DNA from: Selenomonadaceae bacterium
GTDB lineage: Bacteria; Bacillota; Negativicutes; Selenomonadales; Selenomonadaceae
Direction of reading: 5' to 3'
DNA length: 64,000 bases
Assembly (NCBI GenBank): GCA_024698045.1
Contig: JAILRS010000033.1
Location: 1,159 to 65,158 of the forward strand
In this document: positions 1 to 64,000 of the stretch, one piece after another
Layout of the letters: each line of letters opens with the position of its first letter
How positions within the stretch are numbered: position 1 is the stretch's first letter
Position numbers and translations under genes: made by a program
The notes under the pieces: generated by a model
The model's input: the letters and a program-made list of their open reading frames with translations, nothing else
Databases searched by the model: none
What the model was told of the DNA's origin: nothing

Positions 1-1131
1 AGAGATATCGGATTGTAATTCGGTTGCCAATCTGCGCCGTTCATATCCCACAGCACGATATCAGCCTTGCAACCTATTTCGAGTCGCCCGACATTTTCCA
101 AACCGATTGCCTTCGCTCCGAATTCTGTTGCCATTTGAACAGCCTGCGCGGCGGGAACCGTCAACGGATTTAGTGTAGCTACTTTTGCCAGAAGAGTCGC
201 CAACCGTATTTCTTCCAACATATCCAAATTATTATTGCTTGAAGTGCCGTCCGTACCCAAAGCAACAGTCACACCTTCGGCAAGCAATTTCGATACGGGC
301 GCGATACCGCTCGCCAATTTCATATTACTTCCGGGATTATGCGCCACGCGTATTTTTTTTGCCTTGATAATTTCAATTTCACTATCGCTCAGCCAAACAC
401 AATGTGCCGCCAAAGTTCCCGTATCAAATAAACCGGTCTCTGCCACGACTTCAAAGGGTCGCTTACCGTAATTCTTTATGCTATCGTTAATTTCAGTCTG
501 CGTTTCGTTCATATGCATATGAATTTCCGCGCCTAACTTTCCTGCCTGCGCGGCAACTTTCTTCAAGTATTCGGGCGGACAAGTATAAATTGCGTGCGGA
601 GCAAACATAACGGTAATTCTTCCGTCTGCCGCTCCGTGATAATTTTTGTACAGCTCCACATTTTCGGCAAGTTTTTCGTCGCCGTTAACGAAACTGATTA
701 AGCCGCGCGATAAAGATCCGCGCATGCCCGATTCGTCGACAACCTTCGCAACTTCATCCATACAAGGGCCATACATATCGGCGAATGCGGTTGTACCGCC
801 GCGAATCATTTCGACTGCCGCCAATGCCGCGCCCCAATAAATATCTTTACGTGTCATCTTCGCCTCGATAGGCCAGATATCTTTTTCCAACCAATCCATC
901 AAAGCTTTATCATCGGAATAACTGCGCAGTAAAGTCATCGAGGCATGAGTATGAGCATTAATCAATCCGGGTGTCGCAAATTTTCCGCGCCCATCGATTA
1001 CATTTTCGCCCGTGACTTCGCCGACTCCGATTGCCGAAATTTTATCGCCGTTCACATGAATATTTCCGGTCTTCACTTCGCCGCCGGCCGTTAACATTTG
1101 CACATTGGTTATTACAAAATTATCCGTCATA
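1..1131 (-). CDS. mtaD: 5-methylthioadenosine/S-adenosylhomocysteine deaminase-type amidohydrolase; the C-terminus runs off the left window edge
   Basis: Absent from the ORF track because no stop lies in the window. My minus-strand translation from ATG at 1131..1129 gives MTDNFVITNVQMLTAGGEVKTGNIHVNGDKISAIG...PGLINAHTHASMTLLRSYSDD...HMHMNETQTEI...ALGTDGTSSNNNLDMLEE. These are the HxH and DG..SNN motifs of the MtaD/TrzA amidohydrolase subfamily. It lies next to ahcY. Confidence 0.85.
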
Positions 1132-1197
1132 AAAATTGACGCGACATAACTTCCCGATATCGGAAGACAGTCGCGCCCGTCACTTCCTTTCTGTATA

Positions 1198-2436
1198 TCA
1201 GATGCCCAGATATTTACGCTGTTCTTCGGTTAACGTGTCGATTGTCACGCCGATTGATTCCAATTTTATTTCTGCGATTTTCGTGTTGATTTCGTTAGGC
1301 ATGTAGTAAACTTTGTTTTCCATCGTCTTGTGATTGTGGAGAATGTGCGCCATGCTGAAAAATTGTACGGCAAAACTCAAGTCCATAATTTCCGCGGGAT
1401 GACCGTCGCCCGAAGCCAAATTAACTAATCTGCCTTCCGCCAACAGATAAATTTTCCGTCCGTCGTGCTGTAAAAATTCCTCGACGTTATTGCGGACAAA
1501 TCTCCTCGTCAACGATTGCGAATCCAATTCGGGAATATTAATCTCTACATCAAAATGTCCCGCGTTCGCCAACATTACGCCGTCTTTCATCAACGGATAA
1601 TGTTCGCCGTTGATAACATCTTTATCGCCCGTCAAAGTCAAAAAGATATCGCCCAAAGGTGCGGCGTCTTTCATCGTCATGACGCGGAACCCGTCAAAGA
1701 CAGCCTCGATTGCCTTGATGGGATCCACTTCGGTTATGATGACATTGGCACCCAAACCGCGCGCACGCATCGCGCCGCCCTTGCCACACCAACCGTAACC
1801 GGCTATAACAACGGTTTTTCCTGCCACAACAAGATTTGTCGTGCGCATGATTCCATCCCAAGTCGATTGTCCCGTACCGTAGCGATTATCAAACAAGAAT
1901 TTACAATAAGCGTCATTAGCGGCAATCATCGGGCAAGCAAGTTCCTTACGACGTTCGAGGGCACGAAGACGCAAAACACCCGTAGTAGTTTCTTCAGAAC
2001 CGCCGATAATATTTTTCAGAGCGTCACGACGTGTAGTATGTATCAAGTCGGTAAAATCGCCGCCGTCATCGATGAAAAGATCCGGCGCATAATCCGCCGC
2101 CTTGTTTAAGTAATCGTTATATTCCTTGTCGGTGCAACCGTGAGTAGCCAAAACCGTCACACCGTCCTCGGCCAATGCCGCCGCTACATCATCCTGCGTT
2201 GACAGCGGATTCGAGCCCGTTATTACCACATTCGCCCCTGCATGCATGAATACTTCCGCCATATATGCAGTCTTTGCTTCCAAGTGTAAAGTTATGGAAA
2301 TAGTTTTGCCTGCGAACGGTTTTGACTGCGAAAATTCTCTGTCGATTGCGCTCATTACGGGCATGAAATTTTTTACCCACTCGATTTTATCATGTCCCGA
2401 AGGCGCAAGCTTGATGTCCCTTACGATTGATTTCAT
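1198..2436 (-). CDS. ahcY: adenosylhomocysteinase (S-adenosyl-L-homocysteine hydrolase)
   Basis: 412 aa ORF with the short-form SAHH layout: IEWVKNFMPV, GSNPLSTQDDVAAAL, GYGWCGKG NAD-binding motif, DVEI...L near the C-terminus. Confidence 0.95.
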   Translation of the reverse strand: MKSIVRDIKLAPSGHDKIEWVKNFMPVMSAIDREFSQSKPFAGKTISITLHLEAKTAYMAEVFMHAGANVVITGSNPLSTQDDVAAALAEDGVTVLATHGCTDKEYNDYLNKAADYAPDLFIDDGGDFTDLIHTTRRDALKNIIGGSEETTTGVLRLRALERRKELACPMIAANDAYCKFLFDNRYGTGQSTWDGIMRTTNLVVAGKTVVIAGYGWCGKGGAMRARGLGANVIITEVDPIKAIEAVFDGFRVMTMKDAAPLGDIFLTLTGDKDVINGEHYPLMKDGVMLANAGHFDVEINIPELDSQSLTRRFVRNNVEEFLQHDGRKIYLLAEGRLVNLASGDGHPAEIMDLSFAVQFFSMAHILHNHKTMENKVYYMPNEINTKIAEIKLESIGVTIDTLTEEQRKYLGI

Positions 2437-2521
2437 TGTAAATCCTCCCGAAGATTTTTTTAGACTTAATTATAATTTAAGTTGCAAATTCTTTCAATGC
2501 ACCGCGACAATATCGTTACGC

Positions 2522-2550
2522 TTGACTGCAGAAATAAAATTTGTTAAATT
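2522..2550 (+). promoter_or_regulatory. sigma-70-type promoter for the small ORF at 2569
   Basis: TTGACT (2522-2527), 17 nt spacer, TAAATT (2545-2550), with TG one base upstream (extended -10). Confidence 0.5.
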
Positions 2551-2568
2551 TCGCCTGAGGTGATTGTT

Positions 2569-2736
2569 ATGGGTAAACTTAGTTCAAGTATGGCTGAAAA
2601 ACTCAAGAACATGGCTCGCGGTTTGCAGGACGAAGACAATTCCGACGGCATAAGAGGTGTCGCGAAAAAAATCAAGCAGTCGCAATCCGGTAGGAAAAAC
2701 GTTTCCGATAGAAAAGAATCCGGTCGTAAAGACTGA
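2569..2736 (+). CDS. small hydrophilic protein, 55 aa, unknown function
   Basis: Below the 60 aa track cutoff. ATG is 7 nt after GAGGTGA. Translation is MGKLSSSMAEKLKNMARGLQDEDNSDGIRGVAKKIKQSQSGRKNVSDRKESGRKD. It has its own promoter upstream and a 10 bp hairpin plus T-run downstream. Confidence 0.55.
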   Translation: MGKLSSSMAEKLKNMARGLQDEDNSDGIRGVAKKIKQSQSGRKNVSDRKESGRKD

Positions 2737-2746
2737 AAATTTTTCG

Positions 2747-2779
2747 GCGGTCTCCGTTATTTCGGAGGCTGCTTTTTTT
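2747..2779 (+). terminator. Rho-independent terminator
   Basis: GCGGTCTCCG ttattt CGGAGGCTGC (10 bp including 2 G-U pairs) followed by TTTTTTT. Confidence 0.6.
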
Positions 2780-2920
2780 ATCAAAGGTGTTAATCCGAAC
2801 ACTTTGCATGGAAATTTTGTCGATGTGCAATCTGTGGTATTCTTTAATACAAAATTCATTCTCTACTGTTATATTGAATGTGGTTGTATTTATCAAAAAA
2901 TTTCGGCGGTGATTTTATTA

Positions 2921-3721
2921 ATGGTTGTGGAAATTATCAGTGTAGGTACAGAAATTTTGATGGGCAATATCGTCAATACGAATGCGCAGTATCTTGCGAA
3001 GAAGTTGGCACATTTGGGGCTTGATTGTCATTTTCAGACGGTAGTCGGCGATAATCCCGAAAGAATAAAATCCGCGCTTGATGTTGCCTATTCTCGTGCG
3101 GATGCCGTAATCATGACCGGCGGTCTGGGACCTACGAAAGATGATTTGACGAAAGAAATGTTAATGAAGTATTTCGGCAAGACTCCCGTTGTCGATGAAA
3201 AAGTTTTGAGTTTTCTCGAGGAGCATGTAAAAAAACGCGGCTTTGAAAAATTATCCGACGGTATGCGTAAACAGGCAATAGTCCCCGCCGATTCGATTAT
3301 CCTCTACAATCACAACGGAACTGCGCCCGGTTGTATCATGGAGCGCGACGGAAAAATTTGTATCCTTCTGCCGGGTCCTCCGCACGAAATGAAACCGATG
3401 TTTGAAGAATGTTGCAAAGTTTATCTCAACGGTAAGAGCGATAAAGTTTTCGTGTCGGTGATAATAAAATGTTTGAGCAAAGACGAGGCACCGATAACGA
3501 TGGTGGGCGAAGCTCCGATAGCCGACAGGTTAGACGAATTGACCGATGGAGTTAATCCGACGGTAGCAACTTACGCAAAGCAGGACGGTTGTCTTGTTCG
3601 CATAACCGCGTCCGCAAAAAATCACAGTGACGCCATGAGGCTTTTAACTCCCGTCGTGAATGAATGCCGCAAACGTATCGGCAAAGGATATATCAGTTAC
3701 ATTGAGGAAGATATAAACTGA
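2921..3721 (+). CDS. cinA: CinA-like competence/damage-inducible protein, molybdopterin-binding (MoCF) domain only
   Basis: Track ORF 2657..3721. Homology starts at internal ATG 2921 (MVVEIISVGTEILMGNIVNTNAQYLAKKL...GGLGPTKDDLTKE). At ~267 aa there is no C-terminal PncC deamidase domain. Confidence 0.85.
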   Translation: MVVEIISVGTEILMGNIVNTNAQYLAKKLAHLGLDCHFQTVVGDNPERIKSALDVAYSRADAVIMTGGLGPTKDDLTKEMLMKYFGKTPVVDEKVLSFLEEHVKKRGFEKLSDGMRKQAIVPADSIILYNHNGTAPGCIMERDGKICILLPGPPHEMKPMFEECCKVYLNGKSDKVFVSVIIKCLSKDEAPITMVGEAPIADRLDELTDGVNPTVATYAKQDGCLVRITASAKNHSDAMRLLTPVVNECRKRIGKGYISYIEEDIN

Positions 3722-3736
3722 AGGAGATGAGCAATT

Positions 3737-4708
3737 ATGATTATCGTAACGGGCGGCGCGGGATTTATCGGCAGTAATATTGTCCGCGCCTTGAACGAAC
3801 GAGGACGAACCGATGTTTTGATTGTCGACGATTTGGGCGAAGGTGACAAATATAAAAATTTAATCGGTCTTCGTTTCGTCGACTACTGCCACAAAGACAA
3901 TTTCATGAAGTTGATTAAAGAAAGTACGTTAGGGCAAAACATTACCGCGATTTTCCACGAAGGAGCTTGCTCCGATACAATGCAATATGATGTCAATTTC
4001 ATGATGCGCAGTAATTACGAGTACTCAAAGGAACTCCTGCGCACGTGTATCGCCAAACAAATTACGTTTATTTACGCGTCGAGTGCCTCGGTCTACGGTA
4101 TGGGCAAAAACGGTTTCCGTGAAGAAGAAGCCTGCGAAAATGCATTGAATCCCTACGCCTTTTCCAAATTGATTTTCGATCGTTACGCCAGACAATTTTT
4201 CGCCGCGGCAAAAAGCAAAATCATCGGTCTGCGCTATTTTAATGTCTTCGGTCAACAGGAAAGTCACAAAGGTAAAATGGCGTCGATTTTCTATCAGATG
4301 TATCGCCGAATGAAATTGGGTGGCAGTCCGAAACTTTTCAAAGGTACGGACGGATACGGCGACGGCGAACAGCGACGCGATTTTGTTTACGTCAAGGACG
4401 TTGTAAAAGTAAATCTTTGGTGTCTCGACAATAATCTTGCCAACGGAATTTATAACTGCGGTACGGGTCACGCGCATACTTATAACGAAGTGGCAAAGGC
4501 AATGATTGACGCAATGAATTCCAAAATGAAAACGACTTATTGCGATTTTCCCGACGCGCTTATCGGAAAATATCAGAGTTTCACGGAAGCGGATATGACA
4601 AAACTTTCCGCGGCAGGTTACAAAGAAGGTTTCACGAAATTTAACACGGCGGTCGCCGAATATTGCAAATTCCTCGAGGACGGCGGTTATTACACGTTGG
4701 GGAAATAA
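3737..4708 (+). CDS. hldD: ADP-L-glycero-D-manno-heptose 6-epimerase (LPS core heptose synthesis)
   Basis: MIIVTGGAGFIGSNIVRALNERG...IFHEGACSDT...YASSASVYG...YAFSKL...FRYFNVFG is near-collinear with E. coli HldD/RfaD as I recall it. Confidence 0.92.
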   Translation: MIIVTGGAGFIGSNIVRALNERGRTDVLIVDDLGEGDKYKNLIGLRFVDYCHKDNFMKLIKESTLGQNITAIFHEGACSDTMQYDVNFMMRSNYEYSKELLRTCIAKQITFIYASSASVYGMGKNGFREEEACENALNPYAFSKLIFDRYARQFFAAAKSKIIGLRYFNVFGQQESHKGKMASIFYQMYRRMKLGGSPKLFKGTDGYGDGEQRRDFVYVKDVVKVNLWCLDNNLANGIYNCGTGHAHTYNEVAKAMIDAMNSKMKTTYCDFPDALIGKYQSFTEADMTKLSAAGYKEGFTKFNTAVAEYCKFLEDGGYYTLGK

Positions 4709-4766
4709 TTTGACGACCGAAAGGCGGTGGACGGTTGCGGAAAAATTTTAAGCCGCGCCGATTGTC

Positions 4767-5417
4767 ATGAAAAAATTTTTATCCGCGACTCTGCTTACGA
4801 CAATTTTGTTATCGCCCGTAAATTCTTTTGCCGCTCCGGAAGAAATAATTTTACCTGCGCCGAATTTAACCGACAATCTTTCCGTAATGAAAGCGATAAG
4901 CGAACGTAAAAGCAGTAGGGATTTTGTCGACGGCGATTTATCCGAAGGACAGTTGTCGAAAATATTATGGGCTGCCGACGGGCTTAATCGTCCCGAAAAA
5001 CAAAGACGCGTCACCCCCGCCGGTTTGAGTGTCTATTCGATTGAAATTTACGCCGTCACGCGTCAAGGCATTTATCTTTACGACAACACGAATCATAAAT
5101 TAAATTTGATTGCTGCCGGAGATTATCGCGGTTTGACGACGAAGGGACAGGAATTTGTCGATAAGGCGGCAGTCAATTTGGTTTTCGTCGACAACTTTGA
5201 TGCACAGGACTCGTTAAGCAAAATGCCGCAGAATTTTTATTTGTATAACTATATTCGTGTCGGCACAATGGTTCAAAATGTCGCACTTGCCGCCCAAACA
5301 GAGGGCTTGGGAAATTGTGTACGCGGCTCGATTAACACCGAAGAGTTCGCCAAAGTCGCCAAAATCCCCGACTCAAAAAATATTATCCTTGCGCAGAGTG
5401 TCGGTTTTATAAAATAA
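4767..5417 (+). CDS. nitroreductase-family flavoprotein with an N-terminal Sec-type signal peptide
   Basis: MKKFLSATLLTTILLSPVNSFA|AP signal, then a nitroreductase fold signature (RKSSRDF, LSKILWAADGLNR, GLGNCVRGS). Confidence 0.75.
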   Translation: MKKFLSATLLTTILLSPVNSFAAPEEIILPAPNLTDNLSVMKAISERKSSRDFVDGDLSEGQLSKILWAADGLNRPEKQRRVTPAGLSVYSIEIYAVTRQGIYLYDNTNHKLNLIAAGDYRGLTTKGQEFVDKAAVNLVFVDNFDAQDSLSKMPQNFYLYNYIRVGTMVQNVALAAQTEGLGNCVRGSINTEEFAKVAKIPDSKNIILAQSVGFIK

Positions 5418-5433
5418 TTTTGGAGGTGGTTAC

Positions 5434-6126
5434 GTGTTCATTAAAAAATTTTTTGGTTTAATGTTGCTGGTGGCGTTAATAATTTTGCCGCAAAACGTTT
5501 CTGCGGAGAAAACAGATTGGTTTGACAGGAATTTCAACTTTCATCGCATGAGAAACGTCATAGTTTTCAATGTCGACTTCAATCAGAATTATAATTCGGT
5601 CGACGCGTTAAACATGAGAGACACTTACTACAAGAACGCACGAAAGTTAAAATGCAACATCATCACGGAAGAAGAGGCACGGCGCAGTATCGGTTATCAA
5701 ATCGGAATGGATTTGGAATCAATGGCGCGATCCAATCCGTTGGGCGCAAGACAAGTCATCATGGAGAACGCTTATAACATCGCCGACGGTTGGGTGACGG
5801 CAACTGTTGACACTTGGGAAAATACTTATTACATTGAACCCGAGCGAACTGTTTGGGAGCAAAGACGCGAAACTCGTACCTATTACGACGCATGGGGACA
5901 ACGCCGCGAAGAAGTTTATTACGTGCAAGTGCCGGTTACTTATCCTCCGCGCCGCGTCGACGTTTCCACCATTCAGATGACTTTGCAGCTGTTTGACGCA
6001 AGGAGTGGCGCACAGGTTTTCAGTCGCAAAGATGTTCGCGATCGTGAAGATTATCAGGCACAAAAAGGTATGTACGGCAGAATCACGAATTCATTCTTTG
6101 AGGACGTCGGCAAGAAAATTAAATGA
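5434..6126 (+). CDS. secreted protein of unknown function; paralog of 7219..7926
   Basis: GTG start after GGAGGTGG. Signal peptide ...PQNVSA|EKTDW. Shares AEK(T/S)DW, N(F/Y)NF, ITE(E/D)EA, (V/I)MxNA(Y/W)xIAD, (D/E)TWxN and YYD..G blocks with the 7219 ORF. Confidence 0.75.
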   Translation: MFIKKFFGLMLLVALIILPQNVSAEKTDWFDRNFNFHRMRNVIVFNVDFNQNYNSVDALNMRDTYYKNARKLKCNIITEEEARRSIGYQIGMDLESMARSNPLGARQVIMENAYNIADGWVTATVDTWENTYYIEPERTVWEQRRETRTYYDAWGQRREEVYYVQVPVTYPPRRVDVSTIQMTLQLFDARSGAQVFSRKDVRDREDYQAQKGMYGRITNSFFEDVGKKIK

Positions 6127-6182
6127 TTTATGATACCAATCGGCGGAAAAATTTTTGCCGAAATATAAGGAGGTTTTTTTAT

Positions 6183-7133
6183 ATGGACAAATACTTCAAG
6201 ATTGTTTCTCGCATCGGTATTGCCCTGTTGATGATTTGCGCGGTAATTTTTCCCGGCAAAACATTTGCGGCTGACAATCCCAATTCGGAGGGCATGAAGG
6301 CTTTCCGCGAGGCTTTAACTTCGGATTCCGATTCTCTCGACAGGATTTTCCGTCAAGATATTTACTTCGCCTCTCCGTTTATCATAAGTGAGTTGGAAAT
6401 TTACGGCACAGTCGAAAAAGATGAGTTTATTTCCTACGGCGATTTCTCCATGTGGGTTTACAATGATGACGGTACGCAAAGCGAAAATATCATCCCCTAC
6501 TACATGGTGCAGAACGGCAAAGACATGACGATTTATTTTAAGACCGACAAGAAGTGGCAAAAATTCACGACGCCCAGTCTTGCCGCGGCAGTCATGGATA
6601 TGCTTGCAACACCCACCGAACAGGAAGTCGAAGAAATAATAGCAGATACCAAAGATGTTACGATTTTGCAGGACAACGATTATCGCCGCATAATGCTTAT
6701 CCGTGTTGACGGCAATCGTATTGCCGATTCCTTCAAAAATAAATCCGATGAAAATCCTGCCGACAAAGGTACTGCCACCGACAGTGCATTGCAGGAAAAA
6801 ATTGTTGGTTACATGGATTCGGCTTTGCGCAAGGCAGATGTCTGGTACATGTGGACGATTGATAAACGCGATTGGCATACGGTAGCTATGCAATACAATT
6901 TCTCCGGTATCATTCAGGAAATGGCGCGCGCGGCACTCAACGACCCCGAACAACAATGGCCTGACGAAATAAGCAATATGCTTGAAACAATCGCCTACTA
7001 CAGTGAGATTCGTGCCTACACAACTTATCCGGCAGATCCCAAAGCTAAGAAAAATTTTGTATTGCCTAAAGAAGTTTTGAAGGCGAAACCCGTCGATAGT
7101 TTAAGCGACAGTGTTAAAATAACCGGAAAATAA
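6183..7133 (+). CDS. secreted protein of unknown function
   Basis: Track ORF 6123..7133. Likely start is ATG 6183 (MDKYFKIVSRIGIALLMICAVIFPGKTFA|ADNP), preceded by AAGGAGG. No family recognised. Confidence 0.7.
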   Translation: MDKYFKIVSRIGIALLMICAVIFPGKTFAADNPNSEGMKAFREALTSDSDSLDRIFRQDIYFASPFIISELEIYGTVEKDEFISYGDFSMWVYNDDGTQSENIIPYYMVQNGKDMTIYFKTDKKWQKFTTPSLAAAVMDMLATPTEQEVEEIIADTKDVTILQDNDYRRIMLIRVDGNRIADSFKNKSDENPADKGTATDSALQEKIVGYMDSALRKADVWYMWTIDKRDWHTVAMQYNFSGIIQEMARAALNDPEQQWPDEISNMLETIAYYSEIRAYTTYPADPKAKKNFVLPKEVLKAKPVDSLSDSVKITGK

Positions 7134-7218
7134 TTTCTTACCAATAAATCGAACGAGTCGGGGACTTATTTTCGGTCTCCGATTTTTGTTCACGGAAAAA
7201 TTTTTGAGGTGATTGATT

Positions 7219-7926
7219 ATGTCGGTCAGAAAATTTTTTACCGTGTTGATGATGATTAGCGCGTTGATTGTTTCGCAGACTGTATACGCCGAAAAAAGCG
7301 ATTGGGCTTCTTCAAATTACAATTTCGGCAAGATTAATACCGTGTTGCTTTTGGATGTGACTGTTAATCCCGATTTGGATTACGGCGGCATGATTGGTCT
7401 GCGCGGTTTGCAAAATACTTTCCGAGATCGTTGTCGGCAGGTACTCAATACACATTACAAGGTCATAACCGAAGACGAAGCACTTGTGATTTTAAGTGTG
7501 GAGCTCAACCGGAATTTGGAAAAACTTGCATTGGAAAACGCAATCGAAGCGCGCAAAATTGTTATGAATAACGCTTGGCGTATCGCCGATGCTTTTATCA
7601 TGGGTAATATTGAAACATGGGGCAATAAAAAATATACGCCGTCAAGCAATGTGAATTATGCGGCAGTAATCGAACAGCGCAACTATTACGACGATCGCGG
7701 ACATCTCAACCACGAAAGAGTTCTTATACCGTTGCCGGCGCAATATCTGCCCGAAGATACCGACGTCCCCGCTATCGGTATAATCATGCGTGCTTACGAA
7801 ACAGGAAACGAAACAGTTATCTTTGAACGTTACGAAATGCGTATCCGCAGACCGCAAGAGGCGCAAACGGAAATGTTCGGAGAGATGTGCACACAATTTG
7901 CCGAAAGTTTTATGTCGAAACGTTGA
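7219..7926 (+). CDS. secreted protein of unknown function; paralog of 5434..6126
   Basis: ATG 7219 is 6 nt after GAGGTGA. Signal peptide ...SQTVYA|EKSDW. See the paralog blocks listed for 5434..6126. Confidence 0.75.
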   Translation: MSVRKFFTVLMMISALIVSQTVYAEKSDWASSNYNFGKINTVLLLDVTVNPDLDYGGMIGLRGLQNTFRDRCRQVLNTHYKVITEDEALVILSVELNRNLEKLALENAIEARKIVMNNAWRIADAFIMGNIETWGNKKYTPSSNVNYAAVIEQRNYYDDRGHLNHERVLIPLPAQYLPEDTDVPAIGIIMRAYETGNETVIFERYEMRIRRPQEAQTEMFGEMCTQFAESFMSKR

Positions 7927-7951
7927 CAGAAAATCGAAAGGAAGTGCGGAA

Positions 7952-8473
7952 ATGGAATTGATTGATATCATGAGATCTCGCAGGAGCGTACGCCGTTACA
8001 CCGAGGAAAAAATTTCCGACGAACAACTTAAACAGATAGTAAGCGCGGCATTACTTGCTCCTTCGGGTCATTCAAAATATCCGTGCGAATTTTTAATCGT
8101 GAAGAACCGTGAATTATTGGAAGGCATGTCGAGTTGTCGCAAAGGTGTCGCAAAAATGTTGAGCGGCGCGGCGGCGGCAATCGTGGTTATCGCGGACAGA
8201 GATAAATCGGATACGATAATAGAAGATTCTTCGGTAGCGATGATGAATATGGAATTGATGGCGACGTCATTGGGGATTGGGAATTGTTGGATACAAGTGC
8301 GCGGTCGTGAGGCTGAAGATGATTCGACCAGCGAAAATTATCTGCGCAGTTTGTTAGACTTCCCCGAAAATTTTGCCTGTCAATCGATATTGTCGTTGGG
8401 ATTCCCCGCGAAAGATCCGAAGGTAAGAGAATTAGACAAGTTGGATTTCGACAAGGTCAAAGTCCTCGAATAA
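7952..8473 (+). CDS. nitroreductase-family protein (cytoplasmic)
   Basis: Track ORF 7790..8473 overlaps the previous gene. Homology starts at ATG 7952 (MELIDIMRSRRSVRRYTEEKISDEQLKQIVSAALLAPSG...GIGNCWIQ). Confidence 0.85.
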   Translation: MELIDIMRSRRSVRRYTEEKISDEQLKQIVSAALLAPSGHSKYPCEFLIVKNRELLEGMSSCRKGVAKMLSGAAAAIVVIADRDKSDTIIEDSSVAMMNMELMATSLGIGNCWIQVRGREAEDDSTSENYLRSLLDFPENFACQSILSLGFPAKDPKVRELDKLDFDKVKVLE

Positions 8474-8490
8474 AAAATATCAGTTCAGAT

Positions 8491-8530
8491 AAAAAAAGGA
8501 AGCCACCAATATTAAGCGGCTTCCTTTTTT
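8491..8530. terminator. bidirectional Rho-independent terminator between convergent genes
   Basis: AAAAAAA GGAAGCC (13 nt loop) GGCTTCC TTTTTT. Confidence 0.7.
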
Positions 8531-8560
8531 AGTATCTCAAAAATTTTTATGCGAACAAAA

Positions 8561-8806
8561 TTATTTTGCGACGCCTTCGATTTCGGGCGCGGTCTCATCG
8601 GCCTCATCCGATGCCGCCGCTATCTCGTTCAATGCCTCTACAAGTTTATCCACATCTATTCCGTGCACAAGTGCGCCTTCCTCGATATTTTCAAAACGCG
8701 CCGCCGCACAACCTAAGCAACCCATGCCGGCATACATAAACACCATAGCCGTATCGGGATATTTTTGCACGACTTCGATTATACTCATGTCTTTGGTTAT
8801 CTTCAT
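8561..8806 (-). CDS. DUF1858 / hybrid-cluster-protein-associated redox disulfide domain protein
   Basis: 81 aa: MKITKDMSIIEVVQKYPDTAMVFMYAGMGCLGCAAARFENIEEGALVHGIDVDKLVEALN. The GCxGC motif and length are typical of this small family. Confidence 0.75.
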   Translation of the reverse strand: MKITKDMSIIEVVQKYPDTAMVFMYAGMGCLGCAAARFENIEEGALVHGIDVDKLVEALNEIAAASDEADETAPEIEGVAK

Positions 8807-8954
8807 AAAAAAATTCCTCCTTTGGATTGCCGAAATTATATCATGTGCCCGTCAATCGTCAATGAATTTGCTATGAAAAATTTTTCGGCGTTTAAAGGAA
8901 TTTTTCATTTTAGGTAGAATAGGGGAGAAAACAAATTTAAGGAGCGCGGTAATT

Positions 8955-9893
8955 TTGGAGTTTAAGCATGTAAGTGTTATGCCCGAAGAAGTTTTAACCG
9001 CGCTGAATATCAAGCCCGAAGGAATTTATTTGGATTGTACGCTTGGCGGAGCAGGTCACGCAAGAGCTATCGGCGAGCGTCTGAATTCTCAGGGCAAACT
9101 TATCGGAATAGACCAAGATGAAGATGCTATTCTTGCTGCTGAAAAAAAGTTGACCGGATTAATTTGCAGTGTTAATATAGTTCATGCCAATTTCAGTAAG
9201 CTGGATAAAGTACTCGATGACTTAAATGTTGAAAGTCTTGACGGTGTATTGTTTGATTTGGGTGTCTCTTCGCATCAAATTGATACGGCAGAGCGCGGAT
9301 TTTCTTACATGCACGATTCCCCTTTAGATATGCGTATGGACAGACGGCAAAATTTAACTGCGTGGGATGTTGTCAATCGCTACGATGAAGAGCGTTTGAT
9401 TAAAATTTTCCGCGAATACGGCGAAGAACGATTTGCCAAAAGAATTGCCGCGGCTGTCTGTCGTGAAAGATTGGCTGATTCAATAGATACGACGGGCGCA
9501 TTGGTGAAACTTATCGAGCGAAATGTTCCGCATACGAAAAACGGCGGACATCCTGCCAAAAGAGTTTTTCAGGCGGTGCGCATTGAAGTTAACGGCGAAC
9601 TTGAAATTTTATCGGGCGCGTTGACGAAAGCAGTTGACAGATTGAAAACGGGCGGCCGCCTTGCCGTCATTACTTTTCATTCGCTCGAAGACAGAATTGT
9701 TAAAGAAACTTTCAAATCGTTGGCGCAAGGTTGTATCTGTCCGAAAAATTTCCCCGTATGTGTTTGCAATCATCACGCGACGATAAAACTACTCGGTAAA
9801 TCTCATAAACCTACCGCCGAAGAAACTCAAGAAAACAGTCGCGCTAAATCTGCCAAACTGCGCTTGGTCGAGAAAATCGATTGGCGTAAGTAA
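8955..9893 (+). CDS. rsmH: 16S rRNA (cytosine1402-N4)-methyltransferase
   Basis: HVSVMPEEVL...DCTLGGAGHA...FDLGVSSHQID...RGFSY...FHSLEDRIVK are the RsmH/MraW motifs. TTG start 10 nt after AAGGAG. Confidence 0.93.
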   Translation: MEFKHVSVMPEEVLTALNIKPEGIYLDCTLGGAGHARAIGERLNSQGKLIGIDQDEDAILAAEKKLTGLICSVNIVHANFSKLDKVLDDLNVESLDGVLFDLGVSSHQIDTAERGFSYMHDSPLDMRMDRRQNLTAWDVVNRYDEERLIKIFREYGEERFAKRIAAAVCRERLADSIDTTGALVKLIERNVPHTKNGGHPAKRVFQAVRIEVNGELEILSGALTKAVDRLKTGGRLAVITFHSLEDRIVKETFKSLAQGCICPKNFPVCVCNHHATIKLLGKSHKPTAEETQENSRAKSAKLRLVEKIDWRK

Positions 9894-9921
9894 TATAAAA
9901 TTCTTATAAGGGGGAAATTTT

Positions 9922-10287
9922 GTGCCATTAAAGCATAAAAAGACTTATGAGCAGCAAGCTCAACAGAAGATTTCATCGGAGAAAGCATCATTAACATTGA
10001 TAAAAAAACAACCCAGATTAGATTATTTGCTCCGTTCGCGTTGCAGAGTTTTCTTTCTCGTAGTCGCGGTTTTTGCTATGCTCGTGGTAGTTCGCAGCGG
10101 AATAAGTGCAAGTCGCGGTTACGGTCTTGTCGCTACGCAAAACCAAGCACAAAATATCGAATTGGAGAACGAACGTCTTCGTGTTGAAATTGCTCAACTC
10201 AAGTCTCCTCAAAGAATCAAGGAAATTGCCGAAACTCAACTCGGCATGAAAGTTCCGCCGAAAATGTATTTCTCACACGAGAGATAA
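9922..10287 (+). CDS. ftsL: cell division protein FtsL-like (single TM plus coiled coil)
   Basis: Directly follows rsmH. 121 aa, one TM helix (VFFLVVAVFAMLVVV), then LENERLRVEIAQLKSPQRIKEIA. Confidence 0.7.
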   Translation: MPLKHKKTYEQQAQQKISSEKASLTLIKKQPRLDYLLRSRCRVFFLVVAVFAMLVVVRSGISASRGYGLVATQNQAQNIELENERLRVEIAQLKSPQRIKEIAETQLGMKVPPKMYFSHER

Positions 10288-10293
10288 CAAATT

Positions 10294-10335
10294 AAAAAAC
10301 TCCTTCACACCAACGGCACGAGGGAGTTTTTTTTA
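10294..10335. terminator. bidirectional Rho-independent terminator
   Basis: AAAAAACTCCTT ...loop... AGGGAGTTTTTTTT, between ftsL (+) and the SPFH gene (-). Confidence 0.65.
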
Positions 10336-10360
10336 TTTCACCGATTGACTTCAAAAAATT

Positions 10361-11653
10361 TTACGGTCTGGGTTTTCCGCATTCAGCACAGAATTTTCCC
10401 TTGTTGACGTGACCGCATTCGCAAGTCCATTCGTTACTGACCGGTTTAGGTTTGCCGCACTCTGCGCAGAATTTTCCCTTGTTGACAGCGCCACATTCGC
10501 AAGTCCATTCATTGGCAACAGGTTTGGGCGCACCGCAGTTCGCACAGAATTTTCCGCGGTTACCGTCATTGCCGCAAGCCGTACATTTCCATCTGTTTGC
10601 CTGATTTTGTTGTTGTTGCTGTTGTGCCTGTTGCTGTTGTTGCTGCGCCATAGCGTAGAGATTTCCGGCATTGACGCCGCCGGCATTGGCAGCCATATTC
10701 ATATTCATGAAACCGATAGCCGCACCGCCCGAATTATTCGCCGCGTCCTGCATTGCATTCGCTTGAGCACTTGTGAGTACCGCCGCCGCCATCGCAGGAT
10801 TCCGCAAAGCTCCGCTACGTTGCATTTCCTTAATCATCGCGACATCTTCTTCATTCGCGCTGACATTAGACACGCCGAACGAAACAATTTCCAAACCGCG
10901 CTTTTCGCCCCATTTTTTGCTCAGTACTTCGTTAAGAGCATCGGCAATCTCCTGCGTATGAGCAGGCAACGCACTGTAACGAATACCCATTTCGGAAATT
11001 TTAGCAAAGGCAGGTTGAAGCGCCGTCATCAATTCGGTTTTGAGTTGCGCGTCAATCTCCGAACGATTGTAAACATCTCTGACATTGCCGCAAACATTCG
11101 TATAGAAAAGAATCGGATTGACAATCTTGTAACTGTAGGATCCGAAACATTTGATGGAAATGTCGACGTCAAGCCCGATATTGTAATCAACCACGCGGAA
11201 GGGAATAGGTGTCGGCGTACCGTACTTGTTACCGACAATCTCCTTTGTGTTGAAATAGTAAATACGTTCGTCAATTCCGGAGTCGCCGCCGAATTCAAAT
11301 CTGCCTTTCATCGCGAAGAAAACTTCTTGAATGTTTTCGGCTAAGGTTTTGCCGCTGTCAAATATGCTGGCTTCTTTGGCTTTGTCGTAAATATATTCGC
11401 CGCTGTCTGCGCACAGGTCGATAACTTTGCCCTGCTGAACGATAATCGCACATTGCCCGTTGTTTACGGAAATACGCGATCCGTTTGTGATGATGTTGTC
11501 GTCGCCGTCATTGGAACTCCAACTGCTGTTTTTGCGCCGATGTCCCTTTGAAACCAGAATATCCGCAGATAAACTGTCGCAGTAGAAAAATTCTTTCCAT
11601 TGATCGCCCAATACACCGCCCGCAGATGCTAACGCCGCTTGTATCAATCCCAT
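10361..11653 (-). CDS. SPFH/band-7 domain protein of the YdjI type, with a poly-Q linker and three C-terminal zinc-ribbon repeats
   Basis: MGLIQAALASAGGVLGDQWKEFFYCDSL...NGSRISVNNGQCAIIVQQGKV is YdjI-like. The C-terminus is QQQQQQAQQQQQQNQ followed by 3 x (W.C.CG..N.GKFC..CG.P(K/R)P). Confidence 0.8.
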   Translation of the reverse strand: MGLIQAALASAGGVLGDQWKEFFYCDSLSADILVSKGHRRKNSSWSSNDGDDNIITNGSRISVNNGQCAIIVQQGKVIDLCADSGEYIYDKAKEASIFDSGKTLAENIQEVFFAMKGRFEFGGDSGIDERIYYFNTKEIVGNKYGTPTPIPFRVVDYNIGLDVDISIKCFGSYSYKIVNPILFYTNVCGNVRDVYNRSEIDAQLKTELMTALQPAFAKISEMGIRYSALPAHTQEIADALNEVLSKKWGEKRGLEIVSFGVSNVSANEEDVAMIKEMQRSGALRNPAMAAAVLTSAQANAMQDAANNSGGAAIGFMNMNMAANAGGVNAGNLYAMAQQQQQQAQQQQQQNQANRWKCTACGNDGNRGKFCANCGAPKPVANEWTCECGAVNKGKFCAECGKPKPVSNEWTCECGHVNKGKFCAECGKPRP

Positions 11654-11861
11654 ATTAATTCTCCTCTCCGGAAATATTTTCCGCCCAAATTATACCGCGT
11701 CGGGCGTTTATTTACAACCTGCATTTGATTCGCGCCGTCTACAAAAATAAATTTTATCGCGCGGCTATCTTCTTTTAATTCTTTCGGCTAAATGTTATAT
11801 TAATACCTGCCGAAAACCGCGGCAAAATTTTACTCACACGTAATCGAAAGGAGCAACCTTC

Positions 11862-13667
11862 TTGAACGATAAAATCAGAAATTTTTCTATCATAGCGCAT
11901 ATAGATCACGGCAAATCAACTTTGGCGGACAGATTAATCGAAATGACGGGCACGGTACAGAAACGCGAAATGAGCGATCAACTTTTGGATAATATGGAGC
12001 TTGAACGCGAACGCGGCATCACGATAAAAGCGCAGACCGTCAGATTAAAATATACGGCTTCCGACGGCGAAACTTATCAGCTGAATTTGATTGATACACC
12101 CGGTCACGTTGACTTTACTTATGAAGTTTCGCGCTCCCTTGCCGCGTGCGAAGGCGCACTTTTGGTCGTCGATTCCACTCAAGGCGTCGAGGCGCAGACT
12201 TTGTCTAACGTTTACTTGGCTCTCGAACATGATTTGGAAATTGTCCCCGTCATCAACAAAATCGATTTGCCCAGCGCAGATGTCGAACGCGTCCGCGAAG
12301 AAATCGAGGAAACAATCGGGCTCGACGCAAGTGATGCTGTTCAATGTAGCGCGAAGACCGGCATAGGCGTCGACGAAATTTTAGAGGCGATTGTCAATAA
12401 AATTCCGCCCCCCGAAGGCGATAACAATAAACCTTTGCAGGCTTTGATTTTCGATTCCTATTTTGATTCCTACAAGGGCGCAGTCGCTCACGTCAGAATT
12501 TTCGATGGCACCGTTCGCAAGGGCGATAAACTCAAACTTTTGGCGACGGGTAAAGAATTCGAGGCAACGGAGATAGGAATTTTTTCACCGAATATGACGG
12601 AGCTTGACGAATTGAAAGCGGGCGAAGTCGGTTATATCTGCGGCAGTTTGAAAGATGTTCGCGATGTTCGTGTCGGCGATACCGTTACTTTTTCCGAAAA
12701 TCCTGCCGCCGCACTTGCCGGTTACCGTGCGCCCGTCCCCATGGTTTTCTGCGGACTTTATCCCACCGACAGTGTTGACTACGATAATTTGAAAGACGCA
12801 CTTGAAAAACTCCAATTGAATGATGCCGCGCTTGTTTACGAGCCCGAAACATCTGCCGCATTGGGATTCGGATTCCGTTGCGGTTTCCTCGGGCTGTTGC
12901 ATATGGATGTCATTCAAGAAAGACTTGAGCGCGAATACTCTTTGCGACTCGTCACTACTGCGCCGTCCGTCGTTTACAAAGTACATAAAACCGACGGCGA
13001 AGTATTCACGATTGATAACCCTGCCGCATTACCGCCGACTACCGAGATTAATTTTGTCGAGGAGCCGATGGTAAAAGCTACCGTGATTGTGCCGAGTGAT
13101 TATATCGGTGCGGTCATGGAACTTTGCAGAGATAAGCGCGGCATTTACAAATCAATGGACTACATTGATAAAACACGCGTCATGATTGTCTACGAAATTC
13201 CTTTGAATGAAATTATCTATGACTTTTTCGATAAGCTCAAGTCAATGACTCGCGGCTATGCAAGTCTTGATTACGAACTTTTGGAATACAAAGAAAGCGA
13301 TTTGGTTAAATTGGATATCCTGCTTAACGGCGATATGGTTGACGCGTTGAGCTCGATTGTCCACAGAACACGCGCGGCGAAAATCGGCAGAATCCTGGCG
13401 TTAAAATTAAAGCGGCTGATTCCCGAACAGTTATTTGATATTCCCGTACAGGCAGCAATCGGCGGCAGAATAATCGCGCGCGAAACGGTAAAGGCACGAC
13501 GTAAAGATGTTTTGGCGAAATGTTACGGCGGTGACGTATCGCGCAAAAGAAAACTCCTCGAAAAACAAAAGGCAGGTAAAAAACGCATGAAGGCAGTCGG
13601 GAGCGTCGAATTACCGCAAGAAGCTTTTATGGCGGTGTTGACGGTCGGCGACGACGATACGAATTAA
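11862..13667 (+). CDS. lepA: translation elongation factor 4
   Basis: [21 protein letters not shown]...DTPGHVDF...NKIDLP, with the LepA-specific C-terminal domain. TTG start 8 nt after AAGGAG. Confidence 0.97.
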
Positions 13668-13700
13668 TTAATCGCAGACGATTCGAGGAAGTGGATTATT

Positions 13701-15101
13701 TTGGTTAGCACGCGGCGATTATTACGGATAAGGTTGTTAGCGGAAGGTGCATTGATTGGTATTGTCACGGGTACGATTATCGCGGCTCTGCGATTTTTAT
13801 TGGACGAAGCAGATATTTATCGCCCGATTATCTTTACGAAAATCGACAGCGTGGGAAGAATTTTGCTTGCAATCGGTGTGATGATTTTAATCGCGTTCGC
13901 AATCGACAAGGCAATAAAATTCGACGCGCAAGTATCGGGTAGCGGCGTACCGCAGATAAAGGGGATTTTGCAAAATCGCGCGTGTATGTTCAGACCGTTT
14001 CGCCTATTGGTCGTGAAATTTTTTACAACGGTGGCGGCAATCGGTGCCGGCATGAGTTTGGGTCGTGCGGGTATCAGCGTACAATTCGGCGCGGCTGTCG
14101 GCAATTTCTTTTCCAAAATTTTCCACGCAGATAAAATTCATCATGAAATAACCGAAGGAAATTTTTTACTGACCGCAGGTGCGGGCGCAGGTTTGGCGGC
14201 TATCTTCAATGCTCCTCTTGCCGGAGTTGTTTTCTGTATCGAAGAGATTCGCAAAAGGTATTCGCAGGAAATATTAATCACTTCGGTTGCCGCAGCTATC
14301 ACCGCGTCTTTCGTCGTCAAAATTGTTTTCGGAGTTCGTCCCGTTTTTGAAACAATCACGGCGACACCGTTGAATATCCCGACTGTTTTGACCGTCCCGA
14401 CACTTGAGATGATAAAAACTTTGTCGGATGAGCCCTTTGAATTTTTTTTGCTGTTTATGTTACTCAGTGTACTTTGCGGATTTTTGGGCGCGTTGTTTTC
14501 CAAGGCGTTAATCTTCGCGCTTGATGCCTACGACAAATTAAAAATTTTCGGCGTGAAAAGATACGCGATACCTTTGATTTTGGCGATACCTATCGGCTTA
14601 ATGTTTCCGCAGATTTTGGGTTGCGGCAATGTTTTGGTCGACGAGCTTTTGATTTCTCATACGGCTTTGTCTTTGCTGATAATTTTATTTGTCGGCAAAG
14701 TTTTGTATACGCTGATTTGTTTCGGTACCAATGCCCCGGGCGGTTTATTCCTGCCTGTTTTGGCGATTGGCGCGTTATTCGGCGATATCTTTGCGCGTAT
14801 CGGTAACAAGCTACATTTTTTCACCGCGGATTGGACGACGCTCTTTATCGTCTTCGGGATGGCGGCGTTTTTCGCGGCGGTCATCAAAGCTCCCGTCACG
14901 GGCAGTATTTTGTTACTCGAGTTGACGGGACAATTTTCGCATTTAACGGGTTTGCTTATCGTCAGCGGCGTCGCGTTCATGATTTCCGATTTATGCGGCA
15001 CGGATCCGATTTTTTCGGCACTGCTCAACAGACAGAAAAGTAACGCGGCAAAAAACTTGGCGCAACAAAAAAAAGCCCTCCGTAAGGAACGGAAGGGATA
15101 A
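13701..15101 (+). CDS. ClC-family voltage-gated chloride channel / H+-Cl- antiporter
   Basis: Polytopic membrane protein with GSGVPQIKG, G.S.GR.G and NAPLAGVVFCIEE motifs. Confidence 0.88.
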   Translation: MVSTRRLLRIRLLAEGALIGIVTGTIIAALRFLLDEADIYRPIIFTKIDSVGRILLAIGVMILIAFAIDKAIKFDAQVSGSGVPQIKGILQNRACMFRPFRLLVVKFFTTVAAIGAGMSLGRAGISVQFGAAVGNFFSKIFHADKIHHEITEGNFLLTAGAGAGLAAIFNAPLAGVVFCIEEIRKRYSQEILITSVAAAITASFVVKIVFGVRPVFETITATPLNIPTVLTVPTLEMIKTLSDEPFEFFLLFMLLSVLCGFLGALFSKALIFALDAYDKLKIFGVKRYAIPLILAIPIGLMFPQILGCGNVLVDELLISHTALSLLIILFVGKVLYTLICFGTNAPGGLFLPVLAIGALFGDIFARIGNKLHFFTADWTTLFIVFGMAAFFAAVIKAPVTGSILLLELTGQFSHLTGLLIVSGVAFMISDLCGTDPIFSALLNRQKSNAAKNLAQQKKALRKERKG

Positions 15102-15103
15102 AA

Positions 15104-15466
15104 TTAAAATCTTCGTCTGCCTCTGCGCAGTGCCTTCGGTTTGTCGAGGATTTCGCTCATCACTATTGCGTTCATCACATTTGACGGCGTTAAATCCAAA
15201 TTGACTTTCGGAGATTCCTGCGGCTTTGATGTCTGTGTAAACATTTCGCTTACAGACGATTCGATTTTTTTCGGGCGATATTCGACGGGATTGCGCGTAT
15301 CGGTTATCACCGAAAAATTTTCTTCGTACTTGTTGGGATCGTTTGCAAGTGTGGGGATTTCAAAATTTGAGGTGCCGGTTTGAGTTCGCGGCGGCGGAGA
15401 TTTTTTCTTATTCGATTTCTGCGAAACAATCACCAGGAAAATTATCATACAAATTACGGTAAGCAT
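15104..15466 (-). CDS. small N-terminally membrane-anchored protein, unknown function
   Basis: 120 aa. One N-terminal TM helix (MLTVICMIIFLVIVS), then a low-complexity Pro/Ser/Thr-rich tail ending in ...SEILDKPKALRRGRRRF. Confidence 0.55.
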   Translation of the reverse strand: MLTVICMIIFLVIVSQKSNKKKSPPPRTQTGTSNFEIPTLANDPNKYEENFSVITDTRNPVEYRPKKIESSVSEMFTQTSKPQESPKVNLDLTPSNVMNAIVMSEILDKPKALRRGRRRF

Positions 15467-15513
15467 AATATCACCTCGCGATAATTTATCGACGGAAGGG
15501 GGATTCGGCGGTT

Positions 15514-16284
15514 ATGTTTCTCGAAGAACGACAGGCAAAAATTTTGGAGATGTTAGAGAAAGACGGCAAAGTCTTGGTAAAGGAATTGGCGGAAATTTTC
15601 GGCGTGACAGAAGATTCGATTCGCAAAGATTTAAGCTCGCTCGAATTCGACGGGAAATTGAAACGAACGTACGGCGGCGCGGTGACGATTGAAGAAAAAC
15701 TTCAAATGACCGAGGCAAATAGGCGCAGAGTTTCCGACGTGGAAGCTAAACGCAAAATTGCCGCGGCCGCTGTCAAATTAATCAGTCCGCAAGATTTAGT
15801 TTTCCTTGACATCTCCACAATAAGCATAGCCGTTGCGGAAATTTTGGCGAAGAGTGAAACGAATTACAAAATCATAACCAACATGGTAGATGTCTTAGTC
15901 ATGCTGGCACGAAATCCGAAGATAAATTTATATTTCGTCGGCGGACAAATCAATCAAAGCCGCGACGGTTTTTCAGACGTCCTCAACATAGAATTTGTAT
16001 CAAAGTTTCGTCCCGACATTTCTTTTATAGGCGTATTCGGGGCGGATATTAAAAAAAATTCTCTGTCATCGCGCGACACAACCACCGGCATTCACAAGGC
16101 GAAGATGATTGAGCTAAGTAAATCTTCGTACATAACCGCAACATCGAATAAAATCGGTAGGGAGGGTACTTTTTGTTTCTGTTCGCTTGATAAAGTTGAC
16201 GGGATAATCACGGACGCCGAATTGTCGAAAGATTTAACCGCGGCGGCTAAAAAATTGGATGTGAAAATAATTTCTGCCGCTTAG
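15514..16284 (+). CDS. DeoR-family transcriptional regulator
   Basis: N-terminal wHTH (EERQAKILEMLEKDGKVLVKELAEIFGVTEDSIRKDL) plus a DeoR C-terminal sugar-phosphate sensor domain. Confidence 0.9.
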   Translation: MFLEERQAKILEMLEKDGKVLVKELAEIFGVTEDSIRKDLSSLEFDGKLKRTYGGAVTIEEKLQMTEANRRRVSDVEAKRKIAAAAVKLISPQDLVFLDISTISIAVAEILAKSETNYKIITNMVDVLVMLARNPKINLYFVGGQINQSRDGFSDVLNIEFVSKFRPDISFIGVFGADIKKNSLSSRDTTTGIHKAKMIELSKSSYITATSNKIGREGTFCFCSLDKVDGIITDAELSKDLTAAAKKLDVKIISAA

Positions 16285-16296
16285 ATTGATACTATC

Positions 16297-17100
16297 TCAC
16301 ACTGCAACTATGGAAATGCCGTGCTCTTCGGCTAAAGTAATCATGTTCTTCCTGTCTACAAGAAGTGTTTTACCTGCCTCGATAGCCAAAACCGTCGCAC
16401 CAACCGACACCATAACTTCAATCGTGTGATATCCGACCGTCGGCACATCAAAACGATTATCTTGTTGCGGCTTTTCAACTTTGGCGACGACTGCGCCGCC
16501 GTTCGCCAATTTTCCGCCGCGCTCGATACATGCATCCGTACCTTCGATTGCTTCGAGAGCCATGACCGCACGATTTTTCACTACGACCGTTTGACCGATA
16601 TCGAGCCGCCCCAATTCTTTTGCGATACGAAAACCGAAATCGATATCTTTTTGTTCGGCTTCCGTCGGTTTATTTTTGGTTATCAATCCGCGGCGCGGCA
16701 TAAGATTTTTTATCAGCGCGGTTTGATCGAAAGTCTTAATGCCTTCCCTTGCCAATTCGCGCACAAATGCCAACATGATTGTATCGTCTTTTCTATCGGG
16801 CAAACTCATGATTAACTGCAACATTCTCATATCGGGTTGCACAATGCCGCTGAAAAGTAATTCTTTCGTGACTTTGCCTATCATCGTGACTTGTTTGACT
16901 TCGTTATCTCTAAGATAATTAATTATGGCATCCAATTGCGCAACGCTGATAGACTGATAATCTTTGGCGAATTCGGCAATCTGCGAATCTGTAGCCGGAA
17001 GCAGACCGACCGCGTAAACATCATAGCCGAGTTGTTGGGCGGCGCGGGCACATTCTACGGGCAATTTGCCGACACCTGCCAATATTCCGAGTTTCTCCAT
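16297..17100 (-). CDS. lpxI: UDP-2,3-diacylglucosamine pyrophosphatase LpxI (DUF1009)
   Basis: Track ORF extends to 17124. ATG at 17100 is 7 nt after GGAGGT. MEKLGILAGVGKLPVE...DIGQTVVVKNRAVMALEAIEGTDACIERGG is the LpxI signature. Sits downstream of lpxA. Confidence 0.85.
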   Translation of the reverse strand: MEKLGILAGVGKLPVECARAAQQLGYDVYAVGLLPATDSQIAEFAKDYQSISVAQLDAIINYLRDNEVKQVTMIGKVTKELLFSGIVQPDMRMLQLIMSLPDRKDDTIMLAFVRELAREGIKTFDQTALIKNLMPRRGLITKNKPTEAEQKDIDFGFRIAKELGRLDIGQTVVVKNRAVMALEAIEGTDACIERGGKLANGGAVVAKVEKPQQDNRFDVPTVGYHTIEVMVSVGATVLAIEAGKTLLVDRKNMITLAEEHGISIVAV

Positions 17101-17167
17101 TAAATTGACCTCCAAAATTTTCAAAGTGACATTTTACGAGTTAAGCACGAAAATTTTTTTCGGCTCG

Positions 17168-18013
17168 TCACTTTTCGTCGAAGTCTCTGCGTTCGCGGCA
17201 AATTCCGCGTTCGGCATTTCTGAGGAACCTCAAGAAATGTTCAACCTCTTCGCACGAATCAACTTCCTGTTCGATAACCGCAATCGCCTCTGTCAAACTG
17301 AGACCGGAGCGATATAAAATTTTGTATGCTTTTTTGATGAGGCGACGACTTTCCAAAGGAATACCTGCGCGCGAAATTCCGACATTGTTTAAGCCGACAA
17401 CTTTCGCAGGGTGACCATCTACCAGCGTGTACGGCACAACATCCTGAACAAGTTTACTCATACCGCCGACCATTGCATTGCGCCCGATTTTTACGAATTG
17501 ATGTACGCCCGCCATGCCGCCGATAACTACTCTGTCCTCTACGATTGCATGACCCGAACAACTTGCCAAATTCGACATGATAACACGATTACCCAAAGTG
17601 CAGTTATGCGCGATATGAATATACGCCATCAAAAGACAATCGTTGCCTATACGCGTCTCGTTACCTTCACCGGTTGCGCGGTGTATCGTTGCGCCTTCGC
17701 GGATTGTCGTTCTGTCTCCTATTATGGTAAAACTCTGTTCGCCTTTGAATTTTAAATCCTGCGGTGCTTCACCGACCGAAGCAAATTGATAAATCCTGCA
17801 ACCTTTGCCGAGAGTAGTCCATTTTCCGATAACCGCATGAGATTCTATGATTGAATCGTCACCGATTTCAACATCTTCGCCTATTACGCAGTAAGGACCT
17901 ATTGTGACATTTTCTCCCAGACGAACATTTTTTGCGATAACCGCAGTCGGATGAATATTCGTGCCGGTATTTTCGAGAAAATCATCTTTACTTTCCAGTT
18001 TTATCATATTCAT
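17168..18013 (-). CDS. lpxA: acyl-ACP--UDP-N-acetylglucosamine O-acyltransferase
   Basis: Left-handed beta-helix hexapeptide repeats (IHPTAVI...VTIGPYCVIG...IGDDSIIESHAVIG), then the LpxA helical C-terminal domain. Confidence 0.93.
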   Translation of the reverse strand: MNMIKLESKDDFLENTGTNIHPTAVIAKNVRLGENVTIGPYCVIGEDVEIGDDSIIESHAVIGKWTTLGKGCRIYQFASVGEAPQDLKFKGEQSFTIIGDRTTIREGATIHRATGEGNETRIGNDCLLMAYIHIAHNCTLGNRVIMSNLASCSGHAIVEDRVVIGGMAGVHQFVKIGRNAMVGGMSKLVQDVVPYTLVDGHPAKVVGLNNVGISRAGIPLESRRLIKKAYKILYRSGLSLTEAIAVIEQEVDSCEEVEHFLRFLRNAERGICRERRDFDEK

Positions 18014-18084
18014 TTACTCCTAGAGTTTGGGTGTAGGAATCCGCAATCAAATTCCGCGATTGCCGATTCCTATTTTTATCTCGA

Positions 18085-18525
18085 TTAAAGTTCGTCTCTA
18101 CCTTTAAGCGCGAAAGTAAAATCCGCAACCGCGACAAGTTTGTCGTCTACATATCCGTCCGTATGAAGTACGCCGAAAAGACCGCGCACCTTTATGATTT
18201 CCGCCTTGGTTATCAGCGTATCGCCGGGCACGACAACTTTTTTAAACTTGATATTATCCATACCGCCGAAGAGTGCGATTTTACCTCGGTGTTCTTCGGG
18301 GTAAAGCATGGCAACGCCGCCGACTTGAGCCATCGCCTCGAGTTGAAGGACGCCCGGCATTATCGGATGTCCCGGAAAATGTCCGGCAAATTGCGGCTCA
18401 TTCATCGTGATATTTTTCAAGCCCGTTGCCGATTTAAACGGATCAATCTCTAAAATTCTGTCCACCAAAAGCATAGGCGGACGATGCGGCAAAATTTTCA
18501 TGATGTCTTCAATTTCCAATACCAT
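18085..18525 (-). CDS. fabZ: 3-hydroxyacyl-ACP dehydratase
   Basis: ILPHRPPMLLVDRI...FAGHFPGHPIMPGVLQLEAMAQ is the FabZ hot-dog motif. Confidence 0.96.
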   Translation of the reverse strand: MVLEIEDIMKILPHRPPMLLVDRILEIDPFKSATGLKNITMNEPQFAGHFPGHPIMPGVLQLEAMAQVGGVAMLYPEEHRGKIALFGGMDNIKFKKVVVPGDTLITKAEIIKVRGLFGVLHTDGYVDDKLVAVADFTFALKGRDEL

Positions 18526-18589
18526 TAGTATCTCTCCCTTTGAGTGTAAAAATTTTTTATTACGCGACGCCGATAATCAGCAGAAATAT

Positions 18590-19438
18590 TCACTTACAAT
18601 CGGCATAGATTTTTTTTGCAAGTTGAGTATTAAGCGCGTGCCCCGAAGCCGTCGCCACGATATGACAGTTCATAAAGCCGGCTAATCTCATATCGCCTAT
18701 CAAATCCAAAATTTTATGGCGAACAAGTTCATCGGGGTAATTCAATTCATTAAGCCAACCATTGTCGTTATAGACTATAACATTTTCCAAAGTACCGCCC
18801 AAACCCAAGCCCATGGATTGCAACGCGGCAATTTCCTTTTCGTAGGCGATTGTGCGCGCCGAAGCTATTTCACGTTCGTAAATCTCTTCGGTTATTTCGT
18901 AATCGCCGTACTGAATGCCGATTAACTTATGCGGATTGACCGAAACGAAACTGACGCGAAAACCATCGTAGGGCAGAGCCATGACAAAGCGTTTACCGTC
19001 TTCATCATCGACGCGATAAATTTTTTTCGGGCGAATTATTTTGCGCTCCGCATCCTGCTCAATCGTGCCGACTGATTTTATCATACGAAAGAAATCGATA
19101 GAATTTCCGTTGAGTACGGGCGGCTCCTCCGCGCTGATTTCTATTTCGCAGTTGTCTACGCCGCTGACTGAAAGAGCACTCATCAAATGTTCTACCGTGA
19201 AAACTTTTGCGCCGTTTTCCTCAAGCGTCGTCGCTCTCATTGTCGCAGTGACATTTTCCGCCGTCGCATGTATCTTCGGGCGTTCGGGTAAATCCGTCCT
19301 GACAAAAATTATTCCGCTGTCAACTTCGGCAGGTTTTATTTCAAGACTTACATCTTTTCCCGAATGCAAGCCGATTCCTATACAGGTTGTTTTATCCCTT
19401 AAAGTTTGTTGTCTCTGCAAAACATATCCCCCTTTCAA
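18590..19438 (-). CDS. lpxC: UDP-3-O-acyl-N-acetylglucosamine deacetylase
   Basis: QQTLRDKTTCIGIGLHSGKDVSLEIKPA...TTLEENGAKVFTVEHLMSAL...HKILDLIGDM...ASGHALN are LpxC motifs. Confidence 0.95.
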   Translation of the reverse strand: MKGGYVLQRQQTLRDKTTCIGIGLHSGKDVSLEIKPAEVDSGIIFVRTDLPERPKIHATAENVTATMRATTLEENGAKVFTVEHLMSALSVSGVDNCEIEISAEEPPVLNGNSIDFFRMIKSVGTIEQDAERKIIRPKKIYRVDDEDGKRFVMALPYDGFRVSFVSVNPHKLIGIQYGDYEITEEIYEREIASARTIAYEKEIAALQSMGLGLGGTLENVIVYNDNGWLNELNYPDELVRHKILDLIGDMRLAGFMNCHIVATASGHALNTQLAKKIYADCK

Positions 19439-19501
19439 AAATTCTCCGATTGATTATAGCATTAATCTTCAACAACGTCGATAATAATTTACATATTTTT
19501 T

Positions 19502-20950
19502 TCAGGTTATAACATTTATCGTCTCCAAAGTCGAATCAAACGCGCCGATAACGCGACTGCCCGAAAGTTTTTCCTGACGAATCAGCGCGACAACTTCCGC
19601 GGATATTTTTTCTCCCGGCATAATCAACGGTATACCCGGCGGATAAAAAGTTATTTCCTCCGCACATATTCGCCCGATTGATTTTTCCAATCGAATTGAT
19701 TCAACAGGTGCGTAAAATGTTTCGCGCGGACTGATTGTCGCCGAAGAAATTATTTTCGGTACGATGGGCGGCGAAAATTTTTTTATCGGGCGTTGCGGCA
19801 ATTTTTTCAGCGCGTCGATTAAAATTTCCGCTGTCTGTTCGTTATCGGCGTATGTTATCAGGAACAACAGATTTGCGACATCGGATAGTTCGCATTGTAC
19901 TTTTAACTCGTTCCGCAAAATTTTTTCCGCTTCTTGTCCCGTCAAGCCCAAATCTTGCACATTCACCGTAACTTTTGTTGTATCCAATGAAAAATTTTTT
20001 ACCGTGTCGAATGTTTTCAACCTGCGCAGATTTTTTATTGCGGCACGAATTTTTTTCGACAGATTAACCGCCGAAGAAATTTTTTCGTGTCCGTCCGTTT
20101 CCATTTGCAATCGCGCGATATCCAACGACGCCAACAATATTTGATTCGGGCTTGTCGTTTGCAAGAGACTTGCCGCGCGTTTTACCTTTTCGACGTCGAT
20201 AAAATTTTTCCGCAACATCAGCATTGAAGTTTGAGTTAACGAGCCTAAAATTTTATGCGTTGACTGTGCCGATAAATCCGCGCCGCTGTCCATCGCCGAT
20301 AAAGGTAATTCGTCGCTGAATTGCAGATGTGCGCCGTGCGCCTCGTCCACCATCAAAATTATTCCGACTTCGTGCGCCAATCGTGCAATTTCCGCAACAT
20401 CCGCGGCTACTCCGTAATAATTCGGCGACACAAGTAAAATTGCCTTTACGTTCGGGAAATTTTTTATCGCGCGTTTTACAGTCTCCGTACTAACGTTCAG
20501 CGGCACACAAAATTTTTCGTCATATTCAACCGGCAAAAATATCGGTACCGCCCCCGATAAAATCAAACCTGCTATTACCGATCGATGTGCATTTCGCGGA
20601 ATCAATATCTCGTCGCCCGCTTTGAGCGTCCCGAAAATCATTGCCTGTACCGCCGCGCTTGTCCCGTTCACTACGAATATACATTCATCCGCATGCCAAA
20701 GTTTCGCCGCCAAATTTTCCGATTCCTTTATGCAAGTGTGCGGTTCGTGTAAATCGTCCAGCTCTTCCATCAACGAAACTTCTTGCCGCAATCCTTCCGA
20801 CGTTAACAGTTCGCGCAAAAATTCATGTGCGCCCCGTCCTTGTTTATGCCCCGGCGTATGGAACGGCGTCACTTTATCTGCGGAATATTTTTTCATTGCC
20901 GATACTATCGGCGCAGATTTTTCTTTCGGAACTCTAAGCAATAATATCAA
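19502..20950 (-). CDS. Orn/Lys/Arg decarboxylase-family PLP enzyme (SpeA/YaaO-like)
   Basis: FHTPGHKQGRG near the N-terminus and STHKILGSLTQTS (PLP lysine). The long start is kept because APIVSAMKKY...FHTPGHK matches the family N-terminus; the exact start (TTG 20950 or 20941) is uncertain. Confidence 0.85.
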   Translation of the reverse strand: MILLLRVPKEKSAPIVSAMKKYSADKVTPFHTPGHKQGRGAHEFLRELLTSEGLRQEVSLMEELDDLHEPHTCIKESENLAAKLWHADECIFVVNGTSAAVQAMIFGTLKAGDEILIPRNAHRSVIAGLILSGAVPIFLPVEYDEKFCVPLNVSTETVKRAIKNFPNVKAILLVSPNYYGVAADVAEIARLAHEVGIILMVDEAHGAHLQFSDELPLSAMDSGADLSAQSTHKILGSLTQTSMLMLRKNFIDVEKVKRAASLLQTTSPNQILLASLDIARLQMETDGHEKISSAVNLSKKIRAAIKNLRRLKTFDTVKNFSLDTTKVTVNVQDLGLTGQEAEKILRNELKVQCELSDVANLLFLITYADNEQTAEILIDALKKLPQRPIKKFSPPIVPKIISSATISPRETFYAPVESIRLEKSIGRICAEEITFYPPGIPLIMPGEKISAEVVALIRQEKLSGSRVIGAFDSTLETINVIT

Positions 20951-21112
20951 TCTCCTTTATAGTCACAAGCGCGGTCGTTAACTTTAGTTGTCGAAACCTT
21001 TGCCGCCACTTTCAAAGTGACTGTGCTTTCTTGAATAACTTTAATCGTTGTGTTAATCTTTGCTTGGTTATGATTTACGATTTTAACATTAACTGTTTGG
21101 AGGATTATAACT

Positions 21113-22918
21113 TTGATTGACAACTCTAACAACGGTAATGATGAATACGCTTCCAGATTAATACCGCTTGCTTTGTTTTGCGTGCTGGTTATAACGGCAC
21201 TGATTGTGCGGATATGGTATCTGCAAATTTACGACGGAGAATATTACGCGGACTTGGCGGACGGCAACCGAATCCGAATCATCCCGACAATGGCTCCGCG
21301 CGGTACATTCTACGACAGGAACGGGCAACCGCTTGTAACGAATCGCCCGGGCTTTAGTGTTTCATTTATGCCGTTGACCGCGCCGATTTCTCCCGAAGTC
21401 GTCGACCGTGTGTCTAAACTTTTGAACGTACCCAAAGAGGAGATTGAGCAAAGAATTTCTGTTCATTACGGTTTCGATCCGATACGAATCAGTATCGATG
21501 TAAGTCAGGAGATTGTGACGATAATCGAAGAGCAAAAAAATCTTTATCCGGGTGTCGTCATTGAGGTTCAACCGATTAGAAATTACGCGCTCAAACAGGA
21601 GGGCGCACACACTTTCGGTTACGTCAGCGAAATATCCGACGCGGAACTCGAGAAAAAAAAGGAAGAGGGTTACAAGTCGGGCGATATCATCGGCAAATTC
21701 GGTCTTGAACGCGTCTACGATAAATTGATTCGCGGCGTCAACGGCGGCGAACAGGTTGAAGTAGATGTATCGGGCAAACCTGTTCAAATTCTGGGTAAAA
21801 AGGAGCCGACGCCCGGCAATGATTTGATATTGACGATTGACGGCGATTTACAAATTGCGGCTGAAAATGCTGTTGACGAGATGCTTGGTCAACTTGGTTG
21901 TCATGCGGCGGCTGCCGTCGTGCTCAATCCGCAGAACGGCGAAGTACTTGCCATGGTCAGTCGTCCCGCATTCGATCCCAATCTTTTCGCTCACGGTATT
22001 TCTTCCAAAGATTGGAACGCGATTAACAATAATCCTTATCATCCGATGGATAACAAATGTATCACGGGCGAATATCCGCCGGGCTCCACGTTTAAAATTG
22101 TCACGGGTACGGCGGCACTTGCCGAGGGAAAAGTCGCGCCCGAAGAATTGATTTTCGACAGCGGTCAACACTGGTTGGTTCCCAAAGGTAATGCGGGCGG
22201 CGAAGCTTTGGGCTGGTTGAATTTTTATGCCGCGCTGTCACATTCCGATAACGTTTACTTTTACGAGATGGGTAACAGATTGGGCGTCGATTTACTTTCC
22301 GATTACGCCAAAAAATTCGGATTGGGTTCGGTCACGGGAATTGATTTGCCTTACGAATCTCCGGGGCTTGCCGATTGGCGTCAATACAAATGGGATGTCT
22401 ACAAAGACGAATGGTATTTATCCGAAACAATGGACGCGGCTATCGGGCAAGGTTTCAATTTGTTGACACCTTTACAAGCGGCGATGGTTATGGGCGAAAT
22501 TGCCGCCAACGGTAAAAGATATAAGCCGCATTTGGTTAAACAGATTGTCACGCAGGATAAGGAAGTAGTACAGGATTTTCAGCCCGAACTTGTCGGAGAA
22601 TTGCAAGTAGAGCCGTGGGTTATCGAGCTTGTGCAATCCGCTTTGAATGATGTTACCAAAAACGGAACGGCGGCGCGTAATTTCTACGGATTCCCTTACA
22701 ACATAGCAGGCAAGACGGGTACGGCGGAAAATTCTCAAGGTATAGATCATGGCTGGTTTGTCGGCTATGGGCCTTTTGAAAATCCGACAATTTCCGTTGC
22801 GGTTATCGTTGAGCAAGGCGGTTACGGTGCAAGCTCCGCCGTGCCTATCGGGCGCAAAATCATGGAGGCGGCTTTTAATCTGCAAGTTCAACGCGGTGAG
22901 CTTGTCGCACCCAAATAA
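21113..22918 (+). CDS. mrdA: penicillin-binding protein 2 (elongation-type class B transpeptidase)
   Basis: TTG start 8 nt after GGAGG. N-terminal TM, then NRIRIIPTMAPRGTFYDRNGQPLVTNRP (PBP2-type), STFK, SHSDN (SxN) and KTGTA motifs. Confidence 0.9.
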   Translation: MIDNSNNGNDEYASRLIPLALFCVLVITALIVRIWYLQIYDGEYYADLADGNRIRIIPTMAPRGTFYDRNGQPLVTNRPGFSVSFMPLTAPISPEVVDRVSKLLNVPKEEIEQRISVHYGFDPIRISIDVSQEIVTIIEEQKNLYPGVVIEVQPIRNYALKQEGAHTFGYVSEISDAELEKKKEEGYKSGDIIGKFGLERVYDKLIRGVNGGEQVEVDVSGKPVQILGKKEPTPGNDLILTIDGDLQIAAENAVDEMLGQLGCHAAAAVVLNPQNGEVLAMVSRPAFDPNLFAHGISSKDWNAINNNPYHPMDNKCITGEYPPGSTFKIVTGTAALAEGKVAPEELIFDSGQHWLVPKGNAGGEALGWLNFYAALSHSDNVYFYEMGNRLGVDLLSDYAKKFGLGSVTGIDLPYESPGLADWRQYKWDVYKDEWYLSETMDAAIGQGFNLLTPLQAAMVMGEIAANGKRYKPHLVKQIVTQDKEVVQDFQPELVGELQVEPWVIELVQSALNDVTKNGTAARNFYGFPYNIAGKTGTAENSQGIDHGWFVGYGPFENPTISVAVIVEQGGYGASSAVPIGRKIMEAAFNLQVQRGELVAPK

Positions 22919-22945
22919 CGGACGATTAAACGACTTAAAATTTTC

Positions 22946-22974
22946 TTGTCAGCGTGAATTGTTTGTGGTTTAAT
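22946..22974 (+). promoter_or_regulatory. sigma-70-type promoter upstream of the 23055 ORF
   Basis: TTGTCA (22946-22951), 17 nt spacer, TTTAAT (22969-22974), with TG one base upstream. Confidence 0.45.
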
Positions 22975-23054
22975 GAGCACAGAAAATTTTGTTTACGATT
23001 ACTTGAAAGGTGGTGACGACGCGGCTTGTCGTTGATATTTGCCGTGTCAATCCT

Positions 23055-23678
23055 ATGAATTTGAAAGAGGCATTTCAAGCGCAAAATTCAATCGAAAAGT
23101 TATTGTCCTTCCTCGAAGATTATTTCTCTAACGGAGATAATTTGATAAGCACGACAGAAAAACATTTTCGCTCGAAAGCTGCGCAAGGTCAGCCCGATGA
23201 AAAAATAAATATCGTCACCGAGGATAAATTTCCGCCCGATAAAGTTATCGAATTCCTTTTGGTTTTGCTTGACGAACGCGAAAAACTTGCCGCGGCGGTT
23301 CACGATACAAAGGCAGCTATGAATTTCGATTTGGATTCCGCCGTTGATGTCAACAAAAAACGTCATTGCGCTATCGAAATGTTGCGCGGTCTTCGTAACT
23401 ACAAAAGTTCAAGTCTCGTCGAAAAAAATGCCGGTGTCGGTTACGTCTTCAACAACGAAGGCAATCAAACTACTTACCGTTACGATATCGAGCGCGTCAA
23501 GACCATTGACTTTGACAGAAATAAAGTTCGCAATATTGTTGCCAAACTTCAGGAGCAGGCGGATAAAGTTTCTGCGGAAATAGATGCCGCGCTTATCTCC
23601 TCGACCGTTAACTATGAATATCCCTTCGATATGCACGCGAGTAATTTGGAGATTCTCGAGGATTTTGTAAACAGATAA
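23055..23678 (+). CDS. hypothetical protein (207 aa from ATG 23055; 222 aa if GTG 23010 is used)
   Basis: MNLKEAFQAQNSIEKLLSFLEDYF... is mostly helical by composition with a beta-like middle (GVGYVFNNEGNQTTYRYDIERVKTIDF). No family recognised. No long competing ORF in another frame. Confidence 0.65.
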   Translation: MNLKEAFQAQNSIEKLLSFLEDYFSNGDNLISTTEKHFRSKAAQGQPDEKINIVTEDKFPPDKVIEFLLVLLDEREKLAAAVHDTKAAMNFDLDSAVDVNKKRHCAIEMLRGLRNYKSSSLVEKNAGVGYVFNNEGNQTTYRYDIERVKTIDFDRNKVRNIVAKLQEQADKVSAEIDAALISSTVNYEYPFDMHASNLEILEDFVNR

Positions 23679-23687
23679 ATTTTCGTT

Positions 23688-24063
23688 CGAGGTCTCGGCG
23701 GAGGGCGGAATTTTTTCGGCGGCGTCGGTTCAGATGCAGATGAACTGAGAGGCTGCATGACCTTCGGTTTCGGGTTAATGAAACTATCTTTGACGTTTGT
23801 TTACTCCTTCGGGAATGAACACCGCTTAATATTGATTGATGCGTTCACTGCGCAGGCAATCATAAATCGTTTCGACATTACCGAAAGACACAAATCGTTA
23901 ACGCGTCAAATCGTTAACACCAAAATTCTTTAGGCACAAATACGTTTCTCCGAGATTATGCCTAATGAGGCTTTTTAAAATCTTTGAGTCGTTCGGCTTT
24001 CGTTACGGGAGTCGGCGACAAATAGACAATGCCGGAAATTTTTTGCCTTCCGCCGAGACCTTG
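23688..24063 (+). ncRNA. candidate large structured RNA / leader element closed by a long helix; alternative reading is a MITE-like inverted-repeat element
   Basis: 23688-23706 pairs with 24045-24063 (19 bp). 23707-23710 pairs with 24041-24044. 23713-23720 pairs with 24031-24038. Five of the 7 arm imperfections are G-U on the + strand. Internal hairpins: 23727-23762, 23799-23820 (C-UUCG-G capped), 23833-23862, 23870-23886, 23930-23965. Confidence 0.45.
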
Positions 24064-24073
24064 AGCGATTTTT

Positions 24074-24112
24074 AGGGACTAGAGAAATTAAATTTTCTAG
24101 TCCCTTATTTAT
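24074..24112 (+). terminator. strong hairpin with U-rich tail immediately upstream of the cydA RBS
   Basis: AGGGACTAGAGAA attaaa TTTTCTAGTCCCT (13 bp, one G-U) followed by TATTTAT. The cydA RBS AAGGGGGG starts at 24113. Confidence 0.6.
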
Positions 24113-24127
24113 AAGGGGGGAAACCTT

Positions 24128-25495
24128 ATGGACGCAGTGATTTTATCGCGATTGCAGTTCGCGATAACCACAATCTATCATTTTCTTTTCGTGCCCGTGA
24201 CGTTGGGTCTTTCAATCTTCGTCGCACTGCTTGAATTGTGGTATGTCAACAGTGACAGTTACTACGAACGATTGAAACTCAAACGGCTTGTAAAATTTTT
24301 CGGGACAATCTTCCTGATAAATTTCGCAATGGGTGTCGTAACCGGTATCGTGCAAGAATTTCATTTCGGCATGAACTGGTCGGAATACTCTCGATTCATG
24401 GGCGATATCTTCGGTGCGCCTCTTGCCTTGGAGGCTCTTACGGCTTTCTTCCTTGAATCAACTTTTATCGGGCTGTGGATTTTCGGCTGGGATAAGTTGA
24501 GCGAAAAAATGCATTGCCTTTGCATTTGGATTGTAGCCTTTGGCAGTAATTTATCAGCCTTTTGGATTCTCGTCGCCAATTCTTTCATGCAACACCCTGT
24601 AGGCTACGAAATTTCAGACGGGCGTGCGGTCATGACGAGTTTCTTTGACTTGGTTACTAATCCCTACGTTTTGGGCGAATATTTCCATGCATTGTTCGCA
24701 GGAATCACTACCGCGGGATTTTTGGTTATCGTGGTCAGCGCGTGGAAAATCGCGACGGATGATATTTCACGCGAAATGTTTGTCCGTACATTGCGCCGCG
24801 CGGTTCTGTTTACCTTCTTCGGCTTATTGGGCGTCATGGGTTCCGGTCACATGCACGCGCAATATCTTGCCGAAGCCAATCCGATGAAGTTGGCATCTTT
24901 TGAAGCTCTTTGGGAGACAGAAAATCCTGCGCCGTTCGCAATCGTAGCCGATATCAATCAAAAAGAAGGTCGCAATGATTTTGAAATCACAATCCCCAAA
25001 ATGTTTACGTTCATGGTGCATAATTCTTTCAGCGGCGAAGTAAAAGGTATCAACGATTTGCAAAATGAGGCAGTTGAAAAATACGGTAGCGGTTATTATA
25101 TCCCGAATGATGTGCGCGGTATGTTTTGGAGCTTCCGCATAATGATTGCCACGGGCGGATTGATGATGCTGGTTGTCTTCGCAATGTGGTTCGTTTCGTT
25201 TTTAAAGCGCAAGTATATCAACGATTACAAATGTTACCTGAAGATGATGCCGATACTTTTGCCGATTCCGTTTATCGCAAATTCTGTCGGCTGGTATATC
25301 GCCGAGGCAGGTCGTCAACCGTGGATAGTGGTTGGTCTGCAGAAAACCGCAGTAGCCGTCAGCCCGAATTTATCCGCCGAAGAAGTTTGGTTGACTATGA
25401 TTGGTTTCACGATAATTTATTTGGCATTGGCTGTCCTCGCGGTTTTCGCGGCGGTCAAATTTATTCGGCGCACAAAAATTACGGCGGAAGAATGA
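24128..25495 (+). CDS. cydA: cytochrome bd-type quinol oxidase subunit I
   Basis: LSRLQFAITTIYHFLFVPVTLGL...EFHFGMNWS...GRQPW(I)V are CydA signatures. 455 aa. Confidence 0.96.
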   Translation: MDAVILSRLQFAITTIYHFLFVPVTLGLSIFVALLELWYVNSDSYYERLKLKRLVKFFGTIFLINFAMGVVTGIVQEFHFGMNWSEYSRFMGDIFGAPLALEALTAFFLESTFIGLWIFGWDKLSEKMHCLCIWIVAFGSNLSAFWILVANSFMQHPVGYEISDGRAVMTSFFDLVTNPYVLGEYFHALFAGITTAGFLVIVVSAWKIATDDISREMFVRTLRRAVLFTFFGLLGVMGSGHMHAQYLAEANPMKLASFEALWETENPAPFAIVADINQKEGRNDFEITIPKMFTFMVHNSFSGEVKGINDLQNEAVEKYGSGYYIPNDVRGMFWSFRIMIATGGLMMLVVFAMWFVSFLKRKYINDYKCYLKMMPILLPIPFIANSVGWYIAEAGRQPWIVVGLQKTAVAVSPNLSAEEVWLTMIGFTIIYLALAVLAVFAAVKFIRRTKITAEE

Positions 25496-25528
25496 TTCGG
25501 AAAAATTTTCCGCAAGGGAGTGAGCAAC

Positions 25529-26533
25529 ATGGATTTAAATATTATCTGGTTCGCGCTGATAACGATACTCTTCACGGGATTTTTTATCCTCGAGGGTTTT
25601 GATTACGGCGTAGGAATAATGATGATAGGTCGCCCGAGAAATGAACGCGGACAATTTATTCGCGCAATCGGTCCCGTATGGGATGGAAACGAAGTGTGGA
25701 TGATAACGGCCGGCGGCGCAACTTTCGCGGCATTTCCGCACGTTTACGCTACCATGTTCAGCACGTTTTATATCGCGTTGTTTTTGATGTTAATGGCACT
25801 GATTATGCGCGGCGTTGCCTTTGAATTGCGCGGAAAATTTCAATCGCCCGACTGGGTAAATTTATGGGACTTCGGAATTATTTTCGGCAGTTTTGTCCCC
25901 GCGTTACTTTGGGGCGTCGCGGTCGTCAATCTCCTGCGCGGCTTACCGATTGATTTCCAAATGCATTATGTCGGAACATTTTTTGACTTGCTGAATCCCT
26001 GCGCATTGCTCGGCGGAATTTTCTTCGTCCTGCTGTTTACTTTCCACGGCGCGAATTTTTTGCTGATTAAATTATCCGACAAGGGTCTGCTGCAGGAAAT
26101 AAGTCGCCAAAGTTTTAAATTGGGAATTGCCGCGCTGATTGTCTATGTACTCTTCGGAGCGGTCGCCGCCGTCGAAACGGATTTACTTGCCAAAGCTCCG
26201 ACGATTATCTTTATCTTACTGTCAATCGTCGCGCTCGTCTACGGTTGCCGCAGTGCATATATCAAATCCGGTCAATGCGCGTTCTTTTCGTCGACGCTCA
26301 GTGTTGCTATGCTGGTATTCGGATTTTTTACGGCACTGTTCCCGAGAATCATGGTCTCGAGTATAAATCCCGAATACAGTCTTGATATTTACAATGCCGC
26401 GTCAACTTCCTACACCTTGACGATTATGACGGTAGCGGCATTAATCTTCGTGCCGATTGTCCTTTGCTATCAAGCGTGGAGCTACAAAATTTTCAAGGAA
26501 CGAATCGCGCCGACCGACGTGAATTATCATTGA
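25529..26533 (+). CDS. cydB: cytochrome bd-type quinol oxidase subunit II
   Basis: Track start is GTG 25520. ATG 25529 is 8 nt after GGGAG. MDLNIIWFALITILFTGFFILEGFDYGVG...GPVWDGNEVW are CydB motifs. Confidence 0.94.
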   Translation: MDLNIIWFALITILFTGFFILEGFDYGVGIMMIGRPRNERGQFIRAIGPVWDGNEVWMITAGGATFAAFPHVYATMFSTFYIALFLMLMALIMRGVAFELRGKFQSPDWVNLWDFGIIFGSFVPALLWGVAVVNLLRGLPIDFQMHYVGTFFDLLNPCALLGGIFFVLLFTFHGANFLLIKLSDKGLLQEISRQSFKLGIAALIVYVLFGAVAAVETDLLAKAPTIIFILLSIVALVYGCRSAYIKSGQCAFFSSTLSVAMLVFGFFTALFPRIMVSSINPEYSLDIYNAASTSYTLTIMTVAALIFVPIVLCYQAWSYKIFKERIAPTDVNYH

Positions 26534-26590
26534 GTGAAACTATAACAAAATAAAGGCTTTATGTTGCAAATACTACGTTAATTTTATCGG

Positions 26591-26619
26591 TTGACAGAAA
26601 AATTTTTGATGACTATAAT
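26591..26619 (+). promoter_or_regulatory. consensus sigma-70 promoter of the cold-shock gene
   Basis: TTGACA (26591-26596), 17 nt spacer, TATAAT (26614-26619). Confidence 0.7.
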
Positions 26620-26667
26620 AAATCCTGTTAGGCAATAGAGCTTCAGATTAATTGGAGGTATTTCAAC

Positions 26668-26868
26668 ATGGCAGTTGGTAAAGTAAAATGGTTCAGCGCG
26701 GAAAAAGGATACGGATTTATCGCGCGTGAAGGCGGCGACGATGTTTTTGTACATTTCTCGGCTATTCAAAGTGACGGTTACAAAACTCTCGATGAAGGTC
26801 AGGAAGTTTCTTTCGATATCATCGAAGGCGAACGCGGACCTCAGGCGGCTAACGTTAAAAAACTTTGA
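26668..26868 (+). CDS. cspA: cold-shock protein (CspA family)
   Basis: [34 protein letters not shown] carries the RNP1/RNP2 motifs. 66 aa. Confidence 0.97.
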
Positions 26869-26918
26869 TATTGTCGCACGATAATTTTTCCACGTTGAAA
26901 GTGGTTTAGCAAAAGAAC

Positions 26919-26964
26919 GATGACTTGTTTCGGATGATTTTTTGTCGGAAACAAGTCATTTTTG
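26919..26964 (+). terminator. Rho-independent terminator after csp
   Basis: TGACTTGTTTC (16 nt loop) GAAACAAGTCA followed by TTTTTG. Confidence 0.65.
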
Positions 26965-26979
26965 ATTAGGAGGCTTGAG

Positions 26980-27732
26980 ATGAAATTTACTTCGTGGAAT
27001 GTGAACGGTCTGCGCGCAAGATTGAAGAAAGACTTTATGACGACGTTTAACAAGTTAGACGCGGATATCTTTGCCGTACAGGAAATAAAAATGCAACAGG
27101 GCGAAGCGATACTTGAGCTGAACGGCTATAAACAGATTTGGAATTACGGGGAGCGCAAAGGCTATTCGGGTACGGCAATTTTTTCGCGCGTCGAGCCTCG
27201 GGAAATTACTTACGGAATCGGCTTGAACGAATTCGACAGCGAAGGGCGTGTCATCACTTTGGATTTGGGCGATTATTTTTTCGTCAACGTCTATGTCCCG
27301 AATTCTCATAATCTCGAATGGTTAGATCGCCGTATTATTTGGGAAGACGCTTTCAGAAATTATCTGGTGTCGTTAGACGCGAAAAAGCCCGTGATAATTT
27401 GCGGCGACTTCAATGTTGCGCATGAACCTATTGATTTAAAAAATCCGTCGGCGAATCATCACAATGCAGGATTCAGCGACGAAGAACGCGGCAAATTTTC
27501 CGAACTGTTAAACGCCGGTTTTGTCGACATCTTCCGCAAATTAAATCCGACACTCACGGGCGCATATACTTGGTGGAGTTATCTACACAAGGCGCGCTTG
27601 AATAATTCGGGTTGGCGTATCGATTACTTTCTGTTATCGGAAAGACTTGTCGACAAAGTTATCACAGCGACGATTGACAGCGAAATTTTCGGTAGCGATC
27701 ATTGTCCCGTAACTTTGGAGCTGGCAGATTAA
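26980..27732 (+). CDS. xth: exodeoxyribonuclease III (AP endonuclease)
   Basis: ATG 26980 follows AGGAGG. MKFTSWNVNGLRA...DIFAVQE...GDFNVAH...WWSY...GWRIDY...SDHCPV. Confidence 0.95.
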   Translation: MKFTSWNVNGLRARLKKDFMTTFNKLDADIFAVQEIKMQQGEAILELNGYKQIWNYGERKGYSGTAIFSRVEPREITYGIGLNEFDSEGRVITLDLGDYFFVNVYVPNSHNLEWLDRRIIWEDAFRNYLVSLDAKKPVIICGDFNVAHEPIDLKNPSANHHNAGFSDEERGKFSELLNAGFVDIFRKLNPTLTGAYTWWSYLHKARLNNSGWRIDYFLLSERLVDKVITATIDSEIFGSDHCPVTLELAD

Positions 27733-27792
27733 ATCATAATTGCAGTTTTTGATTATCGGCGTTATAATTGTCAAAAAAGGAGGCTGATATAA

Positions 27793-29043
27793 TTGATTCA
27801 GGAAAATAGAGTTGTGGTTACCGGATTGGGTGCTGTTTCTCCCATAGGAATCGGCAAAGAAAAATTTTGGGAGGCACTCAAAGCCGGCACGAACGGAATC
27901 GGAAAAATTACTCTGTTCGATGCAAGCGATTACGGTTCACAGATTGCCGGCGAAGTTTTGGATTTTGATCCTGCGCAGTTCATTGACAAAAAAGAACTCA
28001 AACGCATGGATCGCTACACTCAATTTGCTCTAGCCGCGACAAAACTTGCTTACGAAGATGCCAAATTGAACGACGAAAATTTAGACGGCGAACGCGCGGG
28101 AGTTTTTGTCGGCACGGGTATCGGCGGCATGAGTACTCTTCACAGTCAATATCAAAAGCTCTTTGAAAAAGGTCCTTCGCGAATCAGTCCGTTTTTTATC
28201 CCGATGATGATAGCCAATATGGCGGCAGGTAATATTGCGATTGCTTTCAAATTGCAAGGTCCCAGCGAATGCATAGTCACGGCTTGCGCATCGGGTACAA
28301 ATTCAATCGGCGACGCTTTCAGAGTAATTCAGCGCGGCGAAGCCGATATCATGTTCGCAGGCGGTACCGAAGCGGCTATTTCTCCTGCAGGTGTGGCAGG
28401 TTTTGCGTCTATGAAGGCTCTTTGTTCAGACCATAATGACGATCCTGCACATGCCTCCAGACCGTTTGATAAAAATCGTAGCGGTTTCATTATGGGCGAA
28501 GGTTCCGGCATTATCGTCTTGGAAAATTTGGAACACGCCAAAGCACGCGGCGCACATATTTACGCGGAAATTGTCGGCTACGGTCGCAATGATGACGCTT
28601 ACCACATTACGACTCCCGCGCCCGGCGGAAAAACTCAAGCCCGTTGCATGCAGTTGGCTTTGGATGACGCAGGACTCAAGCCCGAAGATATTGACTATGT
28701 AAATGCTCACGGCACTTCAACTCATTTCAACGATCAGAGCGAAACCGAAGCAATTAAAATGCTTTTCGGCGAACACGCTTACAAATTGGCAGTCTCCTCA
28801 ACAAAATCCATGACGGGGCATATGTTGGGCGCGGCAGGCGGTATCGAGGCAGTCGCGACGGTTTTGTCAATCGAAAATAATATCGTTCATCCTACGATTA
28901 ACTACGAGACACCCGACGAAGGTCTTGATTTAAACTACGTGCCGAACACTGCGCAGGAGCGTACGGTTAACGCGGCTATCTCCAATTCTTTCGGATTCGG
29001 CGGACACAATGCTTGCGTTGCCTTTAAAAAATTCGTCGACTAA
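27793..29043 (+). CDS. fabF: 3-oxoacyl-ACP synthase II
   Basis: RVVVTGLGAVSPIG...ACASGTNSIGDA...HGTST..ND..E...GHMLGAAG...NSFGFGGHN. TTG start 9 nt after AGGAGG. Confidence 0.96.
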   Translation: MIQENRVVVTGLGAVSPIGIGKEKFWEALKAGTNGIGKITLFDASDYGSQIAGEVLDFDPAQFIDKKELKRMDRYTQFALAATKLAYEDAKLNDENLDGERAGVFVGTGIGGMSTLHSQYQKLFEKGPSRISPFFIPMMIANMAAGNIAIAFKLQGPSECIVTACASGTNSIGDAFRVIQRGEADIMFAGGTEAAISPAGVAGFASMKALCSDHNDDPAHASRPFDKNRSGFIMGEGSGIIVLENLEHAKARGAHIYAEIVGYGRNDDAYHITTPAPGGKTQARCMQLALDDAGLKPEDIDYVNAHGTSTHFNDQSETEAIKMLFGEHAYKLAVSSTKSMTGHMLGAAGGIEAVATVLSIENNIVHPTINYETPDEGLDLNYVPNTAQERTVNAAISNSFGFGGHNACVAFKKFVD

Positions 29044-29056
29044 AAATTTTTTCCGC

Positions 29057-29096
29057 AAAAAAAATCCCTCGCAACTTTCTGCGGGGGATTTTTTTA
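29057..29096. terminator. bidirectional Rho-independent terminator (fabF / cheV)
   Basis: AAAAAAAA ATCCCTCGC aactttct GCGGGGGAT TTTTTT. Confidence 0.7.
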
Positions 29097-29117
29097 TTAC
29101 GAATTTTGACGGTCGAC

Positions 29118-30095
29118 TTACTTTTTGCCGAAGATAAATTTATCCAAAAGCTCAATAAGTTGACCGATTTCGGGTTTGGATATCTGAGCACTCGCGCCCA
29201 AATCTTCGCCCTTCAAACGCATTTCTTCGTTGATTAACGACGAGAACAGAACGAAAGGAACATCCGTGAGACGTTCGTTATTGCGGACGAGTTTTAATAA
29301 TCTGTGACCGTCCATCTTCGGCATCTCGACGTCGGAAACGATAATGCCGACGTGTTCGGAAATATCGCCCTCTTTCGCGGCAAGTGTCTGCAGATAATTC
29401 CACGCATCTTGACCGTTGCCGAAATCGCGGACGAAACGATAACCGGAATCGTGCAGAGTAGAGACAAGCAAATCGCGCAACATCGGGGAGTCTTCCGCGA
29501 CAACAACATGAACATCGGCACGCAGTGAACGAACATCCGCATTTGCATCCGATACCGTTGTAAGTTTTGCGTTGATTTCGGGATTTATTTCCGCAATGAT
29601 TGTTTCAAAGTCGAGGAGCAAGACAATTCTGTCGGGCATTTTGATTATACCGACAACGCGGCTTTGATCGCCGACTTCGGGCGACGGCTCCATATTTTTC
29701 CATGAAATGCGGTGGATACGCGAAACATTTTCGACTAAGAAACCGATGTTGTAGTTATTGATTTCCGTGACGATAATATTTTTTGCGTAGTCACTGTTCG
29801 CAACATTAAGACAGCGCGGAAGATTTACAAGGGGAATAGCCTTGCCGCGAAGAGTAAATAAACCGTCGATATATGGATGAGCCTGAGGCATTGCGGTTAC
29901 GGGTGCACGCTGGATAACCTCGCGAACTTTGGCGACGTTTATACCGTAATTGACGGCACCTATACTAAATTCAACTATCTCAAATTCATTCGTACCGGTC
30001 TCAAGCAGAATACCCTTTTTATCGCCGAAGACATCTTCGCCGCCTATGCGCGCTCTGTCTTTTTCTTTACCGGAATTTTTTCCAATCTGCGCCAT
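29118..30095 (-). CDS. cheV: chemotaxis coupling protein CheV (CheW domain plus receiver domain)
   Basis: ATG 30095 is 8 nt after GGAGG. LLETGTNEFEIVEFSIGAVNYGINVAKVREVI is the CheW-like part. VVVAEDSPMLRDLL...SDVEMPKMDG is the REC domain. Confidence 0.9.
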   Translation of the reverse strand: MAQIGKNSGKEKDRARIGGEDVFGDKKGILLETGTNEFEIVEFSIGAVNYGINVAKVREVIQRAPVTAMPQAHPYIDGLFTLRGKAIPLVNLPRCLNVANSDYAKNIIVTEINNYNIGFLVENVSRIHRISWKNMEPSPEVGDQSRVVGIIKMPDRIVLLLDFETIIAEINPEINAKLTTVSDANADVRSLRADVHVVVAEDSPMLRDLLVSTLHDSGYRFVRDFGNGQDAWNYLQTLAAKEGDISEHVGIIVSDVEMPKMDGHRLLKLVRNNERLTDVPFVLFSSLINEEMRLKGEDLGASAQISKPEIGQLIELLDKFIFGKK

Positions 30096-30195
30096 GAAAT
30101 CCGCCTCCATTTAGTAAGCCTATTAATTGATTGAATTTTTCGCCGCAAAATATTTTAATCCTTCAAAACACAATGTTTTTTTTGGGCAAACGATT

Positions 30196-30570
30196 TCATT
30201 CGCCGTCCTCACTCTGAAATATCGGGAAGGCAATTAAAAATTTTTCACGGAAAACCATCATGAGTTCGATTAACGCCAAGGATAAAGTTTTGCGTTGAGA
30301 ATCGCGCGGCGGTAAAAATGTCTCGACAAAACTTTTGGCATCACCCAATTCAAAAAATTGTTGACCTAAAGAATAAAATCCCACTGTCAATGCGGCTATC
30401 GCTCCCACCGTCCACGGCAATGCCGTTACAATTTTTTTCGCGACAAATTGAATTGCCAAACCGATTGCCACCAAACCGTAAAGAAAAATTTTGGGTGATT
30501 TCATTATCAGAGCAAGCACGATTAACAGTGAAAATACGACAACCACAATTGTAACCAACACGCCGAACAT
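30196..30570 (-). CDS. small integral membrane protein, unknown function
   Basis: 124 aa, 3 predicted TM helices. Start is 33 nt after the TRAP permease stop, with a GGGGAAGTGA RBS. Confidence 0.55.
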   Translation of the reverse strand: MFGVLVTIVVVVFSLLIVLALIMKSPKIFLYGLVAIGLAIQFVAKKIVTALPWTVGAIAALTVGFYSLGQQFFELGDAKSFVETFLPPRDSQRKTLSLALIELMMVFREKFLIAFPIFQSEDGE

Positions 30571-30603
30571 GTTATCACTTCCCCAAAAAATTTTTTCGGT
30601 TAA

Positions 30604-32541
30604 TCAAGCTTCCTTGTTGTTGCGAATTTGTATGCCGAGTATCACCGCAAAAATAGCTACGCCGATAACATCCGTGACCCAACCCGGATTGATTAACAGC
30701 AGACCGCCGCAGAACAATATAACTCGTTGCAAAGTATTCATCGATGCGGCAAGGTATCCGATTAACGACGAACTCAGCGCAATCATGCCGATAATCGCCG
30801 TGAACAATATCAATATCGTTTCAATCTCGAATCCGTTAATCAAAAGCAATTCGGGACTTAATACGAACATGTACGGGATGATGAAAGCCGCGATTGCCAA
30901 CTTTGATGCGTTAACACCCGTTCGCAATGCGTTGCCGCCCGATATGCCCGAACCTGCATATGCCGCCAATGCTACGGGTGGAGTGACGTCCGCTATGATG
31001 CCGAAGTAAAATACGAACATATGAGCCGCCAAAATCGGGACGCCTATACCGATTAATGCAGGCGCGGCAATTGTCGATGTGATAACGTAGTTGGCGGTAG
31101 TGGGAACCCCCATACCGAGTAAAATCGCCGTTAGCATTGTAAGAAACATAGCCGGAAGAATTAAGCCGCCCGATAAATTCAAAAGTGTCGACGCCAATTT
31201 TAATCCGACGCCCGTCTTTGTAACAACGCCGATTATTATGCCTGCCGACGCGCACGCAATCAACACACCCAAAACATTTCTTGCACCCGTCTCCAAGCCC
31301 TTGACTATTTCCATCGGCGACATACGCGTTTCTGCCTTTAAAGCCGATGCGACAATTGACAGGACAATAGCAATAAGTGCCGCGCGCATTGGGGTATAGC
31401 CGCTGACCAACAAGTAAACTATGACTATCAACGGTATCGCCAAATGTCCGCGTGTTCTTAAAATTTCTCCCAACTTCGGAAGTTGATCGCGCGGAATGCC
31501 CTGCAAATTATTTCTCTTCGCTTCAAAGTGAACACCCAACCATACCCCGGCAAAATAAAGTATCGCAGGAATAATAGCCGCCTTGACGATTTCAATGTAG
31601 GGTACGCCGACAAATTCAGCCATGAGGAAAGCCGCCGCGCCCATGACGGGGGGCATTAACTGTCCGCCTGTTGAGGCCGCCGCCTCTACCGCGCCCGCAA
31701 AATCTTTGTGGTAACCTAATTTTTTCATCATCGGGATTGTTAACGAACCTGTGCCGACAACATTTGCGACGGAACTGCCGCTGACAGTACCCATCAAGCC
31801 GCTGGACAACACCGCGACTTTTGCGGGGCCGCCGCTCGCCCAACCTGCTATTGCGTTCGCCGAATCAATAAAAAATTTTCCTAAGCCCGTGCCTTCCAAA
31901 TACGCGCCGAATAAAATAAAAAGAAAGATAAAAGTCGACGAGACACCGAGCGGAATACCGAAAATGCCTTCTGTCGTGAAGAAAACATGACTGACAAAAT
32001 AATCCACGGTTAATCCGCGATGCGCCAAAATCCCCGGCATGTAGGGACCTGCGAAAGCGTAGGCAATAAACAAAAGCACCACGCAAACCATTGGGATTCC
32101 GACAACGCGCCGCGCCGCCTCGATTACCAATAAAATTCCGATTGCACCGACAATAACATCGGTTGTAGTGGGAAGTGCTGCACGCAAAATCAGTTCGCGA
32201 TAATTTATAACTATGTAGGCAGGAGCCGCCGCGCCCATGATTGCTAAAATTAAATCGACGGGATGAAGTTTATCGCGCCGCCATGATTTTAATGTCGGAT
32301 ATAACAAATATGATAAGCATAAACCAAAACCCAAATGGATTGCGCGTTGCAGTTGCGCGTCCAATAATCCGAATGTCGCCGTGTATAATTGAAATACCGA
32401 AAAGCTTATTGCCAGTGCGGAAACAATTTTCGCCATTATTCCCGTATATTCCATTGTGTTGGATTCGTTGTCGTATTTTTTTAAAACTTCCTCGGCAGTC
32501 ATCTCTTTTCTCTTACTATCCAAAATTTTCACATCCCTCAT
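30604..32541 (-). CDS. TRAP transporter fused 4TM/12TM permease (TAXI-type)
   Basis: 645 aa polytopic protein. Size and the DctM-like repeats match fused TAXI-TRAP permeases. No solute-binding protein gene is adjacent. Confidence 0.85.
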   Translation of the reverse strand: MRDVKILDSKRKEMTAEEVLKKYDNESNTMEYTGIMAKIVSALAISFSVFQLYTATFGLLDAQLQRAIHLGFGLCLSYLLYPTLKSWRRDKLHPVDLILAIMGAAAPAYIVINYRELILRAALPTTTDVIVGAIGILLVIEAARRVVGIPMVCVVLLFIAYAFAGPYMPGILAHRGLTVDYFVSHVFFTTEGIFGIPLGVSSTFIFLFILFGAYLEGTGLGKFFIDSANAIAGWASGGPAKVAVLSSGLMGTVSGSSVANVVGTGSLTIPMMKKLGYHKDFAGAVEAAASTGGQLMPPVMGAAAFLMAEFVGVPYIEIVKAAIIPAILYFAGVWLGVHFEAKRNNLQGIPRDQLPKLGEILRTRGHLAIPLIVIVYLLVSGYTPMRAALIAIVLSIVASALKAETRMSPMEIVKGLETGARNVLGVLIACASAGIIIGVVTKTGVGLKLASTLLNLSGGLILPAMFLTMLTAILLGMGVPTTANYVITSTIAAPALIGIGVPILAAHMFVFYFGIIADVTPPVALAAYAGSGISGGNALRTGVNASKLAIAAFIIPYMFVLSPELLLINGFEIETILILFTAIIGMIALSSSLIGYLAASMNTLQRVILFCGGLLLINPGWVTDVIGVAIFAVILGIQIRNNKEA

Positions 32542-32791
32542 TTTTTATTGCTTGGTGTCTTGTAAACAGCTTACGAATTTTTATCGGCAAACGATAAATC
32601 CGTTCGCATGCACATGACAAGCGCGTTGAATTCGTTTTTTTTCCGTATCGCCTCCCCGTAATCTTTGGTGGACGATTCATGAATTTTTTGACAGTACATC
32701 TTTCCCTTGATGCAACAAATCAAGTTCGTTCATGAAAGTTTTCCTTTTCGCAATGTCGCGTTGAAATTTGCGCCGTTAAATTCATGACTGT

Positions 32792-32820
32792 ATATTATCA
32801 CAAGTACATATGATTCGCAA
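32792..32820 (-). promoter_or_regulatory. sigma-70-type promoter for the TRAP permease operon
   Basis: On the minus strand: TTGCGA (32820-32815), 17 nt spacer, TAATAT (32797-32792). This implies a ~240 nt leader. Confidence 0.45.
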
Positions 32821-32855
32821 AGTTTTGTCTGAATATACCGCCGATATTCGGAGTC

Positions 32856-32884
32856 TTGAAAATTATCTGTAAGAGTGTTATACT
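32856..32884 (+). promoter_or_regulatory. sigma-70-type promoter for the dehydrogenase operon
   Basis: TTGAAA (32856-32861), 17 nt spacer, TATACT (32879-32884). Confidence 0.5.
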
Positions 32885-32909
32885 TCGCCGCGTGAAGAGG
32901 TGATTTGAA

Positions 32910-33788
32910 ATGGTTGCTCTGAAGAAAATCGGATTTATCGGTACCGGCATAATGGGCGCGGCTATGGCGGGACATTTGATGGATGCAGGTTTTGAAGTCA
33001 GTGTCTACAACCGCACGAAGTCAAAAGCGCAAGGCTTGATTAATCGCGGTGCTCATTGGTGCGAAACGGTCGGCGAATGTGCCAAAAATCAAGACGTCGT
33101 CATAACAATCGTCGGTTACCCAAAAGATGTTGAGGCGGTTTATCTCGGCGAAGGCGGCATTGTCGATTCTGCCAAAGAAGGCGCGTATTTAATCGACATG
33201 ACAACTTCATCGCCGATTCTCGCCGAAAAAATTTACACGGCGGCGAAGGTCAAGAAACTTCACGCGGTAGATGCTCCCGTCACGGGCGGAGACGTCGGCG
33301 CGCGTAATGCCACATTAACAATTTTGGTCGGAGGCGACGAAGACGATTTCAATGCCCTTCAACCTGTCTTTGCGGCGATGGGAAAAAATATAGTCTACGA
33401 AGGCGCGGCAGGTGCGGGACAAAAGACAAAGGCTTGCAATCAAATTGCGATAGCCGGGACGTTGGCAGGAGTTTGCGAGGCATTTGCATATGCCAAAGCG
33501 TCGGGGCTTGATGTCGAGAAAGTTTATTCGGCGATTGCGACGGGTGCCGCGGGATCCTTCCAAATGACAGGCGTAGCGCGCAAAGGTTTGGACGGCGATT
33601 TTAATCCCGGGTTCATGCTCAAACATTTCGGAAAAGATTTGTCAATCGGTAGCGAAACCGCCACGGCTTACGGCGCGGCTCTTCCCGTATTGGCTATGGT
33701 TCTTCACGAAGTTCGTCAGCTTGAGGCTTCGGGCGAAGGAAATTTAGGCACGCAAGCTCTGTTAAAATACTACGGAGTAATTGAATGA
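32910..33788 (+). CDS. NAD(P)-dependent beta-hydroxyacid dehydrogenase (3-hydroxyisobutyrate / tartronate semialdehyde reductase family)
   Basis: KIGFIGTGIMGAAMAGHLMDAGFEVSVYNRT...DAPVTGG...GAGQKTKACNQ. Confidence 0.88.
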   Translation: MVALKKIGFIGTGIMGAAMAGHLMDAGFEVSVYNRTKSKAQGLINRGAHWCETVGECAKNQDVVITIVGYPKDVEAVYLGEGGIVDSAKEGAYLIDMTTSSPILAEKIYTAAKVKKLHAVDAPVTGGDVGARNATLTILVGGDEDDFNALQPVFAAMGKNIVYEGAAGAGQKTKACNQIAIAGTLAGVCEAFAYAKASGLDVEKVYSAIATGAAGSFQMTGVARKGLDGDFNPGFMLKHFGKDLSIGSETATAYGAALPVLAMVLHEVRQLEASGEGNLGTQALLKYYGVIE

Positions 33789-34474
33789 TGAGTACGATTT
33801 TTATCACGGGCGCGAATAAGGGAATCGGTTTTGCGCTTGCCGAAGAATTGTTGAAGAAAAATTTTCGCGTGATTGTCGGGGCGCGTGACTTAAAGCGCGG
33901 AAGCGATGCGGTGAAAATTTTGTCGACATTCGGCGAAGTTCATCTTCAATTAATCGACGTTGCGGATTTGGAAAGTATTCGCAGGGCGGCGCAGGACGTC
34001 GCAAAAAATTTCGGCGATTTGACAATGCTGATAAATAACGCAGGAATCGCCGGGGATATGCATAAAACCGCGTGGGATTTTTCTGCGCAGGAGTTAATCG
34101 AAGTCTACATGACCGATTTTATCGGCGCGTTTGAGTTGACGAAAAATCTTTTGCCGCTCCTCGAAAAAAATCACGGGCGGATAGTAAATATCACGATGCC
34201 GACCAATGCCACGGAATTTTTCCACCCGTTGGCTTATCAAGCCGCAAAGGCTCCAATGAATATCATGATAGACAATTTTGGATTCGAGTTCGCACAGAAA
34301 AAAATGTCTGCGCAGATTTTCGGATTAATGCCCGGAGTTGTCTCTACCGATTTAAACAATCACATTCAGGGCGCACATGTTAAATCACCGTCACAATCGG
34401 CAAAACAGATGACAGAAATTATTTTAGATAACAGAAATCTCAACGGTCAAATTATTGACGTTGACAAGTTTTAG
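33785..34474 (+). CDS. short-chain dehydrogenase/reductase (classical SDR)
   Basis: [23 protein letters not shown]...NNAGI...YQAAKAP. The start overlaps the upstream stop (ATGA). Confidence 0.85.
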
Positions 34475-34485
34475 GAGGAATTATC

Positions 34486-34932
34486 TTGTTAGACGAATTT
34501 AAAAAGTTTATTATGCGCGGCAACGTTGTCGACATGGCAACGGGTGTTATTATCGGTGCGGCGTTCGGCAAAATTGTTTCGTCGTTCACTGCGGATATTT
34601 TGATGCCGCCCCTCGGTATATTGCTCGGTAAAGTTGACTTCTCGAATTTCTATCTCAATCTTTCGAGCACGCAATATGAATCATTGGCAGCCGCGAAAGA
34701 GGCAGGCGCGCCCGTCATTGCTTACGGTGCCTTCCTCAATGTTTGTTTGGACTTTTTAATCTTGGCCACGGCGATTTTCATTTTGATTAAACAAGTCAAT
34801 CGTTTGATGCCTGCGCCGCCCCCCGCACCTGTTCCGCGCAAATGTCCCTTCTGCCGCGAAGTTGTTGCCGACGACGCTACTAAATGTCCTCACTGCGCCT
34901 CAGACATTGCGGACGATATCAAGAAGAAGTAA
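34486..34932 (+). CDS. mscL: large-conductance mechanosensitive channel with a C-terminal CxxC...CxxC tail
   Basis: [41 protein letters not shown] is the MscL signature. The tail is [24 protein letters not shown]. Confidence 0.93.
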
Positions 34933-34944
34933 ACGATTAACCAT

Positions 34945-34988
34945 AAAAAAATTTATCCCCACCGCGTTAACGATGGGGATTTTTTTTC
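34945..34988. terminator. bidirectional Rho-independent terminator (mscL / pyk)
   Basis: AAAAAAATTT ATCCCCA ccgcgttaacga TGGGGAT TTTTTTT. Confidence 0.7.
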
Positions 34989-35021
34989 GTATAATGTGCG
35001 GAAGTTTAATCCGCGATTAAT

Positions 35022-36434
35022 TTAGATTGTGTAGAGTCTGATTGAAGAGGTACCGCCTTCGCCGTACTTCATGCCGGCTGTCATGATAACCAAATCATCT
35101 TTGGCGACGTAATTCTTTTCAAGTGCGCTGTTCGCAGAAAACTCAATCATCTGAACGATATCAAGCCACGGAGTACCTGGAATCGGGAAGACACCCCAAC
35201 GCAAATTCAAATGACGCGCAACCTTATGATCGGGCGTAAAGGCAATGATTGAAGCCTTCGGGCGATATTTGGAGACGACACGCGTTGTGTAACCGGATTT
35301 TGTGGGCGTGACGATTGCGGCGGCATTCAGTTCGTAAGCAAGCTGAACGGTAGCATGTGCGATAGCGTCCGTGTGCGAATTTTTTCTGCCGATACCCTTC
35401 ATAATGAATATGTCTTTGTATTCGAGTGATTCCTCGATACGCGTCGCAATTTGGTTCATCATTTGAACGGCCTCGACGGGATATTTGCCGCTTGCTGTTT
35501 CGCCGCTCAACATGATTGCGTCTGCGCCGTCAATGATAGCGTTACCGACGTCGGAAACTTCTGCGCGAGTGGGGCGAGGATTGACAGTCATACTTTCCAA
35601 CATCTGTGTAGCGACAACAACGGGTTTACCAATCGCGTTACATTTTTTGATTATATCCTTTTGGATAATCGGAACGTCTTCGGCAGGAATCTCGACGCCC
35701 AAATCGCCGCGCGCAATCATTATACCGTCACTTGCCTCGATTATCTCGTCAATGTTCTTGACGCCCTCGAGGTTTTCGATTTTGGAAATAATTTCCATGT
35801 GACTGTTGTTTGCGACAATCAGTTTACGAATTGCCTCGACATCGGAAGCGCGTTGAATGAAACTGGCCGCGACGAAATCCATATCGTTTTCAATGCCGAA
35901 CAAAATATCTTTCTCATCCTGTTCGGAGATTGCGGGCAGACCGAGAGAAACACCGGGCGCGGCGACGCGTTTGCGACTGCTCATCTTACCTGAATTAAGA
36001 ATCGTCGTGTAAATATTTTTGTTTTCAATCTTGTCGATTCTCAATTCAACCAAGCCGTCATTTAATAACAACTTGTTACCAACTTGAACTTCGGTGTAAA
36101 GGAGTTTATGAGTGACGCTGGCTTGTTTTTCATCGCCGAGAATGTCGTCGTTAACGAGCGTGAAGGTATTACCCTCGACAAGTTGTACGGAACCGTCTTT
36201 GAATTCGCCCAGACGCATTTCGGGGCCTTTGGTGTCGAGAATCATCGAAATGATTTGACCCGTCTTGATTGCCGCCTCTCTTACCGCGTCGATACGTTTC
36301 TTATGTCCTGCATGATCTCCGTGCGAGAAATTGAAGCGTGCGCAGTTCATTCCGTGCTGAATCAGTCCTTCGATTACCCCGGGATTATCCGTGGCCGGTC
36401 CTTGCGTGCAAATAATTTTTGTTTTCTTAAGCAT
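35022..36434 (-). CDS. pyk: pyruvate kinase
   Basis: MLKKTKIICTQGPAT...NFSHG...MIARGDLGVEIP...ATQMLESM. 470 aa with no PEP-utiliser extension. Confidence 0.97.
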   Translation of the reverse strand: MLKKTKIICTQGPATDNPGVIEGLIQHGMNCARFNFSHGDHAGHKKRIDAVREAAIKTGQIISMILDTKGPEMRLGEFKDGSVQLVEGNTFTLVNDDILGDEKQASVTHKLLYTEVQVGNKLLLNDGLVELRIDKIENKNIYTTILNSGKMSSRKRVAAPGVSLGLPAISEQDEKDILFGIENDMDFVAASFIQRASDVEAIRKLIVANNSHMEIISKIENLEGVKNIDEIIEASDGIMIARGDLGVEIPAEDVPIIQKDIIKKCNAIGKPVVVATQMLESMTVNPRPTRAEVSDVGNAIIDGADAIMLSGETASGKYPVEAVQMMNQIATRIEESLEYKDIFIMKGIGRKNSHTDAIAHATVQLAYELNAAAIVTPTKSGYTTRVVSKYRPKASIIAFTPDHKVARHLNLRWGVFPIPGTPWLDIVQMIEFSANSALEKNYVAKDDLVIMTAGMKYGEGGTSSIRLYTI

Positions 36435-36638
36435 ACTTCGCCCCTCCTAAGAATTTTTATATATTATACACGATTTATCCATGTGCACAAAATAAAATTG
36501 AAAAAATTTTTGAGGTCTAATATAATATTTTGACCTAAGGGGTTGAAGATAATTTTTGGTAACATATTTGATTTTAACAGGAAAGGAAGTGACGGGCGCA
36601 CTTGCTCCGAATTTAGGCAGTAAAGTTGCGTCGAGCTT

Positions 36639-37508
36639 ATGAATATTTTCAAAACAGTACTTTTGATGTCGTTGATGACGGGTTTGATGGTGGCAATCGG
36701 TGGAGCGATTGGCGATTCAACGGGTGCGATAATCATGTTGATAATTTCCGTCGGTATGAATTTCGCAAGTTATTGGTTCAGCGATTCGATTGTCCTTAAT
36801 AGTTACGGTGCAAGGGAAGTAACCGAGGCGGAAGCTCCTCAACTTTGGAAAATCGTTTCGGATTTGGCAACCAAGGCAGATTTACCGATGCCGCGCGTTT
36901 ACGTAATTAACAGTGACGTTCCCAATGCTTTTGCCACGGGCAGAAATCCCGATAATGCAGCTGTAGCAGTCACGACCGGTATCATGAATGTTTTAGACTA
37001 CAATGAAATTTCGGGCGTACTTGGTCATGAATTGGCGCACGTCAAACACCGCGATATTTTAATTGGCACGATTGCCGCGTCAATGGCCGGTGTCATTTCG
37101 ATGGTTGCCAATATCGTTCAATGGGGCGCGATTTTCGGATCTCATTCGGATGACGACGATAACGGCGGCATTGTTGGTTTTCTTTTGACCGTTATTGTTG
37201 CTCCTCTTGCGGCTACTTTGATTCAGTTGGCAATATCCCGTTCGCGCGAATACGATGCCGATAAAACGGGCGGCGAAATTTGCGGTAACCCAATGTATTT
37301 GGCGCATGCGCTCGAGAAAATCGAATACTATGCACAACATGCCGCGCCTATGGCTCAAGCTGGTACCGCAACCGCTCATATGTTTATTGTCAATCCCCTT
37401 GAAAATTCCGGTAAGACACTGAAAAATTTATTCTCGACACATCCCGATACCGATGACAGAATTGCACATTTGCGCGAACAAGCAAGAGATATGAATTTGC
37501 CTGCGTAA
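36639..37508 (+). CDS. htpX: zinc metalloprotease HtpX (M48 family)
   Basis: NAFATGRNP...GVLGHELAHVKHRD (HExxH)...EYDADK. Confidence 0.94.
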   Translation: MNIFKTVLLMSLMTGLMVAIGGAIGDSTGAIIMLIISVGMNFASYWFSDSIVLNSYGAREVTEAEAPQLWKIVSDLATKADLPMPRVYVINSDVPNAFATGRNPDNAAVAVTTGIMNVLDYNEISGVLGHELAHVKHRDILIGTIAASMAGVISMVANIVQWGAIFGSHSDDDDNGGIVGFLLTVIVAPLAATLIQLAISRSREYDADKTGGEICGNPMYLAHALEKIEYYAQHAAPMAQAGTATAHMFIVNPLENSGKTLKNLFSTHPDTDDRIAHLREQARDMNLPA

Positions 37509-37530
37509 TGCGCGGATAAAATTTGACATA

Positions 37531-37571
37531 AAAAAATTCCCCGATAACTTTTGTCGGGGAAAATTTTTTTT
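37531..37571. terminator. bidirectional Rho-independent terminator (htpX / GNAT operon)
   Basis: AAAAAA TTCCCCGA taactttg TCGGGGAA AATTTTTTTT. Confidence 0.7.
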
Positions 37572-37575
37572 GCGA

Positions 37576-38046
37576 TTAATGTAAAGGCTCGTCCAAAATC
37601 ATTGCAACTTCGTCGCAGTTCGGGAACTTCGGACACTCAATACATTCTTTCCAAATTTTATGCGGCAGTGATTCCTTTGTCGTCTCCTCGAATCCGAGAG
37701 ATTGGAAGAAATCGGGACGATAAGTCAGCGTGAAAAATTCTTTGACACCGACCGCGCGTCCTTCCGCCAAAAGTTTTTCGACGATTGTTTTGCCGATTCC
37801 TTGACGCGAATAATCTTCATGTACCGCCATGGAACGAATTTCCGCCAATTCATTCCAAGTCAAATGGAGAGCACCGACGCCGACGATTTTTTTTGACTCG
37901 ACATCTTCGGCGACAATGAATTCGCGCAGAATTTCATAGAGTACACTGTGAGGTTTCGGTAACATGATTCCTTTCGCGGCATAACCGTCGATTAAATTAT
38001 AAATTTCATCCACATCGTTAAAAGTAGGTTTGCGATAGAGAAGCAT
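37576..38046 (-). CDS. GNAT-family N-acetyltransferase (ArgA-like short form) with a C-terminal Cys-rich tail
   Basis: VHEDYSRQGIGKTIVEKLL is the acetyl-CoA motif. The tail is HKIWKECIECPKFPNCDE. Last gene of the licD operon. Confidence 0.8.
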   Translation of the reverse strand: MLLYRKPTFNDVDEIYNLIDGYAAKGIMLPKPHSVLYEILREFIVAEDVESKKIVGVGALHLTWNELAEIRSMAVHEDYSRQGIGKTIVEKLLAEGRAVGVKEFFTLTYRPDFFQSLGFEETTKESLPHKIWKECIECPKFPNCDEVAMILDEPLH

Positions 38047-39114
38047 TCAATTTCCTTTCCGCTCAACAAGGGAGCGTAAAATTTCAACAGATTTGCGAAC
38101 GCCCGAATGCGTATCATCTTTGGGCGTCCACCCTAACGAACGTAATTTGTCGTTAGGCATTATTGCATTAACGGCTTTTGAAAAACCTTTCGCCTGCGTT
38201 TCGTTCGGCAATTCAAAGACAACTTTACGACCGGCAAGCGAACTGATATACTCGGCAATTTCGCGCAGAGAAAGAATTTCGCTTGAGTCGGATATATTGT
38301 AAGCTTCGCCGCATTCGCCTTTCAGCAAACAGTAGAGGAGACCTCTGACACAATCCGCGCCGTAGCAATACGAAAATCTCGGTACGCCTTGACTTTTCAA
38401 GACTATATCTTCGCCGCGGACACCATTCATGATAAATTCGCTCATTGCCTTACTGTCATTGAGCCGCATTGTTGCGCCGTAAATCCTCGAAGGACGCGCG
38501 ATAACCACATCGAGATTATACTGACTGATGTACGCTTGACAAAGAGCCTCACCGGCACGTTTTGCCTCGGGATAACCTGCGCGGAGCGTGTTGCAATTTA
38601 TGTAGCCGCAATAATTTTCGTCAAAAACATCTTCGGGATTCAAACCTTTGCCGTAAATTTCGACGCTCGATATAAAGACAAGTCGCGAAATTTTTTTAAA
38701 CCGCCCGAACTCAAGCAGATTATGTGTACCGATAATATTCGCCGTGACGGTGCCGACGGGATCCGTCGAATAGAGCAGAGGATGAGTATTACTGGCGGCG
38801 TGAATGATGTAATCGACGGGGAAATTACTTTTGATAGGTTCGTTGACATCAAGCTTGACGAATTCAAAATTTTTATCGCCGAAGTAATCCGCAAATCTTT
38901 CACGGGCTATTTTTTCGTTGCGACCTGCCGCGTAAATTTTGACATTGAGATTTTCCTCACGATTCTTTTTCATAAGGACGTCGACAATAATTGTACCGAT
39001 AAGACCGCTGGCACCCGTCAACAATAAATTTTTCCCGTTGAGTTTTTCCCACGGTAAATTTTCACCGGCAATGCTCGCAACGTCCGCCGCATAAATTTCA
39101 TGATTGATATACAT
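38047..39114 (-). CDS. extended SDR (NAD-dependent epimerase/dehydratase/reductase family)
   Basis: LLLTGASGLIGTIIVDVL (TGxxGxxG)...ISSVEIYG...YPEAKRAGE (YxxxK). The stop abuts the GNAT start. Confidence 0.85.
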   Translation of the reverse strand: MYINHEIYAADVASIAGENLPWEKLNGKNLLLTGASGLIGTIIVDVLMKKNREENLNVKIYAAGRNEKIARERFADYFGDKNFEFVKLDVNEPIKSNFPVDYIIHAASNTHPLLYSTDPVGTVTANIIGTHNLLEFGRFKKISRLVFISSVEIYGKGLNPEDVFDENYCGYINCNTLRAGYPEAKRAGEALCQAYISQYNLDVVIARPSRIYGATMRLNDSKAMSEFIMNGVRGEDIVLKSQGVPRFSYCYGADCVRGLLYCLLKGECGEAYNISDSSEILSLREIAEYISSLAGRKVVFELPNETQAKGFSKAVNAIMPNDKLRSLGWTPKDDTHSGVRKSVEILRSLVERKGN

Positions 39115-39123
39115 TGCGACACC

Positions 39124-39843
39124 TCACTTGAGCCACGAAGTTTTTTTCGCGGCAAGCAACGCTTTGAACAATTCTATATCGTCAACGGTTGTTATCTTGA
39201 TATTTCTGTCGGAACCGCCGGCAAAGTAAAGCGTTTCGCCCAAATCAACCATCATCGTATTGGTGTAAGACGATCCGTAAATGCCGATACCTTCGGCGAA
39301 GGCCTTTTCGTACGCCCAAACTATTTTATCGAATTTGTATGCCTGAGGAGTTTGCACGCGGCGCAGTGTTTCGCGGACAATATATTCTTTCGTGCTCGTG
39401 TCGTCAAGTTTTTTGAATATCTGTTCGTTGTAAGGCAAACTTGTTACGCCGTTGCCGTACTTCTTACAAGTTGCGATAACATCAGACAATACTTCTTCGT
39501 CTACCATCGGGCGGATACCGTCATGCACCACGACAATGTCATCATCCTTGCAAAATTCTTTCATTGCAAAAACGCCGTTGCGACAAGATTCTTGAACGGT
39601 TGCGCCGCCATTGACAATCTTTTTGAGTTTATCAATATTGTATTGACGCGAATAGGCACGAAGAATATCTTGCCAACCGTCAAGGCAAACGACGACTATG
39701 CCGTCAATTTCGGGATGCCGCTGAAAATTTTCCAACGTGTATATGATTATCGGTTTATCGTAAACGTTTATGAATTGTTTCGGAATATCTTGGCGAGTGC
39801 GCTGACCTTTGCCCGATGCCAACAATAATGCATATGTACTCAT
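39124..39843 (-). CDS. IspD/TarI-family nucleotidyl(cytidylyl)transferase
   Basis: Track ORF starts at GTG 39879. Family homology starts at ATG 39843 (MSTYALLLASGKGQRTRQDIPKQF...VVVHDGIRP...RVQTPQAY). Confidence 0.85.
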   Translation of the reverse strand: MSTYALLLASGKGQRTRQDIPKQFINVYDKPIIIYTLENFQRHPEIDGIVVVCLDGWQDILRAYSRQYNIDKLKKIVNGGATVQESCRNGVFAMKEFCKDDDIVVVHDGIRPMVDEEVLSDVIATCKKYGNGVTSLPYNEQIFKKLDDTSTKEYIVRETLRRVQTPQAYKFDKIVWAYEKAFAEGIGIYGSSYTNTMMVDLGETLYFAGGSDRNIKITTVDDIELFKALLAAKKTSWLK

Positions 39844-39852
39844 AATTTTCGC

Positions 39853-39883
39853 GACAAAAAAATTTCTGCCGCTCGTCACCTCC
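39853..39883 (-). repeat. 31 nt repeat, copy A, just 3' of the licD1 stop
   Basis: + strand gacaaaaaaatttctgccgctcgtcacctcc, 29/31 identical to 41214..41244. The minus strand reads GGAGGTGACGAGCGGCAGAAA..TTTTTGTC. Confidence 0.8.
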
Positions 39884-39897
39884 CATGATGTCGTTAG

Positions 39898-41061
39898 TTA
39901 ATCGTTTTGTTCTTCCAACAATACTCCTACAATCTGATCGTTTTCTTTTATCGGCGATTTGTTTGCGACTTTGGCAAAGTAATCTTTGTAGGAAATGTCT
40001 ACACTGTAGTCGGAAACGTGCGAAGGAGCATAAATTAATTTGTGCCAATCGCCGTATCTTGCTGCCAAAATGTTTTCGTAACCGGCGGGAACAGGCACTT
40101 CGATTTTTTCAAACGGCAGATAAATAATCTTCTCAAAGTCTTTCGTATTATAAGCGATTTTACGACCTGCGATTATATAATCTCTGAAGTCGGCAACGCA
40201 TTCCGAATCAAAGAAACTTTTCGCCATAAACGATTCGAATTGCAATGTACGCTCTTTATGTTTCAGCCCCATGAATTTTTTCATGCTCTCATGAGGCAGA
40301 TAGAATCTTTGATTATTTTCCATTGCTTTCTTCACATTATCGGGAAAAGCAATCATCCAAAGCAATTCTTTCGCTATTTGCCAATTTATTTCCTGTTGTT
40401 TTTCGATGAACGGCGGAGCAAAATCAAACGCAAAAATATCAATCCAAATACCTTGATTCACGTGTTTACGATTCGGCCACTGAATCATTGATGTACGACT
40501 GTCGCGAATTTTAATCATAGGCCAAAACGGAAACCAACCCGCAAAATCTTTTTCTTGTTGGAGCGGAACAAACTGTAAAGAATTATCGGAAGGAGAATCG
40601 GGACTTTCTTCGCTTTCCAATCTGTAATTGAACCATGCATCCAAAAAATAAGGCGGTTGAAGTTCCTGGGCGACGACCCTTTTAAATTTTTCGTAATCGG
40701 GACGGAACATAAATACATCAACATCATCATCCCATGGAATAAAGCCTTTGTGCCGCACCGCGCCGATAAGCGTACCCGAAAATACAAACCACTTAATGTC
40801 ATGTTTCTTACAAATTCTGTCAAATTCTTTCAGCAAACCGATTTGAACGTTCCACAATTTTTTTCGGTGACTTGTTACCAAAAAGCCGTTACGCATTTCG
40901 TCGCTGTCGATGTTTTCGATAAAAACTTCTTGATTGTCGATTGCGGAAACAGATTTTGATTTACGCAAAAAATCGTTCTGTTCGCGCAACAACTTATTTT
41001 GTTCTTCGAGTAATTCGTTTTGTCTGGTAATCGCGTCGAGTTTGTTTGTACCTTTTCCCAA
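39898..41061 (-). CDS. licD: LicD-family phosphotransferase with an N-terminal coiled-coil extension (copy 1)
   Basis: TTG start 7 nt after GGAGG. MGKGTNKLDAITRQNELLEEQNKLLREQNDFLRK, then EMRNGFLVTSHRKKLWNVQIGLLKEFDRICKKHDIKWFVFSGTLIGAVRHKGFIPWDDDVDV (LicD core with DxD). Confidence 0.88.
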   Translation of the reverse strand: MGKGTNKLDAITRQNELLEEQNKLLREQNDFLRKSKSVSAIDNQEVFIENIDSDEMRNGFLVTSHRKKLWNVQIGLLKEFDRICKKHDIKWFVFSGTLIGAVRHKGFIPWDDDVDVFMFRPDYEKFKRVVAQELQPPYFLDAWFNYRLESEESPDSPSDNSLQFVPLQQEKDFAGWFPFWPMIKIRDSRTSMIQWPNRKHVNQGIWIDIFAFDFAPPFIEKQQEINWQIAKELLWMIAFPDNVKKAMENNQRFYLPHESMKKFMGLKHKERTLQFESFMAKSFFDSECVADFRDYIIAGRKIAYNTKDFEKIIYLPFEKIEVPVPAGYENILAARYGDWHKLIYAPSHVSDYSVDISYKDYFAKVANKSPIKENDQIVGVLLEEQND

Positions 41062-41213
41062 TGATGAACCTCCTCAAAATTCGTTAAATCTGTAATTCTT
41101 TGGCCATCGTCTTGAAAATAAATTCTACGACCGTAGTTCCGTTTGTCTTCATGCAATTCATATTCTCGTCGAAAAATTTCACACGTATCGCAAACATATT
41201 ACCTATTGACCTA

Positions 41214-41244
41214 GACAAAAATTTTTCTGCCGCTCGTCACCTCC
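41214..41244 (-). repeat. 31 nt repeat, copy B, just 3' of the licD2 stop
   Basis: + strand gacaaaaatttttctgccgctcgtcacctcc; see copy A. Confidence 0.8.
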
Positions 41245-41251
41245 GTGAAAA

Positions 41252-42355
41252 TTATTTTTTCGGAATGGTTCTAATATATTCATCCCAAGAAATGTCCACA
41301 CTGTAACTGACTACGTGACTATGCGTAAACACGGGTGTCCGCCAATCGCCGTAAAAATCCGTTAAGATTGAATCGTAATTTGCCGGCGCAGGTACTTGAA
41401 TTTTTTCAAACGGAAGATAAACAACGTCGGCAAAATCCTTCATTCGATAAGATTTTTGCGTTCGAATTATGCACCAATTACGCACGTCACCAACCCGTTC
41501 GGATTCAAAAAAGTTTTGACCCAAAAATTTTTCCAACTGCATGCCGCGTTGTTTATAAGGCATAGCGATAAATTTGTTGAGTGTATCGTAATCCAAAATG
41601 AGTTTTTTATTTTCCTTCATCAATGCCCGTATGCTTTCGGGATGTGTCGTCGCAATATACAGCAGCCTCATAATTTCGAAATTCATTTTTCGGCGTTCGT
41701 CCTCAAACGGCGGCAACGAATCCATCGGAAAGATATCTAGGAAAACATTTTGCCTCATGGTTTTCGAATCGGGTATTTCGATGTAAAAAGTTCGCGAATC
41801 CCTTATTTTTACTATCGGGAAGAAAGGATAATGCAAGGGGTATTTTTTGTGTTGTTCGGTTGTCAGCATTGTCAATGACGAATCTGCTTGATTTGAAGGG
41901 GCATCGTCTTCCAAACGAAAATCATACCAGGAATTTGCGACGTACGGACTTCTAACCTCGGATGCTACTATCTTTCGGAACTTGTCATAATCCGGGCGCA
42001 ACATTGCAACATCAACATCATCATCCCACGGAATAAAACCCTTGTGCCGCGCCGCGCCGATAAGAGTGCCGCCGATTGCAAACCAACGCAAATTGTGTTT
42101 CTTACAAATTCTGTCGAATTCCTTTATCAAAGCGATTTGCACGTTCCACAATTTTTTCCGTTGAGACGTTACAAGAAAACCGTTGCGTATTTCATCACGG
42201 TCAATGTTGTCGATAAAAATTTCTCTTCCGTCTTCAAGTTTGGTAACCGTATTTTTCTTTATCAATTCGTTTTGTTCGCGAAGTAAGTCGTTTTGTTCAC
42301 GCAGTAATTTATTCTGTTCTGCCATTTCGTTTGATTTGTTTGGAGCTTTGCCCAT
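41252..42355 (-). CDS. licD: LicD-family phosphotransferase with an N-terminal coiled-coil extension (copy 2)
   Basis: Track start is GTG 42364. ATG 42355 is 6 nt after GAGGTG and gives MGKAPNKSNEMAEQNKLLREQNDLLREQNELIKK, parallel to copy 1. The core is RNGFLVTSQRKKLWNVQIALIKEFDRICKKHNLRWFAIGGTLIGAARHKGFIPWDDDVDV. Confidence 0.88.
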   Translation of the reverse strand: MGKAPNKSNEMAEQNKLLREQNDLLREQNELIKKNTVTKLEDGREIFIDNIDRDEIRNGFLVTSQRKKLWNVQIALIKEFDRICKKHNLRWFAIGGTLIGAARHKGFIPWDDDVDVAMLRPDYDKFRKIVASEVRSPYVANSWYDFRLEDDAPSNQADSSLTMLTTEQHKKYPLHYPFFPIVKIRDSRTFYIEIPDSKTMRQNVFLDIFPMDSLPPFEDERRKMNFEIMRLLYIATTHPESIRALMKENKKLILDYDTLNKFIAMPYKQRGMQLEKFLGQNFFESERVGDVRNWCIIRTQKSYRMKDFADVVYLPFEKIQVPAPANYDSILTDFYGDWRTPVFTHSHVVSYSVDISWDEYIRTIPKK

Positions 42356-42451
42356 CAATTTCACCTCAAAAATTTCAACGCTTACGGTTTAATCTTGTTG
42401 TCCTACAAAAAAATCGTGTAACAGCTTATCACAGCAATCAAGATTTTTCAA

Positions 42452-42994
42452 TTAGTATTCAATGCCCGATTGCGCCGTTATTCCTTGTTGATACGGATGC
42501 TTGATTAATTTCATTTCGGTTACCAAATCTGCCGCGTCAATCAATTCCGGCAGAGCGTCGCGCCCCGTGAACAGTAAATGCATCTGCGGCGGTTTTGATT
42601 TCACCAATGACAAAACATCTTCCGCCGAAAGTAAACCGAACTTTGCCGCGTAATTTATTTCATCCAAAATTATCATATCCCATGCGCCCGAAGATATTTC
42701 CTCCTGCGCAGTTTCCAATGCCGTTCTTGCCGCCTCGACATGTGAATCGTGTTCGCCTCTGCTCGTAAATCCCAAACCCAGTTGTCGCACTTCAATCGTC
42801 GCCCGAAAATTTTTCAGCACCTCCAATGCTTCCAATTCGCCCGATTTCATTTTCCCCTTGATGAATTGCAGAATTAAAACCTTCAAACCGGATCCGAACG
42901 CACGAATCGCAAGCCCTAACGCCGCAGTAGTTTTGCCTTTGCCGTCGCCAGTATGTACCATAATCAATCCGTGTCTTTCCTTCATGATTTTCAT
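42452..42994 (-). CDS. cobO: cob(I)yrinic acid a,c-diamide (corrinoid) adenosyltransferase
   Basis: GLIMVHTGDGKGKTTAALGLAIRAFGSGLKVLILQFIKG...ILDEINYA...LLFTGR is the CobO/BtuR signature. Confidence 0.9.
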   Translation of the reverse strand: MKIMKERHGLIMVHTGDGKGKTTAALGLAIRAFGSGLKVLILQFIKGKMKSGELEALEVLKNFRATIEVRQLGLGFTSRGEHDSHVEAARTALETAQEEISSGAWDMIILDEINYAAKFGLLSAEDVLSLVKSKPPQMHLLFTGRDALPELIDAADLVTEMKLIKHPYQQGITAQSGIEY

Positions 42995-43067
42995 CGACCT
43001 CCTTAAAAAATTTTTCCACCCTTGAAATATATAACTTGCTCACGGAAAAATAAAGCGATGATTGTCC

Positions 43068-43096
43068 TTGCGTAAATGTCGAAATGAATTTATAAT
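43068..43096 (+). promoter_or_regulatory. sigma-70-type promoter of proB
   Basis: TTGCGT (43068-43073), 17 nt spacer, TATAAT (43091-43096). Confidence 0.55.
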
Positions 43097-43125
43097 GAAA
43101 GAAAAAACGAGAGCAGGGATGAAAT

Positions 43126-43929
43126 TTGAGCAAAGCGCGAGAAAAATTAATCACGGCGCGCAGAATTGTTATCAAGGTTGGTACAAGCACATTGGCACAT
43201 GCCGAAAGCGGCAAATTGAATTTGTACAGAATCGAACATTTAGTTCGTGAAATAGCCGATTTACATAATGCCGGTAAGGAAATAATTTTCGTGACTTCGG
43301 GCGCAATCGCTACCGGTTTAAACAAATTGGGCATGAAGAAAAAACCCGAGGGCATTCCCGAAAAACAGGCATTGGCGGCAATCGGTCAAGGTATCTTGAT
43401 GCATATCTACGAAAAATTTTTCGCCGAATACGGTCAAACAATCGGGCAAATACTTTTGACGAAGGAAAATGCCGCCGACGATCACGCTCGCGAAAATTCT
43501 CATAACTCCCTACGTGCAATCCTAGACATGGGCGCGATTCCCGTCATCAACGAAAATGACGCCGTGGCTGTCGACGAAATCAAAATCGGCGACAACGATA
43601 ATCTTTCCGCAATCGTGGCCAATATGATTAACGCCGATGTCTTAATCATATTGAGCGATATTGACGGACTTTATGACGGTAATCCGAAAGTCGACAAAAA
43701 TGCAAAGTTGATTGACGAAGTGCCGATAATCGACGAGGAGACGGAAAGAATAGCGGGCGGCGCGGGTACGAAATTGGGAACGGGCGGAATGCTTACGAAG
43801 ATACAAGCCGCCAAATCCGCAACCGCAAACGGTGTGACAATGTTAATCATAAACGGCGCAACCATCGGGAATATACGCAGAGCATTAAACGGCGAAAACA
43901 TCGGTACTATTTTCCCTTGTATGGATTGA
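43126..43929 (+). CDS. proB: glutamate 5-kinase (short form without PUA domain)
   Basis: TTG start. ARRIVIKVGTSTLAH...IIFVTSGAIATG...GDNDNLSA...GTGGMLTKIQAA. 267 aa. Confidence 0.93.
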   Translation: MSKAREKLITARRIVIKVGTSTLAHAESGKLNLYRIEHLVREIADLHNAGKEIIFVTSGAIATGLNKLGMKKKPEGIPEKQALAAIGQGILMHIYEKFFAEYGQTIGQILLTKENAADDHARENSHNSLRAILDMGAIPVINENDAVAVDEIKIGDNDNLSAIVANMINADVLIILSDIDGLYDGNPKVDKNAKLIDEVPIIDEETERIAGGAGTKLGTGGMLTKIQAAKSATANGVTMLIINGATIGNIRRALNGENIGTIFPCMD

Positions 43930-44046
43930 AATAAATTTTCTTCAGCCTTCCGCTTAATCAGGTTTCAGATAACTACGGAAAGGAAGTGAGTGTGCGCGGT
44001 CAAAATCTACGGCTTGCAGTTAACCGTATACGCCGCGCCATTGCCA

Positions 44047-45396
44047 ATGAATTCTAAACTGTCATCAATCATAGTAAGTGCCGCGTTTGCATTCGGAACA
44101 TTTTTTGCGCCGACTCTCTCCGTTCCGACCGCTTATGCCGCGCTGGCTGTTCAGGATAACCGCGCCACCGCCGACTATTGGGTTAACAAAAATTCTTCGG
44201 GCGAAAATGTTACCGTCGCGACAAGCGATTTAAATATGCTTAATCTGCAAATTCGTCAGAAGAGCACAAACAGAATCATCGAATTAGATAAATACCCCGA
44301 GAAAGTTTATCCGCAATGGATTAAAGACAAAATCACTACGGCAATCACAGTCGGCAATTTCCAAAAAGAGGAGGTGCCCAAACTTTTCAAAAACGGTGCG
44401 GCTTTAACAGAATACAGTTACGCGCAGGCAAAAAAAAATTGCGGTCTCGAAAATGTCCCCGAAGTTTGCGAAGTGCGTTATGCCTTGACGATTGACAGGA
44501 CAAATATTCGCCTGTTACCCGAGGAAATCGGTTGGTTTGAGACTCAAGACGATACGCATTACGATTATCTGCAGGGTTCGGCGATAGATCCGGGCGAACC
44601 TGTTGCGGTACTTGTTGACAGTATAGATAAAAAATTCGTGTTCATAGAATCCCGTACTTATTCCGGTTGGGTTAAATCTTCCGCATTGGCTTTTACCGAT
44701 AAATCTACTTGGATGAAATATGTTAAGCCGAAAAATTATTTGACGGTCACGGCAAGTCGCAAGACAGTCCCCGAAGGTAAAGCGTTTTATCAGATGGGCG
44801 GAAAAATTTTGCTGCGTGCCGCCGACGTACAAAAAGACGGTACATGGGCAATTTATGTCCCGAGCGTCGACGCAAACGGCACAATCATTGAACAAGGTTT
44901 AAACATTGCCAAAGATAACGGCGTTGTCAAAACCGCGCTACCTTATACCGAAAATAATTTGATTCGACAGGCGTTCAGATTTTTGGGCGAAGATTATGGT
45001 TGGTGCGGCGTAGAAAAGAATGTTGATGCATCTTCTTTCGTGCAAGATGTTTATCGCAGTGTGGGAATTGAATTGCCGCGCGATGCCGAAAGACAAGAAA
45101 AAGTCATGGCGCGTTCCATTTCCCTTGAAGGTATGACGCGCGAACAAAAATTAAATATCCTCAAGCAATCAAAAGCCGGTTCGTTACTTTTCGCCGACGG
45201 GCATGTCATGATTTATCTGGGCACCGACGATAAAGGCGAACCGTATGTAATTCACGCAATCAGCAGTTATTTTACTTTCGAGAATGATAAAACCGTTAAG
45301 CATTATGTTCGCAAAGTTTTGGTCAGTGATTTGCATTTCATGAATCGCAATAAAGTTGAGATGATTGACAGAATTAGAACTATCGGGAATTTCTGA
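44047..45396 (+). CDS. secreted SH3b plus NlpC/P60-domain protein with the catalytic Cys position substituted (YkfC-like architecture)
   Basis: ATG 44047 gives the signal peptide MNSKLSSIIVSAAFAFGTFFAPTLSVPTAYA|A. The C-terminal domain is FLGEDYGWCGVEKNVDASSFVQDVYRSVGIELPRDAERQ...GSLLFADGHVMIYLG...YVIHA, i.e. NlpC/P60 with DCSG replaced by DASS. Confidence 0.75.
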   Translation: MNSKLSSIIVSAAFAFGTFFAPTLSVPTAYAALAVQDNRATADYWVNKNSSGENVTVATSDLNMLNLQIRQKSTNRIIELDKYPEKVYPQWIKDKITTAITVGNFQKEEVPKLFKNGAALTEYSYAQAKKNCGLENVPEVCEVRYALTIDRTNIRLLPEEIGWFETQDDTHYDYLQGSAIDPGEPVAVLVDSIDKKFVFIESRTYSGWVKSSALAFTDKSTWMKYVKPKNYLTVTASRKTVPEGKAFYQMGGKILLRAADVQKDGTWAIYVPSVDANGTIIEQGLNIAKDNGVVKTALPYTENNLIRQAFRFLGEDYGWCGVEKNVDASSFVQDVYRSVGIELPRDAERQEKVMARSISLEGMTREQKLNILKQSKAGSLLFADGHVMIYLGTDDKGEPYVIHAISSYFTFENDKTVKHYVRKVLVSDLHFMNRNKVEMIDRIRTIGNF

Positions 45397-45457
45397 TTTA
45401 CCCGCGACGGTTGAAAATATATCTGCTTATAAATTTTGGGAGGAAGTTATCGTGTTT

Positions 45458-46705
45458 ATGAAAGATCATGTGATAAAGCAAGCCCGACGGGCAAAAGAAG
45501 CATCAAGAGTATTGGCATTGATTCCCGTTGAAATAAGAAACAAAGCACTTTTGGCAATGGCGGACGCGCTCGAGGCTCAACAAGATGAAATTTTAGAGGT
45601 AAACGCAAAAGAAGTCGAGGCAGTCAAAGAAAAGGGCAAACGTCTTAATATGCTCGACAGATTAATCCTCACGCCGAAAAGAATCAAAGATATGGCGGAC
45701 GGTATTCGTCAAGTCGTAAATCTCGACGACCCGACAAGTAAAATCGATTTTGAGGTCACGCGCCCGAACGGTTTAAAAATTCGTCGTGTTCGTGTCCCCT
45801 TCGGCGTTGTCGGTATCATTTACGAATCGCGCCCCAATGTTACTGCCGATGCTATTTCTCTTTGTATAAAATCCGGTAACTCCTGTATTTTGCGCGGCGG
45901 TTCCGATGTCGTTCGCACAAATAAAAAAATCGTCGACATCATGAAAGCAGCGGCGGCAGAAAACGGAATCCCTTCAACCGCAATCGAATTTGTCGGCATT
46001 TTGGATCGTGATGTTATCGTCGTTATGTGCAGACTGCGCAAATTTATCGATGTCATTATTCCGCGCGGCGGCGCAGGTCTTATTTCGCGTGTCATTGAAC
46101 ACAGTACGGTACCCGTGATTGAAACCGGTACGGGTATTTGTCACACCTACGTCGACAAGTCCGCCAATCAAGATATGGCGTTGAAAGTTTGCATTAACGC
46201 AAAAACTTCGCGCCCGTCCGTTTGCAACGCAATGGAAACTTTACTTATCAACAAAGATATCGCCGAGGAATTTTTACCGAAAGTAGCAAAGGCAATGATT
46301 GACGCAGGTGTAGAATTACGCGGCGACGAGGCTTGTTTAAAAATTTGTCCCGAAATGAAAGCGGCAGAAGAAATCGATTGGGAGACCGAATATAACGATT
46401 TGATTTTATCGGTTAAAATTGTCGACGATGTTGACGCGGCAATCGAACATATAAACCAGTACAGTAGTGCACATTCCGACGCGATAATCACCGAAGATAA
46501 AGATAATGCCGTTAAATTCCAAAGCGTCGTTGATTCGGCGAATGTTTACGTAAATGCCTCGACACGTTTCACCGACGGATTTGAATACGGCTTCGGCGCG
46601 GAAATAGGAATCAGTACGCAGAAACTTCACGCAAGAGGACCTATGGGACTTGAGGCTTTGACGACAATGAAATATTTGATTGATGGCGAGGGACAAATTC
46701 GCTGA
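45458..46705 (+). CDS. proA: gamma-glutamyl phosphate reductase
   Basis: Track ORF starts at 45365 and overlaps the previous gene. GGGAGGAAG precedes GTG 45452 / ATG 45458. MKDHVIKQARRAKEASRVLA...IYESRPNVT...CNAMETLL...HSDAIIT. Confidence 0.93.
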   Translation: MKDHVIKQARRAKEASRVLALIPVEIRNKALLAMADALEAQQDEILEVNAKEVEAVKEKGKRLNMLDRLILTPKRIKDMADGIRQVVNLDDPTSKIDFEVTRPNGLKIRRVRVPFGVVGIIYESRPNVTADAISLCIKSGNSCILRGGSDVVRTNKKIVDIMKAAAAENGIPSTAIEFVGILDRDVIVVMCRLRKFIDVIIPRGGAGLISRVIEHSTVPVIETGTGICHTYVDKSANQDMALKVCINAKTSRPSVCNAMETLLINKDIAEEFLPKVAKAMIDAGVELRGDEACLKICPEMKAAEEIDWETEYNDLILSVKIVDDVDAAIEHINQYSSAHSDAIITEDKDNAVKFQSVVDSANVYVNASTRFTDGFEYGFGAEIGISTQKLHARGPMGLEALTTMKYLIDGEGQIR

Positions 46706-46845
46706 TGCTTTGCGGCTATCTGCGCACGATAAAAAATTATCTGCGAACGCCCAAGGCTCGACATGATTGGCTCGATTACCTTCGCGCATTGTTAATCATT
46801 ACGTTTATCGCGGCAATCATTATGCTGATATTTAATTCTCTTTAA
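46705..46845 (+). CDS. possible 46 aa tail-anchored small membrane protein
   Basis: ATG overlaps the proA stop (TGATG). MLCGYLRTIKNYLRTPKARHDWLDYLRALLIITFIAAIIMLIFNSL has a basic N-terminal half plus one C-terminal TM helix. Below the track cutoff. Confidence 0.35.
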   Translation: MLCGYLRTIKNYLRTPKARHDWLDYLRALLIITFIAAIIMLIFNSL

Positions 46846-46886
46846 ACTCGACGGCGAAGTAAAAAATTTTAACGAGGTGACTTGCT

Positions 46887-47492
46887 TTGAAAATCGGAAT
46901 AATGGGCGGCACCTTCGACCCGATTCACTTTGGACATTTGGCGACCGCCGAGGCAGTGCGCGAAAATTTTTCTCTCGACGAAATTTTATTCATACCTGCC
47001 GCCCGTCCGCCGCATAAATCCGAAAATATTGTCACGGATGAAAACCAAAGATTAGAGATGACTACTTTGGCGACGCGTTCCAACAAATTTTTCAGCGTAT
47101 CCGATATCGAATTGAGACGCAAAGGATTATCCTACACATTCGATACCATGAACGAACTGCATAAAATTTTCGGCAACGCAACCGAATTATTTTTCATAAT
47201 GGGTGCGGATTCTCTGGCGGATTTATCGAAATGGCACGAGGCGCGAAAACTTGTCGATAAATGTCACTTCATAGCAACGACGCGGCAGGGCGTTGACGTT
47301 GACTTTTCCGAAGTCAAAAAATTTTTCGGCGATGCGGCAACCAAACATATTCATCGTATAGTTACACCGGCATTGGAAATTTCTTCGACCGATATCCGCC
47401 AAAAAATTCGGCGCGGTCTCTCGATAAAATATCTCGTGCCCGATGTCGTGGAAGAATATATCACGGCGCACGGGCTTTATCGCGAAAATTAA
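46887..47492 (+). CDS. nadD: nicotinate-nucleotide adenylyltransferase
   Basis: TTG start 6 nt after GAGGTGA. KIGIMGGTFDPIHFGHL...ISSTDIR. Confidence 0.94.
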   Translation: MKIGIMGGTFDPIHFGHLATAEAVRENFSLDEILFIPAARPPHKSENIVTDENQRLEMTTLATRSNKFFSVSDIELRRKGLSYTFDTMNELHKIFGNATELFFIMGADSLADLSKWHEARKLVDKCHFIATTRQGVDVDFSEVKKFFGDAATKHIHRIVTPALEISSTDIRQKIRRGLSIKYLVPDVVEEYITAHGLYREN

Positions 47493-47510
47493 TTGAGGAG
47501 TAAATTTGTC

Positions 47511-48083
47511 ATGAACGTAAACGAAATGAGGCGTGAATTGCAAAACAGATTGAAGCGCGGCAGATTTGCTCATTCAATCGGCGTAGCAAATACCGCCGTA
47601 AATTTGGCGAAACGTTTCGGCGCAGATGAAGATAAAGCGTACATTGCCGGACTTTTGCACGATTGCGCCCGTCAATACGAAGACGAAGAATTAATTGCGC
47701 AGGCGGAAAATTATTCTATTGAAATAGGCGAAGTAGAAAGAGAAATGCCGTTACTCCTGCATCCGTACATCGGCGCGAAAATGATTCGTGATGTCTACGG
47801 CGTAGAGGATGCGGAAATTTCTCAAGCAATATGGCGGCATACGGTTGGCGCGGCGAATATGACCGTGCTTGATAAAATTATTTACTTCGCCGATATGATT
47901 GAACCGAACAGGAAATACCCGGGTGTCGAGGAGTTGCGAACATTGGCGACGACGGCGGATTTGAATACGATTATGCTTACGGCTTTGAGCGAATCGATTA
48001 TTTTCGTCGTGCAAAAAAATTCTTTGGTACATCCCGACACCGTTGCGGCAAGAAATTTCCTTTTAATCAATAAAAAAAAGTGA
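47511..48083 (+). CDS. yqeK: HD-domain bis(5'-nucleosyl)-tetraphosphatase YqeK
   Basis: ATG 47511 is 10 nt after GAGGAG. RFAHSIGVANTAVNLAK...AGLLHDCAR. It follows nadD, as in Bacillus. Confidence 0.88.
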   Translation: MNVNEMRRELQNRLKRGRFAHSIGVANTAVNLAKRFGADEDKAYIAGLLHDCARQYEDEELIAQAENYSIEIGEVEREMPLLLHPYIGAKMIRDVYGVEDAEISQAIWRHTVGAANMTVLDKIIYFADMIEPNRKYPGVEELRTLATTADLNTIMLTALSESIIFVVQKNSLVHPDTVAARNFLLINKKK

Positions 48084-48093
48084 GTAAAGCTTT

Positions 48094-49089
48094 ATGGCCA
48101 ATACGACTAAGGAGAACATAGACAAAAAACGTAAATCGATTAGACGGAAGAGGAGAGTAAGATTTTTCCGTTTGATTTTCGTTTTGGTGATGATATGTCT
48201 TGTGTGCTCCGCAATTCTGTTCGTTAGTTTTGCCGTCTATAATGCCGGCGTTCGCGTATACAGCGAGTTCACTGATATGTATCAAGGTTACAACGACCGC
48301 AGGACTTCAAATATGGGACAAATAGATCCGAAGTTTGACGGCTATACAAATATATTAGTGTTGGGCGTGGATGATGGCGAGCGACAAAATGCCGATACGA
48401 TTTTAGTGTTGAGTTTCTCCAACGACACGGGTAAAAGCCGAATCATAGCGATACCGCGCGATACGTGGATAACATCATCGAATCATTCGGGGAGATTGGG
48501 CGAACTCTATTCTTGGGGCGGCGCGTCTACTCTTGTTCGTGAAGTTTCTTCGCTGCTCAGTATTTCGATTCATCAATACGTAATTATAGATATGGCGACA
48601 TTCGCGGAATTGATTGACGTATTGGGCGGACTCGATATCTACGTCGAGGAAGATATGGATTACGAAGACGAAAATGCAGGTTTGTCAATTCATATCGGGC
48701 AGGGTTATCAACATCTTGACGGCGCGGGCGTACAAAAATATTTGAGATATCGCGGCGAAAAATTGGGCGATGTCGGACGCGTACAACGTCAACAGAAATT
48801 TATCAAAGCACTCTACGCCAAAGTTTTACAGCTTGATACAATTCCGAAATTGCCGGCGATAGCCGATATTTTCCGTAACAGAATGCAAACCAGTGCGGAA
48901 ATATTCGACTCGGCACATTTGGCGAACGTCCTGCGCAAAATGAGTTCGGATCCCCCGTCGACTTTCATGCTACCGGGTTCCGAAAACGAAGAAGGAATTT
49001 GGATTCCCAATAACGCGGAAATTGCCGAACGTATAAATTTACTTTTCCCTGCGCAGGATATTGTTAAAAATCCCGACGAGGAAGAGTAA
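48094..49089 (+). CDS. LytR-CpsA-Psr (LCP) family glycopolymer transferase
   Basis: N-terminal TM, then TNILVLGVDDGE...ADTILVLSF...IIAIPRDT...ELIDVLGGLDIYV...R.R......GD..R..RQQ. Confidence 0.88.
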   Translation: MANTTKENIDKKRKSIRRKRRVRFFRLIFVLVMICLVCSAILFVSFAVYNAGVRVYSEFTDMYQGYNDRRTSNMGQIDPKFDGYTNILVLGVDDGERQNADTILVLSFSNDTGKSRIIAIPRDTWITSSNHSGRLGELYSWGGASTLVREVSSLLSISIHQYVIIDMATFAELIDVLGGLDIYVEEDMDYEDENAGLSIHIGQGYQHLDGAGVQKYLRYRGEKLGDVGRVQRQQKFIKALYAKVLQLDTIPKLPAIADIFRNRMQTSAEIFDSAHLANVLRKMSSDPPSTFMLPGSENEEGIWIPNNAEIAERINLLFPAQDIVKNPDEEE

Positions 49090-49263
49090 GCATCGGGGAT
49101 TAAAAAACTTGCCAAAAACAAAATCCGTGTGTAGAATAAAAATTAATAAGAACGGGGCGAGACAGCGTCCTGCGTGAAAGACTTTGTAAGACCTAAAATT
49201 TTGGGCGTAAGTCACCGAAAACGCAATCCCTTCAACGGGAATATGTCAAAGGAGGGATTTGAT

Positions 49264-49608
49264 TTGAAGACAGTTGATTTGGCGACGAAAATTTGCAAGG
49301 CGGCAAGCGATAAGAAAGCAAGCGAAATCATAACAATGGATATGCGCGGCGTCATGTTCTCGACAGATTGTTTTGTCGTTTGTTCGGCGCAGACGACTAC
49401 TCAAGTTCGCGCCATTGCCGATAATATTCAAGAGGAACTAGAAAAGGACAGCATAACCGTAACGCACCGCGAAGGTTATCACGAAGGCGAATGGATTCTT
49501 TTGGATTACGGTGATGTGGTTGCGCACATTTTCAGAGAGGAAAACCGTCAATATTATGCGCTCGAACAACTTTGGAGCGAGGCAAAAATAAAACTCTATG
49601 AGGATTGA
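49264..49608 (+). CDS. rsfS: ribosome silencing factor
   Basis: Track ORF starts at 49174. AAGGAGG sits 7 nt before TTG 49264. (M)KTVDLATKICKAASDKKASEIITMDMRG...DCFVVCSAQTTTQVRAIADNI...EGEWILLDYGDVVAHIF. Confidence 0.88.
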   Translation: MKTVDLATKICKAASDKKASEIITMDMRGVMFSTDCFVVCSAQTTTQVRAIADNIQEELEKDSITVTHREGYHEGEWILLDYGDVVAHIFREENRQYYALEQLWSEAKIKLYED

Positions 49609-50467
49609 CACGATACAGCAATTGAAACCAATGACGGTGGCGACGCTGAAAGTTTTGCGTACGGGCGAAATGGGTGTCTTCCTTGACGGCGGCACGGGTA
49701 ACACATCCGATGATATTCTTCTGCATAAGGCACAACAAACCGCGCCCGTCAAGCCCGGGGATATGGTAAAAGTCATGCTGTATCTGGATCCGAAGAAAAG
49801 ATTGACGGCAAGTATGCGAGTCCCGAAAATGCGCGAAGGTCAAATAGCCCGATTGAAAATCATAAACACAACGGAAGTCGGGGCATTTGTCGATGTCGGT
49901 GCCGAACGCGGAATTTTTATGCCGTTCGCCGAAATGATTGGGCGTCCGAAAGTCGGCGAAATTGTTTGGGCAAAACTCTATACGGATAAATCCGGAAGAC
50001 TTGCGGTCTCGATGAAAGTGTCCGACGAAATTCGCCGTGCCTCGAAACCTGCCGTAAATGTAAAACGCGGCGATAAACTCAAGGGCGCGATTTTCAACAT
50101 AATCGAAGAAGGCGCATTTGTCTTCAGCACCGAACGATATATAATTTTCATAGCGCAACAGGAAATACCGCGCGTGCTCAGAGTCGGCGAAGTTGTCGAG
50201 GTTCGTATAACTTTCTTGCGCGACGACGGACGACTTGACGGCTCCTTGCGTGAAAAGAAAGAAATTGCCTTAGAAGGCGACGCAAGAGTAATTTACGACT
50301 ACATGACGGCTCACGGCGGAACAATGCCCTTTAACGACAAGAGCGATCCCGAAAAAATTTTGGCGACGTTCAAAATCAGTAAGGCGGCATTTAAACGCGC
50401 CGTAGGTCATTTGTTACACGAAAACTTTATCGAAAAGGACGGCAAAGATTTCAAAGTTGCCGATTGA
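49598..50467 (+). CDS. cvfB: S1-domain RNA-binding protein of the CvfB/YitL family
   Basis: Three S1-like repeats (GVFLDGG..., GAFVDVGAERGIFMPF..., EGAFVFS...) plus a C-terminal winged-helix-like tail (SKAAFKRAVGHLLHENFIEKDGK). Confidence 0.8.
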   Translation: MRIDTIQQLKPMTVATLKVLRTGEMGVFLDGGTGNTSDDILLHKAQQTAPVKPGDMVKVMLYLDPKKRLTASMRVPKMREGQIARLKIINTTEVGAFVDVGAERGIFMPFAEMIGRPKVGEIVWAKLYTDKSGRLAVSMKVSDEIRRASKPAVNVKRGDKLKGAIFNIIEEGAFVFSTERYIIFIAQQEIPRVLRVGEVVEVRITFLRDDGRLDGSLREKKEIALEGDARVIYDYMTAHGGTMPFNDKSDPEKILATFKISKAAFKRAVGHLLHENFIEKDGKDFKVAD

Positions 50468-50491
50468 TATTGATATGCGCGACCAAATACG

Positions 50492-50520
50492 GAGCGACAC
50501 GAAATATGTCGCTCTTTTCA
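50492..50520 (+). terminator. Rho-independent terminator after cvfB
   Basis: GAGCGACA cgaaata TGTCGCTC TTTT. Confidence 0.65.
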
Positions 50521-50726
50521 TTTGAAAATGTTACATTGATGCTCGGATTAATAATCCGACAAAATTTTTGGTGCCACAAAAATAAATTTGTGATATAATT
50601 ACTTGACAAAATCTCAAAACGTTTAAATGACGCCGTCAAAGTCACGATAAAATTTTTGATAAAACTTCTTGGTGAATTGTATATATTCGGCACAAAGATT
50701 TTAAATTCGGGAGGCCAAAAGTTTAC

Positions 50727-51674
50727 ATGAGATTAACCTCAATCCTCATTAGATGGAATCCGTTAAAATATTTGGGGATTTTTATCGGATGTTTAATTGC
50801 CGCCTCCTCAATAAATCTTTTCGTAGTGCCGAGCAGCCTTTTGACGGGCGGAGTAACAGGCATTGCGATTATTTTTTATTTTTTGTCGGGGCTGCCTATC
50901 GGCATTCAAACTTTGCTGTATAACATTCCGCTGCTGATTGCTTCATACAAATTACTCGGGAAAAAATATACGCTTGATGTTGTAATCGGTACTTTGATTT
51001 TTTCGTTTGCATTGGATGCCACAAAATTTTTAGGCGCGTATGCTCCGACGGACGAATCAATGTTGGCGGCAATTTACGGCGGAATTTTTAACGGCATCGG
51101 TTACGGCATTGTCTTCCGCATGAACGGTTCCACGGGCGGATTTGATATCTTGGGCGCAATCTTCAAAAGATATTTTTCCATGGAAATCGGTTCGGTTATC
51201 TTCGGATTCAACTGCATTATCGTAGCGATTGCCGGCATACTTTTCAGTATCAATTCCGCAATGTTTACTTTGATTTACATGTATGTCACTTCACAGATGA
51301 CAAATAAAGTTGTCGACGGTTTCAACCAGCGCAAAGCGATTTTAATCATTTCCGATAAGGCGCAGGATATTGCCGACGGAATCATGAAGGAAATCGGGCG
51401 CGGGGTCACATTCTTTGACGGCGAAGGCGGTTACACGGGCGTCCGTAAAAAAATTATCATGGCAGTCGTCAGCATGACGCAGGTAGCCAAAATAAAAATT
51501 GTCGCCGATACCGTAGATCGCAACGCTTTTATGCTAATTCTTTCCGCAAGTGAAGTTATGGGGCGCGGCTTCACCCGTCCCAATCGACTGAAAAAATTTC
51601 GTACCGACACTCAGATTAATCTTGAAGTCGAGGAAAAAATTCAGAAGGCACTTGCCAAACGCGGCGGCGATTAG
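50727..51674 (+). CDS. YitT-family membrane protein (DUF2179 C-terminal domain)
   Basis: Five TM helices with the GG(V/T)(T/G)G motif twice (LLTGGVTGIA, GSTGGFDILG), then a DUF2179-like soluble domain (AILIISDKAQDIADGIMKEIGRGVTFFDGEGGYTG). Confidence 0.85.
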   Translation: MRLTSILIRWNPLKYLGIFIGCLIAASSINLFVVPSSLLTGGVTGIAIIFYFLSGLPIGIQTLLYNIPLLIASYKLLGKKYTLDVVIGTLIFSFALDATKFLGAYAPTDESMLAAIYGGIFNGIGYGIVFRMNGSTGGFDILGAIFKRYFSMEIGSVIFGFNCIIVAIAGILFSINSAMFTLIYMYVTSQMTNKVVDGFNQRKAILIISDKAQDIADGIMKEIGRGVTFFDGEGGYTGVRKKIIMAVVSMTQVAKIKIVADTVDRNAFMLILSASEVMGRGFTRPNRLKKFRTDTQINLEVEEKIQKALAKRGGD

Positions 51675-51746
51675 CGACACCATTAAAATAGTTTGTAGGC
51701 GACCGACTTAAAACATATTGTTGGTCGGGGGAGGATAAAGTATTTT

Positions 51747-52472
51747 ATGAATATTTACTATCTTTTAAACAGCGGTTTTCTGATTCAGGATGAACGAACG
51801 TTGATGATATTCGATGACTACGAGGATCCCGAAGGAATCATTGATGCCGCCTATGACAAGGGGGAATTCGACAAGCTTTACATTTTCGTCACGCATTCGC
51901 ATTTCGATCACTTCGGCACTCGCATTCGCGCGTACGCTCCCAAAGTCGAAAAGTACATTTTCAGCAGCGATATCAAACGTACTAAACGCGTCAAACTGTT
52001 TCCGACGCCTAAAATCGTCTACATGAAACGCTATACCAATTGGGAGGACGACACAATCAAGGTCAAGACTTTTGATTCGACCGATGTCGGTGTCTCTTTC
52101 CTTGTCGAAACTCCTTCGGGCAAAAAGATTTTCCATGCCGGCGATTTCAACTGGTGGCATTGGGAAGATGATACCTTGCAGAATATCGAATTGGCGGAAA
52201 AAGTTTTCAAGCGTCAAATGCAACGTATCACGGGACTCGAGGCAGATTTGGCATTTTTCCCCGTTGACGGGCGTCTTGGTTCTTCGCAGGAAAAGGGCGC
52301 GATTCATTTCATTTCCCGTACGAAATTCAAGGGCTTTGTAGCAATGCACCGCGCAGATTATCCGTTGTGGAAACCATCGAGAGAATTTTGCAATGCGTCG
52401 AAAAATATTCCCGTATGGGCACCCGTAAAGCCCGGTGAACATCGTTCGTTTGACGGTATTAGATTTTATTGA
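51747..52472 (+). CDS. MBL-fold metallo-hydrolase
   Basis: THSHFDHF is the HxHxDH motif; later HAGD and a conserved His. Confidence 0.75.
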   Translation: MNIYYLLNSGFLIQDERTLMIFDDYEDPEGIIDAAYDKGEFDKLYIFVTHSHFDHFGTRIRAYAPKVEKYIFSSDIKRTKRVKLFPTPKIVYMKRYTNWEDDTIKVKTFDSTDVGVSFLVETPSGKKIFHAGDFNWWHWEDDTLQNIELAEKVFKRQMQRITGLEADLAFFPVDGRLGSSQEKGAIHFISRTKFKGFVAMHRADYPLWKPSREFCNASKNIPVWAPVKPGEHRSFDGIRFY

Positions 52473-52492
52473 GAGGATTGATTTAACTTAAC

Positions 52493-52972
52493 ATGGCCGA
52501 AAAAAAAATCATGCTCACGCAAGAAGGCTACGACAAATTAGTTGAAAAACTCGACTACATGAAGAGCGTACGCCGCATTGAAGTTTCCGAACGACTCAAA
52601 GCGGCTATTGCGTTGGGCGATATCAGTGAAAACTCCGAATACGATGACGCCAAAAACGAACAGGGACGACTTGAAGGCGAAATCAGCGAACTCGAAAACA
52701 AACTGCGTAACAGCGAAATTATCAAGGTAAACGCAGACGGCTCCGATAACAAAAAAATTACATTCGGGCGCACAATAACGGTTCGCGACGTGGAATATGA
52801 CATGACGGAAAAATATATGTTGGTCGGCTCGACCGAAGCAGATCCCGATCAAAATAAAATTTCCGACGAATCTCCTTTGGGTTCCGCGATAATCGGAAAA
52901 ACCGCCGGCGAGATCGTTAATGTGCATGCACCCGTAGGGGTTATTCAATACGAAATTTTGAATGTCGAATAA
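52493..52972 (+). CDS. greA: transcription elongation factor GreA
   Basis: LTQEGYDKLVEKLDYMKSVRRIEVSERLKAAIALGDISENSEYDDAK...SDESPLGSAIIGK. Confidence 0.96.
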   Translation: MAEKKIMLTQEGYDKLVEKLDYMKSVRRIEVSERLKAAIALGDISENSEYDDAKNEQGRLEGEISELENKLRNSEIIKVNADGSDNKKITFGRTITVRDVEYDMTEKYMLVGSTEADPDQNKISDESPLGSAIIGKTAGEIVNVHAPVGVIQYEILNVE

Positions 52973-53058
52973 TTTCTCAATGTTAACCGGAAAGGAAGTG
53001 AAAGGCGCGGCCGCTTATTATCTGTAAATATTTTGCAGTATCTTCCGCGTCAATTCCG

Positions 53059-54318
53059 ATGAATGTATTGTTAATCGGCAGCGGCGGGCGTGAACATGCA
53101 TTGGCATGGAAAATTTCACGGAGTCCGTTGCTGAAAAATTTCTACGCAATCCCCGGTAGCTCGGGCATTTCGGATTTTGCTCAATGTGTAGAAAATATTT
53201 CCGTCGACGATAATGCCGCAATAGTGAATTTCGCCAAATCCAACGCGATTGATTTGGTAGTCGTTGGTCCCGAGGCTCCTCTCGTTAACGGTCTTGTCGA
53301 CGAATTAAGTACCGCAGGCATTAAGGCGTTCGGTTGCAACAAAGCCGCCGCGCAAATCGAAGGATCGAAAATTTTCGCCAAAAGGTTGATGAAAAAATAT
53401 AATATCCCGACGGCGGAATTTGAAGTATTCGATAATGTTGATGATGCCAAAAAATATATCCGCGAAAAAAATGCCCCGATAGTCATCAAGGCCGACGGTT
53501 TGGCGGCAGGCAAGGGCGTTATTGTTGCGCAAACTTTGGAAGAGGCACTTAACGCCGTTGACGAAATGAAAAACTTCGGCGCGGCAGGGAGTAAAATTGT
53601 CGTCGAGGAATTTATGGACGGCGAAGAGGCTTCGGTACTTTCGTTGACCGATGGCAAAAAAATTATTCCGCTCGTAGCTGCGCAGGATCACAAGAGAGTT
53701 AACGACGGCGACCAAGGTTTGAATACTGGCGGCATGGGTGCCTACGCTCCCGCGCCAATCGTCGACGAAAAAATTTCCAAACTCGTCGAGGATACAATTC
53801 TTAAACCTACGATAGCCTCGCTCAAAGCCGAAGGAATTACCTATCGCGGTTGTCTCTATGCCGGGCTTATGATTGTTGACGGCGTGCCCAAAGTTGTTGA
53901 ATTTAATGCACGATTCGGCGACCCTGAAACTCAAGTTGTATTGCCGCTCTTGGAGGATGATTTACTTAAACTCATGGACGAATGCGCCACGGGCAATTTG
54001 ACAACCGATAAACTTTCGTGGCTTAATCAAAGTGCCGTTTGCGTCATCATGGCAAGCGGCGGATATCCCAAATCCTACAAAAAAAATCTGCCCATTGACG
54101 GAATTGGTAAGGCAAAATCTTTGGGCGCGTTGGTTTTTCACGCAGGCACAAAAATTTCCGACGGCGAACTTGTCACAAACGGAGGACGTGTCTTAGGTGT
54201 GACAATGACCGCGCCGACTTTGCGCGAGGCCGTCGACAAAGTTTATCGTTGCGTTGAGGTTATCAATTTCGATAACGTTCACTATCGCCGCGATATTGCC
54301 GCACGTGCCTTGAAATAA
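53059..54318 (+). CDS. purD: phosphoribosylamine--glycine ligase
   Basis: MNVLLIGSGGREHALAWKI...VVGPEAPL...IKADGLAAGKGV...EFNARFGDPE...NGGRVLGV. Confidence 0.97.
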   Translation: MNVLLIGSGGREHALAWKISRSPLLKNFYAIPGSSGISDFAQCVENISVDDNAAIVNFAKSNAIDLVVVGPEAPLVNGLVDELSTAGIKAFGCNKAAAQIEGSKIFAKRLMKKYNIPTAEFEVFDNVDDAKKYIREKNAPIVIKADGLAAGKGVIVAQTLEEALNAVDEMKNFGAAGSKIVVEEFMDGEEASVLSLTDGKKIIPLVAAQDHKRVNDGDQGLNTGGMGAYAPAPIVDEKISKLVEDTILKPTIASLKAEGITYRGCLYAGLMIVDGVPKVVEFNARFGDPETQVVLPLLEDDLLKLMDECATGNLTTDKLSWLNQSAVCVIMASGGYPKSYKKNLPIDGIGKAKSLGALVFHAGTKISDGELVTNGGRVLGVTMTAPTLREAVDKVYRCVEVINFDNVHYRRDIAARALK

Positions 54319-54333
54319 TTTCCCAAAATAAAA

Positions 54334-54377
54334 AGTACCATACCGCAGAAATTTTATCTGCAGTATGGCTTTTTTTA
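54334..54377. terminator. bidirectional Rho-independent terminator (purD / radical SAM gene)
   Basis: CCATACCGCAGA aatttta TCTGCAGTATGG (one mismatch) followed by CTTTTTTT. Confidence 0.65.
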
Positions 54378-54390
54378 TTGCCGCGAACCT

Positions 54391-55218
54391 TCAGCAGTTA
54401 CCGGTATAAACGAAATTTAAATGACGTTTAGCGACCGCGACAAGTTCGTAAATTTTTTCAACGGGTGTGGGCGGTAAATTCCTAACCTTGTAGCGCGGAA
54501 AAAATCGACTGATGTGTAGCGGAATATCTTCGGAAATACTTGCCAACCATTTTGCTTCGGCGTCCATATCTTCGGGCGAATCGTTCATATTCGGCACAAT
54601 CAAGCTCGTTACTTCAACGTGACAACTCTGCGCAGAAAGTTCAATCGTCCGTAAAACCGTCTCGAAATTTCCGCCCAACGTATCATAAATTTTTTGACTG
54701 TAACCTTTCAAATCAATATTCATAGCGTCAATCAGCGGCAGAATTTTTTTCAGTGCGGCAGGTGCGACAGTCCCGTTGGTCACGAGGACACTTTTTAAGC
54801 CGCAGGATTTCAACAGAGCCGAAGTATCGCGAACAAATTCGTAGCCGATAAACGGTTCATTGTAAGTAAAAGCAATCCCGATATTTCCCTGCGCCGTCAA
54901 TTCTTCGGCAAGCGCGACTAATTGTTCGGGCATGACCTTGCGCGTCGGAAAGGTTGAATCAGCCATAGAAATTTCATGGTTTTGACAGAAAGGACAGTTG
55001 AGATTACAACCGAAACTGCCGACCGACAAAATTTTACTGCCCGGAAAAAATTTATACAGTGGTTTCTTCTCAATCGGATCCAAGGCAATCGAAGTCAATT
55101 CGCCGTAATTAAGCGGAATAATTTTATCGCCGTCATTCATTCGCGCCCGACATTTGCCTACTTCGCCGCGTTCTATTCGACAATGATGCGGACATATCTC
55201 GCAAGTTAAAGCCGTCAT
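54391..55218 (-). CDS. radical SAM enzyme of the PflA/AmrS-like (COG1180) activase group
   Basis: CEICPHHCRIERGEVGKCRARMN...DPIEKKPLYKFFPG...GCNLNCPFCQNHEIS (CxxxCxxC)...RFFPRYK...VYTGN. Divergent from nrdD. Not the canonical short NrdG layout. Confidence 0.8.
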   Translation of the reverse strand: MTALTCEICPHHCRIERGEVGKCRARMNDGDKIIPLNYGELTSIALDPIEKKPLYKFFPGSKILSVGSFGCNLNCPFCQNHEISMADSTFPTRKVMPEQLVALAEELTAQGNIGIAFTYNEPFIGYEFVRDTSALLKSCGLKSVLVTNGTVAPAALKKILPLIDAMNIDLKGYSQKIYDTLGGNFETVLRTIELSAQSCHVEVTSLIVPNMNDSPEDMDAEAKWLASISEDIPLHISRFFPRYKVRNLPPTPVEKIYELVAVAKRHLNFVYTGNC

Positions 55219-55369
55219 TAAATTTCTCTCCAGTCGTTAAAAATTTGCTCGCCACAATTTTAGCACAGATTGAAAGCGGCTTTCAGCTTAAATTTTTTTT
55301 TAGAGTCAAACGGGTTGTAGAGCGCATATTTACGCGAAAGTCAAAGATAAAGGCGCGGCAGAATGGGAA

Positions 55370-55387
55370 ATGTTAAGATGTTCACAA
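55370..55387 (+). promoter_or_regulatory. possible Rex-type operator overlapping the nrdD -35
   Basis: ATGTTAA GATG TTCACAA versus the Rex consensus TTGTGAA-N4-TTCACAA. The right half is perfect; the left half has 2 mismatches. Confidence 0.3.
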
Positions 55388-55409
55388 AAACATTTTCGTT
55401 TGATATAAT
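55381..55409 (+). promoter_or_regulatory. sigma-70-type promoter of nrdD
   Basis: TTCACA (55381-55386), 17 nt spacer, TATAAT (55404-55409), preceded by TGA (extended -10). Confidence 0.55.
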
Positions 55410-55504
55410 CACGGTCAATCACACCGAAGGGAGCGCGTACCAATTAATATTTTCAATTACCAACAAATAAGCGTATTTTTTTTGCACTTTGATGGGAGGG
55501 GATC

Positions 55505-57691
55505 ATGTTGAATCTGGCCAAAGTTCGGAAACGTTCGGGGCAACGAGTTTCCTACGACCGCGAAAAAATTTACAATGCAATCGTAGGTGCAAACCGTGAC
55601 GCATCGACACCTGCCGACAGGCTTTCAACAGAGGACATCGAAGTTGTCACCAATTCTGTCGAGCAAGCTATTGCCGATAACGAAATTGTCGGCGTCGAAG
55701 CGATTCAAGATCAAGTAGAGAAAGCCCTCATGGCTCACGGTTTTTTTGATGTTGCCAAACAATTTATTGTCTATCGTCAAAAACATACTCAACGACGAGC
55801 CGCGCAGAAAAAATTGATGGCTACTTACCGCGATATCTTTTTTGCCGATTCCGTCGATATCGATTTGAAACGCGATAATGCTAACATCAACACAGATGCG
55901 TCAATGGGTATCATGCTCAAATTGGGCGCGGAAAGTTCCAAGTATTTTGTCGATAACTACGTTTTGCCCGAGGAATTTGCTCAAGCCGACAAAGATAATT
56001 GGATTCATATTCACGACAAAGATTTTTCGCTGATAACTTTCAACTGCTGTCAAATCGATTTGCTGAAACTTTTCCGCGGTGGTTTTTCTACAGGTCATGG
56101 ATTTTTGCGCGAACCTAATTCAATTCGTTCGTATGCTTCGCTTGCCTGTATCGCTATCCAAAGCAATCAGAATGATATGTTCGGCGGACAAAGTATCAAT
56201 GCCTTCGACTACGCAATGGCGGAAGGCGTAAAGAAATCTTTCAAGAAGGCGATTCGCGACGAAATAAGACGTGCTTGCGAATTTTGCGACATCAAACCGA
56301 ACGGCGATGTAGATTTTGACATCTGTACCTATTCCGAGTCGGGAAATCCTACCGCCGTCGAAAACCTTACCAAAGTTATCGGTTCTGCCAAAATCGCGGA
56401 AAAAATTTACAGTCAAGCTTGCCACGACGTCACCGAGGAAACTCATCAGGCAATGGAGGCTTTGATTCATAATTTCAATACGCTACACAGCCGCGCAGGT
56501 GCTCAAGTTCCCTTCAGCTCGATTAATTACGGAATGGATACCAGTCCCGAGGGGCGTCTCGTCACGCGCGAAGTACTTAACGCTATCGAGGCAGGTCTCG
56601 GCAATGGTGAAACTCCTATCTTCCCTATCAGTGTCTTTCAATTGAAGAGCGGCGTTAATTACAACGTCGACGATCCGAATTATGATTTATTCCGTCAGGC
56701 TTGCAAAGTCAGCGCGAAAAGATTGTTCCCCAACTTCGTAAATATCGACGCGCCTTATAATCTGCAATATTACAAGCCCGGCGATTATAACAGCTGCGTC
56801 GCGACAATGGGCTGCCGTACTCGTGTCATGTCGAATGTCAACGGGCGTGAAGAATCGGGCAGCCGCGGTAATTTTGCCTTCGTGACTATCAATCTGCCCA
56901 AACTTGCACTCGAGGCTAAAGGCAACCTTGAGGAGTTCTTTAACCTCTACGACAAATATATCACTATGTGCCACGATTACTTATTGTTGCGGCTGAAGAT
57001 TATCGAAGAGAAACACGTCTATAATTTCCCGTTCCTCATGGGGCAAGGAGTTTGGATGGATTCGGAAAAACTCAAGCCTTCCGATAAAATTAAAGACGTC
57101 CTCAAACATGCAAGTTATTCCGTAGGTTTTTGCGGTTTGGCAGAATGTCTTGTTGCGTTAATCGGCAAACATCACGGGCAGAGCGAAGAGGCGCAGGAAC
57201 TCGGATTGAAAATTGTCGGTCATCTGCGCGAACGTCTGGATAATTACGCCAAGGCGGAGAAAAGAAATTGGACGACCTTCGGGACGCCTGCCGAATCAAC
57301 TGCGGGACAATTCCAACGCTCCAACAGAAAAATTTACGGTAACATCAAAGGCGTAACCGACAGACCTTATATGACAAATTCAAGTCATGTGCCCGTTTAT
57401 TTCCCGATATGCGCAGGTGAAAAAATCAGAATCGAGGCACCGTATCACGCTCTTTGTAATGCCGGACATATTGCATACATCGAAATGGACGGAGATCCGA
57501 CGAAAAATTTATCGGCATTCGAGGCATTGGTTCGCGCCATGCATGACGCAAATATGGGTTACTTCTCGATAAATCATCCCGTCGACAGAGATCCTATTTG
57601 CGGTTACACCGGTATTATCGCCAATGAATGTCCGCACTGTCACCGTAAAGAAACCGAAATCGGAACTTTCCATCTCAGACGACTTAAATAA
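55505..57691 (+). CDS. nrdD: anaerobic ribonucleoside-triphosphate reductase (class III), reading frame ends before the glycyl-radical motif
   Basis: N-terminal ATP-cone (VRKRSGQRVSYDREKIYNAI) and an NrdD core throughout. The C-terminal zinc-ribbon region is PICGYTGIIANECPHCH, then RKETEIGTFHLRRLK-stop. The expected RR(V/I)(C/T)GY...NxGKxxE tail is absent. Confidence 0.9.
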   Translation: MLNLAKVRKRSGQRVSYDREKIYNAIVGANRDASTPADRLSTEDIEVVTNSVEQAIADNEIVGVEAIQDQVEKALMAHGFFDVAKQFIVYRQKHTQRRAAQKKLMATYRDIFFADSVDIDLKRDNANINTDASMGIMLKLGAESSKYFVDNYVLPEEFAQADKDNWIHIHDKDFSLITFNCCQIDLLKLFRGGFSTGHGFLREPNSIRSYASLACIAIQSNQNDMFGGQSINAFDYAMAEGVKKSFKKAIRDEIRRACEFCDIKPNGDVDFDICTYSESGNPTAVENLTKVIGSAKIAEKIYSQACHDVTEETHQAMEALIHNFNTLHSRAGAQVPFSSINYGMDTSPEGRLVTREVLNAIEAGLGNGETPIFPISVFQLKSGVNYNVDDPNYDLFRQACKVSAKRLFPNFVNIDAPYNLQYYKPGDYNSCVATMGCRTRVMSNVNGREESGSRGNFAFVTINLPKLALEAKGNLEEFFNLYDKYITMCHDYLLLRLKIIEEKHVYNFPFLMGQGVWMDSEKLKPSDKIKDVLKHASYSVGFCGLAECLVALIGKHHGQSEEAQELGLKIVGHLRERLDNYAKAEKRNWTTFGTPAESTAGQFQRSNRKIYGNIKGVTDRPYMTNSSHVPVYFPICAGEKIRIEAPYHALCNAGHIAYIEMDGDPTKNLSAFEALVRAMHDANMGYFSINHPVDRDPICGYTGIIANECPHCHRKETEIGTFHLRRLK

Positions 57692-57702
57692 AGGAGACGC
57701 CT

Positions 57703-58422
57703 ATGAATATCGTTAATTTAGGCGAACCTTCAAGAACTTACGGTAACGCAAATCAAATCGGTAATAAGCGAGTACCTTCCACAAGTTTTGCGAATTTATT
57801 GACTGAGACTGTTTTTGCCGATAGCCCAACAAAATCCGTACAAAGCTTTGAAGATATGTGGAAATCAAAATTTCCCGAAGCTAAATACCATGTAATGGAT
57901 GCGTCTAAAATCTCCCAAGGAGTATGGGAACGCAACGATTTTCCTTTTGAAAAATTCTTTGCCGAAAGCGTCGATGAATCAGTTTTGAATTGGCAACCTA
58001 CGGGAATTGAACCACAAATGAGCGATTCAAACGTTCAGACCAAATTAAATTCAACATTAGGGACAAAATCGATTCTTGTTCCGCCCGAATTAGATGAGAA
58101 GATGAAAACTGATTCAGAACTGTCCGAAAAGGTTATGGATAAAGTTAACGGTTTCATCGCAAATCATCCGACAAGACCGGGACGAGTACTGTCATACTTG
58201 ATTGCTTTGGATGGAAATGGTGATATCGCGCATTTTCGTGTAACGGGTGGCGGCGGACATATATCCGCTCCTTCTAAGGAAGAATTGCGACAATTCGAGG
58301 CAGAGCAAGCGGTCCAAAAAGAAAGAAAAGCTAAACTTGAGGCAAATCAAAATGTTGCAGATGAACGACGCCTTAAAGAGGCGGAAAATCTGCGCAGGAA
58401 AGATATAGAATCCGATTTTTGA
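57703..58422 (+). CDS. hypothetical protein, 239 aa
   Basis: Strong RBS AAAGGAGA 5 nt before the ATG. Contains FEDMWKSKFPEAKYHVMDASKISQGVWERNDFPFEKFF and a charged coiled-coil tail. No family recognised. Confidence 0.7.
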   Translation: MNIVNLGEPSRTYGNANQIGNKRVPSTSFANLLTETVFADSPTKSVQSFEDMWKSKFPEAKYHVMDASKISQGVWERNDFPFEKFFAESVDESVLNWQPTGIEPQMSDSNVQTKLNSTLGTKSILVPPELDEKMKTDSELSEKVMDKVNGFIANHPTRPGRVLSYLIALDGNGDIAHFRVTGGGGHISAPSKEELRQFEAEQAVQKERKAKLEANQNVADERRLKEAENLRRKDIESDF

Positions 58423-58471
58423 ATACCCGAACTTTTGTATTTGATGATACTTCAATAAATTGTATAATACG

Positions 58472-58500
58472 GAAGCCGCCCCGCAGGGGCGGCTTCTTCT
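58472..58500 (+). terminator. GC-rich hairpin after the 239 aa ORF
   Basis: GAAGCCGCCCC gca GGGGCGGCTTC followed by TTCT (weak U-tract). Confidence 0.5.
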
Positions 58501-58575
58501 CTCCCTATAAGTCGATATTAACATTGACTTGGGACGTTTATTAATGTTGAGGCCGCCCAAGGACGGGCGGCCGCC

Positions 58576-58666
58576 GGCAACGTGACGTTGCATCCTGAAA
58601 TCGCGACAAAGTTTTTGCCAACCGTAATTAATGACCGCGATTGTAACAATTACCAAGTTGACTTTG
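58576..58666. repeat. 91 nt structured module, copy 1
   Basis: ggcaacgtgacgttgcatcc..aaatcgcga.aaagtttttgcca...gtaattaatgaccgcg..tgtaa.....a.gttgactttg. About 87% identical to copy 2. Contains the 15 bp palindrome GCAACGTGACGTTGC (58577-58591). Confidence 0.85.
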
Positions 58667-58710
58667 AACACTTTCGATAACGACTGAAAGTGCCGCCACC
58701 GCAAAGAAAA

Positions 58711-58801
58711 GGCAACGTGACGTTGCATCCCAAAATCGCGATAAAGTTTTTGCCAGCTGTAATTAATGACCGCGCCTGTAAATTATAACAGGTTGACTTT
58801 G
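58711..58801. repeat. 91 nt structured module, copy 2
   Basis: Same module 135 nt downstream. Palindrome at 58712-58726. Confidence 0.85.
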
Positions 58802-58873
58802 TCTCCTTTTGTTAACCGAACGAAAGGAGCCCACTCACACTATTGATAATTTCCGATAAATACAATATGAATA

Positions 58874-58902
58874 TTGACTGAAAGGGCATGATTTGCTACA
58901 AT
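58874..58902 (+). promoter_or_regulatory. near-consensus sigma-70 promoter of the stp-pknB-rsgA operon
   Basis: TTGACT (58874-58879), 17 nt spacer, TACAAT (58897-58902). Confidence 0.6.
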
Positions 58903-58948
58903 CAATTAACAAAAAATTATTCGTCGGATTTATCAAGAGGTGACTGTC

Positions 58949-59650
58949 TTGGCGAAAATATATAGGGCGACACATGTCGGTAAAGTCCGCCGCAATAACG
59001 AGGACTCGATAATAGTAATAGATCCGAAAACATTTGTAGTGGCGGACGGAATGGGCGGAGCCTCCGCAGGAGAAGTAGCCAGCCAAATGTTAGTCGAAAT
59101 CGTAAAAATTTTTCTGTTGAAAATGCCAAGACCATGGGATGATAAAATTTTGAGCCGGGCAATATTGTTGGCTAACCAAAAAATTTTTGATATGGCACAA
59201 CAGAACAGTAACTACAACGGAATGGGCACCACGGCAACAATATTGTCGCTATACAAAGACAAAGCGTACTTTGCTCACGTCGGTGACAGTCGCATCTACA
59301 TGTTGAGGAACAATGTCCTTAAACAAATAACCGAAGATCATTCCTACGTAGAAAGTTTAGTCAGACGAGGAGATATAACGCCCGAACAGGCACGCAGTCA
59401 CCCGATGAAAAATGTTTTGACACAAGCAGTGGGTGTCGTGGAGAAAATTTTCGTCGATACGGCAAATTTCACGACACAAAAAGGCGATATGTTCCTGTTG
59501 TGCACAGACGGTTTAACGAATATGATAGACGACGAAACAATTGGCAAAATTATGCGCAAAGCGGAAGATCCTGCCAAAGAATTGGTCGAGGCCGCCCTTG
59601 ATGCCGGCGGAAAAGATAATGTCAGTGTTATCGTTGCAGGAGTTGATTAG
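58949..59650 (+). CDS. stp: PP2C-family Ser/Thr protein phosphatase
   Basis: Track start GTG 58940 lies inside the RBS. TTG 58949 is 6 nt after AGAGGTG. THVGKVRRNNEDS...ADGMGG...GTTAT...VGDSR...CTDGL...GGKDNVS. Confidence 0.92.
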   Translation: MAKIYRATHVGKVRRNNEDSIIVIDPKTFVVADGMGGASAGEVASQMLVEIVKIFLLKMPRPWDDKILSRAILLANQKIFDMAQQNSNYNGMGTTATILSLYKDKAYFAHVGDSRIYMLRNNVLKQITEDHSYVESLVRRGDITPEQARSHPMKNVLTQAVGVVEKIFVDTANFTTQKGDMFLLCTDGLTNMIDDETIGKIMRKAEDPAKELVEAALDAGGKDNVSVIVAGVD

Positions 59651-59761
59651 TCATGTGCCGCGAAATTTTTTACTGCGCATTGAATATTTATCATGCAATG
59701 CGTGGGGCGATTGATTATGCGTTCCGTATTGCACATGATGCATTAATTTGAGGGGCATGAT

Positions 59762-61612
59762 ATGATTCAGCGAGTCTTAGGCGAGCGATACGAGCTCGAA
59801 GAGAAAATCGGTAGCGGTGGCATGGCTGAAGTCTACAAAGCCCATGATAGACTGCTTGCTCGTCCCGTTGCAGTGAAAATTCTCCATGCGGCTTACCGTT
59901 CGGACGTGGAATTTATCGAACGCTTTCACCGTGAAGCAAAATCGGCGGCGCGGCTCACGAATACACACATAGTCAGCGTTTACGACGTAGGCGAGGACGA
60001 CGGCGATCATTATATCGTAATGGAATATGTAAAGAGCAGCACACTCAAGAAAAAAATTCAGGACGAAGGACCTCTCGATTTGTTGGCTGCCGTTTCCATT
60101 GCAAAGGATATTGCCGACGGTCTCACTCATGCTCACGCAAATAATATCGTTCATTGCGATATCAAGCCGCATAATGTTTTGATGACCGAAGACGGACACG
60201 CAAAAATAACGGACTTCGGAATAGCGCGCGCGGTAACCGAATCGACTTTGACTTATGGCGGAAATGTTATCGGTTCGGTGCATTACTTTTCGCCCGAACA
60301 GGCGCGCGGCGGCTCAATTACTCCCAAATCCGATATCTATTCATTGGGTATCGTACTCTATGAAATGTTGACGAATCGTTTGCCGTTCACGGGCGATAAT
60401 CCCGTAGCGATAGCGATGAAACACCTTGAGGACGAGCCGATAGCTCCCAGTCGATATCGGCCGCAGATTCCGCCGATGCTTGAATCGATTATCTGCCGCG
60501 CAATGAGTAAAAGTCCCGAAATTCGTCCGTCAAGTTTCGAAATGATGCAGGAGCTGGGCAATGTCGAAAAAATATTGATGAGTTCTTCCGAAGGGACAGA
60601 CCCCGATGCGACAAAAGTTTTGAAACCGACAAACATCCCACCGCGCAGAATAAATCGTCAAGGTTTGGGCACAACCTCGAAAGACGATGCCAAAATTAAG
60701 AAGACCGTTCCCGAATCAAAACCGTTTTTCAAATCGAAAATTTTTATGTTCATGATGGTTTTCGTGCTGATGATTGGTTTCGGCGTGGGAATTTTTGCGG
60801 CGTTCGGGAATGTAATGGGTAACAGCGAAACGGTTGTAGTGCCCGATGTCAAAGGTAAACAACTCGCACTTGCCAGACAAATTTTGGAAGATGGCAAATT
60901 GCGCGTCAATGTCGCCGAAACATATGATGCAAGCGTCCCCGCGGGACAAGTTGTGTCACAAGATCCCGATGTAGGAAAAACAGTCAAAAGCAATCGTCTT
61001 GTCACGATTTATGTAAGCAAGGGCGGCGAAGAAATAGAAATGCCCGACTTAACGGGCTTGGCAAAGTCTGCGGCTGTCGAACGGATTCAAAAACTTGGAT
61101 TGAATTTGGGATCCGTTTACGAAAAAGATTCGGAAAGCGAACCGGGAACGGTTTTATCGCACGATCCGAACACCGGCACTAAAATTACTCGCGGACAAAT
61201 TATTGATTTGGTTGTCTCGCGCGGCGTGCCGCAAACTCAAACGCAGGAAGTGCAACAGGTTACCCGAAAAGTTACGCAGGTACCCGATGTCGCTTCGGTT
61301 AATTTGAGCAGTGCCGAAGAAAGTATCACGGGACGCGGATTAAAAGTCGGCTCCATAACGTATCAGGAAAGTCAGCAAACCGACGGGACGATTATATCGC
61401 AATCTCCTTCCGCCAATTCCGAAGTCGATTTGGATTCTTACGTTGATTTGGTTGTAGCGCGATATGTGCCGCCCGAACCCGAACCACAGCCGGAACCGCA
61501 ACCCGAGCCCCAACCCGTGGATAATTACAACGATGACAATAATTCGGATACATCTGCTCCCGTGGAGCCCGAACCTACACGCGAAGACAGTCAGCCGAAA
61601 GGAAATTATTGA
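59762..61612 (+). CDS. pknB: Ser/Thr protein kinase with extracellular PASTA repeats and a PEPQ-repeat tail
   Basis: Hanks kinase motifs (GSGGMAEVYKA, VAVKIL, HCDIKPHN, DFGIA), one TM, three PASTA units (VPDVKG..., MPDLTG..., VPDVAS...), then a PEPEPQPEPQPEPQPV tail. Confidence 0.94.
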   Translation: MIQRVLGERYELEEKIGSGGMAEVYKAHDRLLARPVAVKILHAAYRSDVEFIERFHREAKSAARLTNTHIVSVYDVGEDDGDHYIVMEYVKSSTLKKKIQDEGPLDLLAAVSIAKDIADGLTHAHANNIVHCDIKPHNVLMTEDGHAKITDFGIARAVTESTLTYGGNVIGSVHYFSPEQARGGSITPKSDIYSLGIVLYEMLTNRLPFTGDNPVAIAMKHLEDEPIAPSRYRPQIPPMLESIICRAMSKSPEIRPSSFEMMQELGNVEKILMSSSEGTDPDATKVLKPTNIPPRRINRQGLGTTSKDDAKIKKTVPESKPFFKSKIFMFMMVFVLMIGFGVGIFAAFGNVMGNSETVVVPDVKGKQLALARQILEDGKLRVNVAETYDASVPAGQVVSQDPDVGKTVKSNRLVTIYVSKGGEEIEMPDLTGLAKSAAVERIQKLGLNLGSVYEKDSESEPGTVLSHDPNTGTKITRGQIIDLVVSRGVPQTQTQEVQQVTRKVTQVPDVASVNLSSAEESITGRGLKVGSITYQESQQTDGTIISQSPSANSEVDLDSYVDLVVARYVPPEPEPQPEPQPEPQPVDNYNDDNNSDTSAPVEPEPTREDSQPKGNY

Positions 61613-61613
61613 T

Positions 61614-62489
61614 ATGCAAAATATCGGACGCGTAATAAAATTTTATAACAGTTTTTTCTTCGTGAAGTCGGATAACGAGTTAATCCCCTGCAAATTGCGC
61701 GGACTGCTCAAGCGCGACAAAAAAATCGGCAGTGCGGTCTGCGTCGGGGATTTCGTGGAAATATCAAGACTTAGGGACGGTAGCGGCGTGATTGAAAGTA
61801 TTCAGTCGCGCCGAAATTTTTTAATACGGCCGCCCGTTGCCAATGTCGACAGAGTTATTTTGACTTTCGCAGTCGACGCCCCGAAATTACATCCGCTGCT
61901 TTTGAATCGCTTTATCACTTTGGCGGAACAGTCCGCACTTGACGAAATTATAATTTGCGTCAACAAATCGGATTTGGCGACGGAAGAAAATTTTTTGGCG
62001 GAATATGAATCGCTCTACAAAATTTTGCGCGTGTCCGCCGCGACGGGTGAAGGCATTGACGAATTGAAAAAAATTTTGTCTACGGGCGTAACCGTTTTGG
62101 CAGGTCCCAGCGGTGTCGGAAAATCTTCGCTGTTAAACGCCGTGGATAATAATCTGCAACTTAAAGTCGGCAAAGTCAGCGAAAAAATTTTGCGCGGCAA
62201 ACATACGACACGTGTCGCCGAACTTCTGCAATACAACGACGGTTTTCTTGTCGATACTCCCGGTTTCAGCGCGGTTGATTTGGTTGACGCAGGTTTAGAC
62301 AAAAATAAATTGCGCCATTGCTTCAAGGAGTTTACCCAATTCGCAGGCGCATGTAAATTTCGCAATGTATGTACTCACAGCCACGAACCCGATTGCGGCG
62401 TTAAAGCGGCCGTTGAGCGCGGCGATATCCTTCGTGAACGCTATGATGCTTATCTTACTTTATTGAACGAAGTTGCCGCCGATAAGTAA
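61614..62489 (+). CDS. rsgA: ribosome small-subunit-dependent GTPase A
   Basis: Track ORF 61464.. is an out-of-frame overlap with pknB. ATG 61614 is 1 nt after the pknB stop. GRVIKFYNSFFFV...NKSDL...LAGPSGVGKSSL...HTT...DTPGF...C.F..C.H..EPDC. Confidence 0.92.
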   Translation: MQNIGRVIKFYNSFFFVKSDNELIPCKLRGLLKRDKKIGSAVCVGDFVEISRLRDGSGVIESIQSRRNFLIRPPVANVDRVILTFAVDAPKLHPLLLNRFITLAEQSALDEIIICVNKSDLATEENFLAEYESLYKILRVSAATGEGIDELKKILSTGVTVLAGPSGVGKSSLLNAVDNNLQLKVGKVSEKILRGKHTTRVAELLQYNDGFLVDTPGFSAVDLVDAGLDKNKLRHCFKEFTQFAGACKFRNVCTHSHEPDCGVKAAVERGDILRERYDAYLTLLNEVAADK

Positions 62490-62516
62490 ATGTCAAAAAA
62501 TTTATCCGAAAGGTTT

Positions 62517-63173
62517 TTAAGCGTATTTCATGACTACGCCGCGAATCATATCACTGACTTTCTTCGTGTGGTCTAAGGCGTCCTCAATGTCCTCTAAGAT
62601 GTCTTTCCACTTAATCAGATGAATGACCGCGCGGCTGGCTCCGTGCTCCTTTGCCGCCTCTACTGCGTCGTCGAAAAGTATTCCGATTTCGGATCGGTAA
62701 ATCAAATCGCCCGCGCTTTCCCAATTTGAAACTTTGTGCACCGAATCCAAAATCTCGCGCTGATTGTTTTTCACGTCACTCAAAAGCTTGAACATCTTGA
62801 CAAGTTCTTCGGTGCTTTCAACCAAAAGCTTTGTCAAATCGGGACTGCGTTGTGTCGAATGTCCCGCGCTGTACATCAAAATTCTCTGCAATGCGCCCTG
62901 TATCATGTCGACGCCTATGCCCAATTCGCTCGCTATGGAGTAAATATCTTCGCGATCTATCGGCGTGATAAAACTTAAGTTTAGTTTGTTGAAAATCTTT
63001 TCGTTGATTTCGTCTGCGGCCGTTTCAAGACCCAAAATTTCCTCGCTCTGTTCGCTGGATTTATTTGGGTCTTTTATTATGTTGTCAAGTAAGACCGCGC
63101 CCCGATTGAAAAATTTTGCGTTCTCGACAAATAAATCGAAGAACTCCGTATCTTTTCGAGCAAAATTAAACAT
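62517..63173 (-). CDS. DUF47 (PhoU-like, YkaA/TIGR00153) family protein
   Basis: MFNFARKDTEFFDLFVENAKFF...ETAADEINEKIFNKLNLSFITPIDREDIYSIASEL... is the typical DUF47 layout. Confidence 0.82.
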   Translation of the reverse strand: MFNFARKDTEFFDLFVENAKFFNRGAVLLDNIIKDPNKSSEQSEEILGLETAADEINEKIFNKLNLSFITPIDREDIYSIASELGIGVDMIQGALQRILMYSAGHSTQRSPDLTKLLVESTEELVKMFKLLSDVKNNQREILDSVHKVSNWESAGDLIYRSEIGILFDDAVEAAKEHGASRAVIHLIKWKDILEDIEDALDHTKKVSDMIRGVVMKYA

Positions 63174-63185
63174 GGTAGACCTCCG

Positions 63186-63500
63186 TTAAAGTTTTTCGGT
63201 CATCAAGCCGTAAATGCATTTGCGACTACACCAACCGTTTGAGTGACCGTGATTATTTGAAATTTGATATGTATTGCCGTTTCGTATCGCCGTAATTTTA
63301 TGTAGATAGTAATGCCCTGCCACTTTGCAGAAGACAATATTATTTTTGGCAAGTTTTATGTCGGCGGTAACGGGTACAACGATTGCAGGCTGCCCGGATT
63401 TTAAAATCGGTGTCATCGATTGCCCGAACCCTATTATCGTTATTGTTTCTCCTGCTTGAAGATGTTCCGCCGAAATTTTATTTTCCCTCCCGACAAACAT
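63186..63500 (-). CDS. small S24/S26-peptidase-like single-domain protein
   Basis: 104 aa. GQSMTPILKSGQ resembles the G(D)SM.P nucleophile motif of the LexA/signal-peptidase fold, with K in FCKVAGHYYLHKI downstream. This is a weak, motif-level call. Confidence 0.45.
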   Translation of the reverse strand: MFVGRENKISAEHLQAGETITIIGFGQSMTPILKSGQPAIVVPVTADIKLAKNNIVFCKVAGHYYLHKITAIRNGNTYQISNNHGHSNGWCSRKCIYGLMTEKL

Positions 63501-63530
63501 CTTATCAGCTCCCGAAAAATTTTGCGCCGA

Positions 63531-64000
63531 TTAATTAAACCATTTCATGACTTCCTTTGTCGCGCCGCGCAGACAAAATAAAATCGTCCTGTCGCCCGGC
63601 TCAAGAATCGTATTGCCGTTCGGGATTGCCGCCTTGTTTTTCCGTACGTAAGCGCAAACCAGACACGATTTCGGTAAATTGACTTCCATTAATTTTTTGC
63701 CGGCAACTTTCGCGCCGCTTTGCACTATCAATTCAACGGCTTCCGCTCTTGCTCCTTCCAATATCGATACGCTTACCACACCGCCGCGCCGTACGAATGC
63801 AAGTACCTCGCTGGCTGCCAAAAGACGCGCCGAAATGACGATATCAACGCCGACTTTCTCGATTAAATCAGCGTACTCCGTTCGATAAACGCGTACAACT
63901 GTTTTTTTCGCGCCCAAGTGTTTTGCCAAAAGTGCCATCATCAAATTTAATTTATCGTCTTCGGTCAAACATACTACAACATCTGCCGACGCGATTCCCT
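63531..64000 (-). CDS. trkA: Trk-type potassium uptake protein TrkA (C-terminal RCK part); the N-terminus lies beyond the right window edge
   Basis: The frame stays open to the window edge (..GIASADVVVCLTEDDKLNLMMALLAKHLGAKKTVVRV...). The RCK_C part is EAVELIVQSGAKVAGKKLMEVNLPKSCLVCAYVRKN. Confidence 0.85.
   Translation of the reverse strand, partial: GIASADVVVCLTEDDKLNLMMALLAKHLGAKKTVVRVYRTEYADLIEKVGVDIVISARLLAASEVLAFVRRGGVVSVSILEGARAEAVELIVQSGAKVAGKKLMEVNLPKSCLVCAYVRKNKAAIPNGNTILEPGDRTILFCLRGATKEVMKWFN

Follow-up and report, generated by a model that had tools for sequence, protein, structure and literature searches.

The nrdD gene described here lies in a 64-kb window (the whole stretch of DNA that was analysed) from a Selenomonadaceae bacterium. 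The gene, its likely promoter, the recognisable parts of its product and the two neighbouring genes are as follows.

54391–55218, reverse strand: AmmeMemoRadiSam-type (AmrS-like) radical SAM gene (TIGR04337, 241.7 bits, cut-off 220)
55381–55409, forward strand: likely nrdD promoter, TTCACA, 17 nt spacer, TG-TATAAT, about 95 nt before the ATG, with 11 of 12 consensus positions
55505–57691, forward strand: nrdD open reading frame, 728 aa (Pfam NRDD 1–532/562 and ATP-cone; PRK07111 3–711/746)
55520–55789, forward strand: ATP-cone, the allosteric on/off domain, residues 6–95 (PF03477, 65 bits)
56807–56818, forward strand: finger-loop MGCR, residues 435–438, within ATMGCRTRV, which is identical to the P. 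copri NrdD loop
57590–57643, forward strand: zinc-site segment DPICGYTGIIANECPHCH, residues 696–713, located by alignment and kept on this chain
57662–57691, forward strand: C-terminal strand GTFHLRRLK, residues 720–728, and the stop TAA; GTFHI.RL[KR] is conserved in the tail-less clade described below
57703–58422: 239 aa ORF with AGGAGA and an ATG at 57703, starting 12 nt past the nrdD stop

The product was assigned to the class III RNRs by homology over its full length, with an ATP-cone and an RNR/GRE alpha/beta barrel. Pfam NRDD (PF13597) matched it with 577 bits at profile positions 1–532 of 562, and NCBIfam PRK07111 with 951 bits (cut-off 764) at positions 3–711 of 746. Since these matches end at 532/562 and 711/746, the protein lacks about 30–35 C-terminal profile positions, and the absent positions (about 35) are those bearing the radical glycine. 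The alignment with P. copri NrdD (8p23; E = 7e-165) ended at chain residue 703 of 743, ahead of the Gly711 loop. The protein terminates in ...DPICGYTGIIANECPHCHRKETEIGTFHLRRLK, with the stop TAA at 57689–57691 and 15 residues between the zinc ribbon and the stop. No R(V/I)xGY motif was found on the chain itself in the profile alignments or in the sequence, and no glycyl-radical motif was detected in any frame of the 64 kb using a six-frame motif scan and phmmer with true tails. An earlier reading of the same DNA, made from the sequence only, had reported that nrdD stops before the glycyl-radical motif, that no downstream frame encodes a GY motif, and that an unrelated ORF with its own RBS follows directly. 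These three observations were confirmed, and the formal alignments to Pfam NRDD, PRK07111 and 8p23 likewise gave no bona fide glycyl-radical motif within the 728 aa.

The remaining chain retains the ATP-cone, the NxN flap, the catalytic barrel with Cys437 in the MGCR loop, and the predicted zinc site. Cys437 is predicted to be the thiyl-radical cysteine, which would take the radical from a glycine (the equivalent is Cys416 in P. copri). A single-Cys finger-loop motif with Met goes with formate-dependent enzymes (PMC9669993). The zinc-site segment reads D696-x2-C699...C709-x2-C712 followed by His713. Asp696 stands for the first Cys of the canonical CxxC (RDPIC versus RCLDC in P. copri). The sequence-only reading was right that this Cys is missing, but as a hint the replacement was a coincidence: the DPxC...CPxC pattern also occurs in tail-bearing members of the subfamily (P0084, L022 and L156) and is a trait of the subfamily as a whole, independent of the truncation.

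Upstream of nrdD, the likely promoter is the best consensus match of the region and has an extended -10 TG; a similar element, TTCACA...GATATAAT, precedes the Quinella orthologue. No NrdR box was found upstream of the window nrdD. The 239 aa ORF downstream had no Pfam or NCBIfam match. It contains FRVTGGGGH and was considered as a radical domain acting in trans, and was rejected for want of a family match and because its position beside nrdD is not conserved. The radical SAM gene on the other side received the only NrdG match in the window, a weak one (E = 0.027). It was rejected as the NrdD activase since it passes the threshold of another family and the neighbourhood is not conserved. The earlier description of this gene as AmrS-like rather than NrdG agrees with TIGR04337, while its proximity, taken as a hint, proved coincidental. 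No intron, riboswitch or other RNA was matched by Rfam at the gathering threshold within the window, and the window holds no other RNR genes.

The 120 closest homologues came from Selenomonadaceae and Quinella MAGs and from the isolates Selenomonas sp. KH1T6, AB3002 and S. montiformis. With 73–100% identity, 118 of them stop at the end point of the window NrdD. These tail-less homologues end with ...CPHCHRKE...G.FHI.RLK without R.xGY and contain no internal stops. All named NrdD matches from Selenomonas, Quinella and Selenomonadaceae are tail-less. The genomic contexts of the tail-less nrdD are unrelated to one another and number at least four (the window, Quinella 3Q1, KH1T6 and the P0010 lineage), the last three of which have neither the 57.7–58.8 kb segment with the 239 aa ORF nor the AmrS-like neighbour. 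Only P0083 and P0084 bear a tail among the 120; both are nested in the tail-less clade, and P0084 is on a phage contig. In these phage NrdDs the two parts are fused, reading ...CPHCHRKEDDGDIKFERIRRITGYL... About 55–60 of the 150 closest 50%-identity representatives lack the radical loop, and these belong to Selenomonadaceae, many Oscillospiraceae and Lachnospiraceae, and many phages. Inteins are present in many NrdD homologues.

The missing loop was found elsewhere. A profile search with true tails recovered at least 120 free-standing proteins of 45–69 aa carrying G.G[VI].FERIRRITGYL.G.L..WN.AK.AEE.DRVKH, which open with the strand G.GV.FERIRRITGY, its RRITGY being invariant. They match only NrdD models (PF13597, PRK07111, PRK14704 and TIGR02487), with no match to the PFL and Gly_radical models. 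Their coverage (PRK07111 positions 709–745 and Pfam NRDD 531–562) is the complement of the window NrdD, and in P. copri NrdD the small-protein profile covers chain residues 701–738, the radical Gly711 loop. In Selenomonadaceae the small protein is conserved at 94–95 aa, with the C-terminus KFERIRRITGYLVGT.DRWN.AK..EEHDRVKH. Its first 57 or so residues make up a predicted beta-alpha-beta-beta domain, after which comes KFERIRRITG(68)YLVGT.DRWN.AK..EEHDRVKH. This version was found in S. flueggei ATCC 43531 (L173, 5732–6016), a Selenomonadaceae MAG (L175) and a rumen MAG (L209). Its profile collected at least 120 clusters, those with a name belonging to Selenomonas, Anaerovibrio or Selenomonadaceae, and S. 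ruminantium RefSeq WP_075430526.1 was among the matches. AlphaFold2 gave a mean pLDDT of 67 for the small protein, moderate for the N-domain (about 75–80) and low for the glycyl segment, and Foldseek against the PDB returned no match below E = 0.09. The GTFHLRRLK strand of the window NrdD apparently corresponds, as a vestige, to the G.G[VI].FERIRR strand at the start of the free-standing glycyl-radical protein.

In Selenomonadaceae the small gene lies in a separate locus from the tail-less nrdD, 3' of an MscS gene and usually directly 5' of nrdG. The canonical NrdG gene begins 0–100 nt after it in S. flueggei, in S. ruminantium GACV-9-type contigs and in several rumen contigs (TIGR02491, 155 and 139 bits, cut-off 126). 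Tandem NrdR boxes lie upstream of the small gene and none upstream of the window nrdD, so the two are not obviously co-regulated. In many Clostridia, the large nrdD, a glycyl ORF of about 50 aa and nrdG form an operon whose locus contains no full-length copy. A GTDB genome scan gave at least 120 loci, and its counts are not estimates of prevalence; its pattern also required GGAG...ATG, which favours free-standing ORFs. Among the matches listed, a tail-less nrdD ends less than 600 nt upstream of 59 of the 69 short small ORFs with enough flank, and nrdG starts less than 600 nt downstream of 78 of 88 short small ORFs. The loci listed include Allofournierella massiliensis DSM 100451, Scatolibacter rhodanostii and the complete chromosome of Owariibacterium komagatae.

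The jumbo-phage contig L054 has a tail-less nrdD that is 67% identical to that of the window over residues 2–728 with the same end point, and a 93 aa long-type small gene 9 nt downstream. The order of large piece and then small gene also occurs in L009. Most viral contigs with a small gene have neither a large subunit nor nrdG nearby. With the 95 aa small protein and NrdG as tblastn queries, no small gene and no NrdG was detected in the 64-kb window. Comparison of accession blocks and gene neighbourhoods found no Selenomonadaceae assembly with both the tail-less nrdD and the small gene. The small gene and nrdG are both absent from the 64-kb window, and from the relatives we infer their presence in the source genome.

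Taken together, the window NrdD is probably the large subunit of a two-piece class III RNR whose glycyl radical is supplied in trans, a reading in which we have good confidence. It is based on the conserved truncation, the complementary small protein, the linkage of the latter to nrdG and, in other genomes, to the tail-less nrdD, and the natural fusion. Supply of the radical domain in trans had been one of three explanations in the sequence-only reading, and it gained support from the free-standing proteins beside nrdG, their exact complementarity and their adjacency to tail-less nrdD elsewhere. The detached radical domain envisaged there exists as a separate gene in relatives, with none in the 64-kb window.

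As to mechanism, we infer that the small protein is activated by NrdG, docks on the large piece and passes on its radical. NrdG with S-adenosylmethionine would take a hydrogen from Gly68 of the small protein. The C-terminal loop of the small protein would then enter the barrel of the large piece at the place of the attached loop in one-piece enzymes. The glycyl radical would be transferred to Cys437, and nucleotide reduction would proceed as in canonical NrdD, with formate probably the reductant. More tentatively, the small protein might be a diffusible, replaceable 'radical cartridge', loaded off the enzyme by NrdG, plugged in and discarded after oxygen cleavage; this is possible but, on balance, rather doubtful. 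If it were true, oxygen would cost the cell a piece of about 10 kDa instead of an 80 kDa enzyme, and phages with only the small gene would provide the host enzyme with a cartridge of their own and boost the dNTP supply.

Among the alternatives to the two-piece enzyme, the one that survives best is still unlikely. The tail-less NrdD could be an inactive or regulatory paralogue, with dNTPs made by another RNR (full-length NrdD, NrdJ or class I), while the small protein would be a YfiD-like spare part for an oxygen-cleaved full-length enzyme. YfiD is a precedent for such a repair role, and in Selenomonadaceae the small gene and nrdG do lie apart from the tail-less nrdD. However, the catalytic motifs and ATP-cone of the tail-less protein are intact, the named matches of Selenomonas, Quinella and Selenomonadaceae are without exception tail-less, no second RNR accompanies the gene in the window, and the Clostridia operon joins the tail-less gene, the small gene and nrdG without a full-length copy.

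It is very improbable that no glycyl radical is used and that the AmmeMemoRadiSam-like enzyme (54391–55218) makes the cysteinyl radical itself or by way of another carrier. Although its gene divergently adjoins nrdD and the enzyme weakly resembles glycyl-radical activases, Quinella 3Q1, KH1T6 and the P0010 lineage do not keep this arrangement, passing the TIGR04337 cut-off places it in a different system, and a canonical NrdG with a cognate glycyl protein exists in Selenomonadaceae.

The sequence-only reading had also offered a pseudogene, decapitated by insertion of the 57.7–58.8 kb segment. The absent glycyl motif and the unrelated ORF 12 nt past the stop are what such an event would leave, but the insertion is refuted by an end point conserved in more than 100 clusters and four neighbourhoods; at orthologous loci the same tail-less end stands in other surroundings without the downstream segment or the 239 aa ORF. 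Decay of the gene, whether by insertion or by a nonsense mutation, is hardly credible in general. The shared end in 118 of 120 homologues without internal stops, the constraint on the terminal strand GTFHI.RLK, the tail-less state of some 55–60 of the 150 representatives, and the position of the only intact relatives, two phage-type proteins inside the tail-less clade, all speak against it. With one end point kept throughout over 100 sequence clusters, the tail-less nrdD is not a pseudogene.

Joining of the parts after transcription or translation into one mature chain, through an intron, intein trans-splicing, a frameshift or readthrough, deserves as little credence. The nrdD gene of phage T4 has a group I intron, many homologues contain inteins, one phage small ORF has a frameshift, and the small gene of Eggerthella phage EL753P1 has an apparent 5-nt insertion. 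Nevertheless, no frame downstream of nrdD in the window encodes a tail, and each small gene starts from an RBS and ATG of its own and encodes an N-terminal extension or domain, with the strand kept on the large piece duplicated in its product. Rfam matched no intron or other RNA between the large and small genes of seven related loci, where its only matches were tRNAs outside these gaps, and nothing in the window, and the Selenomonadaceae genes are in different loci altogether. Finally, a sequencing or assembly error at the stop codon, for which nothing speaks except the unusual end, has a negligible probability, as over 100 independent assemblies, isolate genomes among them, have the end point in common.

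To our knowledge, every described class III RNR carries the radical at the C-terminus of its own chain. In one NrdD subfamily, a large share of the members appears to have the radical loop on a separate small protein, and this textbook assumption may fail. A full-text search found no description of a two-piece NrdD, although subscription journals were mostly outside its reach and such absence is not proof; the undescribed NrdD variant considered in the sequence-only reading is the supply in trans seen from the literature side. A June 2026 review of glycyl radical enzymes states that autonomous spare-part proteins are known only for pyruvate formate-lyase and that the existence of spare parts for other glycyl radical enzymes is 'yet to be determined'. 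If the cartridge reading were true, the small protein would be the first autonomous glycyl-radical cofactor beyond PFL, and the whole the first obligately two-piece glycyl radical enzyme. In P. copri NrdD, the ATP-cone exerts its regulation by way of glycyl-domain mobility. With a naturally split NrdD, the recognition of a free loop by the activase, the docking of the loop in the barrel, and the control by the ATP-cone when the glycyl domain is untethered would become open to direct testing. For annotation, tail-less nrdD genes should not carry a pseudogene flag, and the ORFs of 50–95 aa, which are often missed or called 'hypothetical protein', should be annotated. When RNRs are inventoried in anaerobes of the gut and rumen, or in the phages of these, both parts should be counted.

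Compared with canonical class III RNRs (NrdD and NrdG of E. coli, phage T4 and P. copri 8p23), the system shares the ATP-cone, NxN flap, 10-stranded barrel, MGCR loop and predicted zinc site. The C-terminus of the small protein is homologous to the Gly711 loop and C-terminal tail, and the Selenomonadaceae activase is a canonical NrdG. The difference is that the glycyl-radical domain is here cut in two, with the zinc site on the large chain and the radical loop and tail in another gene. Whereas the canonical genes form an nrdDG operon, the three Selenomonadaceae genes are dispersed, or the small gene is paired with nrdG.

The split class II RNR NrdJa/NrdJb of Pseudomonas aeruginosa likewise has an RNR catalytic chain made of two separately translated polypeptides that have to associate (PMC4520616). 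It differs in belonging to the B12-dependent class, in its split point, in having no radical-storing piece and in its adjacent genes, whereas those of Selenomonadaceae are in separate loci.

A further parallel is GrcA (YfiD) of E. coli or Y06I of phage T4, which is also a small free-standing protein with a glycyl-radical loop. PFL-AE activates free-standing YfiD/GrcA, which complements cleaved PFL, and the pieces share an overlapping strand (PMC13450708, PMC8683613). In the same way, the small protein described here is presumably activated by its cognate radical SAM activase and inserted into a loop-less large subunit; the large and small pieces have an overlapping strand, and copies are encoded by phages too. 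The phage copies of the small protein may have a repair role. GrcA, however, is homologous to the C-terminus of PFL, and the enzyme it repairs is encoded at full length and has been cleaved by oxygen, whereas the present protein is homologous to the C-terminus of NrdD and its partner gene never encodes the loop, so that it would be an obligate subunit.

The nrdD reading frame of the window was found to stop ahead of the glycyl-radical motif, as the sequence-only reading had stated:

55505-57691, plus strand: nrdD, 728 aa, C-terminus ...SINHPVDRDPICGYTGIIANECPHCHRKETEIGTFHLRRLK
57689-57691, plus strand: TAA stop codon of nrdD
NrdD residues 6-95: ATP-cone, profile match

The protein matched PRK07111 (NCBIfam) at positions 3-711 of 746 (951 bits, cut-off 764) and Pfam NRDD at profile positions 1-532 of 562. 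The best solved relative was the Prevotella copri NrdD 8p23 (E = 7e-165), with which residues 6 to 713 were aligned; the alignment ended at chain residue 703 of 743, and therefore the zinc site is kept and the loop and tail are missing. No glycyl-radical motif was found in any of the six frames of the 64 kb by regular-expression scan, and no tail match was obtained there by tblastn or by phmmer run with its filters off and two true tails as queries, which upholds the earlier claim that no downstream frame encodes the motif. Neither a free-standing NrdD-type glycyl-radical ORF (the small gene) nor nrdG was found within the 64-kb window. No other RNR was found in the window either: the ten scanned ORFs of 430-645 aa, which took in all ORFs of 590 aa or more except nrdD and a Ser/Thr kinase, all belonged to other families (LepA, PBP2, DctM, decarboxylase, ClC, pyruvate kinase, NlpC/P60, aldehyde dehydrogenase, CydA and SPFH protein). 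The first zinc-ribbon Cys is absent as previously read, with Asp in its place (zinc site, 57590-57643), but this is not tied to the truncation, since RDP[IV]C occurs throughout the PRK07111-like subfamily, tail-bearing and tail-less. Because the Asp is common to the whole subfamily, its sequences suggest an Asp/Cys3 or His-assisted metal site.

A search of a 5.8-billion-protein collection gave at least 120 homologues with 73-100% identity to the window NrdD. Among the 120 matches listed, 118 shared the tail-less end (...CPHCHRKE...G(T/K/S)FHI.R(L/M)(K/R), then 0-10 variable residues), and only two, P0083 and P0084, ran on into ...FERIRR(V/I)TGYL.GDL..WN.AK.AEE.DRVKH. Tail-less members were contributed by MAGs of rumen Selenomonadaceae and of Quinella as well as by isolates (Selenomonas sp. 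KH1T6, Selenomonas sp. AB3002 and S. montiformis). When orthologous nrdD loci were compared, the tail-less end was the same and the settings differed:

Window: purD/AmrS-like genes on one side, 239 aa ORF on the other
Quinella sp. 3Q1: class A PBP and PAP2 genes
KH1T6: sulfatase and AAA-ATPase genes
90%-identical relative: unknown gene and AddA-like helicase gene

A common end point in four unrelated neighbourhoods excludes decapitation by insertion of the 57.7-58.8 kb segment, the pseudogene explanation offered earlier; a private nonsense mutation and an assembly error are likewise excluded by the shared end of the listed homologues. HMMER was run exhaustively against 1.84 billion representatives clustered at 50% identity, and the best 150 matches were inspected: 57 had R.xG[YFW] within the last 120 residues, about 55-60 stopped shortly past the zinc-site CxxC without it, and the remainder were fragments. 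Many close homologues were 900-1800 aa long and contained intein or homing-endonuclease domains (PF14528, PF05204, PF14890; P0028, P0043, P0047, P0048, P0068-P0070, P0074, P0075, P0099 and representatives P0465-P0600). Matches to the window protein were broken into 2-5 stretches, thus inteins occur very often within this NrdD subfamily.

The missing part was found as a separate gene elsewhere. With a profile built from the two tails of P0083 and P0084 (at least 120 matches), all 120 matches listed were free-standing proteins of 45-69 aa, e.g. MPVVSEKTRGKGVGFERIRRITGYLTGALNTWNSAKRAEEHDRVKHA. On the phage-like contig L009 the small gene lies 10 nt after a tail-less nrdD (large protein end ...CPLCGRRDGGPVSVQKLRQIRKNSL), and at four further loci (L005-L008) tail-less nrdD is followed by the small gene and then nrdG. 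Scanning with a DNA pattern for such free-standing ORFs gave 77 loci on viral contigs (ORF below 160 codons in 71) and at least 120 in GTDB genomes. The usual cellular layout is large nrdD, a 20-300 nt gap, an ORF of about 50 aa and nrdG. Among these GTDB loci, tail-less nrdD was within 600 nt upstream in 59 of the 69 short ORFs with enough upstream sequence, and nrdG within 600 nt downstream in 78 of 88, often with a 4-nt overlap. Such operons occur in Allofournierella massiliensis DSM 100451, in Scatolibacter rhodanostii and on the finished Owariibacterium komagatae chromosome. Free-standing ORFs were also seen outside the Firmicutes, in Candidatus Nanosyncoccus (L110, L165), Saccharibacteria (L115) and Mailhella or other Desulfovibrionaceae (L097/L117/L157/L158/L182); those of Patescibacteria have a differing helical N-terminal extension (about 90 aa), and those of Desulfovibrionaceae have Cys-rich C-terminal tails (...KDCICKH).

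Three of the at least 120 GTDB loci belong to Selenomonadaceae, namely S. flueggei ATCC 43531 (L173), a Selenomonadaceae MAG (L175) and a rumen 'Veillonellaceae' MAG (L209), and all code for a longer small protein of 94-95 aa, e.g. MIVNGIDVTVTGVPDISEHEIENYIAYVHENTQEPLSSLHISAAENGQVELGYELRTQKFERIRRITGYLVGTTDRWNNAKRMEEHDRVKHGLQH. Their profile retrieved at least 120 clusters of 92-129 aa; the named clusters among the matches listed were Selenomonas, Anaerovibrio or Selenomonadaceae. WP_075430526.1 (S. ruminantium/GACV-9, 94 aa) is named 'anaerobic ribonucleoside-triphosphate reductase' in RefSeq, and many MAG annotations label the protein 'hypothetical protein'. Invariant residues in a 55-member alignment included F60, E61, R64, R65, I66, T67, G68, Y69, W77, N78, K81, E84, E85, R88, K90 and H91. 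An MscS gene lies upstream, and directly 3' is a 166-175 aa NrdG gene (S. flueggei, S. ruminantium-type contigs and several rumen contigs) passing the equivalog model TIGR02491 (155 and 139 bits, cut-off 126); in one rumen lineage the long small gene stands without adjoining nrdG. The setting (deoC, phosphopentomutase, Usp genes, threonine dehydratase) is chromosomal, not prophage. Tail-less nrdD and the small gene were not found together in one Selenomonadaceae assembly by accession-number comparison and context look-ups; we infer from relatives that this genome has the small gene and nrdG. Upstream of the small gene (L212 4840-5000; L209, L220, L221, L173, L175), two palindromes resembling NrdR boxes (e.g. 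AACAATATATAGTGT and CCATACATATTGTAT) flank the -35 and overlap the -10 of its promoter, with several DnaA-box-like copies (TGTGGATAA/TTATCCACA) further upstream. One strong NrdR box was seen at the KH1T6 large nrdD, and none at the nrdD of the window or of Quinella.

The two pieces abut on both models:

Window NrdD: PRK07111 3-711 of 746, Pfam NRDD 1-532 of 562
Small proteins: PRK07111 709-745 of 746, Pfam NRDD 531-562 of 562

Pfam and NCBIfam hold no separate family for the small proteins. Their 55-sequence profile matched P. copri NrdD at chain 701-738 (KCGSHHIDKLQRITGYLVGTTDRWNSGKLAELHDRVTH, E = 3e-10), which is the Gly711 loop and tail. GTFHI.RLK at the large-piece end is a vestige of the strand opening the small protein, G.GVKFERIRR, and the pieces therefore overlap by one strand, as likewise described for YfiD versus oxygen-cleaved pyruvate formate-lyase (PFL; 2026 review of glycyl radical enzymes). 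On the 193 kb viral contig L054, a 783-codon ORF with 67% identity to the window NrdD over residues 2-728 (C-terminus ...CPHCHRKEIEHKKISIKRDKSEV) is followed 9 nt downstream by a small gene of the long type (93 aa). A distance tree built on the barrel region nested tail-bearing P0083 and P0084 within the tail-less clade, sister to the Quinella-like group including the window, with other tail-less lineages outside. By sequence, their tail would be re-fused or retained, and either way shows that this barrel should work with this tail. The phage contig that carries P0084 also has genes for Mu Gam, RusA, ThyX and Dam; nrdG was not found in the 19.3 kb read (about 10 kb upstream, 7 kb downstream), and such a phage would have to depend on host NrdG.

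Among viral loci L015-L091, large nrdD was within 600 nt of the small gene in 14 of 49 short forms and nrdG in 0 of 54. Most viral contigs with a free-standing small gene had neither tail-less nrdD nor nrdG nearby, and some phages may carry the radical piece only. A 91 aa phage form beginning MDFHCWNEEGC... was recurrent. The cultured Eggerthella phage EL753P1 (L222, OP172808.1, 647-4090) has a tail-less nrdD (end ...CPQCHRKEFEAVPEEYRDMVDEIRKSGMR) and a small ORF that reads ...GEGVGFERIRRI, stops, and resumes in another frame as TTGYLTGSADRWNDAKKAELRDRVKH, with a 5-nt insertion (TGACC) exactly at the RRITGY codons; sequencing error, inactivating mutation or recoding could each account for it.

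Other features of the window were as follows:

54391-55218, minus strand: radical SAM protein, 275 aa, AmmeMemoRadiSam model TIGR04337 (241.7 bits, cut-off 220)
57703-58422, plus strand: 239 aa ORF, AGGAGA then ATG at 57703, 12 nt past the nrdD stop
58441-58468 and 58874-58902: promoter-like sites within the 58423-58939 gap
58726-58712, minus strand: terminator-like hairpin
24128-25495, plus strand: cytochrome bd oxidase subunit I (PF01654, 511 bits)

The radical SAM gene is AmrS-like and not a canonical nrdG, in agreement with the first assignment; it stands by itself, flanked by purD and nrdD, and in relatives it is not kept next to nrdD. The 239 aa ORF is probably co-transcribed with nrdD because its RBS is good and nothing terminator-like separates the two. 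It had no Pfam or NCBIfam match, and nrdD lacked it as a neighbour in three other lineages; its FRVTGGGGH resembles the glycyl motif superficially. The next 520 nt or so (58423-58939), ahead of a PP2C phosphatase gene, have no long plus-strand ORF and no Rfam match. The cytochrome bd oxidase is encoded by a presumed strict anaerobe of the rumen and could bear on the exposure of a glycyl radical enzyme to oxygen.

In the proposed mechanism, NrdG would make the radical on Gly68 of the small protein, whose C-terminal loop would enter the large-piece barrel beside Cys437 (within MGCR, residues 435-438), and catalysis would afterwards proceed as in the canonical enzyme. Formate as reductant is associated with this type of motif, a single-Cys MGCR with Met (PMC9669993). 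In P. copri NrdD, dATP/ATP control acts via glycyl-domain mobility; since the ATP-cone and the N.N flap (DNANIN) are present, such control may still apply to a two-piece enzyme. Large pieces paired with the short form have a helical extension of about 30 residues (e.g. Allofournierella ...CPRCGRRSGEALSPEKLDELRKKYPGVPTFCGLS), whereas those of Selenomonadaceae end abruptly; conjecturally, the N-terminal beta-alpha-beta-beta domain of the long form (AlphaFold2 pLDDT about 75-80) may stand in for it.

In canonical NrdD the radical glycine is on the same chain, a defining feature that the window large piece lacks. A June 2026 review of glycyl radical enzymes knows spare-part proteins for formate lyases only, and no account of an NrdD that is split, truncated or served by an autonomous cofactor was found in the full-text literature, the coverage of which is incomplete; two-piece NrdD is therefore rated widespread but apparently unrecognised, and RefSeq already labels some small proteins after NrdD. 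The small proteins are not members of the GrcA family, because they are NrdD-derived, and the two-piece system would work by combining canonical NrdD/NrdG with the GrcA/YfiD principle.
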